Assembly: GCA_031374105.1 (NCBI GenBank)
Contig: JANMNP010000073.1
Location: 671 to 64,670 of the forward strand
DNA from: Novosphingobium sp.
GTDB lineage: Bacteria > Pseudomonadota > Alphaproteobacteria > Sphingomonadales > Sphingomonadaceae
DNA length: 64,000 bases
Direction of reading: 5' to 3'
The notes below the pieces were generated by a model that saw only the letters and a list, made by a program, of their open reading frames with translations, did no database searches and was not told the origin of the DNA. Below, in pieces: positions 1 through 64,000 of the stretch (positions within the stretch are counted from its first letter, which is position 1; each line of letters begins with the position of its first letter). Made by a program: the position numbers and the translations under genes.

Positions 1-64
1 GGGCATAGGCCTGACGCGCCGCCTCGCGTGCGGCGGCGATCAGGCTGGCCCTGTCGATAGTCAC
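1..64 (-). CDS. 5' end of an unidentified CDS that runs off the left edge (reads VTIDRASLIAAAREAARQAYA...)
   Basis: The minus-strand frame is open from GTG (complement of 62-64). Its GTGA overlaps the stop (61-63) of the upstream lysozyme-like gene. Only about 21 codons are visible, so no family call is made. Confidence 0.3.
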   Translation of the reverse strand, partial: MTIDRASLIAAAREAARQAYA

Positions 65-762
65 GGCTGCACCACTACCCATCGGACCTGCTCCTCATTG
101 GCTTCATTGGCGAGCGCGGTATTTGCGGTCCAAAGTGTCCAAGGGCGGCCCCCATAACCTGGCTCAAACCGGTCGCGTACCAGCCACAGATTGCGATCAA
201 CCGCAGCAGCGATGTGATAGCGTGCTTCAAAACCGCGCGATAGTTTCAGCATAGCAGGTTTGCCAGTGTGGTTTTCGATCTGGTTCAGGAACGTCGTCAG
301 CTCGCTCTCGATCGCTGCATCGCTTACCTTGACCGGGCAATCATCGGCCAGCTGATCCAGATCGACGGCAGGTGGCAGCATCTGGGCATCGCGCGGCACA
401 ACGGTAACGAAATTGGCGGCCTGCTTCTCGGCTGGCTGGCATGGGTCATACTTATGCACTGCGCCCAGCTGGAGCCGGATCGACCGGGCCTCCTCGAAGT
501 TTTTCACGAACGAAGGATCGCGGGCAAAGGTGCTTGCCGAGGCGTCAATATAGGCGAAATTGGCCCCAATTGCTTTCAAGGCGCGCCAATCGACTGTGCC
601 GTCAGTCGCTCCGATTTCGACCCCTTGCATCGGGTAAGCGTCGCGCGGCGGTGTCCAGTGGTGGAGATGCCACCAGCCCCAAGCGCCAAAAACCATTGCA
701 ATCAGCAGCAAGGATGCGAGCAGCCGAAGCCGCGCAGTGCTTGATCGCTGTCTTCTAACCAT
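61..762 (-). CDS. GH25-type lysozyme/muramidase-like protein with N-terminal membrane anchor
   Basis: 233-aa ORF with an N-terminal hydrophobic segment (LLASLLLIAMVFGAWGWW). The motif GVEIGATDGTVDWRALKAIGANFAYIDAS...DPSFVKNFEEARSIRLQLGAVHKY resembles the GH25 signature (G-I-D-V-S..G.IDW..V...G..F..IKAT.G..y.D..F..N...A...G...G.YH). Recognised from memory only. Confidence 0.7.
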   Translation of the reverse strand: MVRRQRSSTARLRLLASLLLIAMVFGAWGWWHLHHWTPPRDAYPMQGVEIGATDGTVDWRALKAIGANFAYIDASASTFARDPSFVKNFEEARSIRLQLGAVHKYDPCQPAEKQAANFVTVVPRDAQMLPPAVDLDQLADDCPVKVSDAAIESELTTFLNQIENHTGKPAMLKLSRGFEARYHIAAAVDRNLWLVRDRFEPGYGGRPWTLWTANTALANEANEEQVRWVVVQP

Positions 763-783
763 GTTATTTCTGGCCCCGTTTCT

Positions 784-1266
784 TCATCCCCTGATATGCA
801 GGACGCAGATCAGGGTAAACAGCCGCCGCACGGTGGCGAAGTCGGTTTCCACCTTTCCGTCCAGCCGCTCTAGCAGCATTTCCGCTGCCTCGTTGTGGAC
901 GCCGCGGCGGGCCATGTCGATTGTCTCGATCTCAGACGCTGTCGCCTTGCGGATCGCCTGATAATAGCTGTCGCAGATAGCAAAATAATCGCGAATCGGT
1001 CTGCGGAAGCGGCCAAGGCCCAGAATCAGCGTTTCCAGGTGCTGGCTGGCGTCATCCGATATCTCCATCGACAGCCGCCCATCTTCCACCGCTAGGCGAA
1101 GGCGATACGGCCCCTCATGCCCGGCCTGGGAAGCGCGGACAGGCCGGAAGCTGTTATCCTCGATCAGATCAAAGATCGCGATCCGGCGCTCCTGCTCAAT
1201 ATCGGCATTGCGCCACAGGATCGTCGCCTCGTCGAGTTCGATATGAGAGATGCGCGGGTTGGCCAT
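784..1266 (-). CDS. UPF0262-family protein
   Basis: The sequence ANPRISHIELDEATILWRNADIEQERRIAIFDLIEDNSFRP... matches the conserved alphaproteobacterial UPF0262 pattern. I prefer the internal ATG at 1266 (MANPRIS) over the ORF-track start at 1293. Confidence 0.7.
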   Translation of the reverse strand: MANPRISHIELDEATILWRNADIEQERRIAIFDLIEDNSFRPVRASQAGHEGPYRLRLAVEDGRLSMEISDDASQHLETLILGLGRFRRPIRDYFAICDSYYQAIRKATASEIETIDMARRGVHNEAAEMLLERLDGKVETDFATVRRLFTLICVLHIRG

Positions 1267-1392
1267 TGCGCGCTGCTTTCGCAAATGCAGCATCAGCCTG
1301 CAAGGGCATCGTCATAATCCACATGCTGTGGATTAATTCCGCCGCACTGCCTGCTTGCCCGAACTGCCCCGCAAGCGCATTGACCATCCGCT

Positions 1393-2901
1393 ATGGCTGA
1401 ACTTGAACTTGTCTCGCGCTCCGATGTTGCGCCGATCCGTGCGCTGCCCGCCAATGTTGAGGCGGAGGCGGCATTTTTGGGCGCGGTGCTGATCGATAAC
1501 CGGGTGATCGAGGAGCTGCCGGCCCAGCTGGCCCCGGCCCATTTCTTCGAACCGATCCATGGCAAGATCTATGAGCGGATCCTGCAGCTGCTTGACCGTA
1601 AAGCGATTGTCACGCCAGTCACACTCAAGCCCTATTTTGAGGCGGATGAGGCGCTGCGGGAACTGGGCGGGGTCACCTATCTGGCCCGGCTGACGGCGGA
1701 CGGCCAGGGTCTGCTCGCCCCGCGTGAGCTGGCCGAACAGATCTACGATCTGGCCTTGCTGCGCGAACTGGTCAGCGTTGGCCGCAATCTGGTGACCAGC
1801 GCGATGGACACCTCCGAAAGCGTTGAGCCTCTGGCTCAGATTGAGCTGGCCGAAGCCGCGCTTTATGCCGTGGCCGAAGGGGCGGGGAGCAATAGTGAGG
1901 CGCAAGGCTTTGCGGTTGCGACCCGCACGGCGCTGGGCATGATCGAGCAGGCGCTGCTCTCAGGCGGGCATATTTCGGGAACCACTACTGGCCTCAATTC
2001 GCTCAACGAGAAAGTCGGAGGCCTGCATGATTCGGATCTTATCATTCTGGCAGGACGGCCCGGCATGGGAAAAACCGCCCTCGCCACCAACATCGCCTTC
2101 AATGCTGCAGACCGGCTGCGCCGCGATATGGCGGATGGCATAGCCGAAGACAAATCGGTTGGCGCGGCGACCGCCTTTTTCAGTCTGGAAATGAGCGCGG
2201 ATCAGCTCGCTACCCGTATTCTGGCGGAGCAATCAGGGATCAGCGCCGAAATGCTGCGGATGGGCAAGATCAGCCGCGATGATTTTCAGCAGCTCTCCTA
2301 TGCCAGCCAGCGTCTGGCCGAGCTGCCGCTCTATATCGATGACACTCCGGCGCTGACCATCGCCGCATTGCGCGCGCGGGCCAGACGCTTGAAGCGGCGG
2401 CACAACATTGGTCTGATTGTGGTCGATTATCTGCAGCTGCTGCAAGGATCAGGCCGGGCCAATGACAATAGGGTCAATGAAATCTCGGAAATCAGTCGCG
2501 GACTCAAAACGCTGGCCAAGGAACTCAGCGTTCCGGTGATTGCGCTGTCGCAGCTTTCCCGGGCGGTCGAACAGCGCGAAGACAAGCGCCCGATGCTCTC
2601 GGATCTGCGCGAATCAGGCTCGATCGAGCAGGACGCGGATATGGTCTGGTTCGTGTTCCGCGAAGATTATTATGTCGCCGCGCGCGAGCCCAAGCGCCCG
2701 GTCGATGGCGATGATGCCAAGACTCATGAACTACATGCGACCTGGGCCGCCGACATGGAACGGGTCTATGGGTTGGCCGAACTGATCGTTTCCAAGCAAC
2801 GTCATGGTTCAACTGGTAAGGTCCGTTTGCGGTTTGAGCCACGGATCACCCGGTTCAGCGATCTGGCCGACGATGCACTTGCCGGTAACAGCTATGATTG
2901 A
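1393..2901 (+). CDS. dnaB: replicative DNA helicase DnaB
   Basis: 502 aa. The N-terminal sequence PANVEAEAAFLGAVLIDN is present, with Walker A GRPGMGKTALA, the SLEMS motif and the VIALSQLSR/ESGSIEQDAD motifs typical of DnaB. Confidence 0.95.
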   Translation: MAELELVSRSDVAPIRALPANVEAEAAFLGAVLIDNRVIEELPAQLAPAHFFEPIHGKIYERILQLLDRKAIVTPVTLKPYFEADEALRELGGVTYLARLTADGQGLLAPRELAEQIYDLALLRELVSVGRNLVTSAMDTSESVEPLAQIELAEAALYAVAEGAGSNSEAQGFAVATRTALGMIEQALLSGGHISGTTTGLNSLNEKVGGLHDSDLIILAGRPGMGKTALATNIAFNAADRLRRDMADGIAEDKSVGAATAFFSLEMSADQLATRILAEQSGISAEMLRMGKISRDDFQQLSYASQRLAELPLYIDDTPALTIAALRARARRLKRRHNIGLIVVDYLQLLQGSGRANDNRVNEISEISRGLKTLAKELSVPVIALSQLSRAVEQREDKRPMLSDLRESGSIEQDADMVWFVFREDYYVAAREPKRPVDGDDAKTHELHATWAADMERVYGLAELIVSKQRHGSTGKVRLRFEPRITRFSDLADDALAGNSYD

Positions 2902-2906
2902 TGAAT

Positions 2907-2972
2907 CCCCGCGCAGGCGGAGGTCTCAGGCCACTACACCCGGCCATGCCTGAGGTCCGCGCCTGCGCGGGG
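2907..2972. repeat. REP-like imperfect inverted repeat (CCCCGCGCAGGCGGAGGTCTCAGG ... CCTGAGGTCCGCGCCTGCGCGGGG)
   Basis: Two arms of about 24 nt (2907-2930 and 2949-2972) are near-perfect reverse complements, lying just downstream of the dnaB stop. They share the CCCCGCGCAGGCGGGGG core with the hairpin at 32311-32330. Confidence 0.7.
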
Positions 2973-3070
2973 ACGCAGACCGATCGTGATGGTTGCCGAT
3001 TTTCTTGACTTTTCGCAGTCCACTCCCTAGCTGGCCACTTTCCCGCAAATAACAGATTCTGGAGTGCCCT

Positions 3071-3415
3071 ATGGCGCGCGTTACCGTCGAAGATTGTGTC
3101 GAAAAGATTCCCAACCGGTTCGACCTGGTTTTGCTTGCCGCCCAGCGTGCGCGTGAGATTTCCGGCGGCGCTGAACTGACTATCGAGCGGGACCGTGACA
3201 AGAACCCGGTTGTAGCCCTGCGTGAGATCGCGGAAGAGACCGTCCAGCCGGTGCACCTCAAGGAAACGCTGGTCGGATCGCTTCAGCGCGTCCTGCCCGA
3301 GGATGATGATCAGGTCGATGAGATCGGCTCGCTCAGCCAATCGGCAGAAGCGCTGCGGATTACGGCGGCAGCGCCAGTGCGCAACACCTCGATCGGCGGC
3401 GATTACGAGGGCTGA
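3071..3415 (+). CDS. rpoZ: DNA-directed RNA polymerase subunit omega
   Basis: 114 aa. [30 protein letters not shown] is the canonical RpoZ N-terminus. Confidence 0.95.
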
Positions 3416-3440
3416 TTGAGCTACAATCCGAAACAAAAAA

Positions 3441-3479
3441 GGGCCCGTGTTCCAGCCGGAACACGGGCCCTTTTCGTTT
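3441..3479. terminator. bidirectional rho-independent terminator
   Basis: Perfect 13-bp stem GGGCCCGTGTTCC-agcc-GGAACACGGGCCC (3441-3470). It is followed by TTTTCGTTT and preceded by AAACAAAAAA. It sits between the convergent genes rpoZ and the 3486-3860 gene. Confidence 0.8.
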
Positions 3480-3485
3480 GCGGCT

Positions 3486-3860
3486 TCAGCGGCAGGGCCA
3501 GGTCTTGATGAACAGATCGGCCATCGCGGTGCGCATCGGAACATGATCGCGGTGTTCGGCGGGATAGGTTCGTAAATGGGCGATCAACGAGTTTGAATTG
3601 ACCGGGGCGGGTTTAGGCGGACAACTGCTGGGCTTGCCCTGTGCTCGTTCGGCAGCCAACCGCGTGCGATAGGCCTGACCAGCAGCCCGGCCCTCGGTTT
3701 GCAACGCTTTATAGTCTGACGAAAACAGCGCCATCGCCCCCTTGGCCCGCAGCGCATCGGCCTTGGCGAGGAAAATGGCCACGCTCATGTCACCAGGCGC
3801 GGCAACGGCGGGAGTGGCCGCCAGCAACGGCAAGATTATCGAGAATATGCAAAGCTTCAT
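3486..3860 (-). CDS. exported hypothetical protein
   Basis: I prefer the start at ATG 3860 (MKLCIFSIILPLLAATPAVAAPG), which gives a typical signal peptide. No family was recognised. The ORF-track start at 3965 adds a non-signal extension. Confidence 0.55.
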   Translation of the reverse strand: MKLCIFSIILPLLAATPAVAAPGDMSVAIFLAKADALRAKGAMALFSSDYKALQTEGRAAGQAYRTRLAAERAQGKPSSCPPKPAPVNSNSLIAHLRTYPAEHRDHVPMRTAMADLFIKTWPCR

Positions 3861-3979
3861 AAATGGTTCTCTGTTAAAGCAGCCTGCTTGCGGCAACGCT
3901 TGCTCTGTTGCACATTTCATCACGCTGAACCGTTTGTACCAACAGCCGCGCGCCACCGATGGCATTCAGGGGTTGCTGA

Positions 3980-4258
3980 TCAGCCAGGCGGATATTCGCG
4001 GCGGGTGTGGAGCACGTTGACCACCTCGACCGTATCTGCGCCGACGCGGTAGACCAGAATGTAATTGGGATGAACCACCGCCTCGCGGGTGCCGATGATG
4101 CGGCCGCGGCGATACATAAAAGGAAATTCCGTCAGGCGTTCGGCAACAGAATTCACCCGATCGCGAAGGTCGATCGCCGCTTGGACATTGCGCTCGGCGA
4201 TAAATGCGGCGGTTGCCCGCAGATCTTCTCGCGCCGATTGGCGCCAGATCAGTCTCAT
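3980..4258 (-). CDS. parE: type II toxin, ParE/RelE family
   Basis: 92 aa. MRLIWRQSAREDL..I..FIAERN..AA..L...V...AERLTEFPFMYRRGRIIGTREAVVHPNYILVYRV..DTVEVVNVLHTRR matches the ParE plasmid-stabilisation fold pattern. There is a 4-bp overlap with the upstream small ORF. Confidence 0.85.
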   Translation of the reverse strand: MRLIWRQSAREDLRATAAFIAERNVQAAIDLRDRVNSVAERLTEFPFMYRRGRIIGTREAVVHPNYILVYRVGADTVEVVNVLHTRREYPPG

Positions 4259-4437
4259 GTCTGCTTAGCGGATTTTTCAGCAATAATCTGATCGATCTCA
4301 GCCATCACCTGATCGTGCGGAACGGATGGACGCGGATCGGCGAGCGAGGCCGCTACTTTGGCTTTCATCCAGCACAGATAGGATGCCTCCTGCTCGGCAC
4401 TCTCGAACTCCGACACGATGGGCGAATATTTGGTCAT
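4255..4437 (-). CDS. cognate antitoxin ('stability determinant' type)
   Basis: 60 aa. The pattern EFESAEQEASYLCWMKAKVAASLADPRPSVPHDQVMAEIDQII resembles small antitoxins found upstream of alphaproteobacterial ParE toxins. Its stop overlaps the parE start. Confidence 0.7.
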   Translation of the reverse strand: MTKYSPIVSEFESAEQEASYLCWMKAKVAASLADPRPSVPHDQVMAEIDQIIAEKSAKQT

Positions 4438-4487
4438 TGCCGCAAGTTACTCCGGTTCGAGACCGCTGCCAAGCCTTTGGTCAGGAT

Positions 4488-6422
4488 CTACGCCCCTTGC
4501 GGCGCACTATCCCCGCTGAAGCGCTTGCCGGCCTTAGGAATGGCCGAACCGCGCACCGGAGCAACCACATTGGGGCCACTCGGCTTGTCAGGACGGTCAA
4601 TCTTGCCGGTTTCGATCAGCTGCGTGATGTCATCACCGCTAAGTGTTTCATATTCGAGCAAAGCAGTTGCCAGAAGATGGAGTTTGTCTTCCTGAGCCTT
4701 GAGGATCGAGGTTGCCCGGTCATGCGCGCCATCGACTAGGCTGCGAATCTCACTGTCGATCAGCTTGCTTGTCTCGTCGGACATCATCACCCGTTGGTTG
4801 GAGCCATAGCCCAGATAGCCCTCGCCCTGCTCTTCATACTGAAGCGGGCCCAGCTTGTCCGACATGCCCCATTTGGTGACCATGTTGCGCGCCAAGCCGG
4901 TAGCGTACTGGATGTCGGACGAAGCCCCGGACGAGACTTTGTCATATCCGAAGATCAGCTCCTCGGCGACTCGCCCGCCCATGCTGACCGATAGATTCGC
5001 GTGCATTTTGTCGCGGTGGTAGGAATAGCTGTCACGCTCGGGCAGGCGCATCACCATTCCCAACGCCCTTCCGCGCGGGATGATCGTAGCCTTGTGGATC
5101 GGGTCCGATGCAGCTTCATTGACCGAGACGATCGCGTGGCCAGCCTCATGATAAGCTGTCATCTTCTTCTCGTCCTCGGTCATAACCATTGAGCGCCGTT
5201 CGGCTCCCATCATGACCTTATCCTTGGCGTCCTCAAACTCCTGCATGGCCACCAGCCGCTTGTTGCGCCGGGCCGCAAGAAGCGCCGCTTCGTTGACCAG
5301 ATTGGCCAGATCGGCACCGGTAAAGCCCGGGGTGCCGCGGGCGATGGTGCGCACCAGCACATCGGGTGCGAGCGGCACTTTCTTCATATGCACCGCCAGA
5401 ATCTTCTCACGGCCCTCAATGTCCGGGATCGGCACCACCACCTGACGGTCAAACCGGCCGGGGCGGAGCAGCGCCGGGTCAAGCACGTCAGGGCGGTTGG
5501 TGGCGGCGATGATGATGATGCCCTCATTGGCCTCAAACCCGTCCATCTCGACCAGCAACTGGTTCAGCGTCTGCTCACGCTCGTCGTTGGAATTGCCAAG
5601 GCCATGGCCGCGATGACGGCCAACGGCGTCGATTTCGTCAATGAAGACGATGCAGGGTGCGTTTTTCTTGGCCTGTTCGAACATGTCGCGGACGTGCGAC
5701 GCGCCAACGCCAACGAACATTTCTACAAAGTCCGAACCCGAAATGGTGAAGAACGGTACACCTGCTTCACCCGCAATAGCGCGGGCCAGCAGTGTCTTGC
5801 CAGTGCCGGGGCTGCCAACCAGCAGCGCGCCCTTGGGAATCTGCCCACCCAGCTTGGAAAAGCGTCGCGGATCGCGCAGGAATTCGACGATTTCCTCCAG
5901 CTCCTCGCGCGCTTCATCGATCCCGGCGACATCGTCAAAGGTAACCCGGCCCTGCTTTTCCGTGAGCAGCTTGGCCTTGCTTTTGCCAAAGCCCATCGCG
6001 CCCGATCCGCCGCCCTTCTGCATCTGGCGCAGCGCGAAGAAGGCAACCCCAAGGATCAGCATGAACGGCAACGCCTGAATCAGGATATAGAGCAGAACAT
6101 TGGGCTCATCCGCAGCCTTTCCAGCGTATTTTACCCCGCTTTGCTGCAAGGTCTGGATCAAGCCAGTGTCACCGGGGATCGGGATTGTGCTGAAGGCTCC
6201 GCCGTTCTTATATTTTCCCGCGATCCGATCTTCACTGATCTGAACCTCTGCCACGCTGCCTTCGGTAACGCGGGTCCGGAATTCAGAATAGCCGATCTGT
6301 GTTCCTGCAACTTCGGTGCGAGGACCGAACATCGAAACCACCAGCAACAGCGCCATAAAGATGCCGCCCCACATTAGCAGGCTCTTCATCCAGGGGTTAC
6401 CGTTTGGCTGATCGTCGTTCAT
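4488..6422 (-). CDS. ftsH: ATP-dependent zinc metalloprotease FtsH
   Basis: Walker [24 protein letters not shown], Walker [33 protein letters not shown] and zinc site HEAGHA are all present. The true start is at ATG 6422 ([20 protein letters not shown]), giving 644 aa. The ORF-track 866-aa version carries a spurious 222-codon extension. Confidence 0.97.
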
Positions 6423-6542
6423 GATCGGTCCTTTCGCTGGCCAATGTAGGATGCAAGGGCTGAATGGCAAGCTAACGTCCAGAATTTGCTCCAGTGGCTT
6501 GCACCGCGACTCTCCCCAAGGCACAAGCGCCAAGGCATTGCG

Positions 6543-7673
6543 ATGCAGATTTGGGGGATCCACTGTATGATTAGTCCGGCCGCAGCAGATGATCGCTTTG
6601 CCCATTGGCCGAAATTGCGCGCGCGGTTGCTGCTGATTGCAATGCTGTTGATGCTGATTGCTTCGGCACTGGTCCCGGTCAATGCGGGTAAATCGACCGT
6701 TAAAACCCAGTCTTTCACCGAAAATATCGTCGGGAAAAAGGGCGCAAGCAGGCCGCGCGATGATGATCTGGCGCTTTATGATGTGGTGATCGAACGTATT
6801 TCCAAGGGCGAAAACTATTACCAGGTCGCCGCCGAAGAACACCGCAAGAGCAATTATCCGCTGCGTCCCGGCTTTGCCGTGCGGCTGCCGACGCTGGCCT
6901 ATATTGACGCGGCGCTGGGAAAAACGGGCCAGGCGATCGCAGCCCTTGTGCTGATGCTGAGTGTGCTTGCTGCCTGGTGGCAGCGAATGGCTCAGGAGCC
7001 GGGGGGGCTGCAACGCCGAAATATAGCCGTGGCGCTGTTGTTTCTGGGGGCGTCGCTGGGGATGAACCGCTATTACTTCGTCCTGCACGAGCTATGGGCC
7101 GGGATGCTGCTGGCACTGGCCTTTGGGCTGCATCGGCCGGGCCAGCGCTACGGAGCGGCGCTGGCGGTCGCGGCGCTGGCGCTGACGATTCGTGAACATG
7201 CCTTGCCATTTGTCGCGCTGATGGCAGCGATGGCCCTGTGGCGGCGCGACTGGAAGGAAGGCGCAGCCTGGAGCGCGCTGATCGCGGTGTTCCTTGGGGG
7301 GATGGCGATCCACCTGCATTATGTTAATCAGCTGGTGCTGCCAAGCGACCGCTTTTCCGCGCCCTGGCTGGAGATGCGCGGGCTTTCGGGCTGGCTGTCC
7401 AACATCATATTATCCAGCAATCTGCGTTTTCTGCCGCATTATGTCGCGGGGCCGCTGGTGATGCTGATGATTTTTGGCTGGGCCAGTTGGAAGTCACCCG
7501 CCGGGGCCTTCGCCACCCTGCTGTATCTTGGCTATGGCGCGGCCTTCATGATCGCGGGGCGGTGGGACAATTTCTATTGGGGTGCGGTGATCGCTCCTGC
7601 CATGTTCATGGGGCTAGCATTTTTGCCCCGCGCGATCAAATCCTTGTGGCGCGCTGGCTTTGGCAAGGCCTGA
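6543..7673 (+). CDS. polytopic integral membrane protein of unknown function (possibly GT-C-like)
   Basis: About 9-10 hydrophobic segments with a soluble loop ([37 protein letters not shown]). The start is uncertain: TTG 6486, ATG 6543 or ATG 6567. No confident family was recognised. Confidence 0.6.
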
Positions 7674-7674
7674 T

Positions 7675-8073
7675 CTACCCGGCGATTTCGGCAATCTTGT
7701 GGTGCGGCAGCATGCGCCATGCAGCGATCAGCAGTACGACGTGGACCAATTCCACGCTCATCGGTAAAAATGCTCCCGGATAAGCCCCATCGGCTGCCAG
7801 ACTGAAGCCGCGTACGGCGAATGTAGTGCCCATAAGTGCTGCCGGAACCAGCAAAAGATCGCCATTACGCCGCCATGCGCCCCACATCATCGAGACTGCG
7901 ATTACGCAGAAATAGGCCGCGAAATCCGCTCGGAGCGATGACAGCCCAGCATTTCCCTGCGCCAACAAACCAAAGCCCGCTGCAGTCTCGACCGGATTGA
8001 ACAGAAAGTTCAGCCCCATGAACAGATCGAACAATCCGAGCAGAAAAATCAATGCTGTGAGTATCAGGCGCAT
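7675..8073 (-). CDS. small 4-TM membrane protein (DUF4345-like, unverified)
   Basis: 132 aa with four hydrophobic helices. It converges on the preceding gene, with a 1-nt gap between the stops. Confidence 0.6.
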   Translation of the reverse strand: MRLILTALIFLLGLFDLFMGLNFLFNPVETAAGFGLLAQGNAGLSSLRADFAAYFCVIAVSMMWGAWRRNGDLLLVPAALMGTTFAVRGFSLAADGAYPGAFLPMSVELVHVVLLIAAWRMLPHHKIAEIAG

Positions 8074-8193
8074 GTGCTGGTACCTTCCAAATTAACCTCA
8101 AATTAGGGCTTGTGCCCCAGCGAAACCAGTATGGCAAAATGCCATGGGCAAAAAGATTGCGCGCAAGGGCGCAGCATTGCACAAGCGGGGCTC

Positions 8194-9852
8194 ATGAAAC
8201 CAAAAGCCGAGCCAATGATTGCACCGCGTATCCTCCTTATCATCGGGGGCGGGATTGCTGCGTATAAATCTTGCGAGCTTGTTCGGCTGATCCGCAAGGG
8301 CGCCAACGGCGTGCCGGGCGAGGTTACGTGTGTGCTGACCGATGGCGGCGCGAAGTTTGTGACTGCGATGACGCTGGCCGCGCTTAGCGAAAACCCGGTC
8401 CATACTACCCTGTGGGATCTCAAAAACGAAGTTGAGATGGGGCATATCCAGCTCTCGCGGCAGGCGGATCTGGTCGTGGTCTGCCCGGCTACTGCGGACC
8501 TCATGGCCAAGATGGCTAGCGGAATTGCGGATGATCTGGCCACAACGCTGCTGCTCGCCACCGATAAGCCCGTGTTGGCAGTTCCGGCGATGAATGTGCG
8601 AATGTGGGAACATCCAGCGACACAGCGCAATGTCGCGACGCTGACGGCGCACGGTGTTCGCGTGCTAGATCCCGATGAAGGGGCGATGGCCTGCGGTGAA
8701 TTTGGTCCCGGGCGGTTGCCCGAGCCAGCGGCGATCTGGATCGCAATCTGCCAGATGCTTGGACTCGATCCAGGGCCAGTCGCCGTTCCCTTGCTGGCCG
8801 CGCCTGATGATGAAGTGAGCGAGAGCGAGGATACCGGGCATGGCGGTCTCTCCGGGCTGTTGATTCCGCGCAGCACCGTCAGCAAATACGTGTTCGATGA
8901 AGGGGACGATGACGATCTGGTCTTTGGAGACGAACCGCTGGACGGTGAGGAACGGCAAGAACCGCTGGCTGAAGACGCTGCATTGAATGAACCAACTCCC
9001 GCGATTGATCTCAGCGGTCCGCTATTGTCCAAAAAAGGCAAGGCCAAGGCCGCGCCGCCGACCGATCCCGACGCAGTCAACCATCTGGTCAATGGCACCG
9101 GCGAAGCTGGCGCGCCGGAGCCTGTGCACCTTGATCCGCTTGAAGGTCAGCCCGATTTCGCCGGGGACACGTCCGTTGATTTCGAGCCAGTCGATGGGCC
9201 GCTGACTGGCAGACATATACTGATCACCGCTGGCCCAACGCATGAGCCGATTGATCCGGTGCGCTACATCGCCAACCGATCATCGGGCAAACAGGGCTTT
9301 GCCATTGCTGCCGCCGCAGCGCGGGCTGGCGCGCGGGTTACGCTGGTCGCGGGGCCGGTCAGCCTTCCCACCCCGCCGGGAGTGGACCGGATCGACGTGG
9401 AAACCGCGCGCGAAATGGCAGCGGCGGTCAAGAAAGCTCTCCCTGTTGATGTCGCAGTGATGGTTGCTGCGGTGGCTGACTGGCGGACTCAGGATTCTGC
9501 GGCTGAAAAGCTGAAGAAGCGCGGCTCGGCTCCTCCCGCCCTGCGCCTTACCGAAAATCCGGATATTCTTGCCACGGTTGCGGGAGATACACGGCGACCA
9601 GCATTGCTGATCGGCTTTGCCGCCGAAACGGAAAATGTCCTGGCCCACGCCAAGGAAAAGCGGACTCGCAAGGGCGCGGACTGGATCGTCGCCAATGATG
9701 TATCGAGCAAAAAGGGTAAGAGCGTGATGGGCGGGGCGGATAATGCGGTCCATATCATTACCGCTAAAGGCATCGAAAGTCTGCCAGAAATGGCCAAGGA
9801 TGATGTCGCCCGCGCGCTGGTTGAACGGATAGCAGATGCTCTTGGCAAATAG
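8194..9852 (+). CDS. coaBC: bifunctional phosphopantothenoylcysteine decarboxylase / phosphopantothenate-cysteine ligase (CoaBC) with a long acidic interdomain insertion
   Basis: The N-terminal flavoprotein domain is present ([47 protein letters not shown]). So is the C-terminal CoaB domain ([50 protein letters not shown]). The two are separated by about 145 aa of low-complexity D/E/P-rich sequence. The start is probably ATG 8194 or 8215. Confidence 0.9.
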
Positions 9853-10306
9853 CGTTTCGGTGCAGATAAAGCGCTTGCCGCATGGCGAGGGGCTGGCCCT
9901 TCCGGCCTATGCCACCGATGGCGCGGCTGGTATGGATGTGCTTTCGGCTGAGGACTTGACGCTGTCTGCAGGCGCGCGTCATGCCGTGGCGACTGGTCTT
10001 GCGATTGCAATCCCGCCGGGTTTTGAAATTCAGGTCCGTCCGCGCTCGGGCCTCGCGCTCAAACACGGGATCAGCGTGCCCAATTCGCCCGGCACAATCG
10101 ACAGCGATTATCGCGGAGAGCTGAAGGTGGTCCTGATCAACCTTGGTGCAGAGGCGTTTGCGATCCGCCGCGGTGACCGGATTGCTCAGCTGGTGCTGGC
10201 TCCGGTTACGCAAGCGCGCTGGGTCACGGTTGAGGAACTGGATGAAACCGCGCGCGGCGAAGGCGGGTTTGGCAGCACTGGTGGGGTTGCCGCGCTGAAA
10301 GGCTGA
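9836..10306 (+). CDS. dut: dUTP diphosphatase
   Basis: The motifs [29 protein letters not shown] and GDRIAQLV are canonical dUTPase motifs. The position directly downstream of coaBC is the conserved pairing. Confidence 0.93.
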
Positions 10307-10310
10307 CTAC

Positions 10311-10355
10311 AAATGAAAAGGCGGGCCCGTTTCCAGACCCGCCTAGATTATTTGC
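10311..10355. terminator. putative bidirectional terminator hairpin
   Basis: GGCGGG-cccgtttccaga-CCCGCC (10320-10343) lies between convergent dut and the lipoprotein gene. On the minus strand it is followed by TTTTCATTT. The T-tract on the plus strand is weaker. Confidence 0.45.
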
Positions 10356-10371
10356 TTATTGCAAGGCTAAC

Positions 10372-11049
10372 TCAGTTGCTACGCTTCTTTTCTGGAGCAA
10401 CGGAGATGCGCACTGTTTCGCCCAAATTGCCGGGGAAATTGGTGAACATCGCCTCGACCAGATTGGGGACAACATATTGCAGGCGGTTAGAGGTTGAAAG
10501 CGCCTCGGCCTTGCCTTCGAACAGGCGCTGGCCATCGGCGCGGCGATCAATCTTCATCTCGATCCCGCTCGTGTAAACGGTGTAGCTTTCATAGCCATTG
10601 TCGAAAAACGAATCGTGAAAGCCATAGCCCCAAGCCCCGCTCCGGTGATAGCCGAACGGGCTATAGCCAAAGCCTCTGCGGCCATAGCCATACCAGGGCG
10701 AATAAAACGGATCGTTGTAAAAGCCGGTTGACCGGACCTTTTCCCGCCCTTTGTCGACGCCATAGTCAAACCGGACCAGCAGACTGGCGGCTTCCGGGCT
10801 GGCAGGCGCATAGCCGATCCGCGCCATCTGCGCTTCGACCAGCCGCGAATATTGTGAAAACTCAAGTCCGCCCGCCATTGTCGGATCATCGGCAACCACT
10901 GCAAAGGTCTGACCCTGGGGTGCTGGCAGCTGCGTGGCAAAGCGCGAGACATCGGCGTTGAAGCTTTGGGCGCAGGCACCAAGGCTGACGAGCAGCAGTG
11001 GAACGGCGACCAGCCGGGCGAAACGAGAAGCAGTTTTTTCAGACATCAC
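10372..11049 (-). CDS. lipoprotein, DUF4136-like
   Basis: The signal plus lipobox is LLLVSLGAC. A G/Y/F-rich central segment precedes a C-terminal region resembling DUF4136 lipoproteins. Recognised from memory only. Confidence 0.65.
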   Translation of the reverse strand: MMSEKTASRFARLVAVPLLLVSLGACAQSFNADVSRFATQLPAPQGQTFAVVADDPTMAGGLEFSQYSRLVEAQMARIGYAPASPEAASLLVRFDYGVDKGREKVRSTGFYNDPFYSPWYGYGRRGFGYSPFGYHRSGAWGYGFHDSFFDNGYESYTVYTSGIEMKIDRRADGQRLFEGKAEALSTSNRLQYVVPNLVEAMFTNFPGNLGETVRISVAPEKKRSN

Positions 11050-11170
11050 TTCAGTCCCCTAATTCGATAAACAGCTCAGCCGCCAGAGATTTGAGGCGCG
11101 CCGCGATGATAGCATGGAACCAGCGCTAATCCATCGCGGCTTAATCGCGGTTGAATAAGATGTTTATCGA

Positions 11171-12187
11171 TCAGCCCCGCACCAGACCCATAGCAGCATA
11201 GGCTGCTTCAAGGGTTGGTGCAGCAAGTGCGCGAGCCTTTTCGGCACCCTTGCGAAGGATCGCATCGAGAGTGGCGCGGTTTTCGCGCAGTTCGACAAAG
11301 CGGGAGTTGATCGGAGCGAGCTGCTCGATCAGCAATTCGGCCAGCGCAGGTTTGAAAGCGCCGAAGCCCTTGCCGGCAAATTCGGTCAGCACAGCATGGG
11401 GCTTTTTCCCGGCCAGCGCCGCGAAGATTCCCACCAGATTTGCTGCCTCTGGACGTCCGTTCAGGCCATCGATTTCACCGGGGAGCGGCTCGGCATCGCT
11501 CTTGGCCTTCTTGATTTTCTGCATGATTGTATCGGCATCGTCGGTCAGATTGATCCGGCTCATGTCAGAAGGATCGGATTTGCTCATCTTTGCAGACCCA
11601 TCGCGCAGGCTCATGATCCGGGCCGCCTCGGGCGGGATGATCGGCGCGGGGAGCGTGAAGATTTCGCGTCCGCGGCCAAAATCATTGTTAAACTTCTGGG
11701 CAATATCGCGGGCCAGCTCAAGGTGCTGCTTCTGATCCTCACCCACTGGAACATGAGTCGCCTGATAGAGCAGAACATCAGCGGCCTGTAGCACCGGATA
11801 GGTGAACAGCGCGATGCTGGCGCCTTCGCGGTTCTTGCCCGATTTGTCCTTGAACTGCGTCATCCGCGATAACCAGCCCATCCGCGCGGTTCCGCTCAGC
11901 AACCATTGCAGCTCCGCATGGGCGGGAACCTGAGCCTGATTGAACAAGATGGAGCGATCCGGATCAATCCCGCAAGCGACCAGCGCAGCCACCATTTCGC
12001 GCGTGCTTGCGGAAAGATCGGCCGGATCATGCGGCATCGAGATAGCGTGAAGATCGGCGAGGAAATAGAGGCTCTCGCCGCCACTTGCGGTGACTTCATC
12101 CTGCATCCGCACCCAATTGCGGATCGCGCCCAGGTAATTGCCAAGGTGAAGGCTGCCAGTCGGCTGGATGCCAGAGACAATACGCAT
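11171..12187 (-). CDS. trpS: tryptophan--tRNA ligase
   Basis: The HIGH-type motif is [16 protein letters not shown] and the KMSKS motif is present (KMSKSDP). The protein is 338 aa. Confidence 0.97.
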
Positions 12188-12191
12188 GGGC

Positions 12192-13811
12192 TTATTCGAC
12201 TTTCAGAATGTCGTCGTCCGACTTGCTGGACTGGGGCCGCCGCCTGCTTAGCTGGGACAGGATGCGCTTGTCGACCGCGCCGGTGAGGAAAGCGACCGCA
12301 AAAAACGCGGCCATTCCGGCTGAAACCAGGAAAGCGAGCGACCAGACACGCTCGAAAACACTTCCACTGAAGTGTTCCGTCAATTGCGGGGTCAGCCACC
12401 ACAGCAGCGCAGCCATCACAGCTGTTGAAACAAGCTGGCGTGCGATCTTGCCTGCCAGCGGCAGGGTAAACCGGAACCAGCCGCGCCGGTGGAGGATGAT
12501 ATAGAGCAACAGGCAATTGAGACTGGCCGAGCAGGCGGTCGCTGCTGCCAGTCCGACAATCCCGTATTGGCGGACCACCCAGATATTCAGGATGATGTTG
12601 AAAGTAAGCGAGATCAGCGCGGTCCAAACCGGGGTGCGGGTATCTTCGCGAGCAAAAAAGCCGGGATTGAGGATCTTGACCACCACATAGGCTGGCAGGC
12701 CAGCGACCAGCGCCACCACGATCTGCGCCATGACCGCGCCATCAGCGACACTGAATTTCCCGCCAACGAAAAACGCTGTGACGAAAGCAGAAGAGCATAT
12801 CGCCAATGCGGCGGCGGCGGGCAGGGTCAGCAACGTGGCGATCTCGAACGCATTGGCTTGTAGCCGCTGCGCCTCGGCCTTCTCGCCAGTGTGGATATGG
12901 CGCGAAAGCATCGGCAGGATTGCGGTCCCAAGGGCGATCCCGACAATCCCCAGCGGCATCTGATTGAGCCGGTCTGCCAGTTTGAGCAGGGTCAGCGAGC
13001 CTTGCGGCAGGCTGGTCGCAAAGAAGGTGTCGACCAGCTGGCTTATCTGATAAATGCCCGCGCCGAAGGTCGCCGGCACAATCAGGGTTCCAAGACGCCT
13101 CACCTCGGGGGTCAGCTTCGGCAACTTCAGATGCAGCTTCACCCCGGCGCGGCGGGTTGCCCATAGCAAATACAGGAACTGACCAACTCCCGAAAGCGAG
13201 ACGGCCACCGCCAGCAGATAGACCACGATCGTATCGTCAGTGCTATCCCCGCGTAGATATTTGCCGGTGAGGATCGCGGTGATCATAAAGATATTGAGCA
13301 GCACTGGCGCAAAGGCACCCGGGCCAAAGCGGCTGCGGGCATTGAGCAAGCCTGAAAGCATCGCCATCAGGCTGATGAAGCCCAGATAGGGGAATGTGAT
13401 CCGGCTGAGCACAACCGAAAGCTCAAACTTGCCAGGAACTTGCGCATAGTCGCTGGCCAGTGCGCCGACCAGCAGCGGCATAAAAACCATCGCCACTGCG
13501 CTGAATGCCAGCAGAACCCAGACAAACACCGCCAGCACATCATTGGCAAAATGGTTTGCCGCCTCCTCGCTGCCCGGCGTGTCGCCGTCGCCGTGCAATG
13601 CCCGCGAATAAAGCGGCACGAAAGCCACCGAAAATGCCCCTTCGGCAAACAGTCGCCGGAATGTGTTGGGCAAAGTGAAAGCCAGCTGGAACGCATCTGC
13701 CGCCAGCCCCGCGCCAAGAACGCGGGCCAGCAGCATATCACGGGCAAAGCCAAAAACGCGGCTGATTGCCGTCAGTCCACCAATGGTCCCGACGTTTTTG
13801 ATCAGGCTCAC
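12192..13811 (-). CDS. murJ: lipid II flippase MurJ (MviN)
   Basis: The N-terminus [34 protein letters not shown] is typical of MurJ, with about 14 TM segments. I prefer GTG 13811 as the start, since the ORF-track start at 13922 would overlap secB by 74 nt. The murJ-trpS order is conserved in alphaproteobacteria. Confidence 0.92.
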
Positions 13812-13848
13812 GCGCAGAGTTTCCCTAAAATGGCGCCCAATCGGCGAA

Positions 13849-14370
13849 TCAGGCGTTCCCGACCGGTTGCTCGCCCTCGCCAGCTTCTTGCTTGGCGGCA
13901 AGTTGCTGGAGGTAGAGCCCATTGAAATCGATCGGCTCCAGCATCAGTGGTGGGAATCCTGCATCGCGCACGGCATCGGCGACAATGCATCGCGCAAACG
14001 GGAATAGGATCCGCGGTGCTTCGGCGAAGGTAAAGGCGTGGCGCTGTGCTTCATCAAGATTGCGCATCCCGACGAGGCCGCAATAGGCCAGATCAACGAT
14101 GAATGCGGTGCCCTGTGGCCCTTTGGAAGTGATCGCAATCTTAAGTTCGATTTCGCTAACTTCGTCGCTCATCTCGCGCGCTGCGATGTTGAACTGAACA
14201 TCGATCTGCGGTGCATCCTGCCACTGGAAACTATCGGGCGCGTTGGGGTTTTCGACCGAAAGATCTTTGATGTATTGCGAAATAATGCCTGCCGCCGGAC
14301 TGGTATCTTCGCCGTTTGGCACTGGCCCATCGAGGTTCAGCTTGGTAATTATGTTGCCTTCGTCGGACAT
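13849..14370 (-). CDS. secB: protein-export chaperone SecB
   Basis: 173 aa. IISQYIKDLSVENPNAP and LAYCGLVGMRNL...APRILFPFARCIVADAVRDAGFPPLMLEPIDFNGLY match SecB. Confidence 0.93.
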   Translation of the reverse strand: MSDEGNIITKLNLDGPVPNGEDTSPAAGIISQYIKDLSVENPNAPDSFQWQDAPQIDVQFNIAAREMSDEVSEIELKIAITSKGPQGTAFIVDLAYCGLVGMRNLDEAQRHAFTFAEAPRILFPFARCIVADAVRDAGFPPLMLEPIDFNGLYLQQLAAKQEAGEGEQPVGNA

Positions 14371-14587
14371 CGTTTGCCTGGCTTTCTTGACTGCGGCCTG
14401 CCTCGGCTGTGAACCTTGCGCGCATGGCCTAATTGAATTTCCGCGCGCCTAGCACTGGCAGAGGCCAGCGGCAATGCCGCTTGGATTTGCGCTGATCCCG
14501 TTTCTGCGTGTCAAAAACGCAAAAAATTGCATCAAAGCGGCTATCCACGCGTTGTTCATTTGTATTGACACCCTATCTGGGTCTAGA

Positions 14588-15304
14588 ATGCTTCAATGCC
14601 GCTTTATCGGCAAGGACTGGATATTGAGCGTGGGTGCAGTCGAAATCGTCATTCTGGCCATGATCGCGGCCTTCCTTGGGCTCCGGCTCTACTCTGTGCT
14701 TGGTCGCCGCGCCGAGCATGAGGAGGAGCCTATTCAGGGCCGTTTCGAAGGCAAGAGCGATGCTTCTCCTGCGCCTCGCGTGGCAACTCCGGCGTCACCT
14801 GATCGCCCGGTCGCGCCGACGCAGATCCGTCCGCTGGTGCCCGGCGTCACCCCGGCAATTGAACGGGGCGTGCGCGAAATTGCCGCTGCTGACCGGCGGT
14901 TTGATCTTCTCGCCTTTCTCGAAGGTTCAAAGGGTGCCTATCGGATGATCCTAGAAGCCTTCTGGCGCGGGGATAAGGACGAGCTGGGCCAGCTGTGCGA
15001 TCGCGATGTCTATGAGAGTTTCGTGACAGCGATTGATGCGCGGCTGGCAGCGGGCGAAACGCTGGACAATCGGCTGGTGCGGATTGAGGACGCGACTGTC
15101 GTTGCCGCCTCGTTCCAGGCACCGATGGCACGGATTGCAGTTCGGTTCACCGCCGATATTGCCGCAGTTACTCGCGACGCTCAGGGGCAGGTTATCGCTG
15201 GCTCACTTGATGATGCGATAGATGCTTGTGATATGTGGACCTTCAGCCGCAATGTGACCTCGGCTGAGCCGGACTGGCTGCTCGACGAAGCCGACGAAGG
15301 CTGA
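14588..15304 (+). CDS. Tim44-like domain protein
   Basis: An N-terminal TM segment (VEIVILAMIAAFLGLRLYSVLGRR) is followed by a C-terminal Tim44-like domain (FDLLAFLEGSKGAYRMILEAFWRGD...MWTFSRN). The start is ambiguous: ATG 14588, TTG 14624 or GTG 14630. The ORF-track start at 14474 is unlikely. Confidence 0.8.
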   Translation: MLQCRFIGKDWILSVGAVEIVILAMIAAFLGLRLYSVLGRRAEHEEEPIQGRFEGKSDASPAPRVATPASPDRPVAPTQIRPLVPGVTPAIERGVREIAAADRRFDLLAFLEGSKGAYRMILEAFWRGDKDELGQLCDRDVYESFVTAIDARLAAGETLDNRLVRIEDATVVAASFQAPMARIAVRFTADIAAVTRDAQGQVIAGSLDDAIDACDMWTFSRNVTSAEPDWLLDEADEG

Positions 15305-15313
15305 TTTCCGGAG

Positions 15314-16513
15314 ATGCGCGCGCGGTTTCGTTCGCTCGCGGCGGTTGTGTTGCTGGCTGCACTTGCGGGCTGTGGCCGCCTGATCCCTGAAGGACGGATT
15401 TCGTCCCCTCCCACCGCGACAATAAGGCCAATTGCCGCCAGCGCTCTGCTTGCAGGTGTGACTGTTGGCCCATCGATTGGCAGCCTCAAGCTTGCAGGCG
15501 GAGATGCCAGCGGGGCGCTTTCTTCGTTTCGCGAAAGCTGTCCGCGCTTGCTTTCGCGCCGCGATATCAGCGGATTGACGAGCAGTGAGGATTGGCAAGC
15601 CGCTTGCTCGGCTGCGCCAAGCTGGCCAGCCAGTGATGCGCCGCGCTTCTTCGACAGGTTCTTTGAAGCTGCCAGAATCGGCGACGGGACTAGCTTTGTA
15701 ACGGGCTATTTTGAGCCGGAGATTGCCGGTGTACGGGTTCGACAGCCAGGGTTTGACGTTCCGGTCTATGCTGTCCCGCCGGATCTGGTTCGTGCCAGGC
15801 TTGGCGATGCACCTCCTATCCCCAGCGGCCAGCAACCGCTTGGCCGTTACGGACCTGATGGCCTCTTTATGCCCTATTTTGAGCGCGCCGAGATCGTTGA
15901 TGGTGTGCTGATGGGCAAGGGGCTGGAAATAGCCTGGGCTGCGGATCCGATCGAGTTCTTCTTTCTTCAGATCCAGGGTTCGGGCCGTCTTCGCAGCCCC
16001 GACGGCAGCGTGCTTCGGATCGGCTATGCCGGACAGAACGGGCGTGATTATGCGGGGATTGGCTCACTGATGCGCGAACGCGGGTTGATTGGCACAGGGC
16101 CAGGCCAATATGCGGGCTCAATGCAGGGCATGATGCAGTATCTGCGCGAGCATCCGGCTGATGGCCGTGCCCTGATGCGCCAGAACAAGAGTTGGATTTT
16201 CTTCAAGGAATCGTTCGGAGATGGGCCGCTTGGCGCGCTGAACGTGCCAGTGCGCGCGCGCAGCAGTGTGGCTACCGATCCCAATTTCGTCCCACTGGGA
16301 GCACCGGTCTGGCTGTCGCTCGACCGGCCCGAGGCCAATGGCTTATGGATTGCGCAGGATACCGGCGGGGCGATCAAGGGCGCCAACCGCTTTGATAGCT
16401 TCTGGGGCGCAGGCGACGAAGCGCGGCTGATCGCTGGCGGGATGAGCGGGCGCGGTCAGGCGCTGGTGTTCCTGCCAAAAGGTACGCTGGCCCGGCTGGG
16501 TGCAAAGTATTGA
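15314..16513 (+). CDS. mltA: membrane-bound lytic murein transglycosylase A (MltA family)
   Basis: The lipoprotein signal is LLAALAGC. The MltA/3D-domain motifs are present (GYFEPE, FFLQIQGSGRL, GYAGQNG..Y..IG, QDTGGAIKGANRFDSFWG). Confidence 0.88.
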   Translation: MRARFRSLAAVVLLAALAGCGRLIPEGRISSPPTATIRPIAASALLAGVTVGPSIGSLKLAGGDASGALSSFRESCPRLLSRRDISGLTSSEDWQAACSAAPSWPASDAPRFFDRFFEAARIGDGTSFVTGYFEPEIAGVRVRQPGFDVPVYAVPPDLVRARLGDAPPIPSGQQPLGRYGPDGLFMPYFERAEIVDGVLMGKGLEIAWAADPIEFFFLQIQGSGRLRSPDGSVLRIGYAGQNGRDYAGIGSLMRERGLIGTGPGQYAGSMQGMMQYLREHPADGRALMRQNKSWIFFKESFGDGPLGALNVPVRARSSVATDPNFVPLGAPVWLSLDRPEANGLWIAQDTGGAIKGANRFDSFWGAGDEARLIAGGMSGRGQALVFLPKGTLARLGAKY

Positions 16514-17094
16514 GGCCTCCGCGCGGATTGAGCGCGGGCGAAGCGGCGCTGTGGGCAAGGGTCGCGCAGACGGTTCGTCCGCTAAATCCTTCCCGCGCCG
16601 GGGAGGGGGACCATGCGAAGCATGGTGGTGGGGCGCGTGCGGTAGTCGTGACGGCGATAGAGCAGGATCACTCGCCTGTGCCCCTCCACCACCTGCGGTG
16701 GTCCCCCTCCCCCAAGGGGGAGGATCGGAAACCCCAGACTCTCGATCGCCACGGCCTCGACAACTCATGGGAGCGCAAACTTGCCAAGGCAGCGATTGCG
16801 CCCGATTTCACGCTCGATCTGCATGGGTATGGTCTGGATGCAGCGCATAGTCGGCTCGATCATGGGCTGTCGCTCGCGCTTGCGCAGGGCGCGCGGATGG
16901 TGCTGGTGATCACTGGCCGTCCTCGTCCGGTTGATCCGGCGGATCGCGGTTCGCGGCGCGGGGCGATCAGGGCCAAGCTGCTCGATTGGCTCGCAGCAGG
17001 TCCGCATGGCTCGCGGATCGCTGCGGTGCGCCAGGCGCATCCTCGACATGGCGGGGCGGGGGCGGTTTATGTGGTGCTGCGCAAGACGCGCTAG
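16510..17094 (+). CDS. Smr-domain protein carrying an in-frame 46-codon repeat-element insertion
   Basis: The C-terminal Smr domain is present ([20 protein letters not shown]...[12 protein letters not shown]...). A TTG start overlaps the mltA stop. Residues [13 protein letters not shown]...[15 protein letters not shown] are the translation of the repeat element at 16587-16724. Confidence 0.8.
16587..16724. mobile_element. miniature (cargo-less) copy of the GGGGAGGGGGACC / GGTCCCCCTCCCC inverted-arm element, 138 bp
   Basis: The outer ends are TCCTTCCC (16587-16594) and GGGGGAGGA (16716-16724). The left arm is GGGGAGGGGGACCATGCGAAGCATGGTGGTGGGG (16600-16633). The right arm is CCCCTCCACCACCTGCGGTGGTCCCCCTCCCC (16681-16712). 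The architecture matches the copies at 48497-48621 and 51295-51762. Confidence 0.8.
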
Positions 17095-18158
17095 CCGCAC
17101 TGCCCCCGGTGGAGCAGCTTGTGATCCGCCAGCACCAGCGCCATCATCGCTGCAACCACTGGTGTACCGCGAATACCAACGCAAGGGTCGTGGCGTCCCT
17201 TGGTGCGAATATCCGTTGCCTGACCATCACGGGTTATCGTCTCGACCGGTGTCAGGATCGAGCTGGTCGGCTTGAAGGCGACGCGCACGAGCACCGGCTG
17301 TCCGGTCGAGATCCCGCCCGCGATCCCGCCTGCATGGTTGGCGAGGAATTGCGGTGATCCTTCCCCGGGCCGCATCCGGTCGGCATTTTGTTCGCCAGAA
17401 AGCCTGGCTGCGCCAAACCCATCGCCGATCTCGACGCCTTTAACCGCGTTTACACCCATCATCGCAGCGGCCAGATCAGCATCCAGCTTGGCATAAATCG
17501 GCGCCCCCCAGCCTGCCGGTACGCCCGCAGCGACGCATTCAACCACTGCGCCAAGCGAGGAACCAGCCAGCCGCGCTTCATCAACCAGCTTCTCCCAACG
17601 CGCTGCGGCTGCGGCATCGGGGCAGAAGAACGGATTGAGCCCAATCTCGGCTGCATCAAAATTGGCGGGATCTATCGCATCGCCGCCGATTTCGGCGACA
17701 TACGCGAAGATTGATACTTCCGGGATGACCAGCCGCGCCACCGCCCCTGCTGCCACCCGCGCCGCTGTCTCGCGCGCCGAACTGCGCCCGCCGCCGCGAT
17801 AATCGCGCAAACCGTATTTGGCGTCATAGGCGTAATCGGCATGGCCAGGACGGTAAGCGGCGGCAACTTCAGAATAATCCTTCGAGCGCTGATCGACGTT
17901 TTCGATCATCAGGCTGATTGGGGTGCCAGTAGTCTTGCCCTCGAAAGTGCCCGAAAGGATCCGCACCGCATCGGGTTCTTGTCGCTGCGTGGTGAACTTC
18001 GATTGGCCGGGCCGCCGCGCATCGAGAAACGGCTGAATGCAGGCTTCCGAAATCGCCAGCCCCGGGGGGCAGCCATCCACCACAGCGCCCAAAGCTGGTC
18101 CGTGGCTTTCGCCCCAGGTGGTGAAACGGAAAAGATGGCCGAAGCTGTTGATGCTCAT
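17091..18158 (-). CDS. aroC: chorismate synthase
   Basis: The N-terminus [33 protein letters not shown] and the motifs GRHDPCV and [11 protein letters not shown] are present. The start is at ATG 18158, since the ORF-track start at 18215 adds 19 non-homologous codons. Confidence 0.97.
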
Positions 18159-18256
18159 AGTGCTGCGGCTTTGTCGTGGATGGCCGAAAATGTCCACTCC
18201 CAAGACCTGTCTCAAGCCGCTAGGGAGATAATCCTTGCTTCGAAAGGTCCGCTTAC

Positions 18257-18604
18257 ATGACTGTAACGCTTTATGGCATACCCAATTGCGACACAGTGAA
18301 AAAGGCCCGGGTCTGGCTGGAAGGGCGGGGCATTGGCTACATCTTCCACGACTACAAGAAACAAGGCATCGATGCTGCGCAGATCGCCCGTTGGGTTGAT
18401 GCAGCAGGCTGGGAGAAGGTGCTGAACCGCGCCGGAACGACCTTCAGGAAGCTGGCTGATGCTGATAAGGAAAACCTCGATCCCGCCAAGGCAATCAGCG
18501 TGATGACCGCCAATCCAAGTTGCATCAAGCGGCCTATCGTGGAACATTCCGGCAGGTTGCTGGTGGGCTTCAAGTCCGACGAATGGGAAGCGGTGCTGGC
18601 ATGA
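18257..18604 (+). CDS. ArsC/Spx-family reductase-like protein (YffB type)
   Basis: 115 aa. [17 protein letters not shown]...YIFHDYKK...AGTTFRKL...IKRPI is typical of the ArsC/YffB family. Confidence 0.85.
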
Positions 18605-18638
18605 GTTTTGGGGGGAATTCCGAAATCAGGGGGCGGCT

Positions 18639-18839
18639 ATGGATTTCTTCAAGGCATTGATCCCAGGCACGGTGCTGACCCTTGTTGTCACCGGCATAAT
18701 CGGATCGAACCGCTCAAAGGGCGGGTGGCTCAGTATTGAGCATGTGCAGATCCTGGATTACAGTTTCTATTGGTCTTGGGCATTGTTCGCTGTGGCGACC
18801 GGTCTTTCATGGGTGCTGTTTGCGGTTACACCCAAGTAA
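18639..18839 (+). CDS. small two-TM membrane protein, unknown function
   Basis: A 66-aa ORF with two hydrophobic helices. A GGGGG/AGGGGG purine run lies upstream. No family was recognised. Confidence 0.45.
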   Translation: MDFFKALIPGTVLTLVVTGIIGSNRSKGGWLSIEHVQILDYSFYWSWALFAVATGLSWVLFAVTPK

Positions 18840-19574
18840 TTAGCCGTGCCGCGCGGTGACGATGTAGTTCAGCGCCAGATTGTCTGACAGGCCAAGGCCG
18901 CTGAACGCTGAGACGGCTATCCCCTGCGGCTCACCCATCACCAGCCCGGCGTCTGCCAGCAGTTCGCGCAATTCATCAGGCGTAATAAAATCGTCCCAAT
19001 GATGTGTGCCTTTGGGGACCAGCCCAACCGTTTCGGCCGCGCCGACCAGCAGCAGGCGTGACTGCGCTGTGCGGTTGGGGGTGGAGAGGATCATCAGGCC
19101 GTCTGGCTTGAGCGCCTTGGCCAGTTCGGCGATAAAGGCTGCTTTATCAGAAACATGCTCGATCACTTCCATTGAGGTTACCAGATCAAAGCCTGACAGG
19201 CCAAGCCCGCCAATCTCGCCGTGCCGGTAATCAATGGCAAGGCCAGAGCCTGCCGCGTGGTCTTGAGCGACGGCGACGCTTTCTGACGCAGCATCGATCC
19301 CGGTCACTGCCGCGCCCAGACGGGCCAGCGGTTCGCACAGCAGCCCCGCGCCGCACCCGACATCGAGCGCGCGCTTGCCCTTCAGAGGCTTTACGCCTTG
19401 CGAATCTGTGCCCCAACGCACGTCAATAGCGCCCCGGATGAACCCCAGACGGACCGGGTTAAGCCGGTGCAGCATGGCAGACGAGCCCTTGGGATCCCAC
19501 CAATCGGCGGCCAGCCTGCCAAAATGCGCTGCCTCTTCGGGACGGATCGTTGCTGTCGAGGTTGCATTGCTCAT
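18840..19574 (-). CDS. ubiG: ubiquinone biosynthesis O-methyltransferase UbiG
   Basis: The motifs FGRLAADWWDPKGSSAMLHRLNPVRLGFI and the SAM motif ALDVGCGAGLLCEPLARLGA are present, ending HHWDDFITPDEL. Confidence 0.9.
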   Translation of the reverse strand: MSNATSTATIRPEEAAHFGRLAADWWDPKGSSAMLHRLNPVRLGFIRGAIDVRWGTDSQGVKPLKGKRALDVGCGAGLLCEPLARLGAAVTGIDAASESVAVAQDHAAGSGLAIDYRHGEIGGLGLSGFDLVTSMEVIEHVSDKAAFIAELAKALKPDGLMILSTPNRTAQSRLLLVGAAETVGLVPKGTHHWDDFITPDELRELLADAGLVMGEPQGIAVSAFSGLGLSDNLALNYIVTARHG

Positions 19575-19650
19575 GGTGCATCCCTAACAGGGCGCGCGTT
19601 GCGGGGCGAGGGGCCTTGCAAGCAATTTTCTTTCGTCTGGGAGCCTTGGC

Positions 19651-20922
19651 TTGGCCCGCATCGTGATGAAATTCGGTGGCACGTCGATGGCCGGATCAGA
19701 ACGGATCCGCCGGGTTGCCAATATCGTACGCCGTCAGCAGGCCGCCGGGCACGAGGTCGCGGTGGTCGTCTCGGCGATGGCGGGTGAGACCGACCGGCTG
19801 GTGAACTTCTGCCGCGAGGCGAACCCGCTGTATGATCCGGCTGAATATGATGTGGTGGTGGCCAGCGGCGAGCAGGTCACTGCCGGGCTGCTGGCGATGA
19901 CGCTGCAGGCGCTGGGCTGTAAGGCGCGCAGCTGGCTCGGCTGGCAAATGCCAATCCACACCGACGGTGCCCATGCCAAGGCCCGGATCGGTGAGATTGA
20001 TTCCGCCGGGCTACTCGCCTCGATGGCGGGCGGCGAGATCGCGGTTATCCCGGGCTTTCAAGGGCTGACCGATGATAACCGCATCACCACGCTGGGCCGC
20101 GGCGGATCGGATACTTCGGCGGTGGCGGTGGCAGCCGCGATCAAGGCGGATCGCTGCGATATCTATACCGACGTTGACGGGGTCTATACCACCGATCCCC
20201 GGATAGTTGCCAAGGCGCGTAAATTGAAGCACGTCACCTATGAGGAAATGCTCGAGCTGGCCTCGGTCGGTTCAAAAGTGCTGCAAACCCGTTCGGTCAG
20301 CCTGGCGATGAAGGAGGGCGTGCGGATCCAGGTATTGTCGAGCTTCATCGACGACGATGCGACGCCCGCAGACGAAATACCCGGCACGATGATCGTCTCG
20401 GACGAGGAACTTGCCAAAATTCAAGAGGGTCACGAAATGGAAAGCCAGCTGATCACCGGAATTGCCGCCGACAAGAATGAGGCCAAGGTCATCCTGACCC
20501 GCGTGCCGGACCGCCCCGGCGCGGTGGCGCATATCTTCGGGCCGCTGGCCAGTGCCAATATCAACGTAGATATGATTATCCAGAACGTCGGCCGCGACAA
20601 GGGTGAGACCGACGTAACCTTCACCGTCCCCGCCGCCGATCTGCTCCGCGCGCAAACCCTGCTTGAGGCGCAAAAGGGCGAAATCGGCTACAACCGGATC
20701 ATCACCGACAGCAAGATCGCCAAGATCAGCGTGGTCGGCGTCGGCATGAAAAGCCACGCCGGGGTCGCCGCCACCATGTTCAAGGCGATGGCCGACCGGG
20801 GCATTAACATCCAGGCGATCTCTACCTCGGAGATCAAGGTCAGCGTGCTGATCGATGAGGATGAGACCGAGCTGGCGGTGCGGGTTCTGCATACGGCCTA
20901 TGGGCTGGATGCGGGGGATTAA
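19651..20922 (+). CDS. lysC: aspartate kinase
   Basis: The motifs ARIVMKFGGTSMAG, VVVSAMAGETDRL and GRGGSDTSAVAVAAA are present, plus two C-terminal ACT domains. The TTG start at 19651 has an alternative, GTG 19663. Confidence 0.95.
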   Translation: MARIVMKFGGTSMAGSERIRRVANIVRRQQAAGHEVAVVVSAMAGETDRLVNFCREANPLYDPAEYDVVVASGEQVTAGLLAMTLQALGCKARSWLGWQMPIHTDGAHAKARIGEIDSAGLLASMAGGEIAVIPGFQGLTDDNRITTLGRGGSDTSAVAVAAAIKADRCDIYTDVDGVYTTDPRIVAKARKLKHVTYEEMLELASVGSKVLQTRSVSLAMKEGVRIQVLSSFIDDDATPADEIPGTMIVSDEELAKIQEGHEMESQLITGIAADKNEAKVILTRVPDRPGAVAHIFGPLASANINVDMIIQNVGRDKGETDVTFTVPAADLLRAQTLLEAQKGEIGYNRIITDSKIAKISVVGVGMKSHAGVAATMFKAMADRGINIQAISTSEIKVSVLIDEDETELAVRVLHTAYGLDAGD

Positions 20923-20967
20923 GAGGCTGGTGATGCGCTTCACTGTTGATTCTGCGGGCGCTTAGCG

Positions 20968-21138
20968 ATGGCTAAGATGGTTCGCAAAGGTGATTTGCCG
21001 GGCAAAATCTGCATGGCCTGCAACCGGCCGTTTGCATGGCGCAAAAAATGGGCGCGCGACTGGGATCAGGTCAAATACTGCTCGGACCGCTGCCGATCAG
21101 GCAAGGGCGGAGAGAAAAGCCTCGGCATCACGGGTTAG
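20968..21138 (+). CDS. DUF2256-like small zinc-ribbon protein (56 aa; absent from the supplied ORF track)
   Basis: My own translation is MAKMVRKGDLPGKICMACNRPFAWRKKWARDWDQVKYCSDRCRSGKGGEKSLGITG. The C-x2-C ... C-x3-C pattern and the RPFxWRKKW...V.YCS..CR pattern match DUF2256 as I remember it. Its last 42 nt overlap the 3' end of the convergent photolyase gene. Confidence 0.75.
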   Translation: MAKMVRKGDLPGKICMACNRPFAWRKKWARDWDQVKYCSDRCRSGKGGEKSLGITG

Positions 21139-22608
21139 TTGCGCCTGCTTGTCTGCGCTGAAGCGGTCCCAGTTGCGGACCATTTGCGCCATGCGCGGAT
21201 TGCGCGAGAGGCGCGCTTTGTGGCGGGCGATGAAGTGCCAGTAGAGCAGGTTGAACGGGCAGGCATTGGGGCCTTCTTTGGCTTTCACATCATAGGCGCA
21301 ATCGCCGCAATAATCGCTCATCCGGTGGATATAGGCGCCACTGGCAGCATAGGGCTTGCTGGCCAGCAGGCCGCCATCGGCAAACTGGCTCATCCCGATC
21401 GTGTTGGGCAGTTCCACCCATTCATAGGCATCGGCATAGACCGCCAGATACCATTCATGCAGTTCACGCGGATCGATCCCTGCCAGCAGCGCGAAATTGC
21501 CCGTTACCATCAGGCGCTGGATGTGATGGGCATAGGCCTCTTCGCGGGTCTGGGTGATGCAGGCGCGCAGGCAGGCCATCGGCGTCTCTGCGCTCCAGTA
21601 GAATTCGGGCAGCGGGCGGTGGGCGTCCAGTTCATTGCTGGCATCATAGCCGGGCATCCGCCACCAATAGAAGCCGCGCATAAACTCGCGCCAGCCGATC
21701 ACCTGGCGGATGAAGCCTTCGGCGCTGTTGAGCGGCACCCGGCCCGCCGCCCATTCCGCCTCGACCGCGCGGCACATCGCCAGCGGATCGAGCAGCCCGG
21801 CATTGAGATAGGTTGATACCACTGCATGGCACAGAAACTTGTGGCCGCGCAGCATCGCATCCTGATAGCTGCCAAAGTCAGGCAGACCAACTTTCAGGAA
21901 ATGGGCAAACGCGGCCTCCGCTTCTGCCCGCGTCGTCGCAAACCAGAACGGCTCAAGATCGCCGAAGTGATCGCTGAACCGGCTGGCGACCAACTCCAGC
22001 ACTTCGCTGGTGATCGCATCGGGCGCAAACCGCAACGGCTGGGGCATCGCCGGCCCGCCTGTCGCTGGCTTGCGGTTGTCTGCATCGAAGTTCCATTGGC
22101 CGCCGGCCGGCTGATCGCCCTCCATCAGCAGCCCGGTCTTGCGCCGCATCAGCCGATAGAAATGCTCCATACGAACGCTTTTGCGCTCCTGCGCCCATCG
22201 GGCAAAGCCATGACGATCAGCCAGATAGCGATCATCGGGTAGCAGCTCGGTGGCGTTCCAGCCTTGCATTGCCTCCAGCAGCCGCCATTCGCCGGGTTCG
22301 GTGATCAGCGTCTGGTGCAAGCCATGCCGCGCAAGCGCGCGCTGCACCTCGCCCTCCAGCGTCCCGCTGTTGTCCGGATCATCAAGCCGCACATAATCGA
22401 CCTGCCAGCCCGCCTGCCGCAATTCCTCGGCAAAATGGCGCATGGCCGAAAAGACAAAGGCGATCTTTTTCTGATGGTGGCGGACATAGCTCGCCTCGGC
22501 CATCACCTCGGCCAGCAGCACCACATCGCTCGCCCGATTACCGGCCCGAAGCGCCGACAGGTTCGGTGACAATTGATCGCCGAGGACCAGAATGAGGCGC
22601 GGGGACAT
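21097..22608 (-). CDS. FeS-cluster bacterial cryptochrome/photolyase (FeS-BCP; PhrB/CryB-like, probable (6-4) photolyase)
   Basis: 503 aa. The N-terminus LILVLGDQLS...YVRHHQKKIAFVFSAMRHFA is typical of 'deoxyribodipyrimidine photolyase-related protein'. Cys residues in MACLRAC and CGDCAYDVKAKEGPNAC show the C-x2-C-x12-C spacing of the PhrB [4Fe-4S] ligands. Confidence 0.9.
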   Translation of the reverse strand: MSPRLILVLGDQLSPNLSALRAGNRASDVVLLAEVMAEASYVRHHQKKIAFVFSAMRHFAEELRQAGWQVDYVRLDDPDNSGTLEGEVQRALARHGLHQTLITEPGEWRLLEAMQGWNATELLPDDRYLADRHGFARWAQERKSVRMEHFYRLMRRKTGLLMEGDQPAGGQWNFDADNRKPATGGPAMPQPLRFAPDAITSEVLELVASRFSDHFGDLEPFWFATTRAEAEAAFAHFLKVGLPDFGSYQDAMLRGHKFLCHAVVSTYLNAGLLDPLAMCRAVEAEWAAGRVPLNSAEGFIRQVIGWREFMRGFYWWRMPGYDASNELDAHRPLPEFYWSAETPMACLRACITQTREEAYAHHIQRLMVTGNFALLAGIDPRELHEWYLAVYADAYEWVELPNTIGMSQFADGGLLASKPYAASGAYIHRMSDYCGDCAYDVKAKEGPNACPFNLLYWHFIARHKARLSRNPRMAQMVRNWDRFSADKQAQLTRDAEAFLSALA

Positions 22609-22627
22609 GAGCTACGCCTTCTTCAAT

Positions 22628-22671
22628 GGCCAATTTCGGTGCAATTTCGGTGACATGCAATTTCGGTGACA
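22628..22671. promoter_or_regulatory. tandem direct repeats TGCAATTTCGGTGACA x2 plus a partial third copy, upstream of the photolyase gene
   Basis: Perfect 16-mers occupy 22640-22655 and 22656-22671, preceded by the partial copy GGCCAATTTCGG (22628-22639). They lie 20-63 nt upstream of the photolyase start codon at 22608. Confidence 0.6.
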
Positions 22672-22854
22672 GGTGCAATAACCTCTCAACTCCATCGCTT
22701 CTCTCCCGGCTACAGCATGACAAGCTGTCAGAATGAACGCAAATTGCAAAAACATCGATGATGATTAATCAAGGGGTTATTGCACGCGTCAGCGAAATTC
22801 CTGTGCAGCGCGGCGGCGGTTAGGGGTTCTTCACCTATCACCGCAACACCAGTA

Positions 22855-23154
22855 TCAGGGCCGCTTAACGGGCCACATTGTTACTCTTTCGGTATCGCCG
22901 ATCAGCATGCTTCCAGACTGCGTGGGGGTCGAGCTGTTGTCCTTGTAAAGATGTCCATGATTGCGAAACTCGGCTAACAGGGCTTCGTGATCAGCGCGCA
23001 GTTTGGTGAGTTGTTGCTCAAGCATTTGTGTGCGGTCCTGTGCGGGAGTCAAGACCGGCATTGAACGTATCATTGGCGGCGTTGCTATCTGGGCATAGCC
23101 AACCATCGGAACGACAAATAACGCAGCGCAGAGCGCGGGTTTCCAAAGTTGCAT
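22855..23154 (-). CDS. small exported protein, unknown function
   Basis: The start is at ATG 23154, preceded by GGAGAG. The signal peptide is MQLWKPALCAALFVVPMVGYAQ and a heptad-like segment (QMLEQQLTKLRADHEALLAEF) follows. The ORF-track 240-aa version extends spuriously into katG. Confidence 0.5.
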   Translation of the reverse strand: MQLWKPALCAALFVVPMVGYAQIATPPMIRSMPVLTPAQDRTQMLEQQLTKLRADHEALLAEFRNHGHLYKDNSSTPTQSGSMLIGDTERVTMWPVKRP

Positions 23155-23260
23155 TTTTCTCTCCTGTTTAGGTCCTGACCCTAACGCACGCAGAAATGTA
23201 ACATCGGCTTGCACTAGCCCGAAGCGATATTGCGGTAAAATCTGACCCACCCATTCGCGC

Positions 23261-23310
23261 TGCGATCCGTTCCGGGGACACGCAATAGCATGTCCCCGGA
23301 ACGGATCGCA
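23261..23310. repeat. perfect 20-bp inverted repeat with 10-nt spacer
   Basis: TGCGATCCGTTCCGGGGACA (23261-23280), cgcaatagca, TGTCCCCGGAACGGATCGCA (23291-23310). The arms are exact reverse complements. Confidence 0.85.
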
Positions 23311-23325
23311 CCCCCCTCCCCAATT

Positions 23326-23363
23326 AAAAACCCCGCCCCCGGTATTTACCGGAAGCGGGGCTT
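23326..23363 (-). terminator. rho-independent terminator of katG
   Basis: The minus strand reads CCCCGC-ttccggtaaataccgggg-GCGGGG followed by TTTTT, about 55 nt downstream of the katG stop. Confidence 0.7.
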
Positions 23364-23417
23364 TGCCCGGACGGGCTGGCGGGGGGTCGATCAGCCAGTC
23401 CGGGTGTGGGGTCTGGT

Positions 23418-25643
<2,226 letters not shown>

Positions 25644-25782
25644 CTAGCTCAAGGCGAATGGCCTCGGAAGCCGATTAATATCGTCACACTGATCGTTATG
25701 GCCGATTAGTCGCCTGCCTTGCCCCCCCGCATCAGTCCGCCTAAAGCGCCTCAACCGCAACCGCATTGATCCCGGACAAATC

Positions 25783-26793
25783 ATGACAGCTTTTCCCCTG
25801 ACCTCCCATCTGATGCAGCGCGGGACCGAGTTTCTCGGCAGTGAGTATGCGATCATGTGCGGGGCGATGTCTTGGGTGTCGGAACGCAATCTGGTGTCCG
25901 CGATCAGCAATGCGGGGGGGTTTGGGGTGATTGCATGCGGGGCGATGACGCCGCAGCTGCTCGATACGGAGATCGCCGCCACCAAGGCGCTGGCGAACAA
26001 GCCGTTCGGCGTCAATCTGATCACCATGCACCCTCAGCTGTTCGATCTGATCGACGTTTGTGTGGCGCATGGCGTCAGCCATGTTGTGCTGGCAGGTGGT
26101 ATCCCGCCCAAGGGCAGCGTTGAGGCGATCAAGTCCAAAGGCGCGAAAGTCATCTGCTTTGCGCCTACGCTGGCGCTGGCCAAGAAGCTGATCCGCTCGG
26201 GCGCGGATGCGATCGTTATCGAGGGGATGGAGGCAGGCGGCCATATCGGCCCGGTTTCCACTTCGGTGCTGGCGCAGGAAATTCTTCCCGCCTTGGCCGA
26301 TGAGGCGCTGGTGTTCGTCGCCGGCGGGATCGGCCGGGGCGAGCTGGTGGCAGGCTATCTGGAAATGGGCGCGGTCGGCGTCCAGCTGGGCACGCGGTTT
26401 GCCTGCGCGACCGAGAGCATCGCCCATCCGGCCTTCAAGAAGGCCTTCTTCCGCGCCAATGCCCGCGATGCCATCACCAGCGTGCAGGTTGACCCGCGGC
26501 TGCCGGTGATCCCGGTCCGCGCGCTCAAGAACAAGGGCACTGAGGAATTTACCGCCAAGCAGATCGAAGTGGCCAAGCTGCTCGATGCTGGCGAAGTCGA
26601 TATGCTTGAGGCGCAGCTTCAGATCGAGCATTTCTGGGCCGGAGCCTTGCGCCGCGCGGTGATCGATGGCGATGTTGAAAGCGGCTCGGTAATGGCCGGG
26701 CAGTCAGTCGGCATGGTGACCAAAGAGGAACCCGTCGCCGATATCATCGCGCAGCTGATGGCGGAAAGCGAAGCGGCGCTGGCGCGGCGCTGA
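25783..26793 (+). CDS. nitronate monooxygenase / NAD(P)H-dependent flavin oxidoreductase family (FabK-like)
   Basis: The motifs MSWVSERNLVSAISNAGGFGVI, FGVNLI, IEGMEAGGHIG and FVAGGIGRGE are typical of the NMO/2-nitropropane dioxygenase TIM barrel. Confidence 0.88.
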   Translation: MTAFPLTSHLMQRGTEFLGSEYAIMCGAMSWVSERNLVSAISNAGGFGVIACGAMTPQLLDTEIAATKALANKPFGVNLITMHPQLFDLIDVCVAHGVSHVVLAGGIPPKGSVEAIKSKGAKVICFAPTLALAKKLIRSGADAIVIEGMEAGGHIGPVSTSVLAQEILPALADEALVFVAGGIGRGELVAGYLEMGAVGVQLGTRFACATESIAHPAFKKAFFRANARDAITSVQVDPRLPVIPVRALKNKGTEEFTAKQIEVAKLLDAGEVDMLEAQLQIEHFWAGALRRAVIDGDVESGSVMAGQSVGMVTKEEPVADIIAQLMAESEAALARR

Positions 26794-26823
26794 TCAGGCT
26801 GACTTGCGCGACCAAAACGCCCC

Positions 26824-27303
26824 TTGCATAAGCAGGCAATGGAAACTGATGACAGCCTGACCGCGCTTGACCCGGCTTATTGCAAAGTGCTTCGGATCAG
26901 CGCTGGTGTGCAGGCGCTGGTGCTGCTGGTGATCGCCGGGTTTTTGGAATCGCTACCACCGCCGCCCGGATCGTTTCTGATCCCGGTGGCGCTGCTGGCG
27001 ATCTGGCTGGTGGCGATCGCCCCGGCACGGCGCTTTAGCCGCTGGGGTTATCGGCTTGACGGGGATCTGCTGCGGATTACGCGGGGCTATCTGTTCTATC
27101 GTGATACGGTGGTGCCGCTGGGGCGAATCCAGCATATTGATGTCCAGCAGGGTCCGCTGATGCGACGCTATGATCTTGCCACCTTAACGGTCCACACGGC
27201 GGGCAATCTCAATGCCGGGGTAGACCTGCCGGGCTTGCGCCATGACGACGCGCTGGCGATGCGCGAGACGATCCGCCAGCATATCAAGCAGGCCCAGCCT
27301 TGA
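26824..27303 (+). CDS. membrane-anchored bacterial PH-domain (bPH2) protein, YdbS-like
   Basis: Two TM helices are followed by RFSRWGYRLDGDLLRITRGYLFYRDTVVPLGRIQHIDVQQGPLMRRYDLATLTVHTAG, the bPH2 pattern. An alternative ATG start lies at 26839. The stop overlaps the next gene. Confidence 0.8.
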   Translation: MHKQAMETDDSLTALDPAYCKVLRISAGVQALVLLVIAGFLESLPPPPGSFLIPVALLAIWLVAIAPARRFSRWGYRLDGDLLRITRGYLFYRDTVVPLGRIQHIDVQQGPLMRRYDLATLTVHTAGNLNAGVDLPGLRHDDALAMRETIRQHIKQAQP

Positions 27304-28811
27304 GCGACAGCGCGGCAGGACCAGCGGCACCGCAACCGGCGGGCCAGCGGCTGCACCCGGCCGGATTGCTAGTGGGTTTTGTCACCAATCTGCCGCAGCT
27401 GTTTGTCCCGATAGCTGCTGTGGTGCTGGGGGGTGACAGTATTTCCAATGCTACCCCGCTGCTTGTGGCAGCGATTCTGGGCGGAAGTTTTCTGCTGCGC
27501 TGGCTTAGCTGGCTGCGGTTTCGGTATTTTATTGGCGAGGATGATGTCCGGATTGAGCGCGGTATCTTCAGCCGCAATGCGCGATCGATCCCCTATGACC
27601 GGATCGCTGACATCAGTGTTGAGCAAAAGCCGCTGGCCCGGCTGTTCGCTCTGGGTGAAGTCAAGATCGAAACCGGCGGCGGCAAGGGCGAGGATGCCTC
27701 GCTCAGCTTCGTTTCGCTTGCCGAGGCAGAGCGGCTGCGCGAAACCGTCCGCGCTCGCAAGGCGGCGGATGGATCGCCTGATCCTGCCGTGTCGCCTGAA
27801 GAATCTGCCGCCGCGCCGATTTTCGCGATGGATACTCGCCGCCTGCTGACTCTTGGATTTTATTCCTTCAGTCTGGTGATCTTCGCGGTGCTGGCCGGCG
27901 CGGCGCAGCAGTTTGATTTCCTGTTGCCGTTTGACCCGTGGGATCTGGGCAGATGGATCGGGCTGGCCCAAGATCAGGGCATGGTCATCACCCAGATCGC
28001 TCGCTCCAGCCAGCTGTGGGGCGCGGTGCTTGGTCTGGTGGGCTTGATCCTGATCGGCTTTGCCACCGGGATCGGGCGAACCGTTTTGACCGAATATGGG
28101 TTCCGGCTGGATCGCACTGCCAAGGGCTTTCGCCGCCGCCGCGGGCTGCTTACCCTCACCGATGTGGTCATTCCGACCCAGCGGGTGCAGGCCGCGCAGA
28201 TCGGCACCGGACCAATCCGGCTGCGGCGCGGGTGGCATTGGCTGAAATTCGTCAGCCTGGCCAGCGAGGGCAAGCGCGATAGCCATCACATGATCGCCCC
28301 GCTGGCCAGGTTGACCGAAATCTGGCCGATCATCGCGGAGGCCGGCCTGCACCAACCCGGCGCAGAATTGCAGTTCGAGGCGGCAAGTCCGGGGCCTTGG
28401 ATCGATGCCTGGCTGATCGAGCTGCTATTGCTGGCCGCCGGTCTTGGCATTGCTGCGTATTTTATCGGTCCATTGGTCTGGTGGGGGCTGCTGCTGGCGC
28501 CACTTCGCGCCTTGGCAGGCTGGTTCAGCTGGCGTCACCACGCCCATGCAACCGATCAGCGCCAGCTCTACGCCCGCCATGGCTGGTGGAACCGGCAGAT
28601 GGAGATTGCCCGGCAGCTCAATGTCCAGTCGGTCAGCATCTCGCAAGGCCCGCTGTTGAGGCTCCGAGGTCTGGCCGCAATCGAATTTGGCATTGCTGGC
28701 GGCAAGCTGTCGTTTCAGGCCTTGCCACTTGCCGCTGCACAGGCGATCCGTGATCAGGTGCTGGCGATAGCCGGACCAGTGGATTATTCGCAGTTGGGCG
28801 GGGCGGGCTGA
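27300..28811 (+). CDS. membrane protein with three bPH2 repeats, YdbT-like
   Basis: 503 aa with three repeated units of the form 'RY.....l.i..G...r....ip..riq.v...q....r..gl..v'. They are separated by TM pairs and the gene is translationally coupled to the YdbS-like gene. Confidence 0.8.
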   Translation: MSDSAAGPAAPQPAGQRLHPAGLLVGFVTNLPQLFVPIAAVVLGGDSISNATPLLVAAILGGSFLLRWLSWLRFRYFIGEDDVRIERGIFSRNARSIPYDRIADISVEQKPLARLFALGEVKIETGGGKGEDASLSFVSLAEAERLRETVRARKAADGSPDPAVSPEESAAAPIFAMDTRRLLTLGFYSFSLVIFAVLAGAAQQFDFLLPFDPWDLGRWIGLAQDQGMVITQIARSSQLWGAVLGLVGLILIGFATGIGRTVLTEYGFRLDRTAKGFRRRRGLLTLTDVVIPTQRVQAAQIGTGPIRLRRGWHWLKFVSLASEGKRDSHHMIAPLARLTEIWPIIAEAGLHQPGAELQFEAASPGPWIDAWLIELLLLAAGLGIAAYFIGPLVWWGLLLAPLRALAGWFSWRHHAHATDQRQLYARHGWWNRQMEIARQLNVQSVSISQGPLLRLRGLAAIEFGIAGGKLSFQALPLAAAQAIRDQVLAIAGPVDYSQLGGAG

Positions 28812-28872
28812 TCAAAGCTGACACAGATGATGAGGCCGCACTTTCATGCCGCTAAAGTTCAGGAGATCGGCG

Positions 28873-29274
28873 ATGCAGGTCAACGCCCTTGATCATGTCA
28901 ACATTATCACTGACCAGCTGGATCAGACGGCCGATTTCTATGCCCGGCTGCTCGATCTTGAACGCCGCGACGGACCGCCGCCGCTGCCGCCGCATCAGGT
29001 GCAGTGGATGTATGACGCCAGCGGCCGGGCAATTCTCCATCTCAACTCAGTCGATTGTCCGCGCGCGTTCGATCGCTCTGTCGAGCCCGGCGCGCTGACC
29101 GGGGCTATCCATCATGTGGCGCTCAATTGCTCGGGCTTTGACGAGGTCACACGGCGGCTTGAGGCGCTTGGTGCAGAGTTCCGGTTCAATCTGATCGAAT
29201 CGATCGGCCTGCGGCAGATTTTCACACCCGATCCAAACAACGTGCTGCTGGAGCTCAACTTCTGGGGTGACTGA
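28873..29274 (+). CDS. VOC (glyoxalase/bleomycin-resistance/dioxygenase) family protein
   Basis: MQVNALDHVNIITDQLDQTADFYARLLDL...HHVALNC...DPNNVLLELNF is the VOC fold pattern. ATG 28873 has AGGAG 7 nt upstream, so I prefer it to the ORF-track start at 28846. Confidence 0.8.
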   Translation: MQVNALDHVNIITDQLDQTADFYARLLDLERRDGPPPLPPHQVQWMYDASGRAILHLNSVDCPRAFDRSVEPGALTGAIHHVALNCSGFDEVTRRLEALGAEFRFNLIESIGLRQIFTPDPNNVLLELNFWGD

Positions 29275-29292
29275 TACCAAGTCTCGGTGAGG

Positions 29293-29474
29293 TTGACTCA
29301 CTTCCCTCTTCTCCGTCGAGGAAGGGGGGCCTCTTCCCCGTCGGGGAAGGCGGGTGGACTCACTGCTCCCTTCCCCGTCAGGGAAGGGTTGGGGATGGGG
29401 GTACAAGGTCGAGGGCGTGCGCGTCGATGCGGCTGTAGAGCCCCCACCCCTAACCCCTCCCCGACGGGGAGGGG
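29293..29474. repeat. cluster of REP-like GC-hairpins
   Basis: Three hairpins are present: CTTCCCC-gtc-GGGGAAG (29333-29349), CCCTTCCC-cgtca-GGGAAGGG (29368-29388) and CCCCTCCCC-gac-GGGGAGGGG (29454-29474). Two diverged tandem units start G(T/G)GACTCACT (29293, 29354). The cluster fills the gap between convergent genes. Confidence 0.8.
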
Positions 29475-29511
29475 GATTCGATCGGTTCCAATAATTGATA
29501 TCTGGTATGAG

Positions 29512-29973
29512 TTACCTGCCCGCCGCGATGAACCCGGCCCAGAGCCCCGCTGCGGGATTGTCCGATGTATCCGGTGCCCACTGCTGTTCCATCAGCGCGC
29601 GGGCGTCCGCCTCGGCCATCCCACGCGCCAGATGGTAGCGATAGAAGAACGCTGAAACCCGCCAGTTCATTATGCAATGGACGTGGACCGGGCCTTGGGC
29701 GGCCTCCATCGCGGCGCAAAAGGTGGTGAAGTGAGCGTCATCCGGGGCATCAAACGGCACCGGGATATGCGTATAGGCGATGCCGTGGGCCGCCAGTCTT
29801 TCCGCCTCGCCCGCCAGCGCCTGGGGGTGATTGTCCAGCGCCAGATTGATCACATTGCGCACGCCGATTGCGGCCAGCCGGGCCGGGTCATTGTCATCCA
29901 GCTTTCCAGAGGTGGTGACATCCGCACTCAGCCGTTGCCAGGCGCGTATGTCAGAGGGATCGCTTCTCGCCAA
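29512..29973 (-). CDS. protein-tyrosine/dual-specificity phosphatase-like protein (DUF442-like)
   Basis: 153 aa with a C-x5-R(S) P-loop, HVHCIMNWRVS. The region GVRNVINLA...IAYTHIPV resembles the small PTP-like DUF442 family. Confidence 0.7.
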   Translation of the reverse strand: MARSDPSDIRAWQRLSADVTTSGKLDDNDPARLAAIGVRNVINLALDNHPQALAGEAERLAAHGIAYTHIPVPFDAPDDAHFTTFCAAMEAAQGPVHVHCIMNWRVSAFFYRYHLARGMAEADARALMEQQWAPDTSDNPAAGLWAGFIAAGR

Positions 29974-30077
29974 AATTCAAAATCCTCGTTTGCGCGCTTG
30001 ATGGCATTGAGCCGGATCGCTTCAATCGGTTCAGGTCTGAACTGGCTCGACCACGCAGCGATGTTGTTCGGCAAGCC

Positions 30078-31070
30078 TTAGACGAAATCCTCGGTGGTGA
30101 CGCTTGATTGCATTGACGGGCCGTAGCGCGGACCAGCTACGGTCTGTTGATTGATCAGTGCATCAAGCTGGGCGGCGAGTTCTGCGGTCAGTTCCCAGTC
30201 CCAGCGGGCGATATTCTCCTCCATATGCGCGATCGAGCCAGTGCCGGGGATCGTCACAATATGCTCGCCGCGCGATAGCACCCAGGCCAGCGAGAGCTGC
30301 GCGGGGGTAGCGCCAGCCTGTGCGGCAAGGGCTTCGAGCTGATCGATCAACGCCCGGTTCTTTGGCCAGTTCTCGGCATCGAAACGCGGCATGGTGTGGC
30401 GAAAGTCCTTTTCGGGTATATCCGCCAGATCGCGCACTCCGCCCGCCAAAGCTCCGCGGCCAACCGGCGAAAAGGCGACAAAAGTTGTGCCAAGCTCAGC
30501 GCAAGCGTCCAGCACAGCGATTTCGGGGTTGCGGGACCATAGGGAATATTCGGTCTGCATTGCCGCCACCGGATGCACGGCATGGGCGCGGCGCAGTGTC
30601 TCGGCATTCATTTCCGAGAGGCCAACGTGGCTGATCTTGCCCGCCGCAACCAGCTCTGCCATCGCGCCCATCGATTCTTCGATCGGGACGGTCCGGTCAG
30701 GGCGGTGCATGGTGTAAAGATCGATGTGATCGGTTTGCAACCGGGTCAGCGATTCATCCACGCAGCGGCGGATCGCGGCCGGGCTGCAATCAACCCCGCG
30801 CTTGGCCCCGTCGACTGTGATCCCCATCTTGGTGGCGAGGAAAAATTCGCCGCGCCGCCCCTTGAGCGCTTTGCCCAGCAGGGTCTCATTGTGACCCAGG
30901 CCATAGATATTGGCGGTATCGAGATGGTCATAACCAAGATCGAGCGCGCGGTTCAGCAGCTGGATCGCTACTTCTTCAGATGGCGGGACGCCATAGGCCC
31001 ACGATAGCGACATACAGCCAAGCCCTACCGGATTGACCAGCCTGCCGCCCAATTTCCGCTTTCCGATCAT
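30078..31070 (-). CDS. aldo/keto reductase
   Basis: The motifs LGCMSLS, YDHLDTANIYG.G.NE.LLG, IDLYTMHRPD and IPGTGSIAHMEEN are typical AKR motifs. Confidence 0.92.
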   Translation of the reverse strand: MIGKRKLGGRLVNPVGLGCMSLSWAYGVPPSEEVAIQLLNRALDLGYDHLDTANIYGLGHNETLLGKALKGRRGEFFLATKMGITVDGAKRGVDCSPAAIRRCVDESLTRLQTDHIDLYTMHRPDRTVPIEESMGAMAELVAAGKISHVGLSEMNAETLRRAHAVHPVAAMQTEYSLWSRNPEIAVLDACAELGTTFVAFSPVGRGALAGGVRDLADIPEKDFRHTMPRFDAENWPKNRALIDQLEALAAQAGATPAQLSLAWVLSRGEHIVTIPGTGSIAHMEENIARWDWELTAELAAQLDALINQQTVAGPRYGPSMQSSVTTEDFV

Positions 31071-31370
31071 TTTCGCATTGCCCTTTCGTTGCCGCAGCGC
31101 TGCCCAATGCCGCTCTCATCGCGGAACGGCAAGCACTCGGTGTGTGGCACCGGCATTTGATGGTGCATTATCCATGCAGGAATGGAAGGATGCACTATGA
31201 GACAGATTCCGCGCGGGAGTGCCTCCATGATTTGGGTGATGGGTCCAAAGTATATTGTCCTGCCTGAGCGATCCCTGAAACAGCCATACTTGCACCGCCC
31301 AAGGAAATGCTATGGTCGCCTTCAAAGCAGCCGCGCGATAGGGGAGCAGGCTCAACAGCAATAGTAACTC

Positions 31371-32276
31371 ATGACAATGAACCTGACCCATCTTCAGCGG
31401 CTTGAAGCCGAAGCGATCCACATCATGCGCGAGGTTGTGGCCGAGGCTGAGCATCCGGTGATGCTCTATTCGGTCGGCAAGGACAGCGCAGTGATGCTCC
31501 ATCTGGCGCGCAAGGCGTTTTATCCCGCGCCGCCGCCGTTCCCGTTGCTGCATGTCGATACAACGTGGAAGTTTCAGGACATGTATGCCCTGCGCAGCCG
31601 CATGGCGCAGGAATCTGGCATGGAATTGCTGGTCTACCAGAACCCGGAATGCATCGAACGCGGCATCAACCCGTTCGATCACGGCGCGCTTCACACCGAT
31701 CTGTGGAAGACCGAGGGGCTGAAGCAGGCGCTCGACAAATATGGCTTTGACGTGGCTTTCGGCGGCGCCCGCCGCGATGAGGAAAAAGCCCGCGCCAAGG
31801 AGCGCATTTTCTCGTTCCGCACGGCTTCACACGGCTGGGATCCCAAGAATCAACGCCCTGAACTTTGGAACCTTTACAATGCGCGCAAGGCCAAGGGCGA
31901 AAGCATCCGGGTGTTCCCGATCTCCAACTGGACCGAGCTGGATGTGTGGCAATATATCCACCTCAACGATATTCCGATTGTCCCGCTCTATTTCGCCGCC
32001 AAGCGCCCGACGGTAGAGCGTGACGGGATGCTGCTGATGGTCGATGATGATCGCTTCCCGCTGCTGCCGGGCGAAGTTCCGGCGCTCCGCTCGATCCGTT
32101 TCCGCACGCTGGGCTGCTACCCCTTGACCGGCGCGGTGGAGAGCGAGGCGGCGACATTGCCTGAGGTTATTCAGGAGATGCTGCTGACCACCACCTCCGA
32201 ACGGCAGGGCCGCGCGATTGACAAGGACGCCGGCGGGGCAGGCATGGAAAAGAAGAAGCAGGAGGGGTATTTTTGA
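31371..32276 (+). CDS. cysD: sulfate adenylyltransferase subunit 2
   Basis: The motifs [53 protein letters not shown] and [13 protein letters not shown] are present. Confidence 0.97.
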
Positions 32277-32283
32277 CCCGCCA

Positions 32284-32376
32284 CGGAATGCAAAGCGTTC
32301 CGAAGGGTCAACCCCCGCGCAGGCGGGGGTCCATCTTCGGTCAGAAACAAGCAAGCGGAGCCCGCGCTTTCGCGGG
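32284..32376. repeat. REP-like hairpins inserted between cysD and cysNC
   Basis: Three hairpins are present: CGGAA-tgcaaagcg-TTCCG (32284-32302), ACCCCCGC-gcag-GCGGGGGT (32311-32330) and CCCGCG-cttt-CGCGGG (32361-32376). They belong to the same CCCCGCGCAGGCGGGGG family as 2907-2972. Confidence 0.7.
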
Positions 32377-32388
32377 GATGACGGAATC

Positions 32389-34290
32389 ATGAGCGAATAT
32401 CACACCGACACCCTCATCGCCGAGGATATCGACGCCTATCTGGAAGTCCATCAGCACAAGACCATGCTGCGCTTCATCACTTGCGGCAGCGTTGATGATG
32501 GCAAGTCCACCCTGATCGGGCGGCTGCTGTATGACAGCAAGATGATCTTCGAGGATCAGCTTGCTGCGCTGGAGGCCGATAGCAAGCGGGTCGGCACCCA
32601 AGGCGGCGAGATTGATTTTGCGCTGCTGGTCGATGGGCTGGCGGCAGAGCGCGAGCAGGGCATCACGATTGATGTGGCCTACCGCTATTTCGCCACCGAA
32701 AAGCGCAAATTCATTGTCGCAGATTGCCCGGGGCATGAACAATATACCCGCAACATGGTCACCGGCGCTTCCACCGCTGATCTTGCGGTGATCCTGATTG
32801 ATGCGCGCAAGGGTGTGCTGACCCAGACCCGGCGGCACAGTTACCTCGCCCATCTTATCGGCATTCGCCACATCGTGCTGGCAGTGAACAAGATGGATCT
32901 GTTTGATTACAGCCAGTCCCGCTTTGACGAGATTGTTTCCGAATATCTCCACTTCGCCGCCTCTATCGGCATTGACCATTTCACCGCGATCCCGATTTCG
33001 GGCTTCAAGGGTGATAATATCATCGGTCCCAGCGCCAACACGCCGTGGTATCATGGTGCCAATCTGATCGAGCATCTGGAAGCGGTGGAGGTTGACACCA
33101 CGCGCGATTCTGCCTGGCCGCTGCGGATGCCGGTGCAGTGGGTCAACCGCCCCAACCTTGATTTCCGCGGCTTTGCCGGGCTGATCGCCAGTGGGACGGT
33201 GAGCCCGGGCGATACGGTGCGGGTGCTGCCTTCGGGCAAGACCAGCACGGTGGCGCGGATCGTCACGCAGGACGGTGATCTGGATAAGGCAGTGGCTGGC
33301 CAATCGGTCACGCTGACGCTGGCGGACGAGATTGATTGTTCGCGTGGCGATGTGATCGCGGCTGCCGATGCCCCGCCGCAAGTTGCCGATCAGTTCGAAG
33401 CTACCTTGGTGTGGATGGCGGATGATGCGTTGATTCCTGGGCGCGGTTACTGGCTGAAGTTGGGCACGCAGCTGGTTTCGGCCACAATCCACCCGCCCAA
33501 ATACACCGTCAACGTCAACACGATGGAACACGTCGCGGCCAAAACGCTGGAGCTGAATGCGATCGGCGTTGCAGAACTTGCCACCGACAAGCCGATCACC
33601 TTTGAGCCCTATGCTGACAGCAGGACCCTTGGCGGTTTCATCCTGATTGATAAGATCACCAATGCCACGGTGGCGGCTGGAATGCTGCATTTTGCCTTGC
33701 GTCGCGCGCAAAATGTCCACTGGCAGGCGCTCGACATCAGCCGCGAGGCCCATGCCGCCCTTAAGAACCAGAAGTCCGCGGTGCTTTGGTTCACCGGACT
33801 GTCGGGTTCGGGAAAATCGACAATTGCCAATCTGGTCGAGAAAAAGCTCCACCGGATGAACCGGCACACCTTCTTGCTGGATGGGGACAATGTTCGCCAC
33901 GGCCTCAACAAGGATCTGGGTTTCACTGAGGCGGACCGGATCGAGAATATCCGCCGCGTGGGTGAAGTGGCAAAGTTGATGGCGGATTCGGGCCTGATCG
34001 TCATCACTGCCTTCATCAGCCCATTTCGTGCCGAGCGCGAAATGGTCCGCGCGATGCTGCCACCCGGCGAGTTTATCGAAGTGTTCATCGACACGCCGCT
34101 GGCCGACGCCGAGAAGCGCGATGTGAAGGGGCTTTATAAAAAGGCCCGGTCCGGCCAGCTCAAGAACTTTACCGGGATCGATAGCCCGTATGAAGCGCCG
34201 CAATCTCCCGAGGTGCGGATTGATACCACTGGCCTGACCGCACAACAGGCAGCTGACCTGATTGTCGAGCGGTTGCTGGAGGGTAATTGA
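32389..34290 (+). CDS. cysNC: bifunctional sulfate adenylyltransferase subunit 1 / adenylyl-sulfate kinase (CysN-CysC fusion)
   Basis: The GTPase motifs are [23 protein letters not shown] and NKMD. The C-terminal APS kinase domain is present ([30 protein letters not shown]). The start is at ATG 32389, because the ORF-track start at 32218 translates the REP hairpins. Confidence 0.96.
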
Positions 34291-35018
34291 TGACTGACGC
34301 GGAACTTGCAGCTGAGCTGGCCAAAGCTGCGGGTCAGTTGCTGATCGACCTGCGTGATGCAGGAACACATGTCGGCAAGGCGCTGGGGGCGGAAGGAGAC
34401 GCCTTAGCCAATCGCTACCTGATCGATGCACTGCGCGCTGCCAGGCCGGATGACGCGCTGCTGAGTGAAGAGGAAAAAGATTCGCCCGCGCGGCTTGGCG
34501 CATCGCGCTGCTGGATCATCGATCCGCTGGATGGCACCCGCGAATATGGTGAAGGCCGCAGCGACTGGGCGGTTCATGTTGCTTTGGCCGTAGACGGCGT
34601 GGCGACGCTTGGTGCGGTGGCTTTGCCCGGGTTGGGGTTAGTGCTGCGTTCGGATCGTCCGCTTGCCCCCGTCTCGGCCAATGCGCCGCTGCGGATGGTC
34701 GTCAGCCGCACCCGCCCGCCACCCGCCGCCGTGCATGTGTCCGTTGTATTGCAAGGCGATCTGGTGCCGATGGGCTCTGCCGGGGCCAAGGCGATGGCGG
34801 TGGTTCGCGGCGAGGCTGATGTTTACCTGCATTCTGGCGGGCAGTATGAATGGGATAGCTGCGCCCCAGTTGCGGTGGCACTGGCGCATGGGCTGCATTG
34901 CTCGCGGATTGATGGCTCGCCGCTGGTCTATAATCAGGCCGATAGCTATCTCCCCGATCTGCTGATTTGCCGCCCGGAACTTGCTGCGCAGATATTGGCG
35001 ATGGTTCAGGATGTTTAG
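34287..35018 (+). CDS. cysQ: 3'(2'),5'-bisphosphate nucleotidase CysQ
   Basis: The inositol-monophosphatase fold motifs [17 protein letters not shown] and WDSCAPVAV are present. The gene is coupled to cysNC by an ATGA overlap. Confidence 0.88.
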
Positions 35019-35027
35019 CCGGGCGGG

Positions 35028-35507
35028 TCAGTTTGGTTTGGGCAGAGCCGTGGTGGATTTGAGTTTCTCCATTGAGAAGCTTGATGAAACGTCGCTGAGA
35101 TCAGGAACAGTAGCGATCAGCTTGCGGTAGATCCGGTCATAGTGGGCGATGTCGCGGACTGTCAGCTTAAGCAGATAATCGACGTCACCCGCCATCCGGT
35201 GGCATTCGGTAATCTCCTCAATCGTAGCGATCCCGGCTGAGAAGGCATCGAGCCAGTCGGGATCATGGCGGCCTGTCTTTATTGCGACGAACACCGTTGT
35301 ATTCAGACCTATCTTTGCTGGATCGAGCAAGGCAACCCGGCGGGCGATAACCCCCAGCTCTTCCAGCCGTTTGATCCGCCGCCAGCAGGCATTGCTCGAC
35401 AGGCCGACGCGGTCTCCCACCTCATGCACAGCAAGCGAGGCATCCTGCTGAAGGATACGCAGGATCGCCCAGTCAATCGAATCCAATTGCGGTAATAGAT
35501 CAGCCAT
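35028..35507 (-). CDS. Lrp/AsnC-family transcriptional regulator
   Basis: An HTH (LDSIDWAILRILQQDASLAVHEVGDRVGLSSNACWRRIKRLEELGVI) is followed by a C-terminal RAM/AsnC_trans_reg domain. Confidence 0.92.
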   Translation of the reverse strand: MADLLPQLDSIDWAILRILQQDASLAVHEVGDRVGLSSNACWRRIKRLEELGVIARRVALLDPAKIGLNTTVFVAIKTGRHDPDWLDAFSAGIATIEEITECHRMAGDVDYLLKLTVRDIAHYDRIYRKLIATVPDLSDVSSSFSMEKLKSTTALPKPN

Positions 35508-35526
35508 TGGGATATAATATCACAAA

Positions 35527-35578
35527 ATTGCATTGATTACCATAAAACAGGTGAAGAATTTGCATTGCGACTGCATTA
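35527..35578. promoter_or_regulatory. AT-rich repeated TTGCATTG motifs in the lrp-divergent promoter region
   Basis: ATTGCATTGA (35527-35536), TTTGCATTGC (35559-35568) and CTGCATTA (35571-35578). The first two are spaced 32 nt apart, and the region is AT-rich, as Lrp-type operators often are. This is a pattern observation only. Confidence 0.3.
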
Positions 35579-35602
35579 AGATTGCGTACAGGGAGAACGC
35601 CG

Positions 35603-35848
35603 ATGAATCCGCTCAAACCGTTTAGCGAACACCCTGCCAGCGTTGGTGAAACCTATGGCGAGCATTTCCGTTATGCGACCGGCTTTGGCATCCGGATGAT
35701 GCTGGGCGGGTTTGCCTGCATGATCCATGGTCTCCTGCCGTTTCTGTTCGTCAAAACGGGCAGCAAGCAGATCTCGACTTTGCATGACCGGATGGTGGTA
35801 AACCGTAGCAAAGGGCAATTGCCCGCGATCCTCGATTTTGTGATTTAG
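35603..35848 (+). CDS. small membrane protein, DUF6356-like (from memory)
   Basis: MNPLKPFSEHPASVGETYGEHFRYATGFGIRMMLGGFACMIHGLLPFLF. ATG 35603 has GGGAGAA 6 nt upstream. Confidence 0.6.
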   Translation: MNPLKPFSEHPASVGETYGEHFRYATGFGIRMMLGGFACMIHGLLPFLFVKTGSKQISTLHDRMVVNRSKGQLPAILDFVI

Positions 35849-35858
35849 CGCTCTGATC

Positions 35859-37202
35859 CTAGTCGACAACTTTCACCGGTCGGCGCAGTGTCGCCAGCGC
35901 CAGAAGCAGCGGGATTATGCCATAGGCCACCGGAACCACCGCCAGCGCCAGATGCAGCCTGTCCTCGCCAAACACGCGGGTCGATAACAGGCCAACCGTG
36001 GTTGGTCCCAGCAGCAAGCCCAGCAGGCTGATCGCCATGTAATAGAGCGCCACCACCTGTCCGCGGACCGCTGCCGGGGTGATCTGGAGCAACGCGGTTA
36101 CGCCGACAGCAGAAATTGCCCCGATCCCGATTGCGTTCAGGCACAGAATGGCGAAGGCCAGCCAAGGCCCCGGCATCAGCATGGCAATACCCCCAGTGGG
36201 AACGATCAGGACGAGGCCAGCAGTCATGATCTTGCGCGGAGCCAGCGTATCGCCCGATAACAGCCGCCGTTCGCACAGCGCGCCTGCCGCAATATAGACC
36301 GCCGGACCCAGCAGCAGCGCCGATGCTCCGTTAAGCATGGCGAAGAATTCGGGCTTCCAGCCCCAGCGCCGCTCGAACGCAGCGGGCATAAATCCCTGAC
36401 TATAGGCAGTGATCACCATCGCCCCGACCACCGCCACGATCAGCCCATAATCGCGCCAACCGGCCCTGACATGGTGCAGTGCAGTGCCCAGGCTGTTTGC
36501 GCCGCGCTGATCGGTTTGCGGTGCCTGACGCGGCGGCTCGCGCACCAGCAAAAAGGCGAGCGCGACCACCAGCCCTGGCAATCCCACCGCCAGAATTGTC
36601 GCCTGCCAAGGCTGGACCACCCCGAACAGCGGCACGGTGATCTGCTCAGCCGCCCGTGCCCAGGCCAGCACGCTCGCCCCGATTAACGAAGCAAGACCAG
36701 AGCCCAGCGTGATCGCCATCGAATAGACAGCGATCGGCCGGGCCCGCCTCTCGGGCGGAAAACTGTCTGCGATGATCGAGAAAGCCGCCGGGCTAAGCAC
36801 CGCCTCGCCCACGCCAACACTCATCCGGGCAAGGAACAGCTGGGTGAAATTGCGCGCCATCCCGGTCGCCACTGTCGCCAGTGACCACAACGCGATCCCC
36901 ACTGCGATCAGGCGGCGGCGTGAGGTGCGGTCAACCAGCCAGCCCAGCGGTAGCCCCATTGTGGCATAGAAGATCGCAAAGGCCGGCCCCAGCAGCCAGC
37001 CGATTTGCTCATCGCTGAGGCCAAGGTCGGCCTTGATCGGCTGGACCAGCAGCCCCAGCACCGATCGGTCGATATAGCTGAACAGATAGGCCAGTGTCAG
37101 CAGCGCGACCATTCCCCAGGCGGAGCGCGCAGGCGGCCAGTTGCCAGGCGGAGGCGTTTCCTGGCTAGAGATGATACAGCACCACGGCATGGCCATCGGC
37201 AT
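35859..37202 (-). CDS. MFS transporter
   Basis: 12 predicted TM segments, with the motif LTLAYLFSYIDRSVLGLLV and the MFS loop motif. The start is uncertain, because ATG 37202 overlaps the upstream VOC gene by 38 nt. Confidence 0.85.
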   Translation of the reverse strand: MPMAMPWCCIISSQETPPPGNWPPARSAWGMVALLTLAYLFSYIDRSVLGLLVQPIKADLGLSDEQIGWLLGPAFAIFYATMGLPLGWLVDRTSRRRLIAVGIALWSLATVATGMARNFTQLFLARMSVGVGEAVLSPAAFSIIADSFPPERRARPIAVYSMAITLGSGLASLIGASVLAWARAAEQITVPLFGVVQPWQATILAVGLPGLVVALAFLLVREPPRQAPQTDQRGANSLGTALHHVRAGWRDYGLIVAVVGAMVITAYSQGFMPAAFERRWGWKPEFFAMLNGASALLLGPAVYIAAGALCERRLLSGDTLAPRKIMTAGLVLIVPTGGIAMLMPGPWLAFAILCLNAIGIGAISAVGVTALLQITPAAVRGQVVALYYMAISLLGLLLGPTTVGLLSTRVFGEDRLHLALAVVPVAYGIIPLLLALATLRRPVKVVD

Positions 37203-37599
37203 CGATCAGCCCCACCTCGCGGCCAACCCGGCCGTCATGGGTGTGGAGCGCGCGTTCGGCGAACAGGTGGACGCCCGGTAGAGCACCTGCGGCCGCCACG
37301 GCGCGATCAATATCGGCCAGTTCGATCACGGTGGCCGAACCGGGCCGTGCCGGGCGCGGCGGCGGCGGGGTCACCTCGAGCAGGGCCAAGGTCCGCTCTT
37401 GCCCCGGCGGACCATCTAGCGCTGCCATCCGCAGCCGCGCCGCAGGGTCAATCCCGAAGATTTCATAGCTGTAGCTATCGCTTGTCGATTGCTTGATCGA
37501 TTGCAGGGTAAAACCCAGAGCATCCCGGTAGAGCGCTAGCGCCCGATCAAGATCGGCGACGATCAGCGCAGCGCGCTTGAAGCGAACCGGATCAGTCAT
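37165..37599 (-). CDS. VOC-family (glyoxalase-like) protein
   Basis: 144 aa. FKRAALIVADLDRALALYRDALGF...IDADGHAVVLY is the VOC pattern. Confidence 0.75.
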   Translation of the reverse strand: MTDPVRFKRAALIVADLDRALALYRDALGFTLQSIKQSTSDSYSYEIFGIDPAARLRMAALDGPPGQERTLALLEVTPPPPRPARPGSATVIELADIDRAVAAAGALPGVHLFAERALHTHDGRVGREVGLIDADGHAVVLYHL

Positions 37600-38686
37600 G
37601 TTGCGCTGCGGCTAGCTGGCCCGGTAGCAGGGGATCGGCGACATGGACCAGCTGCTTGCCGATATTGCGCCCCTCAAACAGGCGAGCAAGCGCTTCGGGC
37701 ATCCGTTCAAATCCATCGAGGATGTCTTCCAGCCAGCGCAGCTCGCCCGATCTGATCCATTCCGCCATTCGGGCCTCCGCTTCTGCAAACCGATCACGGT
37801 GATCATAGATGAAAAAGCCCTTCATGCTGGCGGAATGTTCTCCGATCATCCACCAATTGGCCAAAGCGTGGTTGGGGCCGTTAACATATTGCGATATTCG
37901 CCCGCAGCTTACCACCCGGGCAAAGCGGTTTATCCGGGCCAATCCCGCATCCAGCACCGGGCCGCCGACATTATCGAAAATCACGTCGATTCCATCGGGC
38001 GCGGCGGCGGCAATAGCGGCCTCCAGTCCCGGCTCGCGATAATTCAGCGCCACATCAAAACCAAGCCGCCCGGTCAGCGTGGCGCATTTTTCGGCGCTTC
38101 CGGCGATACCGATTGTGCGGCACCCGGCAATTCTTGCCAGCTGCCCCGCAACCGAACCAACACCGCCTGCCGCGCCAGAGATCAACACCGTTTCTCCGCG
38201 CTTTGGCTGGCCAATATCGAGCAGCCCGACGTAGGCCGAAAATCCTGTTATCCCCAGCACTCCCAGCGCGGTAGAGGGCGGCAAATCATGGGCATGAACC
38301 TTGAACATCAGCCGGTCATCGGCGCCGTCGCTCAGCGCATATTCCTGCCAGCCCAGCTTGCCATGGACCAGATCGCCGGGGAGGAAATCTGGGTGGAGCG
38401 AGTGGATCACCTGACCCACCCCGCGACCATGAATGACATCACCCGGCTGCAGCGGTATCTCGATCCCGGCGCCATCGATCATATATTGACGCATAACCGG
38501 GGCGAGCGACAGATAAAGCGTGCGGATCAAAAACTCACCCGGCCCGGGCTGGCCTAATGGCGCCTCAACCAGCTTGAAATCACTGAACTTTACCGCGCCA
38601 CTTGGTTTTGCTGCCATCTGCCACTGCCGTCCGCTGCGGGGCAGGGGCGGGCCTGCTTGGGCCAGGTTTTCAGCAATGCTCGCCAT
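37592..38686 (-). CDS. NADP-dependent oxidoreductase, medium-chain dehydrogenase/reductase family (YncB/PTGR-like)
   Basis: The Rossmann motif is ETVLISGAAGGVGSVAGQLARIAG, with YLSLAPVMRQYM in the N-terminal domain. An alternative start lies at 38617. Confidence 0.88.
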   Translation of the reverse strand: MASIAENLAQAGPPLPRSGRQWQMAAKPSGAVKFSDFKLVEAPLGQPGPGEFLIRTLYLSLAPVMRQYMIDGAGIEIPLQPGDVIHGRGVGQVIHSLHPDFLPGDLVHGKLGWQEYALSDGADDRLMFKVHAHDLPPSTALGVLGITGFSAYVGLLDIGQPKRGETVLISGAAGGVGSVAGQLARIAGCRTIGIAGSAEKCATLTGRLGFDVALNYREPGLEAAIAAAAPDGIDVIFDNVGGPVLDAGLARINRFARVVSCGRISQYVNGPNHALANWWMIGEHSASMKGFFIYDHRDRFAEAEARMAEWIRSGELRWLEDILDGFERMPEALARLFEGRNIGKQLVHVADPLLPGQLAAAQHD

Positions 38687-38744
38687 GCCGTTCTGGCCCC
38701 TTTCAACCGATGACTGCGTTGCTAAGACGCTTGCTGTCCAATTT

Positions 38745-38760
38745 ATAGTTTTTACGCTAT
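38745..38760. promoter_or_regulatory. candidate LysR-type box ATAG-N8-CTAT
   Basis: ATAGTTTTTACGCTAT lies in the 110-bp divergent gap between the oxidoreductase operon and the LysR gene. It fits the T-N11-A logic, but this is a pattern only. Confidence 0.35.
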
Positions 38761-38796
38761 GATATAAAAAAATGAGAGTGAATCGAGGCGATCACG

Positions 38797-39714
38797 ATGA
38801 AAATGGAAGTCAGCCTGCGGCAAATCACCTATTTTCTCCGCTTGGTCGAGAGGGGATCATTCACCGCTGCTGCGGAATCGCTGGGGATCACCCAGCCAGC
38901 CTTGTCGATCGCGATCAGTCAGTTGGAACGTGCGCTCGAAGGTCCGCTGCTGCGGCGCGGAACCAGCCCGTTGACGTTGACCGACGAAGGGGAAATCTTC
39001 ATCCGCTATGCTCAGCGGGTTCAGCGTGATCTGGCAGAAGCGCGCGACGAACTGGCCGCCTTTGGCAGCGGCACGATAGGAAGGTTGGAAATCTGTATGG
39101 GGCTCAGTGCAGCGGTCCCCGAAGTTGGCGCAGCGCTGACTAGCATGTCTGTGGACTTTCCGGGACTTGATGTTGCCGTTGGACTTGGCGTCGCGCCCGC
39201 GGTGCTCGAACGGCTCCATGATGGTGAGTTCTCGCTCTATGTCGGGACTGTTCCCGATGATCTGGACGATGATCGGTTCGAAGTGACGCGGCTCGATGAT
39301 TTGCGGCTGGCGGTGCTGGCGGGCGCGGGCCATCCCCTTGCCGGACGCCGCAAGATCAGCGTCGCCGATCTGGCCCAGGCGGCGTGGATTGCGATCGGCA
39401 ACATCGAGGCCAATGTTCCCGAATGGTCGGGCATGTTCGTGGAAGCGGGGCTTACCCCGCCGCGCCCGGCAATCAATGTTCGCAACATCGCGCTGGTGCG
39501 CAGCCTCCTCACCGAAAATCATTTTGTCACCATCCTGCCGCTCGGCATGGCCCGGGCAGATCTGGAGCACGGGATTCTGGTCCAGATTGGCGCAGACCGG
39601 TTTGGCTGGACCATCCCGCTTAGTCTGGTAACGCGCCAGGGTCGCCCGCTGCCCGCGGCCGCCCGGATCTTTGCTGACCGACTGCGCCAGCAGTTTGAGC
39701 TTGAGCAGCGGTGA
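38797..39714 (+). CDS. LysR-family transcriptional regulator
   Basis: The HTH is LRQITYFLRLVERGSFTAAAESLGITQPALSIAISQLE, followed by a LysR substrate-binding domain. Confidence 0.93.
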   Translation: MKMEVSLRQITYFLRLVERGSFTAAAESLGITQPALSIAISQLERALEGPLLRRGTSPLTLTDEGEIFIRYAQRVQRDLAEARDELAAFGSGTIGRLEICMGLSAAVPEVGAALTSMSVDFPGLDVAVGLGVAPAVLERLHDGEFSLYVGTVPDDLDDDRFEVTRLDDLRLAVLAGAGHPLAGRRKISVADLAQAAWIAIGNIEANVPEWSGMFVEAGLTPPRPAINVRNIALVRSLLTENHFVTILPLGMARADLEHGILVQIGADRFGWTIPLSLVTRQGRPLPAAARIFADRLRQQFELEQR

Positions 39715-39811
39715 TCATAAATTTAGCGTATGCTTCCTTAAATATTATAAACTGGACCGACAGACCCTCCAAGTTAGGGTCAGTGCCTATCTGGGGGTAA
39801 GGGGCGCTGCA

Positions 39812-42247
39812 ATGTTCAGGAATCGGCTATTTGCGACAACCGCGCTGATCGGAGGGTTGGTGATCGCCGATCCGGCTCTGGCCCAACAAGGTCCGGCTGA
39901 AAATGATGGCACCCGGGTTGATACCGGCGCGATCATCGTCACCGCGCGCAAACGCGAAGAGAATCTGATTGATGTGCCGCTGACGATCACGGCGCTCACC
40001 GAAAAGGAAATCCAAAGCTCTGGCATTGAAAATATCTCGGACCTTTCACGGCAGGTTCCGGGGTTCAATTTCAAACAGGGCTTTGGCCGCACCGGCGGCG
40101 GCGATGGCGGGGCCAGTGTGCGCCCTTCGATCCGCGGCATGTCGAATATTCTGGGTGCTCCCAACGCCGGTTTCTTTGTTGACGGGGTGTTCGTTTCGCA
40201 GAACATCACCAGCTACCAGCTGGATAATCTGCAGCGGATTGAGGTGATCCGCGGGCCGCAGGCAGCGCTGTTTGGCCGCCAGACGTTTTCGGGCGCGATC
40301 AACTTTGTTACTCGCAAGCCCGGTAACGAGCTGCGCGGCGCGATCAATGCCACGCTGGGTCAGTGGGATCATCAGGAAGTCTCGGCCTATATTCAGGCTC
40401 CGCTGGTCAAGGACCATCTGGCGGTAGAGCTTAACGCCAGACTCTATCATTTTGGCGGCGATTATGTGAATCTGGATAATGGCAAGCGGGACATAAACGC
40501 GCAGGACAGCCAGAATGTCGGCGCGAAGATCCGCTGGACGCCGTCTTCCAATTTTGAAGTCATCATCAACGCTGCGGTCGGTCATGACCGCGACAAAGGC
40601 TATTCCTCGTTCTTCATTCCGGCGGCGGGCCTCAATTGCCTTCAGCCCACTATCACCGGCACGCTTTTGGGTATTCCCCGTTCGTCCACCCGCGCGCGCG
40701 GTTATTACTGCGGCGAGGTCGTCTCTCCCGCCAATTTCGCCTATAACAATGATGATATCGAGGCGCTGGGCTATTTCCCGCTGCAACGCAGCTATTTCCG
40801 CAGCGATGCGACGGTCCGCTATACTACCGACAGCGATTGGAGCGTGACCATGGTCGGCGCTTTCAACTGGCAGGAGAACCAGAACGGCTTCGATAATACC
40901 TATCTGGCTTCGACCAATCCCAGCCTGACGATAGAGTATCGTTCGAATCAGGACGTCAGTTTTGAAACCAGGATCCAGAGCCCCCAATCGGCTTCGGTCC
41001 GGGCACTGGTCGGGGGCTATTATTTCAAAGCCGATGACAACAGCGGTTACACCGTCAACACCACCAGAACCAACGTAAACTACACTGCCCGCTCGGGCTT
41101 TACTTCGGATGATGGGGTCCGCAACATTGCAGTCTTCGGCATGGTTGAAGCCGATCTGGGTGATCGGTTCACGGTGACTGCTGAGGGGCGCTATCAGGAA
41201 GACAAGATCCTGGGCTCGACCGAAGTTTCGGTTTTGCGCGGGGTCGGCAGTCCGATCAATGTTCGCAGCGAAACCTACAAAAGCTTCCTGCCCCGCGTTA
41301 CCGGGCGGTTTGAACTGGGGTCAAACTGGAACGTCTATGGCTCGGTGGCCAAGGGCAACAAGCCGGGCGGGTTCAATGATCTGCCAACCGATGCGAACGC
41401 CACCTTCACCGCAGACTTCCTTGCCAGAGGCTATGATGTTTTCACCGAAGAAAGCGTGTGGTCTTATGAGCTGGGAACCAAGGGCCGGATCGGCGACTTC
41501 AATTTTGGCCTTGCCGCCTATTACCTTGATTGGTCGCACCAGCAGCTGACCCAGTCGCAGCCCTATCAACGCACTTCGGGCACTTTCACCACCGTACCCT
41601 TCATCGTCAACGCCGGTGCCTCACAGATCAAGGGCTTTGAGGCTGACATTTCAGGCAAGCTCACTGACTGGTTCGATTTCCGCATCGCCTATGCCTATAA
41701 TGACGCCAAATTCACCGATTTCTATGATGAAATCACCGAGCAGATCTATGACACTGATGGCCGGCCAAGCTATCTCGATGTGGCCCGGACCATGGTCAAC
41801 CCGGCCGATGTTGACGGGCCCGACGGACAGGTGGCAGGCAATCGTCTGCCGCAAACGCCGGTCCACCAGCTTAGCGTCACAACCAATTTCCGCTTCCCGA
41901 TCTCGGACAACAACAATCTCTTCTTCCGCACCGATGCCTCATGGGAATCGAAGCGCTACGATCAGGTCCACAATCTGGCCCATACCGGGGACAGCTTTAA
42001 CCTTAACCTGCGCGCCGGGGTTGAATTTGGCGAGAGCATCACTTTCACTGCCTGGGTTAACAATGTCACCGATGATCGATCACCGGTAGTGGTTACCCGC
42101 CTGTTCGATTTCAGCAAGTCACTGATAATCCCCGATCCGGTCCGCACCTTTGGCGGCCAGCCCGCCACGCTGACCTTCTACCGGGGCTTCCTGGTCTCGT
42201 CGCCGCGTCGCCGCGAATTCGGGCTGTCGGCCAACTACCGGTTCTAG
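39812..42247 (+). CDS. TonB-dependent receptor
   Basis: The start is at ATG 39812, with a signal peptide (MFRNRLFATTALIGGLVIADPALAQQ). The plug motifs are IIVTARKREENLIDVPL and LQRIEVIRGPQAALFG. The C-terminal beta-barrel ends with the terminal F (SANYRF). Confidence 0.93.
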   Translation: MFRNRLFATTALIGGLVIADPALAQQGPAENDGTRVDTGAIIVTARKREENLIDVPLTITALTEKEIQSSGIENISDLSRQVPGFNFKQGFGRTGGGDGGASVRPSIRGMSNILGAPNAGFFVDGVFVSQNITSYQLDNLQRIEVIRGPQAALFGRQTFSGAINFVTRKPGNELRGAINATLGQWDHQEVSAYIQAPLVKDHLAVELNARLYHFGGDYVNLDNGKRDINAQDSQNVGAKIRWTPSSNFEVIINAAVGHDRDKGYSSFFIPAAGLNCLQPTITGTLLGIPRSSTRARGYYCGEVVSPANFAYNNDDIEALGYFPLQRSYFRSDATVRYTTDSDWSVTMVGAFNWQENQNGFDNTYLASTNPSLTIEYRSNQDVSFETRIQSPQSASVRALVGGYYFKADDNSGYTVNTTRTNVNYTARSGFTSDDGVRNIAVFGMVEADLGDRFTVTAEGRYQEDKILGSTEVSVLRGVGSPINVRSETYKSFLPRVTGRFELGSNWNVYGSVAKGNKPGGFNDLPTDANATFTADFLARGYDVFTEESVWSYELGTKGRIGDFNFGLAAYYLDWSHQQLTQSQPYQRTSGTFTTVPFIVNAGASQIKGFEADISGKLTDWFDFRIAYAYNDAKFTDFYDEITEQIYDTDGRPSYLDVARTMVNPADVDGPDGQVAGNRLPQTPVHQLSVTTNFRFPISDNNNLFFRTDASWESKRYDQVHNLAHTGDSFNLNLRAGVEFGESITFTAWVNNVTDDRSPVVVTRLFDFSKSLIIPDPVRTFGGQPATLTFYRGFLVSSPRRREFGLSANYRF

Positions 42248-42251
42248 GGCC

Positions 42252-42827
42252 GTGGGACTGGGCAACTCTGAAACCCGTTGGGGCGCTGTGGCCAAGGCGC
42301 TCCACTGGACCATTGCGCTGCTGATCATCGGCACCTCGATCTTCATTCTGCATGTCAATGGCTCGACCTGGTGGTTCACCTCTGGCCCGAAAATCTTCAT
42401 CACCTATATCCATTGGCACAAAGCGGCTGGCCTGATCGCGCTGGTGCTGATTCTGGTGCGGATTTGGTGGCGTCTGCGCCAGACAGTGCCGCAAACCGCC
42501 CAACTTACTGTGTGGGAGAAGCTGTGGAGCCACCGCGTTCATATCGCGCTCTATGGCTTCATGCTGATCGTGCCGATCACTGGCTGGCTGGCCTCCAGCT
42601 TCTTTGGCAGCGGAACCAAGTTCTGGGGTCTGTTCGAAATCCCCTCGCCATTGCCCAAATCAAAGACCGGGGTTGCAGTGTTCTATTGGGGCCATTTCCT
42701 GGTCGCGTGGACGCTGCTGATATTGATTGTCGGGCACATCGGGATGGCATTGTACCATCATTTTGTCCGCCGCGACGCTACGCTGCGCGCCATGCTGCCG
42801 GGTGGCGCTGCCAAGGAGAGTGAATGA
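42252..42827 (+). CDS. cytochrome b561 family protein
   Basis: Four TM helices carry the conserved His pattern (KALHWTIALLII, HWHKAAGLIAL, RVHIALYGFMLIVPITGW, GHIGMALYHH). Confidence 0.85.
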   Translation: MGLGNSETRWGAVAKALHWTIALLIIGTSIFILHVNGSTWWFTSGPKIFITYIHWHKAAGLIALVLILVRIWWRLRQTVPQTAQLTVWEKLWSHRVHIALYGFMLIVPITGWLASSFFGSGTKFWGLFEIPSPLPKSKTGVAVFYWGHFLVAWTLLILIVGHIGMALYHHFVRRDATLRAMLPGGAAKESE

Positions 42828-43714
42828 TGAAGCATGTGTTGCTGGCCGCTGCGCTGGGTCAGGTGATCGCCGCGCCAACCGGTGCGCGCCCCCTGGATCC
42901 GGCCAATCCCGAGGATGCGCTGAAGATCATGCAGAAGTCGATCTGCTCGCTCAATCAAGGTGAAACCGTGATCCATTGGTGGAAGGGTGCGATGTTTTCG
43001 CGGGTTGAAGGCGAAAAGGACCGTGAGCTGTTCAAGCTTCAGGGCATGAACATCCGCCAGTGCATCAACCTCACGGACCCGCAGCGCGGCTCAGGCTTCC
43101 GCAGCGTCAGCCGCGAGGTGATGATCCACCTCGATCCCAAAACCGGCGAGATTGCCGATAAATGGACCAATCCATGGACTGGCGAGGCGCTGGATGTGAT
43201 CCATGTTGCCAATGATCCGGTTAATATGCGCGCGCCGATGTTTGCGCATGGCAAGGATGGCAAGCCGCTCAAGGCTGAATTTACCGTGATGAACGGGAGG
43301 GCGTTCCGGTCTGGCAATGCGCCGCTGTTCTACAAAAACCCCTTGGGCGGCGAATATCAGGACTGGGTTGGCGGATCGTATCACGCGATGGAGATGGGCA
43401 CCGACTTTTTCTATGCCAAGGATCTGTTTGACAGCAAGGTGCCCACGCTGCGCCACCACTCGCTCAGCTGGTCACGGCTTTCGGGCTGGCTTCCGTGGAT
43501 GAAGATGGGAGATCGCAATGGCGCGATCTATACTGCGACGATCGGTGGCAGAGTGGCCTCGATCGATCAGCTGCCCGAACCGATGCGCAGCATCATTCGC
43601 ACCCGCTATCCGACATACGCAGCGCCGCCGCCGCTGGATGATGCGCGGGCCAATGAAACCAGCTGGGAGGTGTTCAAAAAACTCCACCCGGCCAAGCCAG
43701 TGGAGGCAAAGTGA
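42824..43714 (+). CDS. exported protein of unknown function (possibly DUF1838; unverified), paralogue A
   Basis: A signal peptide is present. Motifs shared with paralogue B are DPAN, GEKDR.LF, NPWT.E, IVHV.NDPVN, SW.R.S.W.PWMKMG.R.G and NETSW.VFKK. It is translationally coupled to its neighbours. Confidence 0.7.
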   Translation: MMKHVLLAAALGQVIAAPTGARPLDPANPEDALKIMQKSICSLNQGETVIHWWKGAMFSRVEGEKDRELFKLQGMNIRQCINLTDPQRGSGFRSVSREVMIHLDPKTGEIADKWTNPWTGEALDVIHVANDPVNMRAPMFAHGKDGKPLKAEFTVMNGRAFRSGNAPLFYKNPLGGEYQDWVGGSYHAMEMGTDFFYAKDLFDSKVPTLRHHSLSWSRLSGWLPWMKMGDRNGAIYTATIGGRVASIDQLPEPMRSIIRTRYPTYAAPPPLDDARANETSWEVFKKLHPAKPVEAK

Positions 43715-44619
43715 TGCGCAAGGTTTTTCTGATCCCCGCGCTGGCGTTGCTTGCAGCTGCCGCGCCGCCCAAGCCGCTCGATCCGGCCAATTCCGATGAT
43801 GCCTTCAAGATGAACACCAAGCAGTTTTGCTCGCTTAAAGAGGGCGAAGTGGCGGTGCATTATTGGGAAGGCACGGTTTACAGCCGGATCCGCGGTGAAA
43901 AGGACCGCCATCTGTTCAATGTCGCAGCGATGAGCATGCGGCAGTGCAAGCCTTATAACGATCCGGTTCGTGGCCCCGGCTCACGCGGGGTCAACCGCGA
44001 GATCGTTTTCTACCTCGATCCTGAAACAGATCAGCTGATGAGGACATGGAAGAATCCGTGGACCGCCGAGGAAGTGGAAATTGTCCATGTCCACAATGAT
44101 CCGGTTAATTCGCGCGAGCCCAGCTACGCCCGCGACAAAGACGGCAAACCGCGCGCGCGCTTCGATTCCATGGTGATGAACGGCTATGCCTATGCGGGCG
44201 GCGGAGCGGCCTTGCTGTTTTATGACAGCCCGCTGGCGGGCGATTATCAGGACTATGTCGGCGGCAAATATCAGGCCTCGGAATTCCTGATGTCATCAGC
44301 GCCGATGGCTGACCTGACCAATCCCACCGCAACCCGCGTGCAGGATTCGGTGTTCAGCTGGGGACGGATTTCGCGCTGGATGCCGTGGATGAAGATGGGC
44401 GGACGCGATGGGCTGCTGGTGCATTATATGGGCGGGCTGCGCGTCAACAGCTTTGAGGAGCTGCCAGGCTGGATGAAGACAGAGGTTCGCGCCAACTATC
44501 CTGCATATACCGTGCCGCCGCCCACCGATGATACCCGGCCCAATGAAACCAGCTGGACGGTGTTCAAAAAGCACATCGACGCCAAGCGGGCTGCGTCCAA
44601 GCCCGCTGACGGCAAATGA
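43711..44619 (+). CDS. exported protein of unknown function (possibly DUF1838; unverified), paralogue B
   Basis: It is roughly 40-45% identical by eye to the preceding gene over its full length. A signal peptide is present (MMRKVFLIPALALLAAAAPP). Confidence 0.7.
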   Translation: MMRKVFLIPALALLAAAAPPKPLDPANSDDAFKMNTKQFCSLKEGEVAVHYWEGTVYSRIRGEKDRHLFNVAAMSMRQCKPYNDPVRGPGSRGVNREIVFYLDPETDQLMRTWKNPWTAEEVEIVHVHNDPVNSREPSYARDKDGKPRARFDSMVMNGYAYAGGGAALLFYDSPLAGDYQDYVGGKYQASEFLMSSAPMADLTNPTATRVQDSVFSWGRISRWMPWMKMGGRDGLLVHYMGGLRVNSFEELPGWMKTEVRANYPAYTVPPPTDDTRPNETSWTVFKKHIDAKRAASKPADGK

Positions 44620-45155
44620 GGCGGCTGGCGCTTGCGGTGCTGATGACGCTCAGCACCGCCTGCGCCGCGCCCACCGCGCCGCTATCGGCCAAGGCCAGTG
44701 ATGGCACGGTGATGCGCCGCACGACGCTGCTGGTGTTTGATATTGAACGCTCGATCCGGTTTTATGAGATCCTCGGTTTCACCCTGTGGCTCAATGGGCC
44801 GTGGGGGCAAACCCGGGCGGGCGGGCTGCCAGTTGAAGGGGTCAAGCCCGGCGATCCCAACCGGCTGGTGATCATGAAGGGCAAGCATTCCTATCTTGGC
44901 ATGATCGGCCTGCTCCAGCAGGGCCAAAGGCAAGACGCACCGCCCTTTGCGCTGCGCCGGGGCGATCCGATCCTGATGATTGAGATCGCCGATATGGCAG
45001 GCACCGCGCAAAAACTTGCCGCTGCAGGCTTTACGATCCACAAGCAGCCCGAAACCAGCCATATCAAGAGCGTTTCGGAAGAATGGGATGCCAAATTCAT
45101 GTTCGCCGTTGATCCTGATGGCCATATGCTTGAGCTGACCGAGCGGCTAAACTGA
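44616..45155 (+). CDS. exported VOC-family lipoprotein
   Basis: A lipobox-like signal (LMTLSTAC) is followed by the VOC pattern (RRTTLLVFDIERSIRFYEILGF ... VDPDGHMLEL). Confidence 0.75.
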   Translation: MRRLALAVLMTLSTACAAPTAPLSAKASDGTVMRRTTLLVFDIERSIRFYEILGFTLWLNGPWGQTRAGGLPVEGVKPGDPNRLVIMKGKHSYLGMIGLLQQGQRQDAPPFALRRGDPILMIEIADMAGTAQKLAAAGFTIHKQPETSHIKSVSEEWDAKFMFAVDPDGHMLELTERLN

Positions 45156-45157
45156 CC

Positions 45158-46045
45158 ATGCTGGACCGGCGCGGCCTGCTTCGCCTTGGCGGATTGGCTG
45201 CTGCTGGATGGGCCATCCCTGCATCGGCGCTGCCTGACCCTGCCATATCGGGCCTGCGCCGCGCCTATCTTTCCGGACCGTTCGGCCAGCTTCACATCAG
45301 GATTGCAGAGCCATTGCAGCGCCGCGGCAAGCGCTTGCCGCCGCTGCTGCTGTTCCACCAGACCCCGCTGTCGGGCCGGATGTTTGAAAGACTGCTGCCC
45401 CATCTTGCCGATGGACGGGTTGCAATCGCTGTCGATACTCCCGGTTATGGCGAGAGTGATCGCCCCGCTAGTCGGCCAACACTTGCTGGCTATGGCGATG
45501 CCATTCTTGCAGCGCTGGCCCCGGCTTATGGCAGGCGCTTTGATCTGCTTGGCTATCACACTGGCGCCGCGATCGCGGTTGATCTGGCCGCACGGCGACG
45601 CGAGGTGCGGCGGCTGGTGCTGGTTTCCATGCCATTATTCGGTGCCGCCCAGCGCGCGGCGCTGCTGGCCCAATTGAATGAGGGCAAAGAGCCCTTTGCC
45701 GCTGATGGCACGCATTTGCTGGGGCAATGGACTGGCAGTTACGGGGTAAAGGCGGCTGGTCAGAGTATCGATGACATCGCCCGGCTGGTTGCTGAAAAGC
45801 AGCGCGCAGGGCGGCATAATGAATGGGCGCTGCGTTCGGCGATGGAGCTGGACCTTGCCCCCCTGCTTGACCAGATTCGCCAGCCAGCGCTGGTGATCGC
45901 CCCCCATGACGGGCTGGAGGCGGGCAGCGGCGCGGCAGCAGTGAGGTTGCGGGCACGGCTGATCGACCGGCCCGACTGGCGCTATGGGCTGTTCGATGCT
46001 GCCCCGGCAGAGCTGGCGGCGTTGATCAATCCGTTCCTTGGGTGA
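45158..46045 (+). CDS. Tat-exported alpha/beta hydrolase
   Basis: A twin-arginine signal (MLDRRGLLRLGGLAAAGWAIPASA) is followed by the nucleophile-elbow context LLGYHTGAAIA. Confidence 0.85.
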   Translation: MLDRRGLLRLGGLAAAGWAIPASALPDPAISGLRRAYLSGPFGQLHIRIAEPLQRRGKRLPPLLLFHQTPLSGRMFERLLPHLADGRVAIAVDTPGYGESDRPASRPTLAGYGDAILAALAPAYGRRFDLLGYHTGAAIAVDLAARRREVRRLVLVSMPLFGAAQRAALLAQLNEGKEPFAADGTHLLGQWTGSYGVKAAGQSIDDIARLVAEKQRAGRHNEWALRSAMELDLAPLLDQIRQPALVIAPHDGLEAGSGAAAVRLRARLIDRPDWRYGLFDAAPAELAALINPFLG

Positions 46046-46163
46046 AGGCGCTATTTTCGCGGTGACCGCCTGGCGGGTTTGATCTGCATCAAGGCAGCAA
46101 TTCACGGCTTGCGGCAGCAAGCGGCTGGCTGCACAAGTCTTGACAGTTCGCAGCTGGCGTGGA

Positions 46164-46179
46164 ATTTGTCCGGACAAAT
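46164..46179. promoter_or_regulatory. palindromic operator candidate ATTTGTCCGGACAAAT
   Basis: A perfect 16-bp palindrome lies 31 nt upstream of ATG 46210 and 18 nt downstream of a TTGACA hexamer (46140-46145). Its 18-nt core GAATTTGTCCGGACAAAT is identical to the site at 55185-55202. Confidence 0.6.
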
Positions 46180-46209
46180 CTCGCGCTGCGCCGCTAGAGG
46201 AGCGTTCCT

Positions 46210-47424
46210 ATGAATATCGACATTCCGCCGCCCTATTCTGCGCTGACCCGGCATCCTATGCTGGCGCGGGCCGATCATGACGAGGCGGCGCGGTTCAATT
46301 TCCTGACCCACCTTAACCGCTACTTGTCCGGTGCGGTCGGGGCGGGCAACCGGCTCGCTTATGAAACCCGCGTCTTGCCCGCTTTCCGTGCAGAACATGG
46401 CCGTGATCCGCAGCATCGCTATGAAGTCCGCGATGCGATGAACAGCGATCCGTGGCACCGGATGTGGTCGGCACTGAAGCGCAATTCGATGGAGATGCGC
46501 CAGCACAACGGCCGCCAGACGGTGCTGCGCCAGCTTGACGAGCTTGATGCTCAGGCCCGCCAGTTCAATGAACATTCGGGGATGCTGGAGCTTGATCCGG
46601 CGATTGCCCAGCCGTTCTATCAGACTGCGGTCGATATCCATTGCCAACCGGGCAGTTATCACAGCGAGGAACGCCCCGGCGATGTCTCGGCAGGGGCAAA
46701 TTATGATGTCGGCATCTTTGCGACCACCGGCGGCCAGCTTGGCGGCCTCAACGATGGCGGCGGGCAGGCGGTGGCTTCATGGGCGAGGGCTGACCGGCCT
46801 GATTGGCAGCCCCGGCGGATCCTAGATGTAGGGGCCACAGTAGGCCATAATGCGGTGCCGATTGCGCAGGCCTACCCCGATGCAGAGGTAATCGCGATCG
46901 ATACGGCCGGCGCATCGCTGCGCTATGGCGCGGCGCGGGCGGCGGGGCTGGGTGTTCGCAATATCCGCTTTGTTCAGGCCAATGGCGAGGATCTGTCGCG
47001 CTATCCCGATGGTCATTTCGATTGGGTCCAGACGACCATGTTCCTGCACGAGCTGTCGGGCAAGGCGATGCCAAAGCTGCTTGCCGAATGCCACCGGGTG
47101 CTCGCCCCCGGTGGGTTGATCCTGCATGTCGAACAGCCGCAATATGCGCCCGAAATGCCGTTGTTTGAGCAGTTCATGCGCGATTGGGATGCGTTCAACA
47201 ACAACGAGCCATTCTGGACCGCGATGCACGGCTTTGACCTGAAAGAGGTGATGGCAGGCGCCGGCTTTGCCAAGGACAGCCAATTCGTGATCGGCGTGCG
47301 CGCCGTAGTGGACCGGACGATCTTTCCCGATGCGCCATCGGGCGAGGAAGAGGATTATGGCCGCGCTGCGGTGTGGAATGCCTATGGGGCTTGGAAAGCG
47401 GTTGCGCGGGAGATGGCGGCATGA
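46210..47424 (+). CDS. class I SAM-dependent methyltransferase with a ~200-aa N-terminal extension (paralogue 1)
   Basis: The SAM motif I is ILDVGATVGHN, followed by VIAIDTAG, FDWVQTTMFLHEL and LAPGGLILHVE. The architecture and motifs are shared with 58684-59871. Confidence 0.85.
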   Translation: MNIDIPPPYSALTRHPMLARADHDEAARFNFLTHLNRYLSGAVGAGNRLAYETRVLPAFRAEHGRDPQHRYEVRDAMNSDPWHRMWSALKRNSMEMRQHNGRQTVLRQLDELDAQARQFNEHSGMLELDPAIAQPFYQTAVDIHCQPGSYHSEERPGDVSAGANYDVGIFATTGGQLGGLNDGGGQAVASWARADRPDWQPRRILDVGATVGHNAVPIAQAYPDAEVIAIDTAGASLRYGAARAAGLGVRNIRFVQANGEDLSRYPDGHFDWVQTTMFLHELSGKAMPKLLAECHRVLAPGGLILHVEQPQYAPEMPLFEQFMRDWDAFNNNEPFWTAMHGFDLKEVMAGAGFAKDSQFVIGVRAVVDRTIFPDAPSGEEEDYGRAAVWNAYGAWKAVAREMAA

Positions 47425-47780
47425 CCGAGGAACTTGACTGGATCGCCCGCGCCGGAACCCGCGCCAAGGGCCGTCGTCCGGAATATTTCGACGATCCAGC
47501 GACCGACCGGTTGCTGTCTCTGACCATGGCACTGGTGGCTGAGGTTTCGGTGCTGCGCGAGCGGCTCGATACGGTGGAGCGGCTGCTGGATGCCAAAGGC
47601 ACGATCAGCCGCGCCGATATCAGCGCCTATCAGCCCGGCCGCGATGCAGGCGAGGAGCGCGGCGTGGCAACGAAGGCCTTCGTTGCCCGGGTGATGCGCG
47701 GATTCCAGCAAGACGTGGAAGCGATGCAGAACCCCGATCCGCCGATCATGGATTGGGTTGACAAGCTGGCCCGCGAATAG
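47421..47780 (+). CDS. small conserved hypothetical protein coupled to the methyltransferase (paralogue 1)
   Basis: The start is at ATG 47421, with an ATGA overlap onto the methyltransferase stop. It shares the F.DP..DRL....M.L..EV.V..ER core with 59868-60116. Confidence 0.6.
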   Translation: MTEELDWIARAGTRAKGRRPEYFDDPATDRLLSLTMALVAEVSVLRERLDTVERLLDAKGTISRADISAYQPGRDAGEERGVATKAFVARVMRGFQQDVEAMQNPDPPIMDWVDKLARE

Positions 47781-47813
47781 CGCCGGGCAGGGAAAGTTCA
47801 GGGGAGAAGCTGG

Positions 47814-48491
47814 ATGTTTGAAGAAGTACTGGTGCTGCGCTGGTTCCACATTATCGCCATGGTCTATTGGCTGGGCGGCGAATGGGGGGTGTTCCAGACG
47901 AGCTACAATGTGGTCAACCGCAAGCTTTCGCTCGATGAACGGCGGCGGCATATGGAAACCGCCTATCGGATCGATATTCTGGCGCGAACCGGGATTATCC
48001 TGCTGCTGCCGCTGGGACTGCACATGGGCTTTATCTATGGATTGCAGCCCTATGGCGGCGGCTACCTGACAGTCATGTGGTTGGCGGTGGCGGCGTGGAT
48101 GGCGTTGTGCTGGGCCGCGTTCATCAAGCGGGAGAGCGACCTTGGCCTCAAACTGACCAAGCTTGACGAGCGCATCCGCTTCATCCTGATCCCGACGATC
48201 TTCGTGGTCGGCATATCCTCGCTGATGGGTAACGGCCCGTTCGAGGCGAGCGAAGGAACCCGCTGGTATGCCTGGAAGTTCACGCTTTATGGCTTTGCCT
48301 TGTGCATCGGGCTTGGCCTACGATTCATCATGCGGGCCTGGACCACGCGGTTCCGCCAGCTGGCCGAAGGGCCGAATCCTGCAGCCGAAGCCGCGCTGGA
48401 GCGTGAGATCGGCTATGGCCGGGCGATGGCCTATGTCTACTGGATCACCATTTCCGGGATCTGCTTCCTTGGCACAGTGAAGCCGATTTGA
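47814..48491 (+). CDS. integral membrane protein, unknown function (HemJ/CopD-like N-terminal motif by eye)
   Basis: About six TM segments. The N-terminal sequence LRWFHIIAMVYWLGGEWG recalls the H-I-I-A..W.GG motif of HemJ/CopD-type proteins. This is weak and from memory only. Confidence 0.65.
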   Translation: MFEEVLVLRWFHIIAMVYWLGGEWGVFQTSYNVVNRKLSLDERRRHMETAYRIDILARTGIILLLPLGLHMGFIYGLQPYGGGYLTVMWLAVAAWMALCWAAFIKRESDLGLKLTKLDERIRFILIPTIFVVGISSLMGNGPFEASEGTRWYAWKFTLYGFALCIGLGLRFIMRAWTTRFRQLAEGPNPAAEAALEREIGYGRAMAYVYWITISGICFLGTVKPI

Positions 48492-48496
48492 GGCTT

Positions 48497-48621
48497 TCCT
48501 CCCTGAGCTTTGCTCGGGGAGGGGGACCATGCGCAGCATGGTGGAGGGGTATTGGGCAACTGTGGAATACCCCTCCACCAACCTTCGGGCGGTCCCCCTC
48601 CCCAAACAGGTTTGGGGAGGA
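48497..48621. mobile_element. miniature (cargo-less) copy of the inverted-arm element, 125 bp
   Basis: The outer ends are TCCTCCC (48497-48503) and GGGGAGGA (48614-48621). The left arm is GGGGAGGGGGACCATGCGCAGCATGGTGGAGGGG and the right arm is CCCCTCCACCAACCTTCGGGCGGTCCCCCTCCCC. The element fills the whole gap between two convergent stop codons. Confidence 0.8.
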
Positions 48622-48626
48622 TCACA

Positions 48627-49205
48627 TCACTTCTGAATCTGGTTCATCTCGATCAGGATGCCATCGGGATCGAAGAAGTTGCAGCCCCGAACCCGGATCG
48701 GCGGACCGCCATTGCGCCCGGCATACTCCTGCATCCGCGCCTCGGCAGTAAAGGTCACCCCTGGGATTGATCTGGCCCGCTCGCAGCGGCCATCGACGTC
48801 ATCGGTGTTCATCACGATCACCACCCCGCCCGGCCCCATGCGCTTGGGATAAACGCCCGGATCGGCCAGCGGCGGCGTGGTCCATTCCATCAGCCCGACC
48901 CAGCCAACCCAGGGGTCATTGGCGTTTAGCAGCACCAGTCGCGCTTTGGCCCCCGGCAGTCCGGCGGGCAGCGCCACCCCGCTGGTTTCGACCACCGCAT
49001 CATAGTTGACCTTCATCCCCACCACATCGCGGTAGAGCTTCAGGCTGTTTTCCATGTTGCGGACGATCAGCGTGACCCGCCGGACATCGGTGGGCAGGCG
49101 CTCGGCCGGTGCGGTGACTCCTGGTGCTGCCGGGGCGGTGGACACGTTTTCGGCATTGGCGCAACTGCTCAGCAGCAGGGCGATCAGGGGAACGGCATTC
49201 TTCAT
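48627..49205 (-). CDS. exported VOC-family lipoprotein
   Basis: The lipobox is LIALLLSSC. The VOC pattern follows (RRVTLIVRNMENSLKLYRDVVGM ... FDPDGILIEM). This is the last gene of the minus-strand operon. Confidence 0.75.
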   Translation of the reverse strand: MKNAVPLIALLLSSCANAENVSTAPAAPGVTAPAERLPTDVRRVTLIVRNMENSLKLYRDVVGMKVNYDAVVETSGVALPAGLPGAKARLVLLNANDPWVGWVGLMEWTTPPLADPGVYPKRMGPGGVVIVMNTDDVDGRCERARSIPGVTFTAEARMQEYAGRNGGPPIRVRGCNFFDPDGILIEMNQIQK

Positions 49206-50383
49206 CGGCTTTCCTCCACAGCGCCACTGGCCAGCAGCGCATCAATTCTGGTCTCATCATAGCCAAGCCCCGCCAGCACGGCGCGGGCATCTGCGCCGGG
49301 CAGGGGCAGTCTGGTCGCTCCTCCGGGGCGTTTTCCGTCCATCTCCAGCGGGATGGTCGGCAGGCGTGTTTCGGTGCCATTGTCCAATGTCACTGGCTCC
49401 AGCCCCCCGGTGGCAAGGTGGGGATCTTCGAACAAATCCTCGGGCCGTCCGATCGGGGCAAACGGCATGCCGGTCCCGTCCAGTTTCGCGATCACCTCGG
49501 CGCGGGTCATCCCGGAGATCAGCGCGCGGATGGTGGGCAGGATCCGGTCCCGCGCCAGCACGCGCTGGTTGTTGGCGCGGATGGTTTCGTCTGCCCACAG
49601 GGCATCGAGCGCAAACATCGCGCAGAATTTCTCCCACAGCGCGTCGGTGACAACGCCGATGAACACCGGCTCGTCGCGGGTTTCAAACACGTCATAGATC
49701 GCCCATGCCGAAACCCGCGCGGGCATCGGCGCAGCGGGCTTCCCGGTCACCGCGAACTGCGCCATATGCTGGCCGACCAGATAGGCGGTGGTCTCAAACA
49801 GGCTGGCGACGATCTTCTGCCCAGCCCCTGTGCGGTGGCGCTCCTCCAGGGCGGCAAGAATCCCGATCACTCCAAACATTCCGCCAGCCACGTCAATCAC
49901 GCTTGCTCCCGCACGCAAAGGTTTGCCGGGCGGCCCGGTCATATAGGCCAGCCCGCCCATCATCTGCGCCACCTCGTCCAGCGCGGTGCGCTGTTCGTAT
50001 GGGCCAGGCAGAAAGCCCTTTTCGCTGGCATAGATCAGGCGTGGATTGGCGGCGGACAGCGCCTCATACCCCAGCCCCAGCCGATCGAGCGCGCCGGGGC
50101 GGAAATTCTCCACCACCACATCGGCCCGCGTGCAAAGCTCCTGCGCGATCGTCAGACCCGATGCGGATTTGAGGTTCAGACAGATCGATTGCTTGCCCCG
50201 GTTATACATCGGGAAATAGCCCGCGCCCGAACCCAGCAGCCGCCGGGTCTGATCGCCGCCGATCGGCTCAACCCGGATCACTTCGGCGCCAAGGCCTGTC
50301 AGAATATGACCCACTGTTGGCCCCATCACCATATGGGTAAACTCGATCACCTTGATCCCTGCAAGCGGTGTGGGACCAGTCAT
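49202..50383 (-). CDS. family III CoA-transferase (CaiB/BaiF)
   Basis: The motifs LAGIKVIEFTHMVMGPT, GAEVIRVEP..GD and VVVENFRPG are present, with the overall CaiB/BaiF pattern. Confidence 0.92.
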   Translation of the reverse strand: MTGPTPLAGIKVIEFTHMVMGPTVGHILTGLGAEVIRVEPIGGDQTRRLLGSGAGYFPMYNRGKQSICLNLKSASGLTIAQELCTRADVVVENFRPGALDRLGLGYEALSAANPRLIYASEKGFLPGPYEQRTALDEVAQMMGGLAYMTGPPGKPLRAGASVIDVAGGMFGVIGILAALEERHRTGAGQKIVASLFETTAYLVGQHMAQFAVTGKPAAPMPARVSAWAIYDVFETRDEPVFIGVVTDALWEKFCAMFALDALWADETIRANNQRVLARDRILPTIRALISGMTRAEVIAKLDGTGMPFAPIGRPEDLFEDPHLATGGLEPVTLDNGTETRLPTIPLEMDGKRPGGATRLPLPGADARAVLAGLGYDETRIDALLASGAVEESR

Positions 50384-51291
50384 CGTGCCAGCCTTTCGTG
50401 ATAGTCCAGCATCGGCCCGGCATCGGGGGTGAAGCCATACAGCGGCTCACCCGGCAGAGCCGCTTCCAGGATTTTGCGCACTTCCAGCAGCCGGTCCAGA
50501 TCAATCCCGGTTTCAAGCCCCATGGCATTGAGCATCAGCACCAGATCCTCGGTCACCAGATTGCCCGAAGCGCCCGGCGCATAGGGGCACCCGCCCAATC
50601 CGCCGAGCGAGGCATCAAGCGTGGTGATCCCCTCATTCAGCCCCGCCAGTGCATTAGCAAGGCCCAGGCCACGGGTGTTGTGGAGGTGCAGCGTGGTAAG
50701 CTTGTCTCCCACCGCGCCGCGCACCTTGCGGATCAGCCGTTTGACCTGCGCGGGATCGGCATAGCCGGTGGTGTCTGACAGGCTGAATTCCTGCGCCCCA
50801 GCCTCGGCAGCAGCAGCGGCAAGGCGCACCACTTGTTCCTCGCTTACTGCGCCCTCAATAGTGCAGCCAAAGGCGGTCGATAGCCCCACCGCGAAATGGA
50901 CCCCTGCGGCTGCTGCGATCTGCGCCACCGCCGCGATCTCGGCCAGCATCGCGGGATGGTCCATCCGGACATTGCGCAGCGAGTGGGTTTCGCTCATCGA
51001 AAAGGGAATGCTCATTCCGTGAACTCCTGCCTTCACCGCCCGCGCCGCGCCTTTGGCATTGGGAACCAGCGCCACGACGTTAAGTCCGGGAATCTCCCGC
51101 GCAAAGGCGACCAGTTCGGGCGTGTCGGCCATCTGCGGCAACAGGCTGGCCGGCACGAAGCTGCCCACCTCAATCTCCGGCACGCCCGCCGCAGCCTCTG
51201 CCGCGATCCACGCTTTCTTGGCCTCCAGCGGCATCACCCGGCTGATCGATTGCAACCCGTCACGCGGGCCGACTTCGGAAATGAGGATCAT
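50380..51291 (-). CDS. hydroxymethylglutaryl-CoA lyase-like (DRE-TIM metallolyase)
   Basis: The motifs EVGPRDGLQ, LHLHNTRGLGLANALAG and GGLGGCPYAPGASGN are HMGL-like signatures. The start ATG overlaps the stop of the upstream chimeric ORF (ATGA). Confidence 0.92.
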   Translation of the reverse strand: MILISEVGPRDGLQSISRVMPLEAKKAWIAAEAAAGVPEIEVGSFVPASLLPQMADTPELVAFAREIPGLNVVALVPNAKGAARAVKAGVHGMSIPFSMSETHSLRNVRMDHPAMLAEIAAVAQIAAAAGVHFAVGLSTAFGCTIEGAVSEEQVVRLAAAAAEAGAQEFSLSDTTGYADPAQVKRLIRKVRGAVGDKLTTLHLHNTRGLGLANALAGLNEGITTLDASLGGLGGCPYAPGASGNLVTEDLVLMLNAMGLETGIDLDRLLEVRKILEAALPGEPLYGFTPDAGPMLDYHERLAR

Positions 51292-51674
51292 AGTTCCTCT
51301 CCAATCACGGATTGGGGAGGGGGACCGTCCGAAGGACGGTGGTGGGGTATGCGGCTGCTCGCCGCAGCAACGATCCGCTCCACTACACTTTCCATATTCC
51401 TCATCACGTCAGTCGCCCCAATCCGCAAAGTCGCGACACCAGCCTTGGCCATGAACGCATCGCGTGCCAGATCGTGCGCGGGATTATCACCCATATCATG
51501 CGCAATTCCATCAACCTCAATGCAAAGTCTGGCGGCTGCGCAGTAGAAGTCGAGCACGAATCGGTCTGCCGGATGCTGCCGACGGAATTTCAGTCCGCCC
51601 GGCCGTTTTCGCAGTTCGGTCCATAGCATCGCCTCGGGCATCGACATTGATCGGCGGAGTGACCGGGCGCGCAT
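51288..51674 (-). CDS. DUF559 (Vsr/restriction-endonuclease-like fold) protein, internal ATG at 51674
   Basis: 128 aa. MPEAMLWTELRKRPGGLKFRRQHPADRFVLDFYCAAARLCIEVDGIAHD...D..RDAFMAKAGVATLRI matches the DUF559 pattern as I remember it. The C-terminal PHHRPSDGPPPQSVIGEEL is a translation of the element arm. Confidence 0.8.
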   Translation of the reverse strand: MRARSLRRSMSMPEAMLWTELRKRPGGLKFRRQHPADRFVLDFYCAAARLCIEVDGIAHDMGDNPAHDLARDAFMAKAGVATLRIGATDVMRNMESVVERIVAAASSRIPHHRPSDGPPPQSVIGEEL

Positions 51675-52355
51675 TACGGAAGAGTTGGTGCGGGGGGGGA
51701 GGCGGGATACCCCTCCACCGCTCTTCGAGCGGTCCCCCTCCCCAGCCTGCGGCTGGGGAGGATTGAGATATACCCATGGTCGCAGCTGCCTGTCTGCTGC
51801 GGTCCATACGGCGATGGCTTGGCCGGATTTGAGGGTCAGGTCGATCACATCCAGCCCTTCGAGCAGCATGGCTTTCGCCTCTGCGTCCAGGGTAAAGTGA
51901 TAGGCTTCAGCACCGGCGCGCACCTCTTGCGCGGCAAGATCGACGGTGACGATCTGCCACTGCATCGCTGCAATCGCAGCGCGCGGCAGTTCAACAGGCA
52001 ACAACCCGTTGCGAATGCAATTGGCGCGAAAGATTGGGGCGAAGCTCTCCGCGACGATGCAGGTGATGCCATATTCCCTGAGCGCCCAGACCGCGTGTTC
52101 ACGGCTCGATCCGCAGCCGAAATTTGCCCCGCCCAGCAACAGGCTGGCACCCGCGGCATCGCGCTGGTTGAGCGCAAAGGCGGGGTCGGCGATCCGCTGA
52201 TCGGCATTGCTGTAGCGCCATGGAGCGAACAGACCGTCCGCCAGCCCAGTCCTCCCGGTGGAGCGCATTTCGCGGCTGGGGATGATCGTGTCGGTATCGA
52301 TGTTGTCGAGCAACAGCGGCACCGCGACTGAGGTGAGGGTGGTGAAGGGGGTCAT
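51288..52355 (-). CDS. LeuD-like aconitase-family small subunit (homology 51765-52355) whose frame runs on without a stop through the inserted element to 51288
   Basis: The first 197 aa carry the LeuD pattern (DNIDTDTIIP, GANFGCGSSREHAVWAL, GITCIVAESFAPIF..N). After ...RPWVYL the frame continues into the arm translation (NPPQPQAGEGDRSKSGGG) and the DUF559 ORF, giving 355 codons in total. Confidence 0.8.
   Translation of the reverse strand: MTPFTTLTSVAVPLLLDNIDTDTIIPSREMRSTGRTGLADGLFAPWRYSNADQRIADPAFALNQRDAAGASLLLGGANFGCGSSREHAVWALREYGITCIVAESFAPIFRANCIRNGLLPVELPRAAIAAMQWQIVTVDLAAQEVRAGAEAYHFTLDAEAKAMLLEGLDVIDLTLKSGQAIAVWTAADRQLRPWVYLNPPQPQAGEGDRSKSGGGVSRLPPRTNSSVMRARSLRRSMSMPEAMLWTELRKRPGGLKFRRQHPADRFVLDFYCAAARLCIEVDGIAHDMGDNPAHDLARDAFMAKAGVATLRIGATDVMRNMESVVERIVAAASSRIPHHRPSDGPPPQSVIGEEL
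51295..51762. mobile_element. full-length inverted-arm element carrying a DUF559/Vsr-like endonuclease ORF (~468 bp)
   Basis: The outer ends are TCCTCTCC (51295-51302) and GGGGAGGA (51755-51762). One arm is GGGGAGGGGGACCGTCCGAAGGACGGTGGTGGGG (51314-51347). The other arm is CCCCTCCACCGCTCTTCGAGCGGTCCCCCTCCCC (51710-51743). The DUF559-like ORF lies between the arms. Confidence 0.7.
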
Positions 52356-53719
52356 GCCGATGCCACCTTGCGCGGATCGGCGATGCAGCCTGCCAGCGCG
52401 CTGGCGGCGACGGTTTCGGGGCTAGCGATATGCGTGCGGATGCCGGGGCCCTGGCGGCCTTCGAAATTACGGTTGGTGCTGCTGATCGTGCGGCTGCCCG
52501 GCGCGAACCCTTCGCCGCCAGCATAGAAGCATAGCGAGCAGCCGCTCATCCGCCATTCGAATCCGGCGGCGATGAATATCTGGTCCAGCCCTTCGGCCTC
52601 AGCCGCGCGCTTTACCGCAGAGCTGCCGGGGACGACCAGCGCCTTGGTTATCCCCGGCGCAATACGGCGGCCTTTGAGGATCGCGGCGGCGCGGCGCAAA
52701 TCGGACAAGCGGCTATTGGTGCAGCTGCCAATAAAGGCGGCGTCAATGGGCGTTCCGGCAATGCGCTGGCCTGCCTCCAGGGCGATATAGTCATGCGCGC
52801 GCTGCGGCCCTTGCGGGATCCGGGCATCGACTGCGATACTCTGTTCGGGGCTGGTTCCCCAGCTGACCATCGGCGCGACGCTTGCGGCATCGATGGTGAT
52901 CTCACGATCAAACACCGCATCTGCATTGCTGTGCAGGCTGGCCCAATAGGGCGCGTCGAAACGGGCGGGTGCATAGCGCCGCCCAGCCAGATAGGCGAAG
53001 GCCTTAGCATCTGGCGCGATGATCGCCGTCATCGCCGAAAATTCGGTCGCCATGTTGCACAAGCTCATCCGCGCTTCCATGTCGAGCGCGCTGACAGCAT
53101 CTCCGGCAAATTCCACCACATGCCCAGCGCCGCCGCCCGCGCCGTGGCGGGCGATCAGCGTCAGCGCCATGTCCTTTGCGGTAACTCCGCTGGCTAGCGT
53201 TCCGGTAAAACTCACCCGCATGGTCTGCGGCCGCGCCAGCCGCAGCGTGCCGGTGGCCATGGCGTGTTCGGCCTCGCTCGAACCGATCCCCCAGGCCAGC
53301 GCGCCAAACGCTCCTTGAGTGCAGGTGTGACTATCGGGCGCAACTAGGGTGAGCCCCGGCAGCACGATGCCAAGTTCCGGCGAGATCACATGGACAATGC
53401 CCTGATCGCGGTCATTCACATCAAACAGCGTCAGCCCGGCGGCCTGCGCTGCGGAGCGGGTTTCGGTGATGAAGGCCTGCCCGCCCGCCATCAGCGTCTG
53501 ATCACCTCTTCCAGTACGGGTGTCGACAATATGATCCATCACCGCAAACACCCGCGCGGGATCGATCACTGGGCGGCCCGCTGCCGACATGCTATTCAAC
53601 GCTGCGGCCCCAGTGCGCTCATGCAGGAACACCCGGTCAATCGCGATCAGGCTTATCCCCGCTGCCGGATCGGCAACGCGATGGCTTTCCCAGATCTTGT
53701 CAAACAGCGTCTTCGCCAT
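52352..53719 (-). CDS. LeuC-like aconitase-family large subunit (divergent paralogue, probably not the leucine-pathway enzyme)
   Basis: The motifs MAKTLFDKIWESH, DSHTCTQGAFGALAWGIGSSE, GSCTNSRLSDLR and STNRNFEGRQG are present. Canonical LeuC motifs are altered: HEVTSPQAF becomes HERTGAAAL, and CLGMNPD becomes CFYAGGE. Confidence 0.88.
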   Translation of the reverse strand: MAKTLFDKIWESHRVADPAAGISLIAIDRVFLHERTGAAALNSMSAAGRPVIDPARVFAVMDHIVDTRTGRGDQTLMAGGQAFITETRSAAQAAGLTLFDVNDRDQGIVHVISPELGIVLPGLTLVAPDSHTCTQGAFGALAWGIGSSEAEHAMATGTLRLARPQTMRVSFTGTLASGVTAKDMALTLIARHGAGGGAGHVVEFAGDAVSALDMEARMSLCNMATEFSAMTAIIAPDAKAFAYLAGRRYAPARFDAPYWASLHSNADAVFDREITIDAASVAPMVSWGTSPEQSIAVDARIPQGPQRAHDYIALEAGQRIAGTPIDAAFIGSCTNSRLSDLRRAAAILKGRRIAPGITKALVVPGSSAVKRAAEAEGLDQIFIAAGFEWRMSGCSLCFYAGGEGFAPGSRTISSTNRNFEGRQGPGIRTHIASPETVAASALAGCIADPRKVASA

Positions 53720-53801
53720 TGGGCTGCCCTATCTTGCTAGCCTGCGCCAGTCGCGCGCAACCAGCATTTCGAGAAGTGCCGTTCGGATTGCAGCCAGGCC
53801 A

Positions 53802-55184
53802 TCATGGATCGACAAAACTCTCTCCATCAGCTTTGGTCAGTGCTTGCGCAAAAGCAAGTGCAGAGCGCGCCTGAAGCAAGGCGAGATGTTCAAGGGCGAG
53901 GCGATCGGGGGCAAGGGCTGCTGGATCGAAGTTGCGCGCATTGCTAGGGCCAGCAGCATACCACGGCTCGAAGAAATGCCGGGCACGGACGATTGCCCAT
54001 GCCTTGGTCAAATGACTGCCGAAGCGATCAGGCGTGAAACTTGGGAACAATTGGCCCGGATCGCCCTGCGGCGCATTTTCATGGTGCACGGCGATGAAGC
54101 CGCGCTGGCTGCAGGCCGCTTCGAACACATCGCGCCAGGGTTGCCATTCGGTTGGCGCTGCGCCTTGCCAGTTATCGGAAAGCCCGTGCCCCGGCGGATC
54201 AAACGCAGCGCCATTAATCAGCGCGGCAGAGCGCCCCGGCGCGGGAATGGTCACCGCAGTCGCGCTATCGCGGCCATGCCAATGGATCAGGCCGTCGAAC
54301 TGATCGGTCTGGATATGCATGAAGCCCTGATCCGGGTCTTCGGAAAGCGGCGCGCAGGGATCGGATTCCAGGCTGCGCAAGAACGACAGGCTCTCAGCCA
54401 GATGCTCTGCTGGTGTCGCCACTTTGAAGGCCAACCAGTTCGCCGGCATCGCGCCCAAACGGTCTATATGCGCCTGAAGTGGATCGGAATCATAGGCAGT
54501 TATCAAGACTGGCGGCGTGATGCTATCGGGGGGCGGCACATCGCGCGGCGCCTGCAGCACCGCAGCATAGCCCAGCCGGAAGGAATCCCCCGCATCGAGG
54601 ATTTCCATCATGATATCCTGAACCCGCGCCGGATCATCATGCGCAGATGTCAGCCGGGTTTCGGGCCGGGTGTCATACCAAGGGAAGAACCAGCTTTGCT
54701 CCAGAATCCGGTTCCAGCCCCAGATCAGATGCTCGCCATAGGGCAGGGGCAGGAACGGCGGGGTATAGTTTTCGCCAAAGGCCTTGCTCTCGGCTTCGGT
54801 CCAGACGGCATAGCCGCCGGCCGCAATCCCGGTGAACAGCGCCGGATGGCGTTTCAGCGCAGTAATCAGAATGATCGCGCCCGAATGGAAGCCATAGGCA
54901 GGCACACGATCAAGCCCCACCGCAGACACAAATTCCGCCAAGGCATCGGCATAGTCATTGATGTCAGGAGTGGCCTTGGCAAGCGGCTGAGATTGGCCGA
55001 AGCCGGGGGTATCGGGCGCGATGCAAGTGAAATGCGCGCCCCATTGCTGCATCAGCTCTTGATACTCAGCCGAAGAGCGCGGGCTTTGGTGCACCATCAG
55101 CAGTGGCGGACCTTTGCCCGCTCTGCGATAATGGACGCGGCGGCCATTGATCGTCAGATAGTGACGTGAGACGGTAATAGGCAT
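53802..55184 (-). CDS. alpha/beta-hydrolase-fold protein with an extra ~190-aa C-terminal domain
   Basis: The start is at ATG 55184 (MPITVSRHYLTINGRRVHYRRAGKGPPLLMVHQSPRSS...DTPGFGQS). The nucleophile-elbow context is AYGFHSGAI. The C-terminal half has no recognised family. Confidence 0.8.
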   Translation of the reverse strand: MPITVSRHYLTINGRRVHYRRAGKGPPLLMVHQSPRSSAEYQELMQQWGAHFTCIAPDTPGFGQSQPLAKATPDINDYADALAEFVSAVGLDRVPAYGFHSGAIILITALKRHPALFTGIAAGGYAVWTEAESKAFGENYTPPFLPLPYGEHLIWGWNRILEQSWFFPWYDTRPETRLTSAHDDPARVQDIMMEILDAGDSFRLGYAAVLQAPRDVPPPDSITPPVLITAYDSDPLQAHIDRLGAMPANWLAFKVATPAEHLAESLSFLRSLESDPCAPLSEDPDQGFMHIQTDQFDGLIHWHGRDSATAVTIPAPGRSAALINGAAFDPPGHGLSDNWQGAAPTEWQPWRDVFEAACSQRGFIAVHHENAPQGDPGQLFPSFTPDRFGSHLTKAWAIVRARHFFEPWYAAGPSNARNFDPAALAPDRLALEHLALLQARSALAFAQALTKADGESFVDP

Positions 55185-55185
55185 G

Positions 55186-55203
55186 AATTTGTCCGGACAA
55201 ATT
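55186..55203. promoter_or_regulatory. palindromic operator candidate AATTTGTCCGGACAAATT
   Basis: A perfect 18-bp palindrome sits in the 78-bp gap between divergent genes. It lies 2 nt from the ATG of the 55184 gene and 60 nt from ATG 55263. The core is identical to the site at 46164-46179. Confidence 0.6.
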
Positions 55204-55262
55204 TCGCTCGACAAGGCAATAGTCCGGCGGCAAAGTCTGCGCAAGCGAGGGAGTTCGAATTA

Positions 55263-55943
55263 ATGCATTTGCTCGGCACGCGGATGGTCAGCGATGGGAA
55301 GACCGCCCGGCAGATCTTTGACGCGGTGATGGCCAATCCGGCGCGCAAGAAGTTTGGCTTCGGGCAGAAGCTGGCGGTGGTGAATGTCGATTTCCAGCAG
55401 GCCTATACCGCGATCGACAAATTTGCGACCGCCTATGAAACTGACCCGCGCCAGATCGAATATGTAAATACTATCAGTGCCTTGGCGCGGAGCCACGGCA
55501 TGCCGGTGATCTGGACACGGGTGGCCTATAAGGGCGATGCGGGAGACGCCGGGATCTGGGGCACCCGCACCAATACGCCCGACAGCTTGCAGAACATCAA
55601 ATATGACAGCGAGCGGCACCAGTATGATCCGCGGGTCGAAATAGGCGTGGATGATCTGCAATATACCAAGCGGATGCCATCGGCCTTTTTTGAAACCCAG
55701 CTAGCCAGCTACCTCAATTGGCACAAGGTCGATACGGTGGTGGTGACCGGTGGTTCTACCTCTGGCTGCGTCCGCGCCACTGCGGTTGATTCGCTCAGCC
55801 ACGGCTATCGCACCATAGTCCCGATCGAAACCTGCGCTGACAAGCATGAGAGCTATCACTTCGCCAATCTGACCGATCTTCAGCTGAAATATGCCGACGT
55901 TGAGCCTGTTCAGGCGGTAATCGATTGGTTCGCTGCGCGATGA
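55263..55943 (+). CDS. isochorismatase-family cysteine hydrolase (amidase-like)
   Basis: The context of the D/K/C triad is VVNVDFQ, KRMPSAFF and VVVTGGSTSGCVRATAVD. An alternative start lies at 55284. Confidence 0.88.
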   Translation: MHLLGTRMVSDGKTARQIFDAVMANPARKKFGFGQKLAVVNVDFQQAYTAIDKFATAYETDPRQIEYVNTISALARSHGMPVIWTRVAYKGDAGDAGIWGTRTNTPDSLQNIKYDSERHQYDPRVEIGVDDLQYTKRMPSAFFETQLASYLNWHKVDTVVVTGGSTSGCVRATAVDSLSHGYRTIVPIETCADKHESYHFANLTDLQLKYADVEPVQAVIDWFAAR

Positions 55944-56821
55944 ACGAAGGCGCACCCGACCCGGGCCTTTATGATTACGTCCCCTATCGCGGACGCCCGA
56001 AAATAACCTGGCCGGGCGGCAAAACCGTGGCAGTGTGGGTTGCTCCCAATCTTGAGTTTTACGAGATTGATCCGCCCGCCCATCCCAGCCGCAAGGCTTG
56101 GGCCCGTCCGCATCCCGATGTTGTCGGATATGGCCACCGTGACCACTCCAACCGCGTCTCGCACTGGCGGATGGCCGATGTTATGTTGAGGCATGGCTTC
56201 CCCGGCTCAGTCAGCCTGTCGGTCGCACTGTGTCAGCACCACCCGGAAGTCGTCGCCGATGCCAATGCGCGCGGCTGGGAGTTTTTCAGCCACGGCATTT
56301 ACAACACCCGCTATGCTTATGGGATGGATGAGGCCCAGGAGCGCGCGATAATCGCGGATTCTATCCGCACCGTGCGCGAGGCCACCGGGCAGACGATCCG
56401 CGGCTGGCTCGCCCCCGCGCTGACCCATACCCCGCGCACGCTTGATCTGATTGCCGAGGCCGGCCTCGATTACACCTGCGATCTTTATCACGACGATCAG
56501 GTGCAGGATGTCAAAGTCGCCAGCAGACGGCTCGCCTCAATCCCCTATAGCCTTGAGGTCAATGATCATTACGGCTTCTTCGTCTATAATATGTCGGGCC
56601 GCGAATATGCCGATACGCTGGTTCGGCAGTATGAGCGGCTGGCGGCTGAGGGCGAAAATTCCGGCACGGTCATGTGTATTCCGCTCCATGCCTATCTGAT
56701 CGGCCAGCCGCACCGGATCGGCCCGTTTGAAGAGGCGCTGCGCCATATTGCCGCCGATGGCCGGGCATGGATTGCGCGGGCCGGAGAAATTGTTGACGCC
56801 TGGCGGGGGCAAACGGCATGA
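55940..56821 (+). CDS. polysaccharide-deacetylase-fold protein, PuuE/allantoinase-like (paralogue 1)
   Basis: The motifs YVPYRGRPKITWPGGKTVAVWVAPNLEFYE, YGHRDHSNRVSHWRM and IPLHAYLIGQPHRIGPFEEAL follow the PuuE-type pattern from memory. An ATGA overlap couples it to the previous gene. Confidence 0.85.
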   Translation: MNEGAPDPGLYDYVPYRGRPKITWPGGKTVAVWVAPNLEFYEIDPPAHPSRKAWARPHPDVVGYGHRDHSNRVSHWRMADVMLRHGFPGSVSLSVALCQHHPEVVADANARGWEFFSHGIYNTRYAYGMDEAQERAIIADSIRTVREATGQTIRGWLAPALTHTPRTLDLIAEAGLDYTCDLYHDDQVQDVKVASRRLASIPYSLEVNDHYGFFVYNMSGREYADTLVRQYERLAAEGENSGTVMCIPLHAYLIGQPHRIGPFEEALRHIAADGRAWIARAGEIVDAWRGQTA

Positions 56822-57726
56822 GCCTCGATCCCGCCTATCTTGAATATCCAAACCGCCGCCTTGGCTATGACCATGATCTTTACCCCTGGTCCGCGCTGCA
56901 TCAGCGCCCGCCGATCACCTGGCCCAAGGGTTCGGTCGCGGTATGGGTCTGCGTCAGCCTTGAATGGTTCCCGATCACGCCGTCGGACACCCCGTTCCGC
57001 GCGCCGGGCCATATGCAGACCGCCTATCCCGATTATCGCCATTACACCGCGCGCGATTATGGCAACCGGGTGGGAGCGTGGCGGATGCTTGATGCGCTGG
57101 ACAAGATTGGCGCGCGCGCCAGCTTTGCGACCAATGCGGCAGTGGCGGAGCGCTATCCCGAACTGGTCCGAGCGCTGGCCGGGCATGAGATCATTGCCCA
57201 TTCCACCGACATGAACGGCACGATCGACAGTTCATTGACCGAGGCCGAGGAGCGGGCCTTGATCGGCGATGCACTGGACCGGCTGGAAGCGGCCAGCGGC
57301 GTTCGACCAGAGGGCTGGCTTTCCATCGCCCGCTCGCAAAGTTTCCGCACGGCAGACCTGCTCAAGGAACATGGCATTGTCTGGTGCGCTGACTGGGTCA
57401 ATGACGAGCTGCCCTATCGCTTCAGCAACGGCCTGATCAACTGTCCGCTCAATCACGAGCTGTCCGACCGGCAGATTATCGCGGTGCAGCAGCAATCGGC
57501 GGATAGCTGGGCGCAGAGCTTGGAGGATGCGTTTAATTGGCTGGTGGGCGAAGCAGCAGCAACCGGCGGCGGGCGGATGCTGCCGATCCATGTCACGCCC
57601 TATATCATGGGCCTGCCCTATCGGATCGGCGCCTTCGAACGGCTGCTCGAAAGATTGGCGGCCCGGCAGGAATGCTGGTTCGCCAGCGGCGGCGAGATCG
57701 TTTCCAGCTGGCAATCGCAAGCATGA
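56818..57726 (+). CDS. polysaccharide-deacetylase-fold protein, PuuE/allantoinase-like (paralogue 2)
   Basis: The motifs ITWPKGSVAVWVCVSLEWF, YTARDYGNRVGAWRM and IHVTPYIMGLPYRIGAFERLL are collinear with the preceding gene. Confidence 0.85.
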   Translation: MSLDPAYLEYPNRRLGYDHDLYPWSALHQRPPITWPKGSVAVWVCVSLEWFPITPSDTPFRAPGHMQTAYPDYRHYTARDYGNRVGAWRMLDALDKIGARASFATNAAVAERYPELVRALAGHEIIAHSTDMNGTIDSSLTEAEERALIGDALDRLEAASGVRPEGWLSIARSQSFRTADLLKEHGIVWCADWVNDELPYRFSNGLINCPLNHELSDRQIIAVQQQSADSWAQSLEDAFNWLVGEAAATGGGRMLPIHVTPYIMGLPYRIGAFERLLERLAARQECWFASGGEIVSSWQSQA

Positions 57727-58178
57727 GCAACCGCGCCCAACTTGCCGTAGTCATGCCTGCCATGCTGCGCCACGAAGGCCATTGGGACGGCTGGTATCGT
57801 CACTTTGACGCAGGCGGCGCGCTGCTTGATGCCCACCGGGTCAAAACCTGGTGCGAGTTTCCCGATCAGGGTGAGTGGCACTATATCCAGCACAATTGGC
57901 TGGAGTGGGACGACGGGCGCAAGGCGACATATGAATTTGGCGGCAAGCTGGAGGGCGACAGGCTGGTCTGGGAAACGGACCGCTTCGCCGGATATGGCTG
58001 GCAAACTGCCGAGGATGTGGTGATGCTCAAGCTGGACCGGCTTGATGTGCGGGACGCCTATTATATCGAGATGATCGCGCTTGCCGCCGATGGCCAAACC
58101 CGCGCGCGGACCTGGCAGTGGTTTCAGGATGGGCGGCCGTGGAAATGGACGCTTTGTAACGAGGAGAAAGCGCAGTGA
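57723..58178 (+). CDS. hypothetical protein (151 aa)
   Basis: The start is at ATG 57723, with an ATGA overlap. The protein is Trp-rich (HEGHWDGWYRHFDAGG...WHYIQHNWLEWDDG...). No family was recognised. Confidence 0.6.
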   Translation: MSNRAQLAVVMPAMLRHEGHWDGWYRHFDAGGALLDAHRVKTWCEFPDQGEWHYIQHNWLEWDDGRKATYEFGGKLEGDRLVWETDRFAGYGWQTAEDVVMLKLDRLDVRDAYYIEMIALAADGQTRARTWQWFQDGRPWKWTLCNEEKAQ

Positions 58179-58687
58179 TCTTGGCTGGTCTGTTGATGCT
58201 GGCGCAAGCTGTCGATCCGGCGGCAACGGCAGTCAAGCCGCTAGCCGTCGCGCGCGCTGCCGCGCCGCTGTCGGGCACCTGCGATCAACCAGTGATCATG
58301 GTCATTTCCGGCCACACGCATGATCGGGTGCGGATGATGGCTTATGGCAAGGCGATTGCCGATAGCGGGCTCTACAACCAGCTTGGCGGCTATTATGTGA
58401 ACCTGGCATTCCCGCAGGAGATCTTTGAAGGCGCCGCGCCCGCAGGTTACGTCAATCTGATTGTCCGGTTCCCTTGCATGGCCAATGCCAAAGCGTTCTG
58501 GAACAGCAAGACTTATCAGGAGCAGATCAGACCGCTGCGTCTCAGCCCGTCGGCTGGCGATTACATTGTTGCGGTCTACCCCGAGGCACCGTTGCGAGAA
58601 GACCTTGTCGGAAGCGTCGGTGATGATAGTTATAACGCTGACTTCCCGCATCAGGGTGTCGCGCAGATTGATGGAGCCAAGCCATGA
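58175..58687 (+). CDS. DUF1330-like protein with N-terminal signal-like segment
   Basis: The sequence VNLIVRFPCMANAKAFWNSKTYQEQIRPLR recalls the DUF1330 dimeric alpha-beta-barrel pattern from memory. There is a GTGA overlap with the previous gene. Confidence 0.65.
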   Translation: MILAGLLMLAQAVDPAATAVKPLAVARAAAPLSGTCDQPVIMVISGHTHDRVRMMAYGKAIADSGLYNQLGGYYVNLAFPQEIFEGAAPAGYVNLIVRFPCMANAKAFWNSKTYQEQIRPLRLSPSAGDYIVAVYPEAPLREDLVGSVGDDSYNADFPHQGVAQIDGAKP

Positions 58688-59871
58688 CGCCAGAGTTGCA
58701 GCACGCGATGAACGCGCAGAAAACCCCCGATGAGGTCGCTCGCGGCCGCTTCGTTTCAGGCATGCGCAACCTGATTCTGAACGACCTGGCCGGTGATATG
58801 CGCACCGCCTATGATAGACGGGCTGAACCTGCCTATCGCAGGGTTCATGGACACCAGCCCGCCACCAGCCGTGAGGCGCATCTGGCACTGCGCGGCGATC
58901 CCGCCTTCAACATCTACTCTACGATGCGAGTTCAGGCTCAGAAAATGGTCTGGGCCAGCGTCGCTGGCAGCGTCGAGCGTGAGCGTGAGCGGTTGGCGGC
59001 AGAAGCAAAGCGGGTTGAAGCTGCGCCGGGCTCGCTAACGCTGGATCCGACCCTTGAAATACCGCGAAATGTAACAGCCGTCGATGTTCATCTGATGCCG
59101 GGCGGCTATACACGCGGCGCCGATAGCCTTGAGGCGGGCGCGGTTTATGATCGCGGGCTGGCGGTCTTCTCGATGGGCCTGATGGGCGCGAACCTTGATG
59201 ACATCGGACTGTCGATGGCCACCTATATCAAGCTGCGTTATCCCGATTTCGCGCCGCAGCGGATTCTTGATACTGGCTGCACCATCGGGCACAATACGCT
59301 GCCGTGGAAGCAAACCTATCCTGCCGCCGAGGTCGTCGCGATTGATGCAGCGCCGGGGCCGCTCGCCTATGGCTCGGCGCGGGCAAAGTTGCAGGGACAG
59401 GAAGTTCATTTTCAGCAGATGTGCGCGGATCGGCTCGCGTATCCGGATGCCAGCTTTGATGTGGTGTGGAGCAGCATGTTCCTTCACGAGCTTTCGAAAA
59501 AGGCGCGCACTGCGGCCTTTGCCGAAGCCTATCGCGTTCTGCGGCCGGGCGGCTTGCTGCTGCACATGGAACTGCCGCCCAATGGCGAGATGAGCGCGTT
59601 TGACGGCTTCTATCTGGATTGGGATGGCTATTACAACGAGGAGCCGTTCTACAAGGCCTTCCGAGACGAAAATCCGCCTGAGCTATGCGCCAAGGCCGGT
59701 TTTGCGGAGGAAGACTACATCCAGTTCGTGGTCCCCTCGATCGGGATCTACGGCGAGCAGGCGATTGCCGATATGGTAGCGAATGATGCAGCAGAAGTGG
59801 TTGGCCAAGCGACCACAGGGCGCCTTGCCGAAGGGGTGATGTGGTTTGGGTTTGGAGCGTGGAAAAAGTGA
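58684..59871 (+). CDS. class I SAM-dependent methyltransferase with N-terminal extension (paralogue 2)
   Basis: The motifs ILDTGCTIGHN, VVAIDAAP, FDVVWSSMFLHEL and LRPGGLLLHMELP are collinear with 46210-47424. Confidence 0.85.
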   Translation: MTPELQHAMNAQKTPDEVARGRFVSGMRNLILNDLAGDMRTAYDRRAEPAYRRVHGHQPATSREAHLALRGDPAFNIYSTMRVQAQKMVWASVAGSVERERERLAAEAKRVEAAPGSLTLDPTLEIPRNVTAVDVHLMPGGYTRGADSLEAGAVYDRGLAVFSMGLMGANLDDIGLSMATYIKLRYPDFAPQRILDTGCTIGHNTLPWKQTYPAAEVVAIDAAPGPLAYGSARAKLQGQEVHFQQMCADRLAYPDASFDVVWSSMFLHELSKKARTAAFAEAYRVLRPGGLLLHMELPPNGEMSAFDGFYLDWDGYYNEEPFYKAFRDENPPELCAKAGFAEEDYIQFVVPSIGIYGEQAIADMVANDAAEVVGQATTGRLAEGVMWFGFGAWKK

Positions 59872-60116
59872 AAGACGATCTGCGCCCCGAGGATGCCCCG
59901 CCCGAGCTTTACGATGCCTCTGGCCGGGCCCGTTTTTTCGCCGATCCGGGGCTTGACCGGCTAGTCGCGGTTGTAATGAACCTGGCTCAGGAAGTCTGGG
60001 TTCAAGAGGAGCGGGTGCTGGCGCTTGAAGCGGATAAAGGCGGCGTAACGGCCGATCGGGAAGCGGCGATGAAAGCCTTTATCGACCGGGTGTTCGAGCC
60101 GATGCGCGCGGCTTAG
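59868..60116 (+). CDS. small conserved hypothetical protein coupled to the methyltransferase (paralogue 2)
   Basis: GTG 59868 overlaps the methyltransferase stop (GTGA), with GGAG 10 nt upstream. The segment FFADPGLDRLVAVVMNLAQEVWVQEERV aligns with YFDDPATDRLLSLTMALVAEVSVLRERL in 47421-47780. Confidence 0.55.
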   Translation: MKDDLRPEDAPPELYDASGRARFFADPGLDRLVAVVMNLAQEVWVQEERVLALEADKGGVTADREAAMKAFIDRVFEPMRAA

Positions 60117-60347
60117 GATCAGGACCGGTCAAATTGCTTGCATGATGCGTTGGGGGTTGATTCAATGACGGCACCAGAAGGGTGCTGCTTGTGGATGACC
60201 TGTTTTGCTGAGCGAGGCGCAGATGCGCCACACTGCGCTGTATTTTCCGTTTTCGAACATTACAGCTGGAGGTCGTGTATCGTTAGAAGAGGGGCGCGCA
60301 TTTGGGGCCATTTTCAACTTGTTCTAATTCAGGAGTTCTGACCCCAC

Positions 60348-61145
60348 CTATGCGCCAATCAGTTCAGCGCTATGCTTCATTTCATCCACAAAATCGCGCG
60401 CAGCATCCCTCACTGACATGGATGACGAAAAGAAAATCAATCCAAGCGCGCCAGCCAACCTACCATTTACAAAAATCGGCACACCTAAAGACGAAGTTTT
60501 TCCAGGGCTCTCCGTATATTGATTGTATTCGTGCGTTGCGTAGCCATCTTCTATGATGCGGTTAACAAGAAATCCATCTTCAAGTATCGAATGCGCTCTA
60601 TTATTTTCCTCAGTGTTTATTTTTTTAAGTCCAGCGATAATGTTATCGCGCTCTTCATTATCACAATACGCCACATAAGCTTTGCCTACCGAGCATTCGA
60701 GCAGCGGCAAGGTATATCCTGGCGCGTAATTGCTAAAGGTCAAAGTTGTCAGCCGATGGGTTGAATCGCGTATCATCATCGTGTTGCCGACCCGAGTGGC
60801 TACCGTAATCGGCCAATTCACTTTCTTGCACAACGCCACGATGTGGGGCCGGGCGCGCATGACCAAAGCGTGATCTTCCTGATATCCTACCGAGAGTGTT
60901 TGGACGAGCGCAGTGGGCCTATACTTGCGGACCGATTCTTCGCGTTCGATCATTCCGGCGTCGACCAATGTTTCGACGATTCGACAAACTGTTGGATAGG
61001 GCAGGTTGGTCGCGAAGCTGATGTCCATCAATCGCATCGAACCGGATCGATTGATCGCTTGCAATACACTCAAGCCGCGCTTGATCGAGCGGATCGAATG
61101 ATCGTCTTTCTCCATTGCGTTGTTCTCCTTGGCATTCAGAGACAC
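60348..61145 (-). CDS. IclR-family transcriptional regulator
   Basis: An HTH (SIKRGLSVLQAINRSGSMRLMDISFATNLPYPTVCRIVETLVDAGMI) is followed by an IclR effector domain. GC content is conspicuously low. An alternative start lies at 61115. Confidence 0.92.
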   Translation of the reverse strand: MSLNAKENNAMEKDDHSIRSIKRGLSVLQAINRSGSMRLMDISFATNLPYPTVCRIVETLVDAGMIEREESVRKYRPTALVQTLSVGYQEDHALVMRARPHIVALCKKVNWPITVATRVGNTMMIRDSTHRLTTLTFSNYAPGYTLPLLECSVGKAYVAYCDNEERDNIIAGLKKINTEENNRAHSILEDGFLVNRIIEDGYATHEYNQYTESPGKTSSLGVPIFVNGRLAGALGLIFFSSSMSVRDAARDFVDEMKHSAELIGA

Positions 61146-61346
61146 TTCACCGCCATGCCAATGCGAATTGAAGCGCGATTTGGGCAGTCGCTCTTGTTCG
61201 CATCATAATAGCGATAGCTCGCCTTAGCTCGCCGCGCGATCAATTTACAATCACTAGGCGATTATTCTGAGTTCGAGCTATCGTGAAGCCTTCAATAGAT
61301 ACCCTAACTAAGCAACCACATCAGACGATTGGGAAGTTCAGATTCC

Positions 61347-62588
61347 ATGAAATCATCAAACGGCGGGACGCAGAGCAATGCGAGCTATATAGCGCCTGTT
61401 CTCGTCGCAGGAGCTGGTCCCGTAGGGTGCACTGTAGCTCTCTACCTCGCTCAAAAGGGAATTCCGGTTGTTCTGCTCGATGGTGCCAGCGAATTGCCTG
61501 AAGATCTTCGAGCTTCCACTTTTCATCCACCGACACTTGATCAGCTTGACCAACTTGGCCTGACCCAGCGGCTGATACCGCAAGGCTTGATTGTCCATGA
61601 TTTCCAGTTTCGCGAGCGGCGCACCGGCGAAGTGGCCGCGTTCGACCTGGCCTGCCTCATCGGGGAAACCAACCACCCCTATCGCCTCCAGTGTGAGCAA
61701 TACAAGCTGACACGTGAGGCTGTTGAAATGTTGGCAAGCTACCCCCACGCCAGTTTTCGAAGCGCTAACCGGGTGGTGGGCTATCGCGAAACCGCGGCAG
61801 GAGTTGACGCGCTTTTGTTCGATGGTGAGACAGAACAGCATTTGCATGGCAGCTTTCTGATCGGCTGCGATGGAGCCAGCAGCAGTATCCGGCAAGCGTC
61901 GGGAACCTTGTTCGAAGGGCTTACATATCCTGAACGGTTTTTGGTTGTTTCGACGGAATTCCCCTTCGAGCAGCATTTCGAAAACCTGAGCTGGGTCAAT
62001 TACGTTTCCGACCCGGAGGAATGGTGCGTGATGCTCAAGACACGGGATTTGTGGCGTGTCCAGTTTCCCATTTCAGGGGATGCTGACCAAGACTTGCTGC
62101 TATCTGACGAATTTATTGAAGAGCGACTCCAGCGTCTACATCCCAAAGACAAGCCTTACGAGATCGAGCACCGCACGCTCTACAAGGTTCATCAACGGGT
62201 GGCCGAGACCTACCGTGTGGGCCGACGTGTTCTGCTTGCTGGCGACGCAGCGCATGTGAACAACCCGCTGGGCGGGATGGGAATGAATGGCGGCATCCAC
62301 GATGCTATCAATCTTGGCGAGAAACTGTGTGCGATCATCTTCGAAGGGGCTGATCTCGATCAACAACTCGATAGTTACAACAAGCAGCGACGGCAGATTT
62401 GTGTCGACTTTATTCAGCGTCGGACGCGAGAAAACAAAGCAATGATGGAAACTGACGATGCCGAGCAGCGCGCTGATCGCCAACGCATGTATATGGAGAT
62501 CGCCGCCGATCCCGAGCGCGAAAAGGCCTATCTGATGGAATCATCAATGATCGATTGCCTGCGCGCTTCGTATAAGATTGTTGTCTAG
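61347..62588 (+). CDS. FAD-dependent aromatic-ring monooxygenase (PHBH/UbiH-like)
   Basis: The GxGxxG motif is VLVAGAGPVGCTVALYLAQKG, with DGASSSIR and LLAGDAAHVNNPLGGMGMNGGIHDA also present. The gene is divergent from the IclR gene. ATG 61347 is preferred over TTG 61329. Confidence 0.9.
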   Translation: MKSSNGGTQSNASYIAPVLVAGAGPVGCTVALYLAQKGIPVVLLDGASELPEDLRASTFHPPTLDQLDQLGLTQRLIPQGLIVHDFQFRERRTGEVAAFDLACLIGETNHPYRLQCEQYKLTREAVEMLASYPHASFRSANRVVGYRETAAGVDALLFDGETEQHLHGSFLIGCDGASSSIRQASGTLFEGLTYPERFLVVSTEFPFEQHFENLSWVNYVSDPEEWCVMLKTRDLWRVQFPISGDADQDLLLSDEFIEERLQRLHPKDKPYEIEHRTLYKVHQRVAETYRVGRRVLLAGDAAHVNNPLGGMGMNGGIHDAINLGEKLCAIIFEGADLDQQLDSYNKQRRQICVDFIQRRTRENKAMMETDDAEQRADRQRMYMEIAADPEREKAYLMESSMIDCLRASYKIVV

Positions 62589-62602
62589 GCTCTGGAGGAT
62601 CG

Positions 62603-63475
62603 ATGATGGGCACCAAACCTCTCCTGCTGACGGGCGCGAATGGGCGAACAGGTCGCGCAATCCTTCAGGCGATGGTCCGCCATGGCATCCCGGTTCGAGC
62701 CTTCATCCGGAAAGCCGATCAGGCCGAGGAGCTGCTCGCTCTGGGCGCTAGAGAATGTGCGGTCGGCGATATGTCCGACGCGGTTTCGATACAAGCGGCG
62801 GGACAGGGCGCAGGCGCGATTCTGCACATCGGTCCGCCTATGCATCCCGCTGAGCTGGACATCACGAAGCGTTTCATCGGAGCGGCAAAAACCAACGGGA
62901 TTGACCATTTCATCTATTATTCGGTGATGCATCCGCTGCGCCGCGAGGTTAGGCACCATCGGCTCAAGCTGGATGGGGAAGAGGCGCTGATCGAATCCGG
63001 CCTGCCTTATACAATCATCCAGCCGTCACGATACATGCAGCATCTTGTGCCGATCTGGCGGCAGGTAACGGAGGACGGTGTGCACGCTATGCCGTTCAAT
63101 GTGGATGGCCAATACAACGTGGTGGACTTGGACGATTTGGCAGAGGCCTGCGCCACAGTCGCAGAGAATTCTGACAAGCATCTCTACGCGACCTACGAAC
63201 TGGCCGGACCCGAGGCGTTGAGTCAGACCGATATGGCTTCGATCATTTCCGAAATCATCGGTAAGCCAGTTCGGGCGCAAGCAATCCCGCTTGATGTAGT
63301 CGAGCAGAAAGCGCGGGCAGCAGGTGCCAGCGATGATCGGGTGGAGCAAATGCTGATCATGAACAGGCACTATGACGCCCATGGGTTTCGCGGAAATCCC
63401 AACATTCTCGAATTCCTGCTTGGTCGCCCGACAACGACGTTTCGAACCTATGTAGAAACCCTGGCAAACAGCTGA
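62603..63475 (+). CDS. NmrA-like / atypical SDR NAD(P)-binding protein
   Basis: LLLTGANGRTGRAILQAMVRHG and IIQPSRYMQ follow the NmrA-family pattern. Confidence 0.85.
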   Translation: MMGTKPLLLTGANGRTGRAILQAMVRHGIPVRAFIRKADQAEELLALGARECAVGDMSDAVSIQAAGQGAGAILHIGPPMHPAELDITKRFIGAAKTNGIDHFIYYSVMHPLRREVRHHRLKLDGEEALIESGLPYTIIQPSRYMQHLVPIWRQVTEDGVHAMPFNVDGQYNVVDLDDLAEACATVAENSDKHLYATYELAGPEALSQTDMASIISEIIGKPVRAQAIPLDVVEQKARAAGASDDRVEQMLIMNRHYDAHGFRGNPNILEFLLGRPTTTFRTYVETLANS

Positions 63476-63489
63476 CGGGAGCCAATACG

Positions 63490-63783
63490 ATGCTTTACGC
63501 CATTATGGTTCGAGACCGGGACGACACGGAGCTGCTGCGCCAGCAACACCGTGATGGCCATATGGCTCATTTCAGCAAACATAAGGATCGGATTGCACTT
63601 GCCGGACCACTTAGTGCTGACGATGGCCACAGTTTAGGCTCGTTAGTAATCTTCGATGCCGAGCATGAGGGAGAGGCTAGCGCCTTTATTCGCGCCGACC
63701 CATATCACCATTCAGGAGTTTGGCTTGAGCCTGTGGTCGCTCGTTTCAAGGGCTCGATTTTTGCTCCCGAAAAATTCTTCTAG
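63490..63783 (+). CDS. YciI-family protein
   Basis: 97 aa. MLYAIMVRD....LR...R..H..H......I.LAGPL....G...GSLVIFDAE....A..F...DPY follows the YciI pattern. Confidence 0.85.
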   Translation: MLYAIMVRDRDDTELLRQQHRDGHMAHFSKHKDRIALAGPLSADDGHSLGSLVIFDAEHEGEASAFIRADPYHHSGVWLEPVVARFKGSIFAPEKFF

Positions 63784-63841
63784 GCGGCCACAGCAGCCAG
63801 CAACGCCGACACCATCCGCAACGCATTCAAGGCAGCATCCC

Positions 63842-64000
63842 ATGACGCAGGCGCCTAAATCTTCCGCAATTCCCGTGAGCGCACAGGGCCGACGCGACTT
63901 TTTGAGAAGCGCGGGTTTGCTGGGCGGCGCTGCGGCGCTGGTCCAGCCGTTCGACGTAATGGCGATGATGCAGGTTGGCGAAAAGTCGGCGGCTAACGCA
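63842..64000 (+). CDS. 5' part of a Tat-exported protein (runs off the right edge)
   Basis: ATG 63842. The twin-arginine motif QGRRDFLRSAGLLGGAAAL is present. Only 53 codons are visible. Confidence 0.6.
   Translation, partial: MTQAPKSSAIPVSAQGRRDFLRSAGLLGGAAALVQPFDVMAMMQVGEKSAANA

Follow-up and report, generated by a model that had tools for sequence, protein, structure and literature searches.

How did a nuclease-like gene framed by structured inverted repeats come to lie between leuD and an HMG-CoA-lyase-like gene, and what kind of DNA is it? A sequence-only reading of the window (the whole stretch of DNA analysed, 64,000 nt) had delimited here a unit with inverted arms. This unit is present: its two arms are 61 nt each, inverted and 77% complementary, and each of them folds, as DNA, into two predicted hairpins (z -3.8 to -5.1). 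The gene (minus) strand of the element reads TCCTCCCC...GGAGAGGA (Table 1). In the 5′ arm, the boxes GGGGAGGGGGACC and GGTGGAGGGG are the complements of 51731-51743 and 51710-51719, respectively, and the inner hairpin is ACC-GCTC-GAA-GAGC-GGT. In the 3′ arm, CCCCACCACC, GGTCCCCCTCCCC and GGAGAGGA are the complements of 51338-51347, 51314-51326 and 51295-51302. No Rfam covariance model matched at gathering thresholds across the whole window, matches to the element being at chance level (E above 1), and the ORF list of the window contains no recombinase ORF near the element.

Table 1. Features of the leuD/lyase junction and the arm-only copies, in window coordinates.
Feature	Position	Strand	Description
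Whole element	51295..51762		468 bp; inverted arms, end of homology with the closest relative, same architecture in 52/80 related loci
Gene-proximal 5′ arm	51702..51762	-	Outer hairpin 51737-51761, boxes GGGGAGGGGGACC and GGTGGAGGGG, inner hairpin
3′ arm	51295..51355	-	CCCCACCACC, inner hairpin, GGTCCCCCTCCCC, outer hairpin 51296-51320, terminal GGAGAGGA
DUF559 (YcjD/Vsr-fold) nuclease ORF	51288..51674	-	128 codons; from Pfam PF04480, NCBIfam, 3HRL, Foldseek
LeuD-like small subunit, part homologous to orthologues	51765..52355	-	197 aa, last residues RPWVYL; native last four codons and stop missing
355-codon read-through ORF	51288..52355	-	LeuD, arm-encoded linker and DUF559; hinges on homopolymer length
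G8 homopolymer (C8 on coding strand)	51692..51699		Between 5′ arm and DUF559 ATG; length decides between fused and TAATG-coupled ORFs
HMG-CoA-lyase-like gene	50380..51291	-	Start context GGAGAGGA-ACT-ATG, element-derived
Arm-only copy A	16587..16724		Two arms, 47-nt spacer
Arm-only copy B	48497..48621		Two arms, 20-nt spacer

Alignment with orthologous loci, the check proposed along with the sequence-only reading, revealed a presence/absence polymorphism. Indeed, in the syntenic closest relative (L081, about 90% identical) the leuD/lyase junction is empty: homology with the window ends at 51766 and resumes at 51289, and leuD there keeps its stop codon, which overlaps the lyase ATG as ATGA. Because this junction is empty and most of the LeuD orthologues listed have 201 aa (those read at an empty junction end in WVYLEKxx followed by the stop), a discrete insertion of 51295-51762 is supported, and judging from this comparison the window element is lineage-specific. 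In more distant relatives the junction is in other states of occupancy. Where the window has copy B, L081 has a solo outer hairpin only, which may equally be a deletion relic or a target. Empty and filled junctions both occur, and none of the loci compared carried an arm-only copy in one genome and a gene-carrying one in a close relative. Neither a target-site duplication (no direct repeat of at least 3 nt flanks the compared copies, and host bases were replaced at the leuD junction) nor a defined cleavage site is visible. The insertion had been placed on the leuD stop codon. The stop is lost whatever the length of the G8 run, LeuD homology breaking off at the element border, but the insertion is not strictly on it: about 11-20 nt of host sequence were replaced, and with them the stop, the four leuD codons before it and the former start context of the lyase gene.

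The reading frames at this junction deserve a closer description. Pfam Aconitase_C matches aa 1-125 of the 355-aa ORF (E 1.8e-27), and in the window the 5′ arm is translated as a LeuD extension, NPPQPQAGEGDRSKSGGG. The LeuD-endonuclease chimera proposed earlier does exist as an ORF, but its in-frame fusion is conditional on the G8 run: with one base fewer in C8, LeuD would have 226 aa and end at a TAA overlapping the DUF559 ATG. A sequencing error or slippage at this homopolymer may be the source of the fusion. At the other border, the DUF559 stop TGA overlaps the lyase ATG (ATGA), and the lyase N-terminus is MILISEV in the window versus MNRILISEV at the empty site. GGAGAGGA does precede this ATG (51291-51289), at a distance of 3 nt and not of 5 nt as first stated. 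That the element provides the ribosome-binding context of the lyase gene holds, its outer end supplying the site, and this trait is family-wide; by its position, the terminal GGAGAGGA is the putative Shine-Dalgarno sequence of that gene.

The search of the carried ORF against Pfam found DUF559, as anticipated: PF04480 matches aa 228-330 of the 355-aa ORF (E 9.8e-26, profile positions 5-106 of 109), and this is the only domain that Pfam recognizes in the element's gene, with no Y1/HUH transposase. The match to NCBIfam PRK09767 reaches 69 bits for an equivalog cut-off of 218, so the protein is related to E. coli YcjD without being its orthologue. PDB entry 3HRL, found by sequence, is also the first Foldseek neighbour (E 1e-6) of the AlphaFold model (pLDDT 79), followed by the homing endonuclease I-Bth0305I (E 4e-4, TM 0.80 normalised to the target) and Vsr; TnsA is a remote fold relative only. 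D42, E53, D55 and H59 are invariant in the family alignment, and all family-invariant residues are present in the window protein. The model thus points to a Vsr-like restriction-endonuclease fold in which acidic and histidine residues are conserved, probably that of a nicking or cutting enzyme; in Caulobacter, a DUF559 protein damages DNA in vivo (PMC12907096). The C-terminal tail, IPHHRPSDGPPPQSVIGEEL, is encoded by the 3′ arm; its pattern, PLHHP..GPPP..GEE, is kept in homologues and predicted to be disordered, and the upstream arm, translated as LGEGDHAEHGGG, opens some annotated DUF559 homologues. PADLOC defence models gave weak partial matches only, to the shared nuclease fold, and the plasmid collection searched with the protein contained distant relatives only, of at most 55% identity. 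To our knowledge, DUF559, a very large family including E. coli YcjD, is without established function, is not a known transposase or part of a known transposase family, and includes no proven homing enzyme.

The two cargo-less copies of the arms reported in the window are real, and fold as two outer hairpins plus a long central stem (z down to -7.5). Without mismatches, the 13-mer GGTCCCCCTCCCC (complement GGGGAGGGGGACC) is present six times in the window, as three inverted pairs (16600/16700, 48516/48591 and 51314/51731); with up to 2 mismatches there are 7 matches versus 2.2 expected from shuffles, none of which reached 7. However, the suggestion that the arm-only copies are miniature derivatives of the gene-carrying one is not supported. 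Between 19 arm-only spacers and 54 DUF559 interiors, only matches of 13-14 nt were found, as expected by chance, and an origin by internal deletion, as for MITEs, is rejected because spacers and gene share no homology. Recent duplication of the window copies is not supported either: the three have only the boxes in common, and DUF559 paralogues of a single genome share about 54% identity; such paralogues are not recent duplicates, and no recent burst of the gene-carrying form is apparent. Whole arm-only units are nonetheless copied between unrelated loci. In one metagenome-assembled genome (MAG), two copies on different contigs share a homology that starts at ATTCCTCCCC and ends at GGGGAGGAAT, bounded by the terminal inverted repeats and embedded in unrelated flanks. 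These alignments show that whole units are gained at new loci.

We then considered 80 Sphingomonadales DUF559 loci (20-kb stretches, not whole genomes, from many genera), together with metagenome contigs. Of the 80 loci, 59 have the 13-mer, exact or nearly so, upstream, 60 downstream and 52 on both sides, so that the association of arms and DUF559 extends well beyond this genome. A full member is arranged as ATCCTCCCC-loop-GGGGAGGGGGACC-hairpin-GGTGGAGGGG, the DUF559 gene, and CCCCTCCACC-hairpin-GGTCCCCCTCCCC-loop-GGGGAGGAT, and a short member as two arms separated by a spacer of 14-140 nt. In the genome loci, the distance from one arm to its partner has a bimodal distribution (22 short, 54 DUF559-sized). 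When contigs were chosen by arm sequence alone, 38 of the pairs were short and 7 measured 408-454 nt; all seven larger ones contain DUF559, and no other cargo was seen in these arm-selected metagenome contigs. These distributions show, at the level of sequence, that the arms and the DUF559 gene belong together across the order.

Conservation of the boxes far exceeds that of the DUF559 proteins, which are about 55% identical. Stem sequences vary in both hairpins of each arm, yet pairing is kept: it is 88-92% Watson-Crick in inner hairpins (over 61 and 53 distinct sequences), versus 30% in shuffled controls, and 81-84% in outer loops. This pattern shows a much stronger constraint on boxes and hairpin pairing than on protein sequence; a host-level function could be behind the strict retention of the boxes in all copies. 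The hairpin loops are GAA or GCA on the G-rich strand, and pairs other than Watson-Crick are G.T in G-arms and, as their mirror, A.C in C-arms. Such mirror-image mismatches imply that the symmetry belongs to the DNA and not to one transcript; with G.T on the G-rich strand of both arms, a single-transcript RNA structure is disfavoured as the selected form. In 11 loci from many genera the element adjoins a biotin carboxylase gene, in one orientation in 5 and in the other in 6, the orientation being constant within genera. This shared site could reflect long residence rather than mobility. DUF559 identity is 59.6% within the carboxylase site versus 56% between sites, which does not establish orthology, as vertical inheritance is inseparable from repeated replacement.

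The element also appears fitted to operons. In 47 of 59 elements the DUF559 ORF continues through the 3′ arm, in a fixed frame, with its stop 4-10 nt past GGGGAGGA. When hairpin lengths differ from 11 nt, the frame is kept in 17 of 22 3′ arms versus 3 of 20 5′ arms (p = 6e-5). The arms contain no stop codons in the frames read by host genes and by the nuclease gene, so host ORFs read into them, which explains the loss of the leuD stop. Furthermore, 17.8% of the ends of DUF559 elements and 12.8% of those of arm-only copies are followed, at 2-7 nt, by the start codon of an ORF of 100 aa or more, versus 5.5% of random positions (p = 2e-6 and 3e-3, respectively). This random-position control gives an approximately threefold enrichment and replaces an earlier figure of 33 of 59 right ends, which was inflated by spurious ORFs in G+C-rich DNA. 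The outer hairpins enclose a Shine-Dalgarno-like GGAGG. By eye, the inner box GGTGGAGGGG stands roughly 2-20 nt before the apparent DUF559 start in many loci, and could be the ribosome-binding site of that gene. The terminal box would be a Shine-Dalgarno sequence inside the outer hairpin, which a terminating ribosome would open, restoring translational coupling to the downstream gene, in the window the HMG-CoA lyase gene. This accommodation is drawn mostly from sequence statistics, from which we infer its functional side.

The explanation that we favour, with modest confidence, is a nested-palindrome element of the Sphingomonadales, a REPIN/RAYT-like or homing-like selfish unit with its own nuclease, tolerated in operons. 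Action of the nuclease on the arms is what we infer: the DUF559 protein would recognise the conserved boxes, or hairpins or a cruciform extruded by them, and its cut would start recombination-dependent copying, by homing-like gene conversion or insertion and not by cut-and-paste with target duplication. The identical boxes would double as recognition and homology sites, between which loops, hairpins, spacer or gene could be exchanged as modules.

A first alternative is that two entities are involved, repeats that are spread or kept by other means and a free-standing DUF559 homing gene that targets their centre, arm-only copies being empty targets and DUF559 copies invaded ones. The excess of arm-only over DUF559 pairs (about 5 to 1), the spacers that share nothing with the gene, the slightly higher identity at the same site, which suggests swapping of cargo between arms, and a homing endonuclease as second-closest structure all agree with it. 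However, the gene is no clean insert, since its coding sequence spans the whole 3′ arm under a frame constraint; its possible ribosome-binding site is the inner box of the 5′ arm in many loci, and the recurrence of the association in other phyla with different repeats would require many separate invasions. We consider this alternative unlikely.

Still less probable, in our view, is a host gene with cis-regulatory arms: DUF559 would be a repair or defence nuclease, toxic if over-made, that the arms silence and insulate through Shine-Dalgarno sequestration and 5′/3′ pairing, arm-only copies and solo hairpins being relics. Indeed, GGTGGAGGGG, which contains GGAGG, is the complement of the 3′-end box CCCCTCCACC, and 2-4 covarying bases prolong this pairing; GGAGG is also hidden in the outer hairpins, the paralogues are old, some sites are common to several genera, and the Caulobacter DUF559 protein mentioned above is damaging when unchecked. 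But such arms explain neither the de novo arrival at the leuD/lyase junction, nor the copies of one arm-only unit at unrelated loci, nor perfect boxes and paired hairpins in gene-less relics, and the mirror-image mismatches argue against selection on a single transcript.

A programmed inversion switch, in which the segment flips via its arms and toggles the nuclease or the downstream gene, is very improbable. In a published survey, "DUF559 domain-containing protein" was enriched among predicted inversion targets (odds ratio 14, PMC9881135), an enrichment that flanking inverted repeats alone explain, and both orientations do occur beside the carboxylase gene, but they are constant within genera. 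No recombinase gene was found nearby, and the arms are non-equivalent; the frame constraint, confined to the 3′ arm, disfavours frequent switching. Lastly, chance similarity or an assembly artefact, a negligible prospect that applies only to the homopolymer-dependent fusion, is already refuted for the element itself by window counts above those of shuffles and by the recurrence of these 13-mers and of this architecture in over 100 independent assemblies.

DUF559 genes between or beside G/C-rich palindromic repeats are also found in Sinorhizobium, Azospirillum, Neisseria, Photobacterium and E. coli, as well as in three Deinococcus and two cyanobacteria. This leads to a wider proposal, which we advance tentatively and as somewhat short of probable: DUF559/YcjD proteins would be dedicated partners of multi-phylum G/C-rich nested-palindrome repeats, and form with them a second, independently evolved REPIN/RAYT-type replicator, in which a Vsr-fold nickase recognises extruded hairpins and drives unit copying and the exchange or repair of hairpin modules. 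Nickase activity on these modules could account for compensated stem swaps beside fixed boxes. The proposed superfamily would include the Sphingomonadales elements, E. coli BoxC-like repeats, CCCTCTCCCC..GGGGAGAGGG of Sinorhizobium and Azospirillum, and the Deinococcus and cyanobacterial versions. Our literature searches (DUF559/COG2852/PF04480/ycjD, the boxes, Sphingomonadaceae MITEs, Vsr with palindromic repeats) found no description of the element, the nearest mention being the table line on inversion targets cited above.

The repeat family may explain the role of DUF559 nucleases, as a conserved structured repeat is a concrete candidate substrate. The element is also a useful model of selfish DNA persisting inside compact operons, with stop-free arms, an ORF that ends at its own Shine-Dalgarno box, read-in from the host and a downstream translation that may be restored. 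For annotation, it warns of chimeric ORFs such as the 355-aa LeuD-DUF559, of host proteins with arm-encoded tails, of DUF559 entries with spurious N-terminal extensions, and of inverted-repeat screens that can flag DUF559 genes as "invertible".

Among known systems, transposons with their MITEs resemble the element in several respects: both have terminal inverted repeats, occur in long and short forms and are polymorphic in their insertions, and in both the homology between copies at unrelated loci is delimited by the terminal repeats. However, the Sphingomonadales element has no visible target-site duplication or known transposase, its short forms are not internal-deletion derivatives and its copies share boxes only; by this comparison, a REPIN/RAYT or homing-type nuclease appears to fit better. 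The Vsr-like EDxHD homing enzyme I-Bth0305I has the same nuclease fold as the DUF559 model, and homing genes are likewise small selfish nuclease genes inside a conserved sequence, here a possible target and homology, with a cargo that appears exchanged between sites. They differ in that DUF559 is not in an intron or intein, and that its presumed target is a dispersed repeat rather than a single host gene.

Mosaic palindromic repeats such as E. coli BoxC, BIME and RIME are, like the arms, G/C-rich, hairpin-forming, modular intergenic repeats. We know of no partner enzyme for BoxC, no reported link to ycjD and no mechanism of spread; DUF559 is a candidate enzyme for such orphan repeats. The box sequences are unlike those of the Sphingomonadales. 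In E. coli, the DUF559 gene ycjD terminates within a repeat that has a median of 18 places per genome; this number fits the published BoxC copy number (PMC2267715) and makes BoxC a candidate identity, by copy number, for this repeat. Rickettsia palindromic elements also lie inside reading frames and are translated as an extra peptide, as are the arms in LeuD tails (including EPPQPSIGEDL) and the read-through ORF, but they carry no gene, and the Sphingomonadales insertions are at gene ends or junctions and not inside domains.

In organisation, the element resembles REPIN-RAYT: a hairpin repeat dispersed between genes as inverted doublets, a majority of gene-less doublets, a small enzyme gene between two inverted repeats that persists as old, diverged copies and not in bursts, and a symmetric structure at the DNA level. 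However, the enzyme here is a predicted PD-(D/E)XK Vsr-fold nuclease and not, as RAYT, a Y1/HUH tyrosine transposase (IS200/IS605-like), and the GTAG tag is absent. In the Sphingomonadales element each arm consists of two hairpins and three invariant G/C boxes, the DUF559 coding sequence extends through one arm, and the outer ends would act as ribosome-binding sites.

The reading frame of 355 codons proposed by the sequence-only reading is present, and Pfam identifies in it an aconitase C-terminal (LeuD) domain followed, as had been claimed from motifs, by a DUF559 domain; the flanking genes encode an aconitase large subunit and an HMGL-like lyase (see the table). The arms found around the DUF559 part each form two hairpins when folded as a single strand, and Rfam gave no match at the element. 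The conserved 13-mer GGTCCCCCTCCCC and its complement (G-box/C-box) occur exactly six times in the window, as three inverted pairs; two of these pairs are the arm-only copies, A and B, that had been reported as cargo-less. With up to two mismatches allowed, seven matches were found against 2.2 expected, and none of the shuffles reached seven. The arm-only copies fold into two outer hairpins and a long stem at the centre; their z-scores reach -7.5. The element is real.

Positions of the features discussed, in the window unless a comparison contig or locus (L) is named
Feature	Position	Remarks
355-codon ORF	52355 to 51288	minus strand
LeuD domain	residues 1-125 of the ORF	Pfam
DUF559 domain	residues 228-330 of the ORF	Pfam, E 9.8e-26
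Element	51295-51762	468 bp
Inverted arms	51295-51355 and 51702-51762	61 nt each, each with a further small palindrome; repeat finder
G8 run	51692-51699	eight C on the coding strand
Homology to L081	breaks off at 51766, picks up again at 51289
Lyase start	51280-51295; L081:3590-3620	MILISEV with GGAGAGGA-ACT-ATG in the window; MNRILISEV at the empty site
Arm-only copy A	16587-16724
Arm-only copy B	48497-48621
Second palindromic repeat cluster	29275-29480	after the stop of + strand ORF 28846..29274; includes CCTTCCCCGTCAGGGAAGGGTTGGGGATGGGGG and partner CCCCCACCCCTAACCCCTCCCCGACGGGGAGGGGG
Arm-only copies of one MAG	L004:16320-16460; L024:3310-3450
Direct-orientation loci	L026:9785-10410; L033:9791-10415; L048:1618-2270	Sphingorhabdus, Parasphingorhabdus
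ycjD, E. coli	L090:480-1140

The LeuD part was used as a query and the best 120 homologues were inspected. Most of these are 201 aa long, and the orthologues read at an empty junction terminate in ...RPWVYLEKxx. The closest one (P0121, 88% identity) lies on a contig, L081, which is syntenic with the window at about 90% DNA identity across 6.6 kb. Its leuD terminates in GAGAAACACGCATGA, with a stop that overlaps the ATG of the lyase gene, and the junction lacks an element. The leuD/lyase junction is thus polymorphic for presence and absence, and the empty L081 junction, together with the gap in homology, indicates that the element is a derived insertion. The stop codon on which it was thought to have inserted is lost, whatever the length of the G8 run, but the last four leuD codons and the old lyase start context were replaced as well. 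Comparison of the two lyase N-termini indicates that the lyase start is remodelled by the insertion. The terminal variant GGAGAGGA is unusual and resembles the original TGGAGAAA ribosome-binding site of the host, which hints at microhomology joining at GGAG.

LeuD orthologues of 78-82% identity carry other occupants at precisely the same junction. In some distant orthologues a solo outer hairpin gives LeuD the tail EPPQPSIGEDL, in others a solo arm gives it a tail of 20 residues, and in every distant case the LeuD frame is open across the insert, with a stop at or beside the lyase start. The nearest relative is empty while distant ones are occupied; this calls for repeated insertion at the junction or for an exchange of alleles. 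Both kinds of arm-encoded LeuD tail are present in public entries (P0122-P0127).

The 355-aa LeuD-DUF559 chimera stands only in part: the ORF exists, but the in-frame junction hinges on the length of the G8 run, which may stem from a sequencing error or mark a point of slippage. With one C fewer on the coding strand, LeuD ends after 226 aa and its TAA overlaps the ATG of the 128-codon DUF559 ORF (TAATG), the usual form of a coupled gene pair.

Homologues of the 128-aa ORF product show 55-65% identity over 98-99% coverage, including the arm-encoded tail, in which the pattern R..P.H....GPPP....GE shows little or no variation. Sampling one genome per species gave 80 DUF559 loci, from many Sphingomonadales genera as labelled. 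Of these, 59 have the G-box 50-170 nt upstream and 60 have the C-box at the 3' end; both boxes, mostly with zero mismatches, are found in 52, which ties the arms to DUF559 genes beyond this genome. The common architecture runs (A)TCCTCCCC-loop-GGGGAGGGGGACC-hairpin-GGTGGAGGGG, then the gene, then CCCCTCCACC-hairpin-GGTCCCCCTCCCC-loop-GGGGAGGA(T). Constraint on the boxes far exceeds that on the gene between them, because the boxes are near-invariant while the median identity of the DUF559 proteins is only 55% (54% for two copies within one MAG).

Some annotated DUF559 proteins begin with the translated upstream arm LGEGDHAEHGGG (P0003, P0048, P0094), and arm-encoded peptides in public entries are either an annotation artefact or a real effect of stop-free arms. 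In the three direct-orientation loci, a unit with a conserved spacer of about 99 nt stands directly upstream of DUF559; the gene therefore lies between two C-type arms that point the same way, a rearrangement of the usual layout. Elements of the Sphingomonadales type were also met in L010, L029 and P0032, which bear the labels Janthinobacterium, Bacillota and Arthrobacter; mis-binning or contamination most likely explains these assemblies, not a wider host range.

Over the DUF559 loci and the window (1.3 Mb), the distance from a G-box to the next C-box is bimodal: a short class of 22 pairs spans 72-152 nt, and a long class of 54 spans 395-550 nt. A second census was drawn from metagenome contigs picked by one arm alone (120 loci, 0.78 Mb), which hold 38 arm-only pairs (69-215 nt) and seven pairs of 408-454 nt. 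DUF559 is inside all seven larger pairs, and no other cargo was seen in these contigs; 102 arm sites are unpaired, 44 of them near contig ends. The spacers of arm-only copies have no detectable similarity to DUF559 interiors. These copies are therefore not simple internal-deletion derivatives, and their description as miniatures of the gene-carrying form is not borne out.

The inner hairpins comprise 61 distinct sequences in the G-arm (the gene's 5' arm) and 53 in the C-arm, with Watson-Crick pairing of 88% and 92%, respectively, against about 30% in shuffled controls for either arm; the outer loops are 81-84% paired. The main inner loops are GAA and GCA in the G-arm and TTC and TGC in the C-arm. 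Loops of the GCGAAGC type form very stable DNA mini-hairpins. The commonest non-Watson-Crick pair is G.T in the G-arm and its mirror image, A.C, in the C-arm, and this symmetry favours DNA, as a cruciform or as single strands of either polarity, over a single RNA. As the hairpin sequences differ between the two arms of one element, each local hairpin is selected on its own.

Two arm-only copies on different contigs of one MAG (L004 and L024) have unrelated flanks, and their likeness is limited to the unit, from ATTCCTCCCC to GGGGAGGAAT. The units therefore move as wholes, with the outer repeats as their bounds; no target-site duplication is visible at these two copies. Their spacers are identical at 27 of 29 positions. 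The inner hairpins are not the same, one having undergone a compensated C-G to G-C swap, and one outer loop is different too; the hairpin modules therefore turn over faster than the spacer but remain paired. The pattern suggests that modules are swapped by way of the invariant boxes, or that repair takes place inside the hairpin. At the site of copy B, L081 has only TCCTCCCC-GAGCAATGCTC-AGGGAGGA, with the same loop as the right outer hairpin of the window; this solo hairpin fits either a deletion between two CCTCCCC direct repeats or an insertion duplicating them.

An orthologous biotin-carboxylase gene (~630 aa, MFASLLIANRGEIA...) has an element immediately upstream in 11 loci, which come from seven or more genera (L012, L018, L020, L021, L022, L026, L027, L033, L034, L046 and L060), five in one orientation and six in the other. 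DUF559 identity is 59.6% within this site versus 56% between sites, and the host gene is 68% identical over the same loci. These values are compatible either with old residence and cargo replacement through the arms, or with repeated insertion. DUF559 is among the families enriched in predicted inversion targets (PMC9881135), an enrichment ascribed here to the flanking arms, and a switch in which the segment between them flips is argued against by the asymmetry of the two arms.

In 47 of 59 elements, the entire 3' arm is open in the DUF559 frame, which closes 4-10 nt past GGGGAGGA. When hairpin lengths depart from the usual 11 nt, the frame is kept in 17 of 22 3' arms versus 3 of 20 5' arms (Fisher p = 6e-5). 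For the tail that this arm encodes, the structure model predicts disorder (pLDDT about 45-50). Start codons of ORFs of at least 100 aa lie 2-7 nt beyond 17.8% of DUF559-element ends (p = 2e-6) and 12.8% of arm-only ends (p = 3e-3), against 5.5% of random positions. The outer box contains GGAGG, paired within the outer hairpin, and a ribosome terminating at the element end would release it. Such translational coupling would, in the window, substitute for the ATGA coupling lost through the insertion.

Outside the order, twelve DUF559 loci were taken from plasmid and chromid records, a small and non-random sample. G/C-rich inverted repeats stand on both sides of DUF559 in Sinorhizobium, Picosynechococcus, Pseudanabaena and Azospirillum lipoferum, and both-side repeats are also found in three Deinococcus (56-nt arms of 95-98% in two, 24-nt arms in the third) and, more weakly, in Neisseria (29-nt arms, 79% complementary, about 130-290 nt from the matched region). 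E. coli, A. brasilense and Photobacterium have them on one side only, and no flanking repeat was found in Synechocystis (B12). This distribution suggests that the association of DUF559 with palindromic repeats is general. The repeats at comparison loci L086-L092 and L214-L218 are lineage-specific, many with CCTCCCC-loop-GGGGAGG hairpins.

The DUF559 gene ycjD of E. coli ends within a palindromic repeat, CACCCTCACCCCAACCCTCTCCCTGAAAGGGCGAGGGGGCCG, encoding SPSPQPSP*, which occurs at a median of 18 places per genome over 5,419 E. coli genomes. It probably belongs to the BoxC family, its copy number fitting that published for BoxC. BoxC is not known to have a partner enzyme. The ycjD locus varies within E. 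coli, some phylogroups having ycjD there and others eefRABCD (PMC12817139). The second, different G/C-rich cluster of the window has no DUF559 gene; it is similar to the BoxC-like repeats that adjoin DUF559 genes in E. coli, Sinorhizobium and Azospirillum.

The DUF559 ORF product matches in sequence a Neisseria DUF559 protein (PDB 3HRL), and structure comparison ranks 3HRL nearest to its model, followed by the catalytic domain of the homing endonuclease I-Bth0305I and after it by PvuRts1I and Vsr. A PD-(D/E)XK survey groups the DUF559 family with Vsr (PMC3424549). A Caulobacter DUF559 protein triggers an SOS response when a cytosine methylase is absent (PMC12907096), which makes nuclease activity in vivo plausible for the family. 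Within our incomplete coverage of the literature, nothing was found that links DUF559 to repeat elements.

In conclusion, the proposal that a structured inverted-repeat element, with gene-less relatives, carries a nuclease gene as cargo is supported and extends across Sphingomonadales. Its framing as a transposon with MITEs is not, as no target-site duplication was seen and the spacers are unlike DUF559 interiors. The element fits better with a REPIN/RAYT-like or homing-like system, to both of which it can be likened, its own nuclease, of putative role, being of the Vsr fold.
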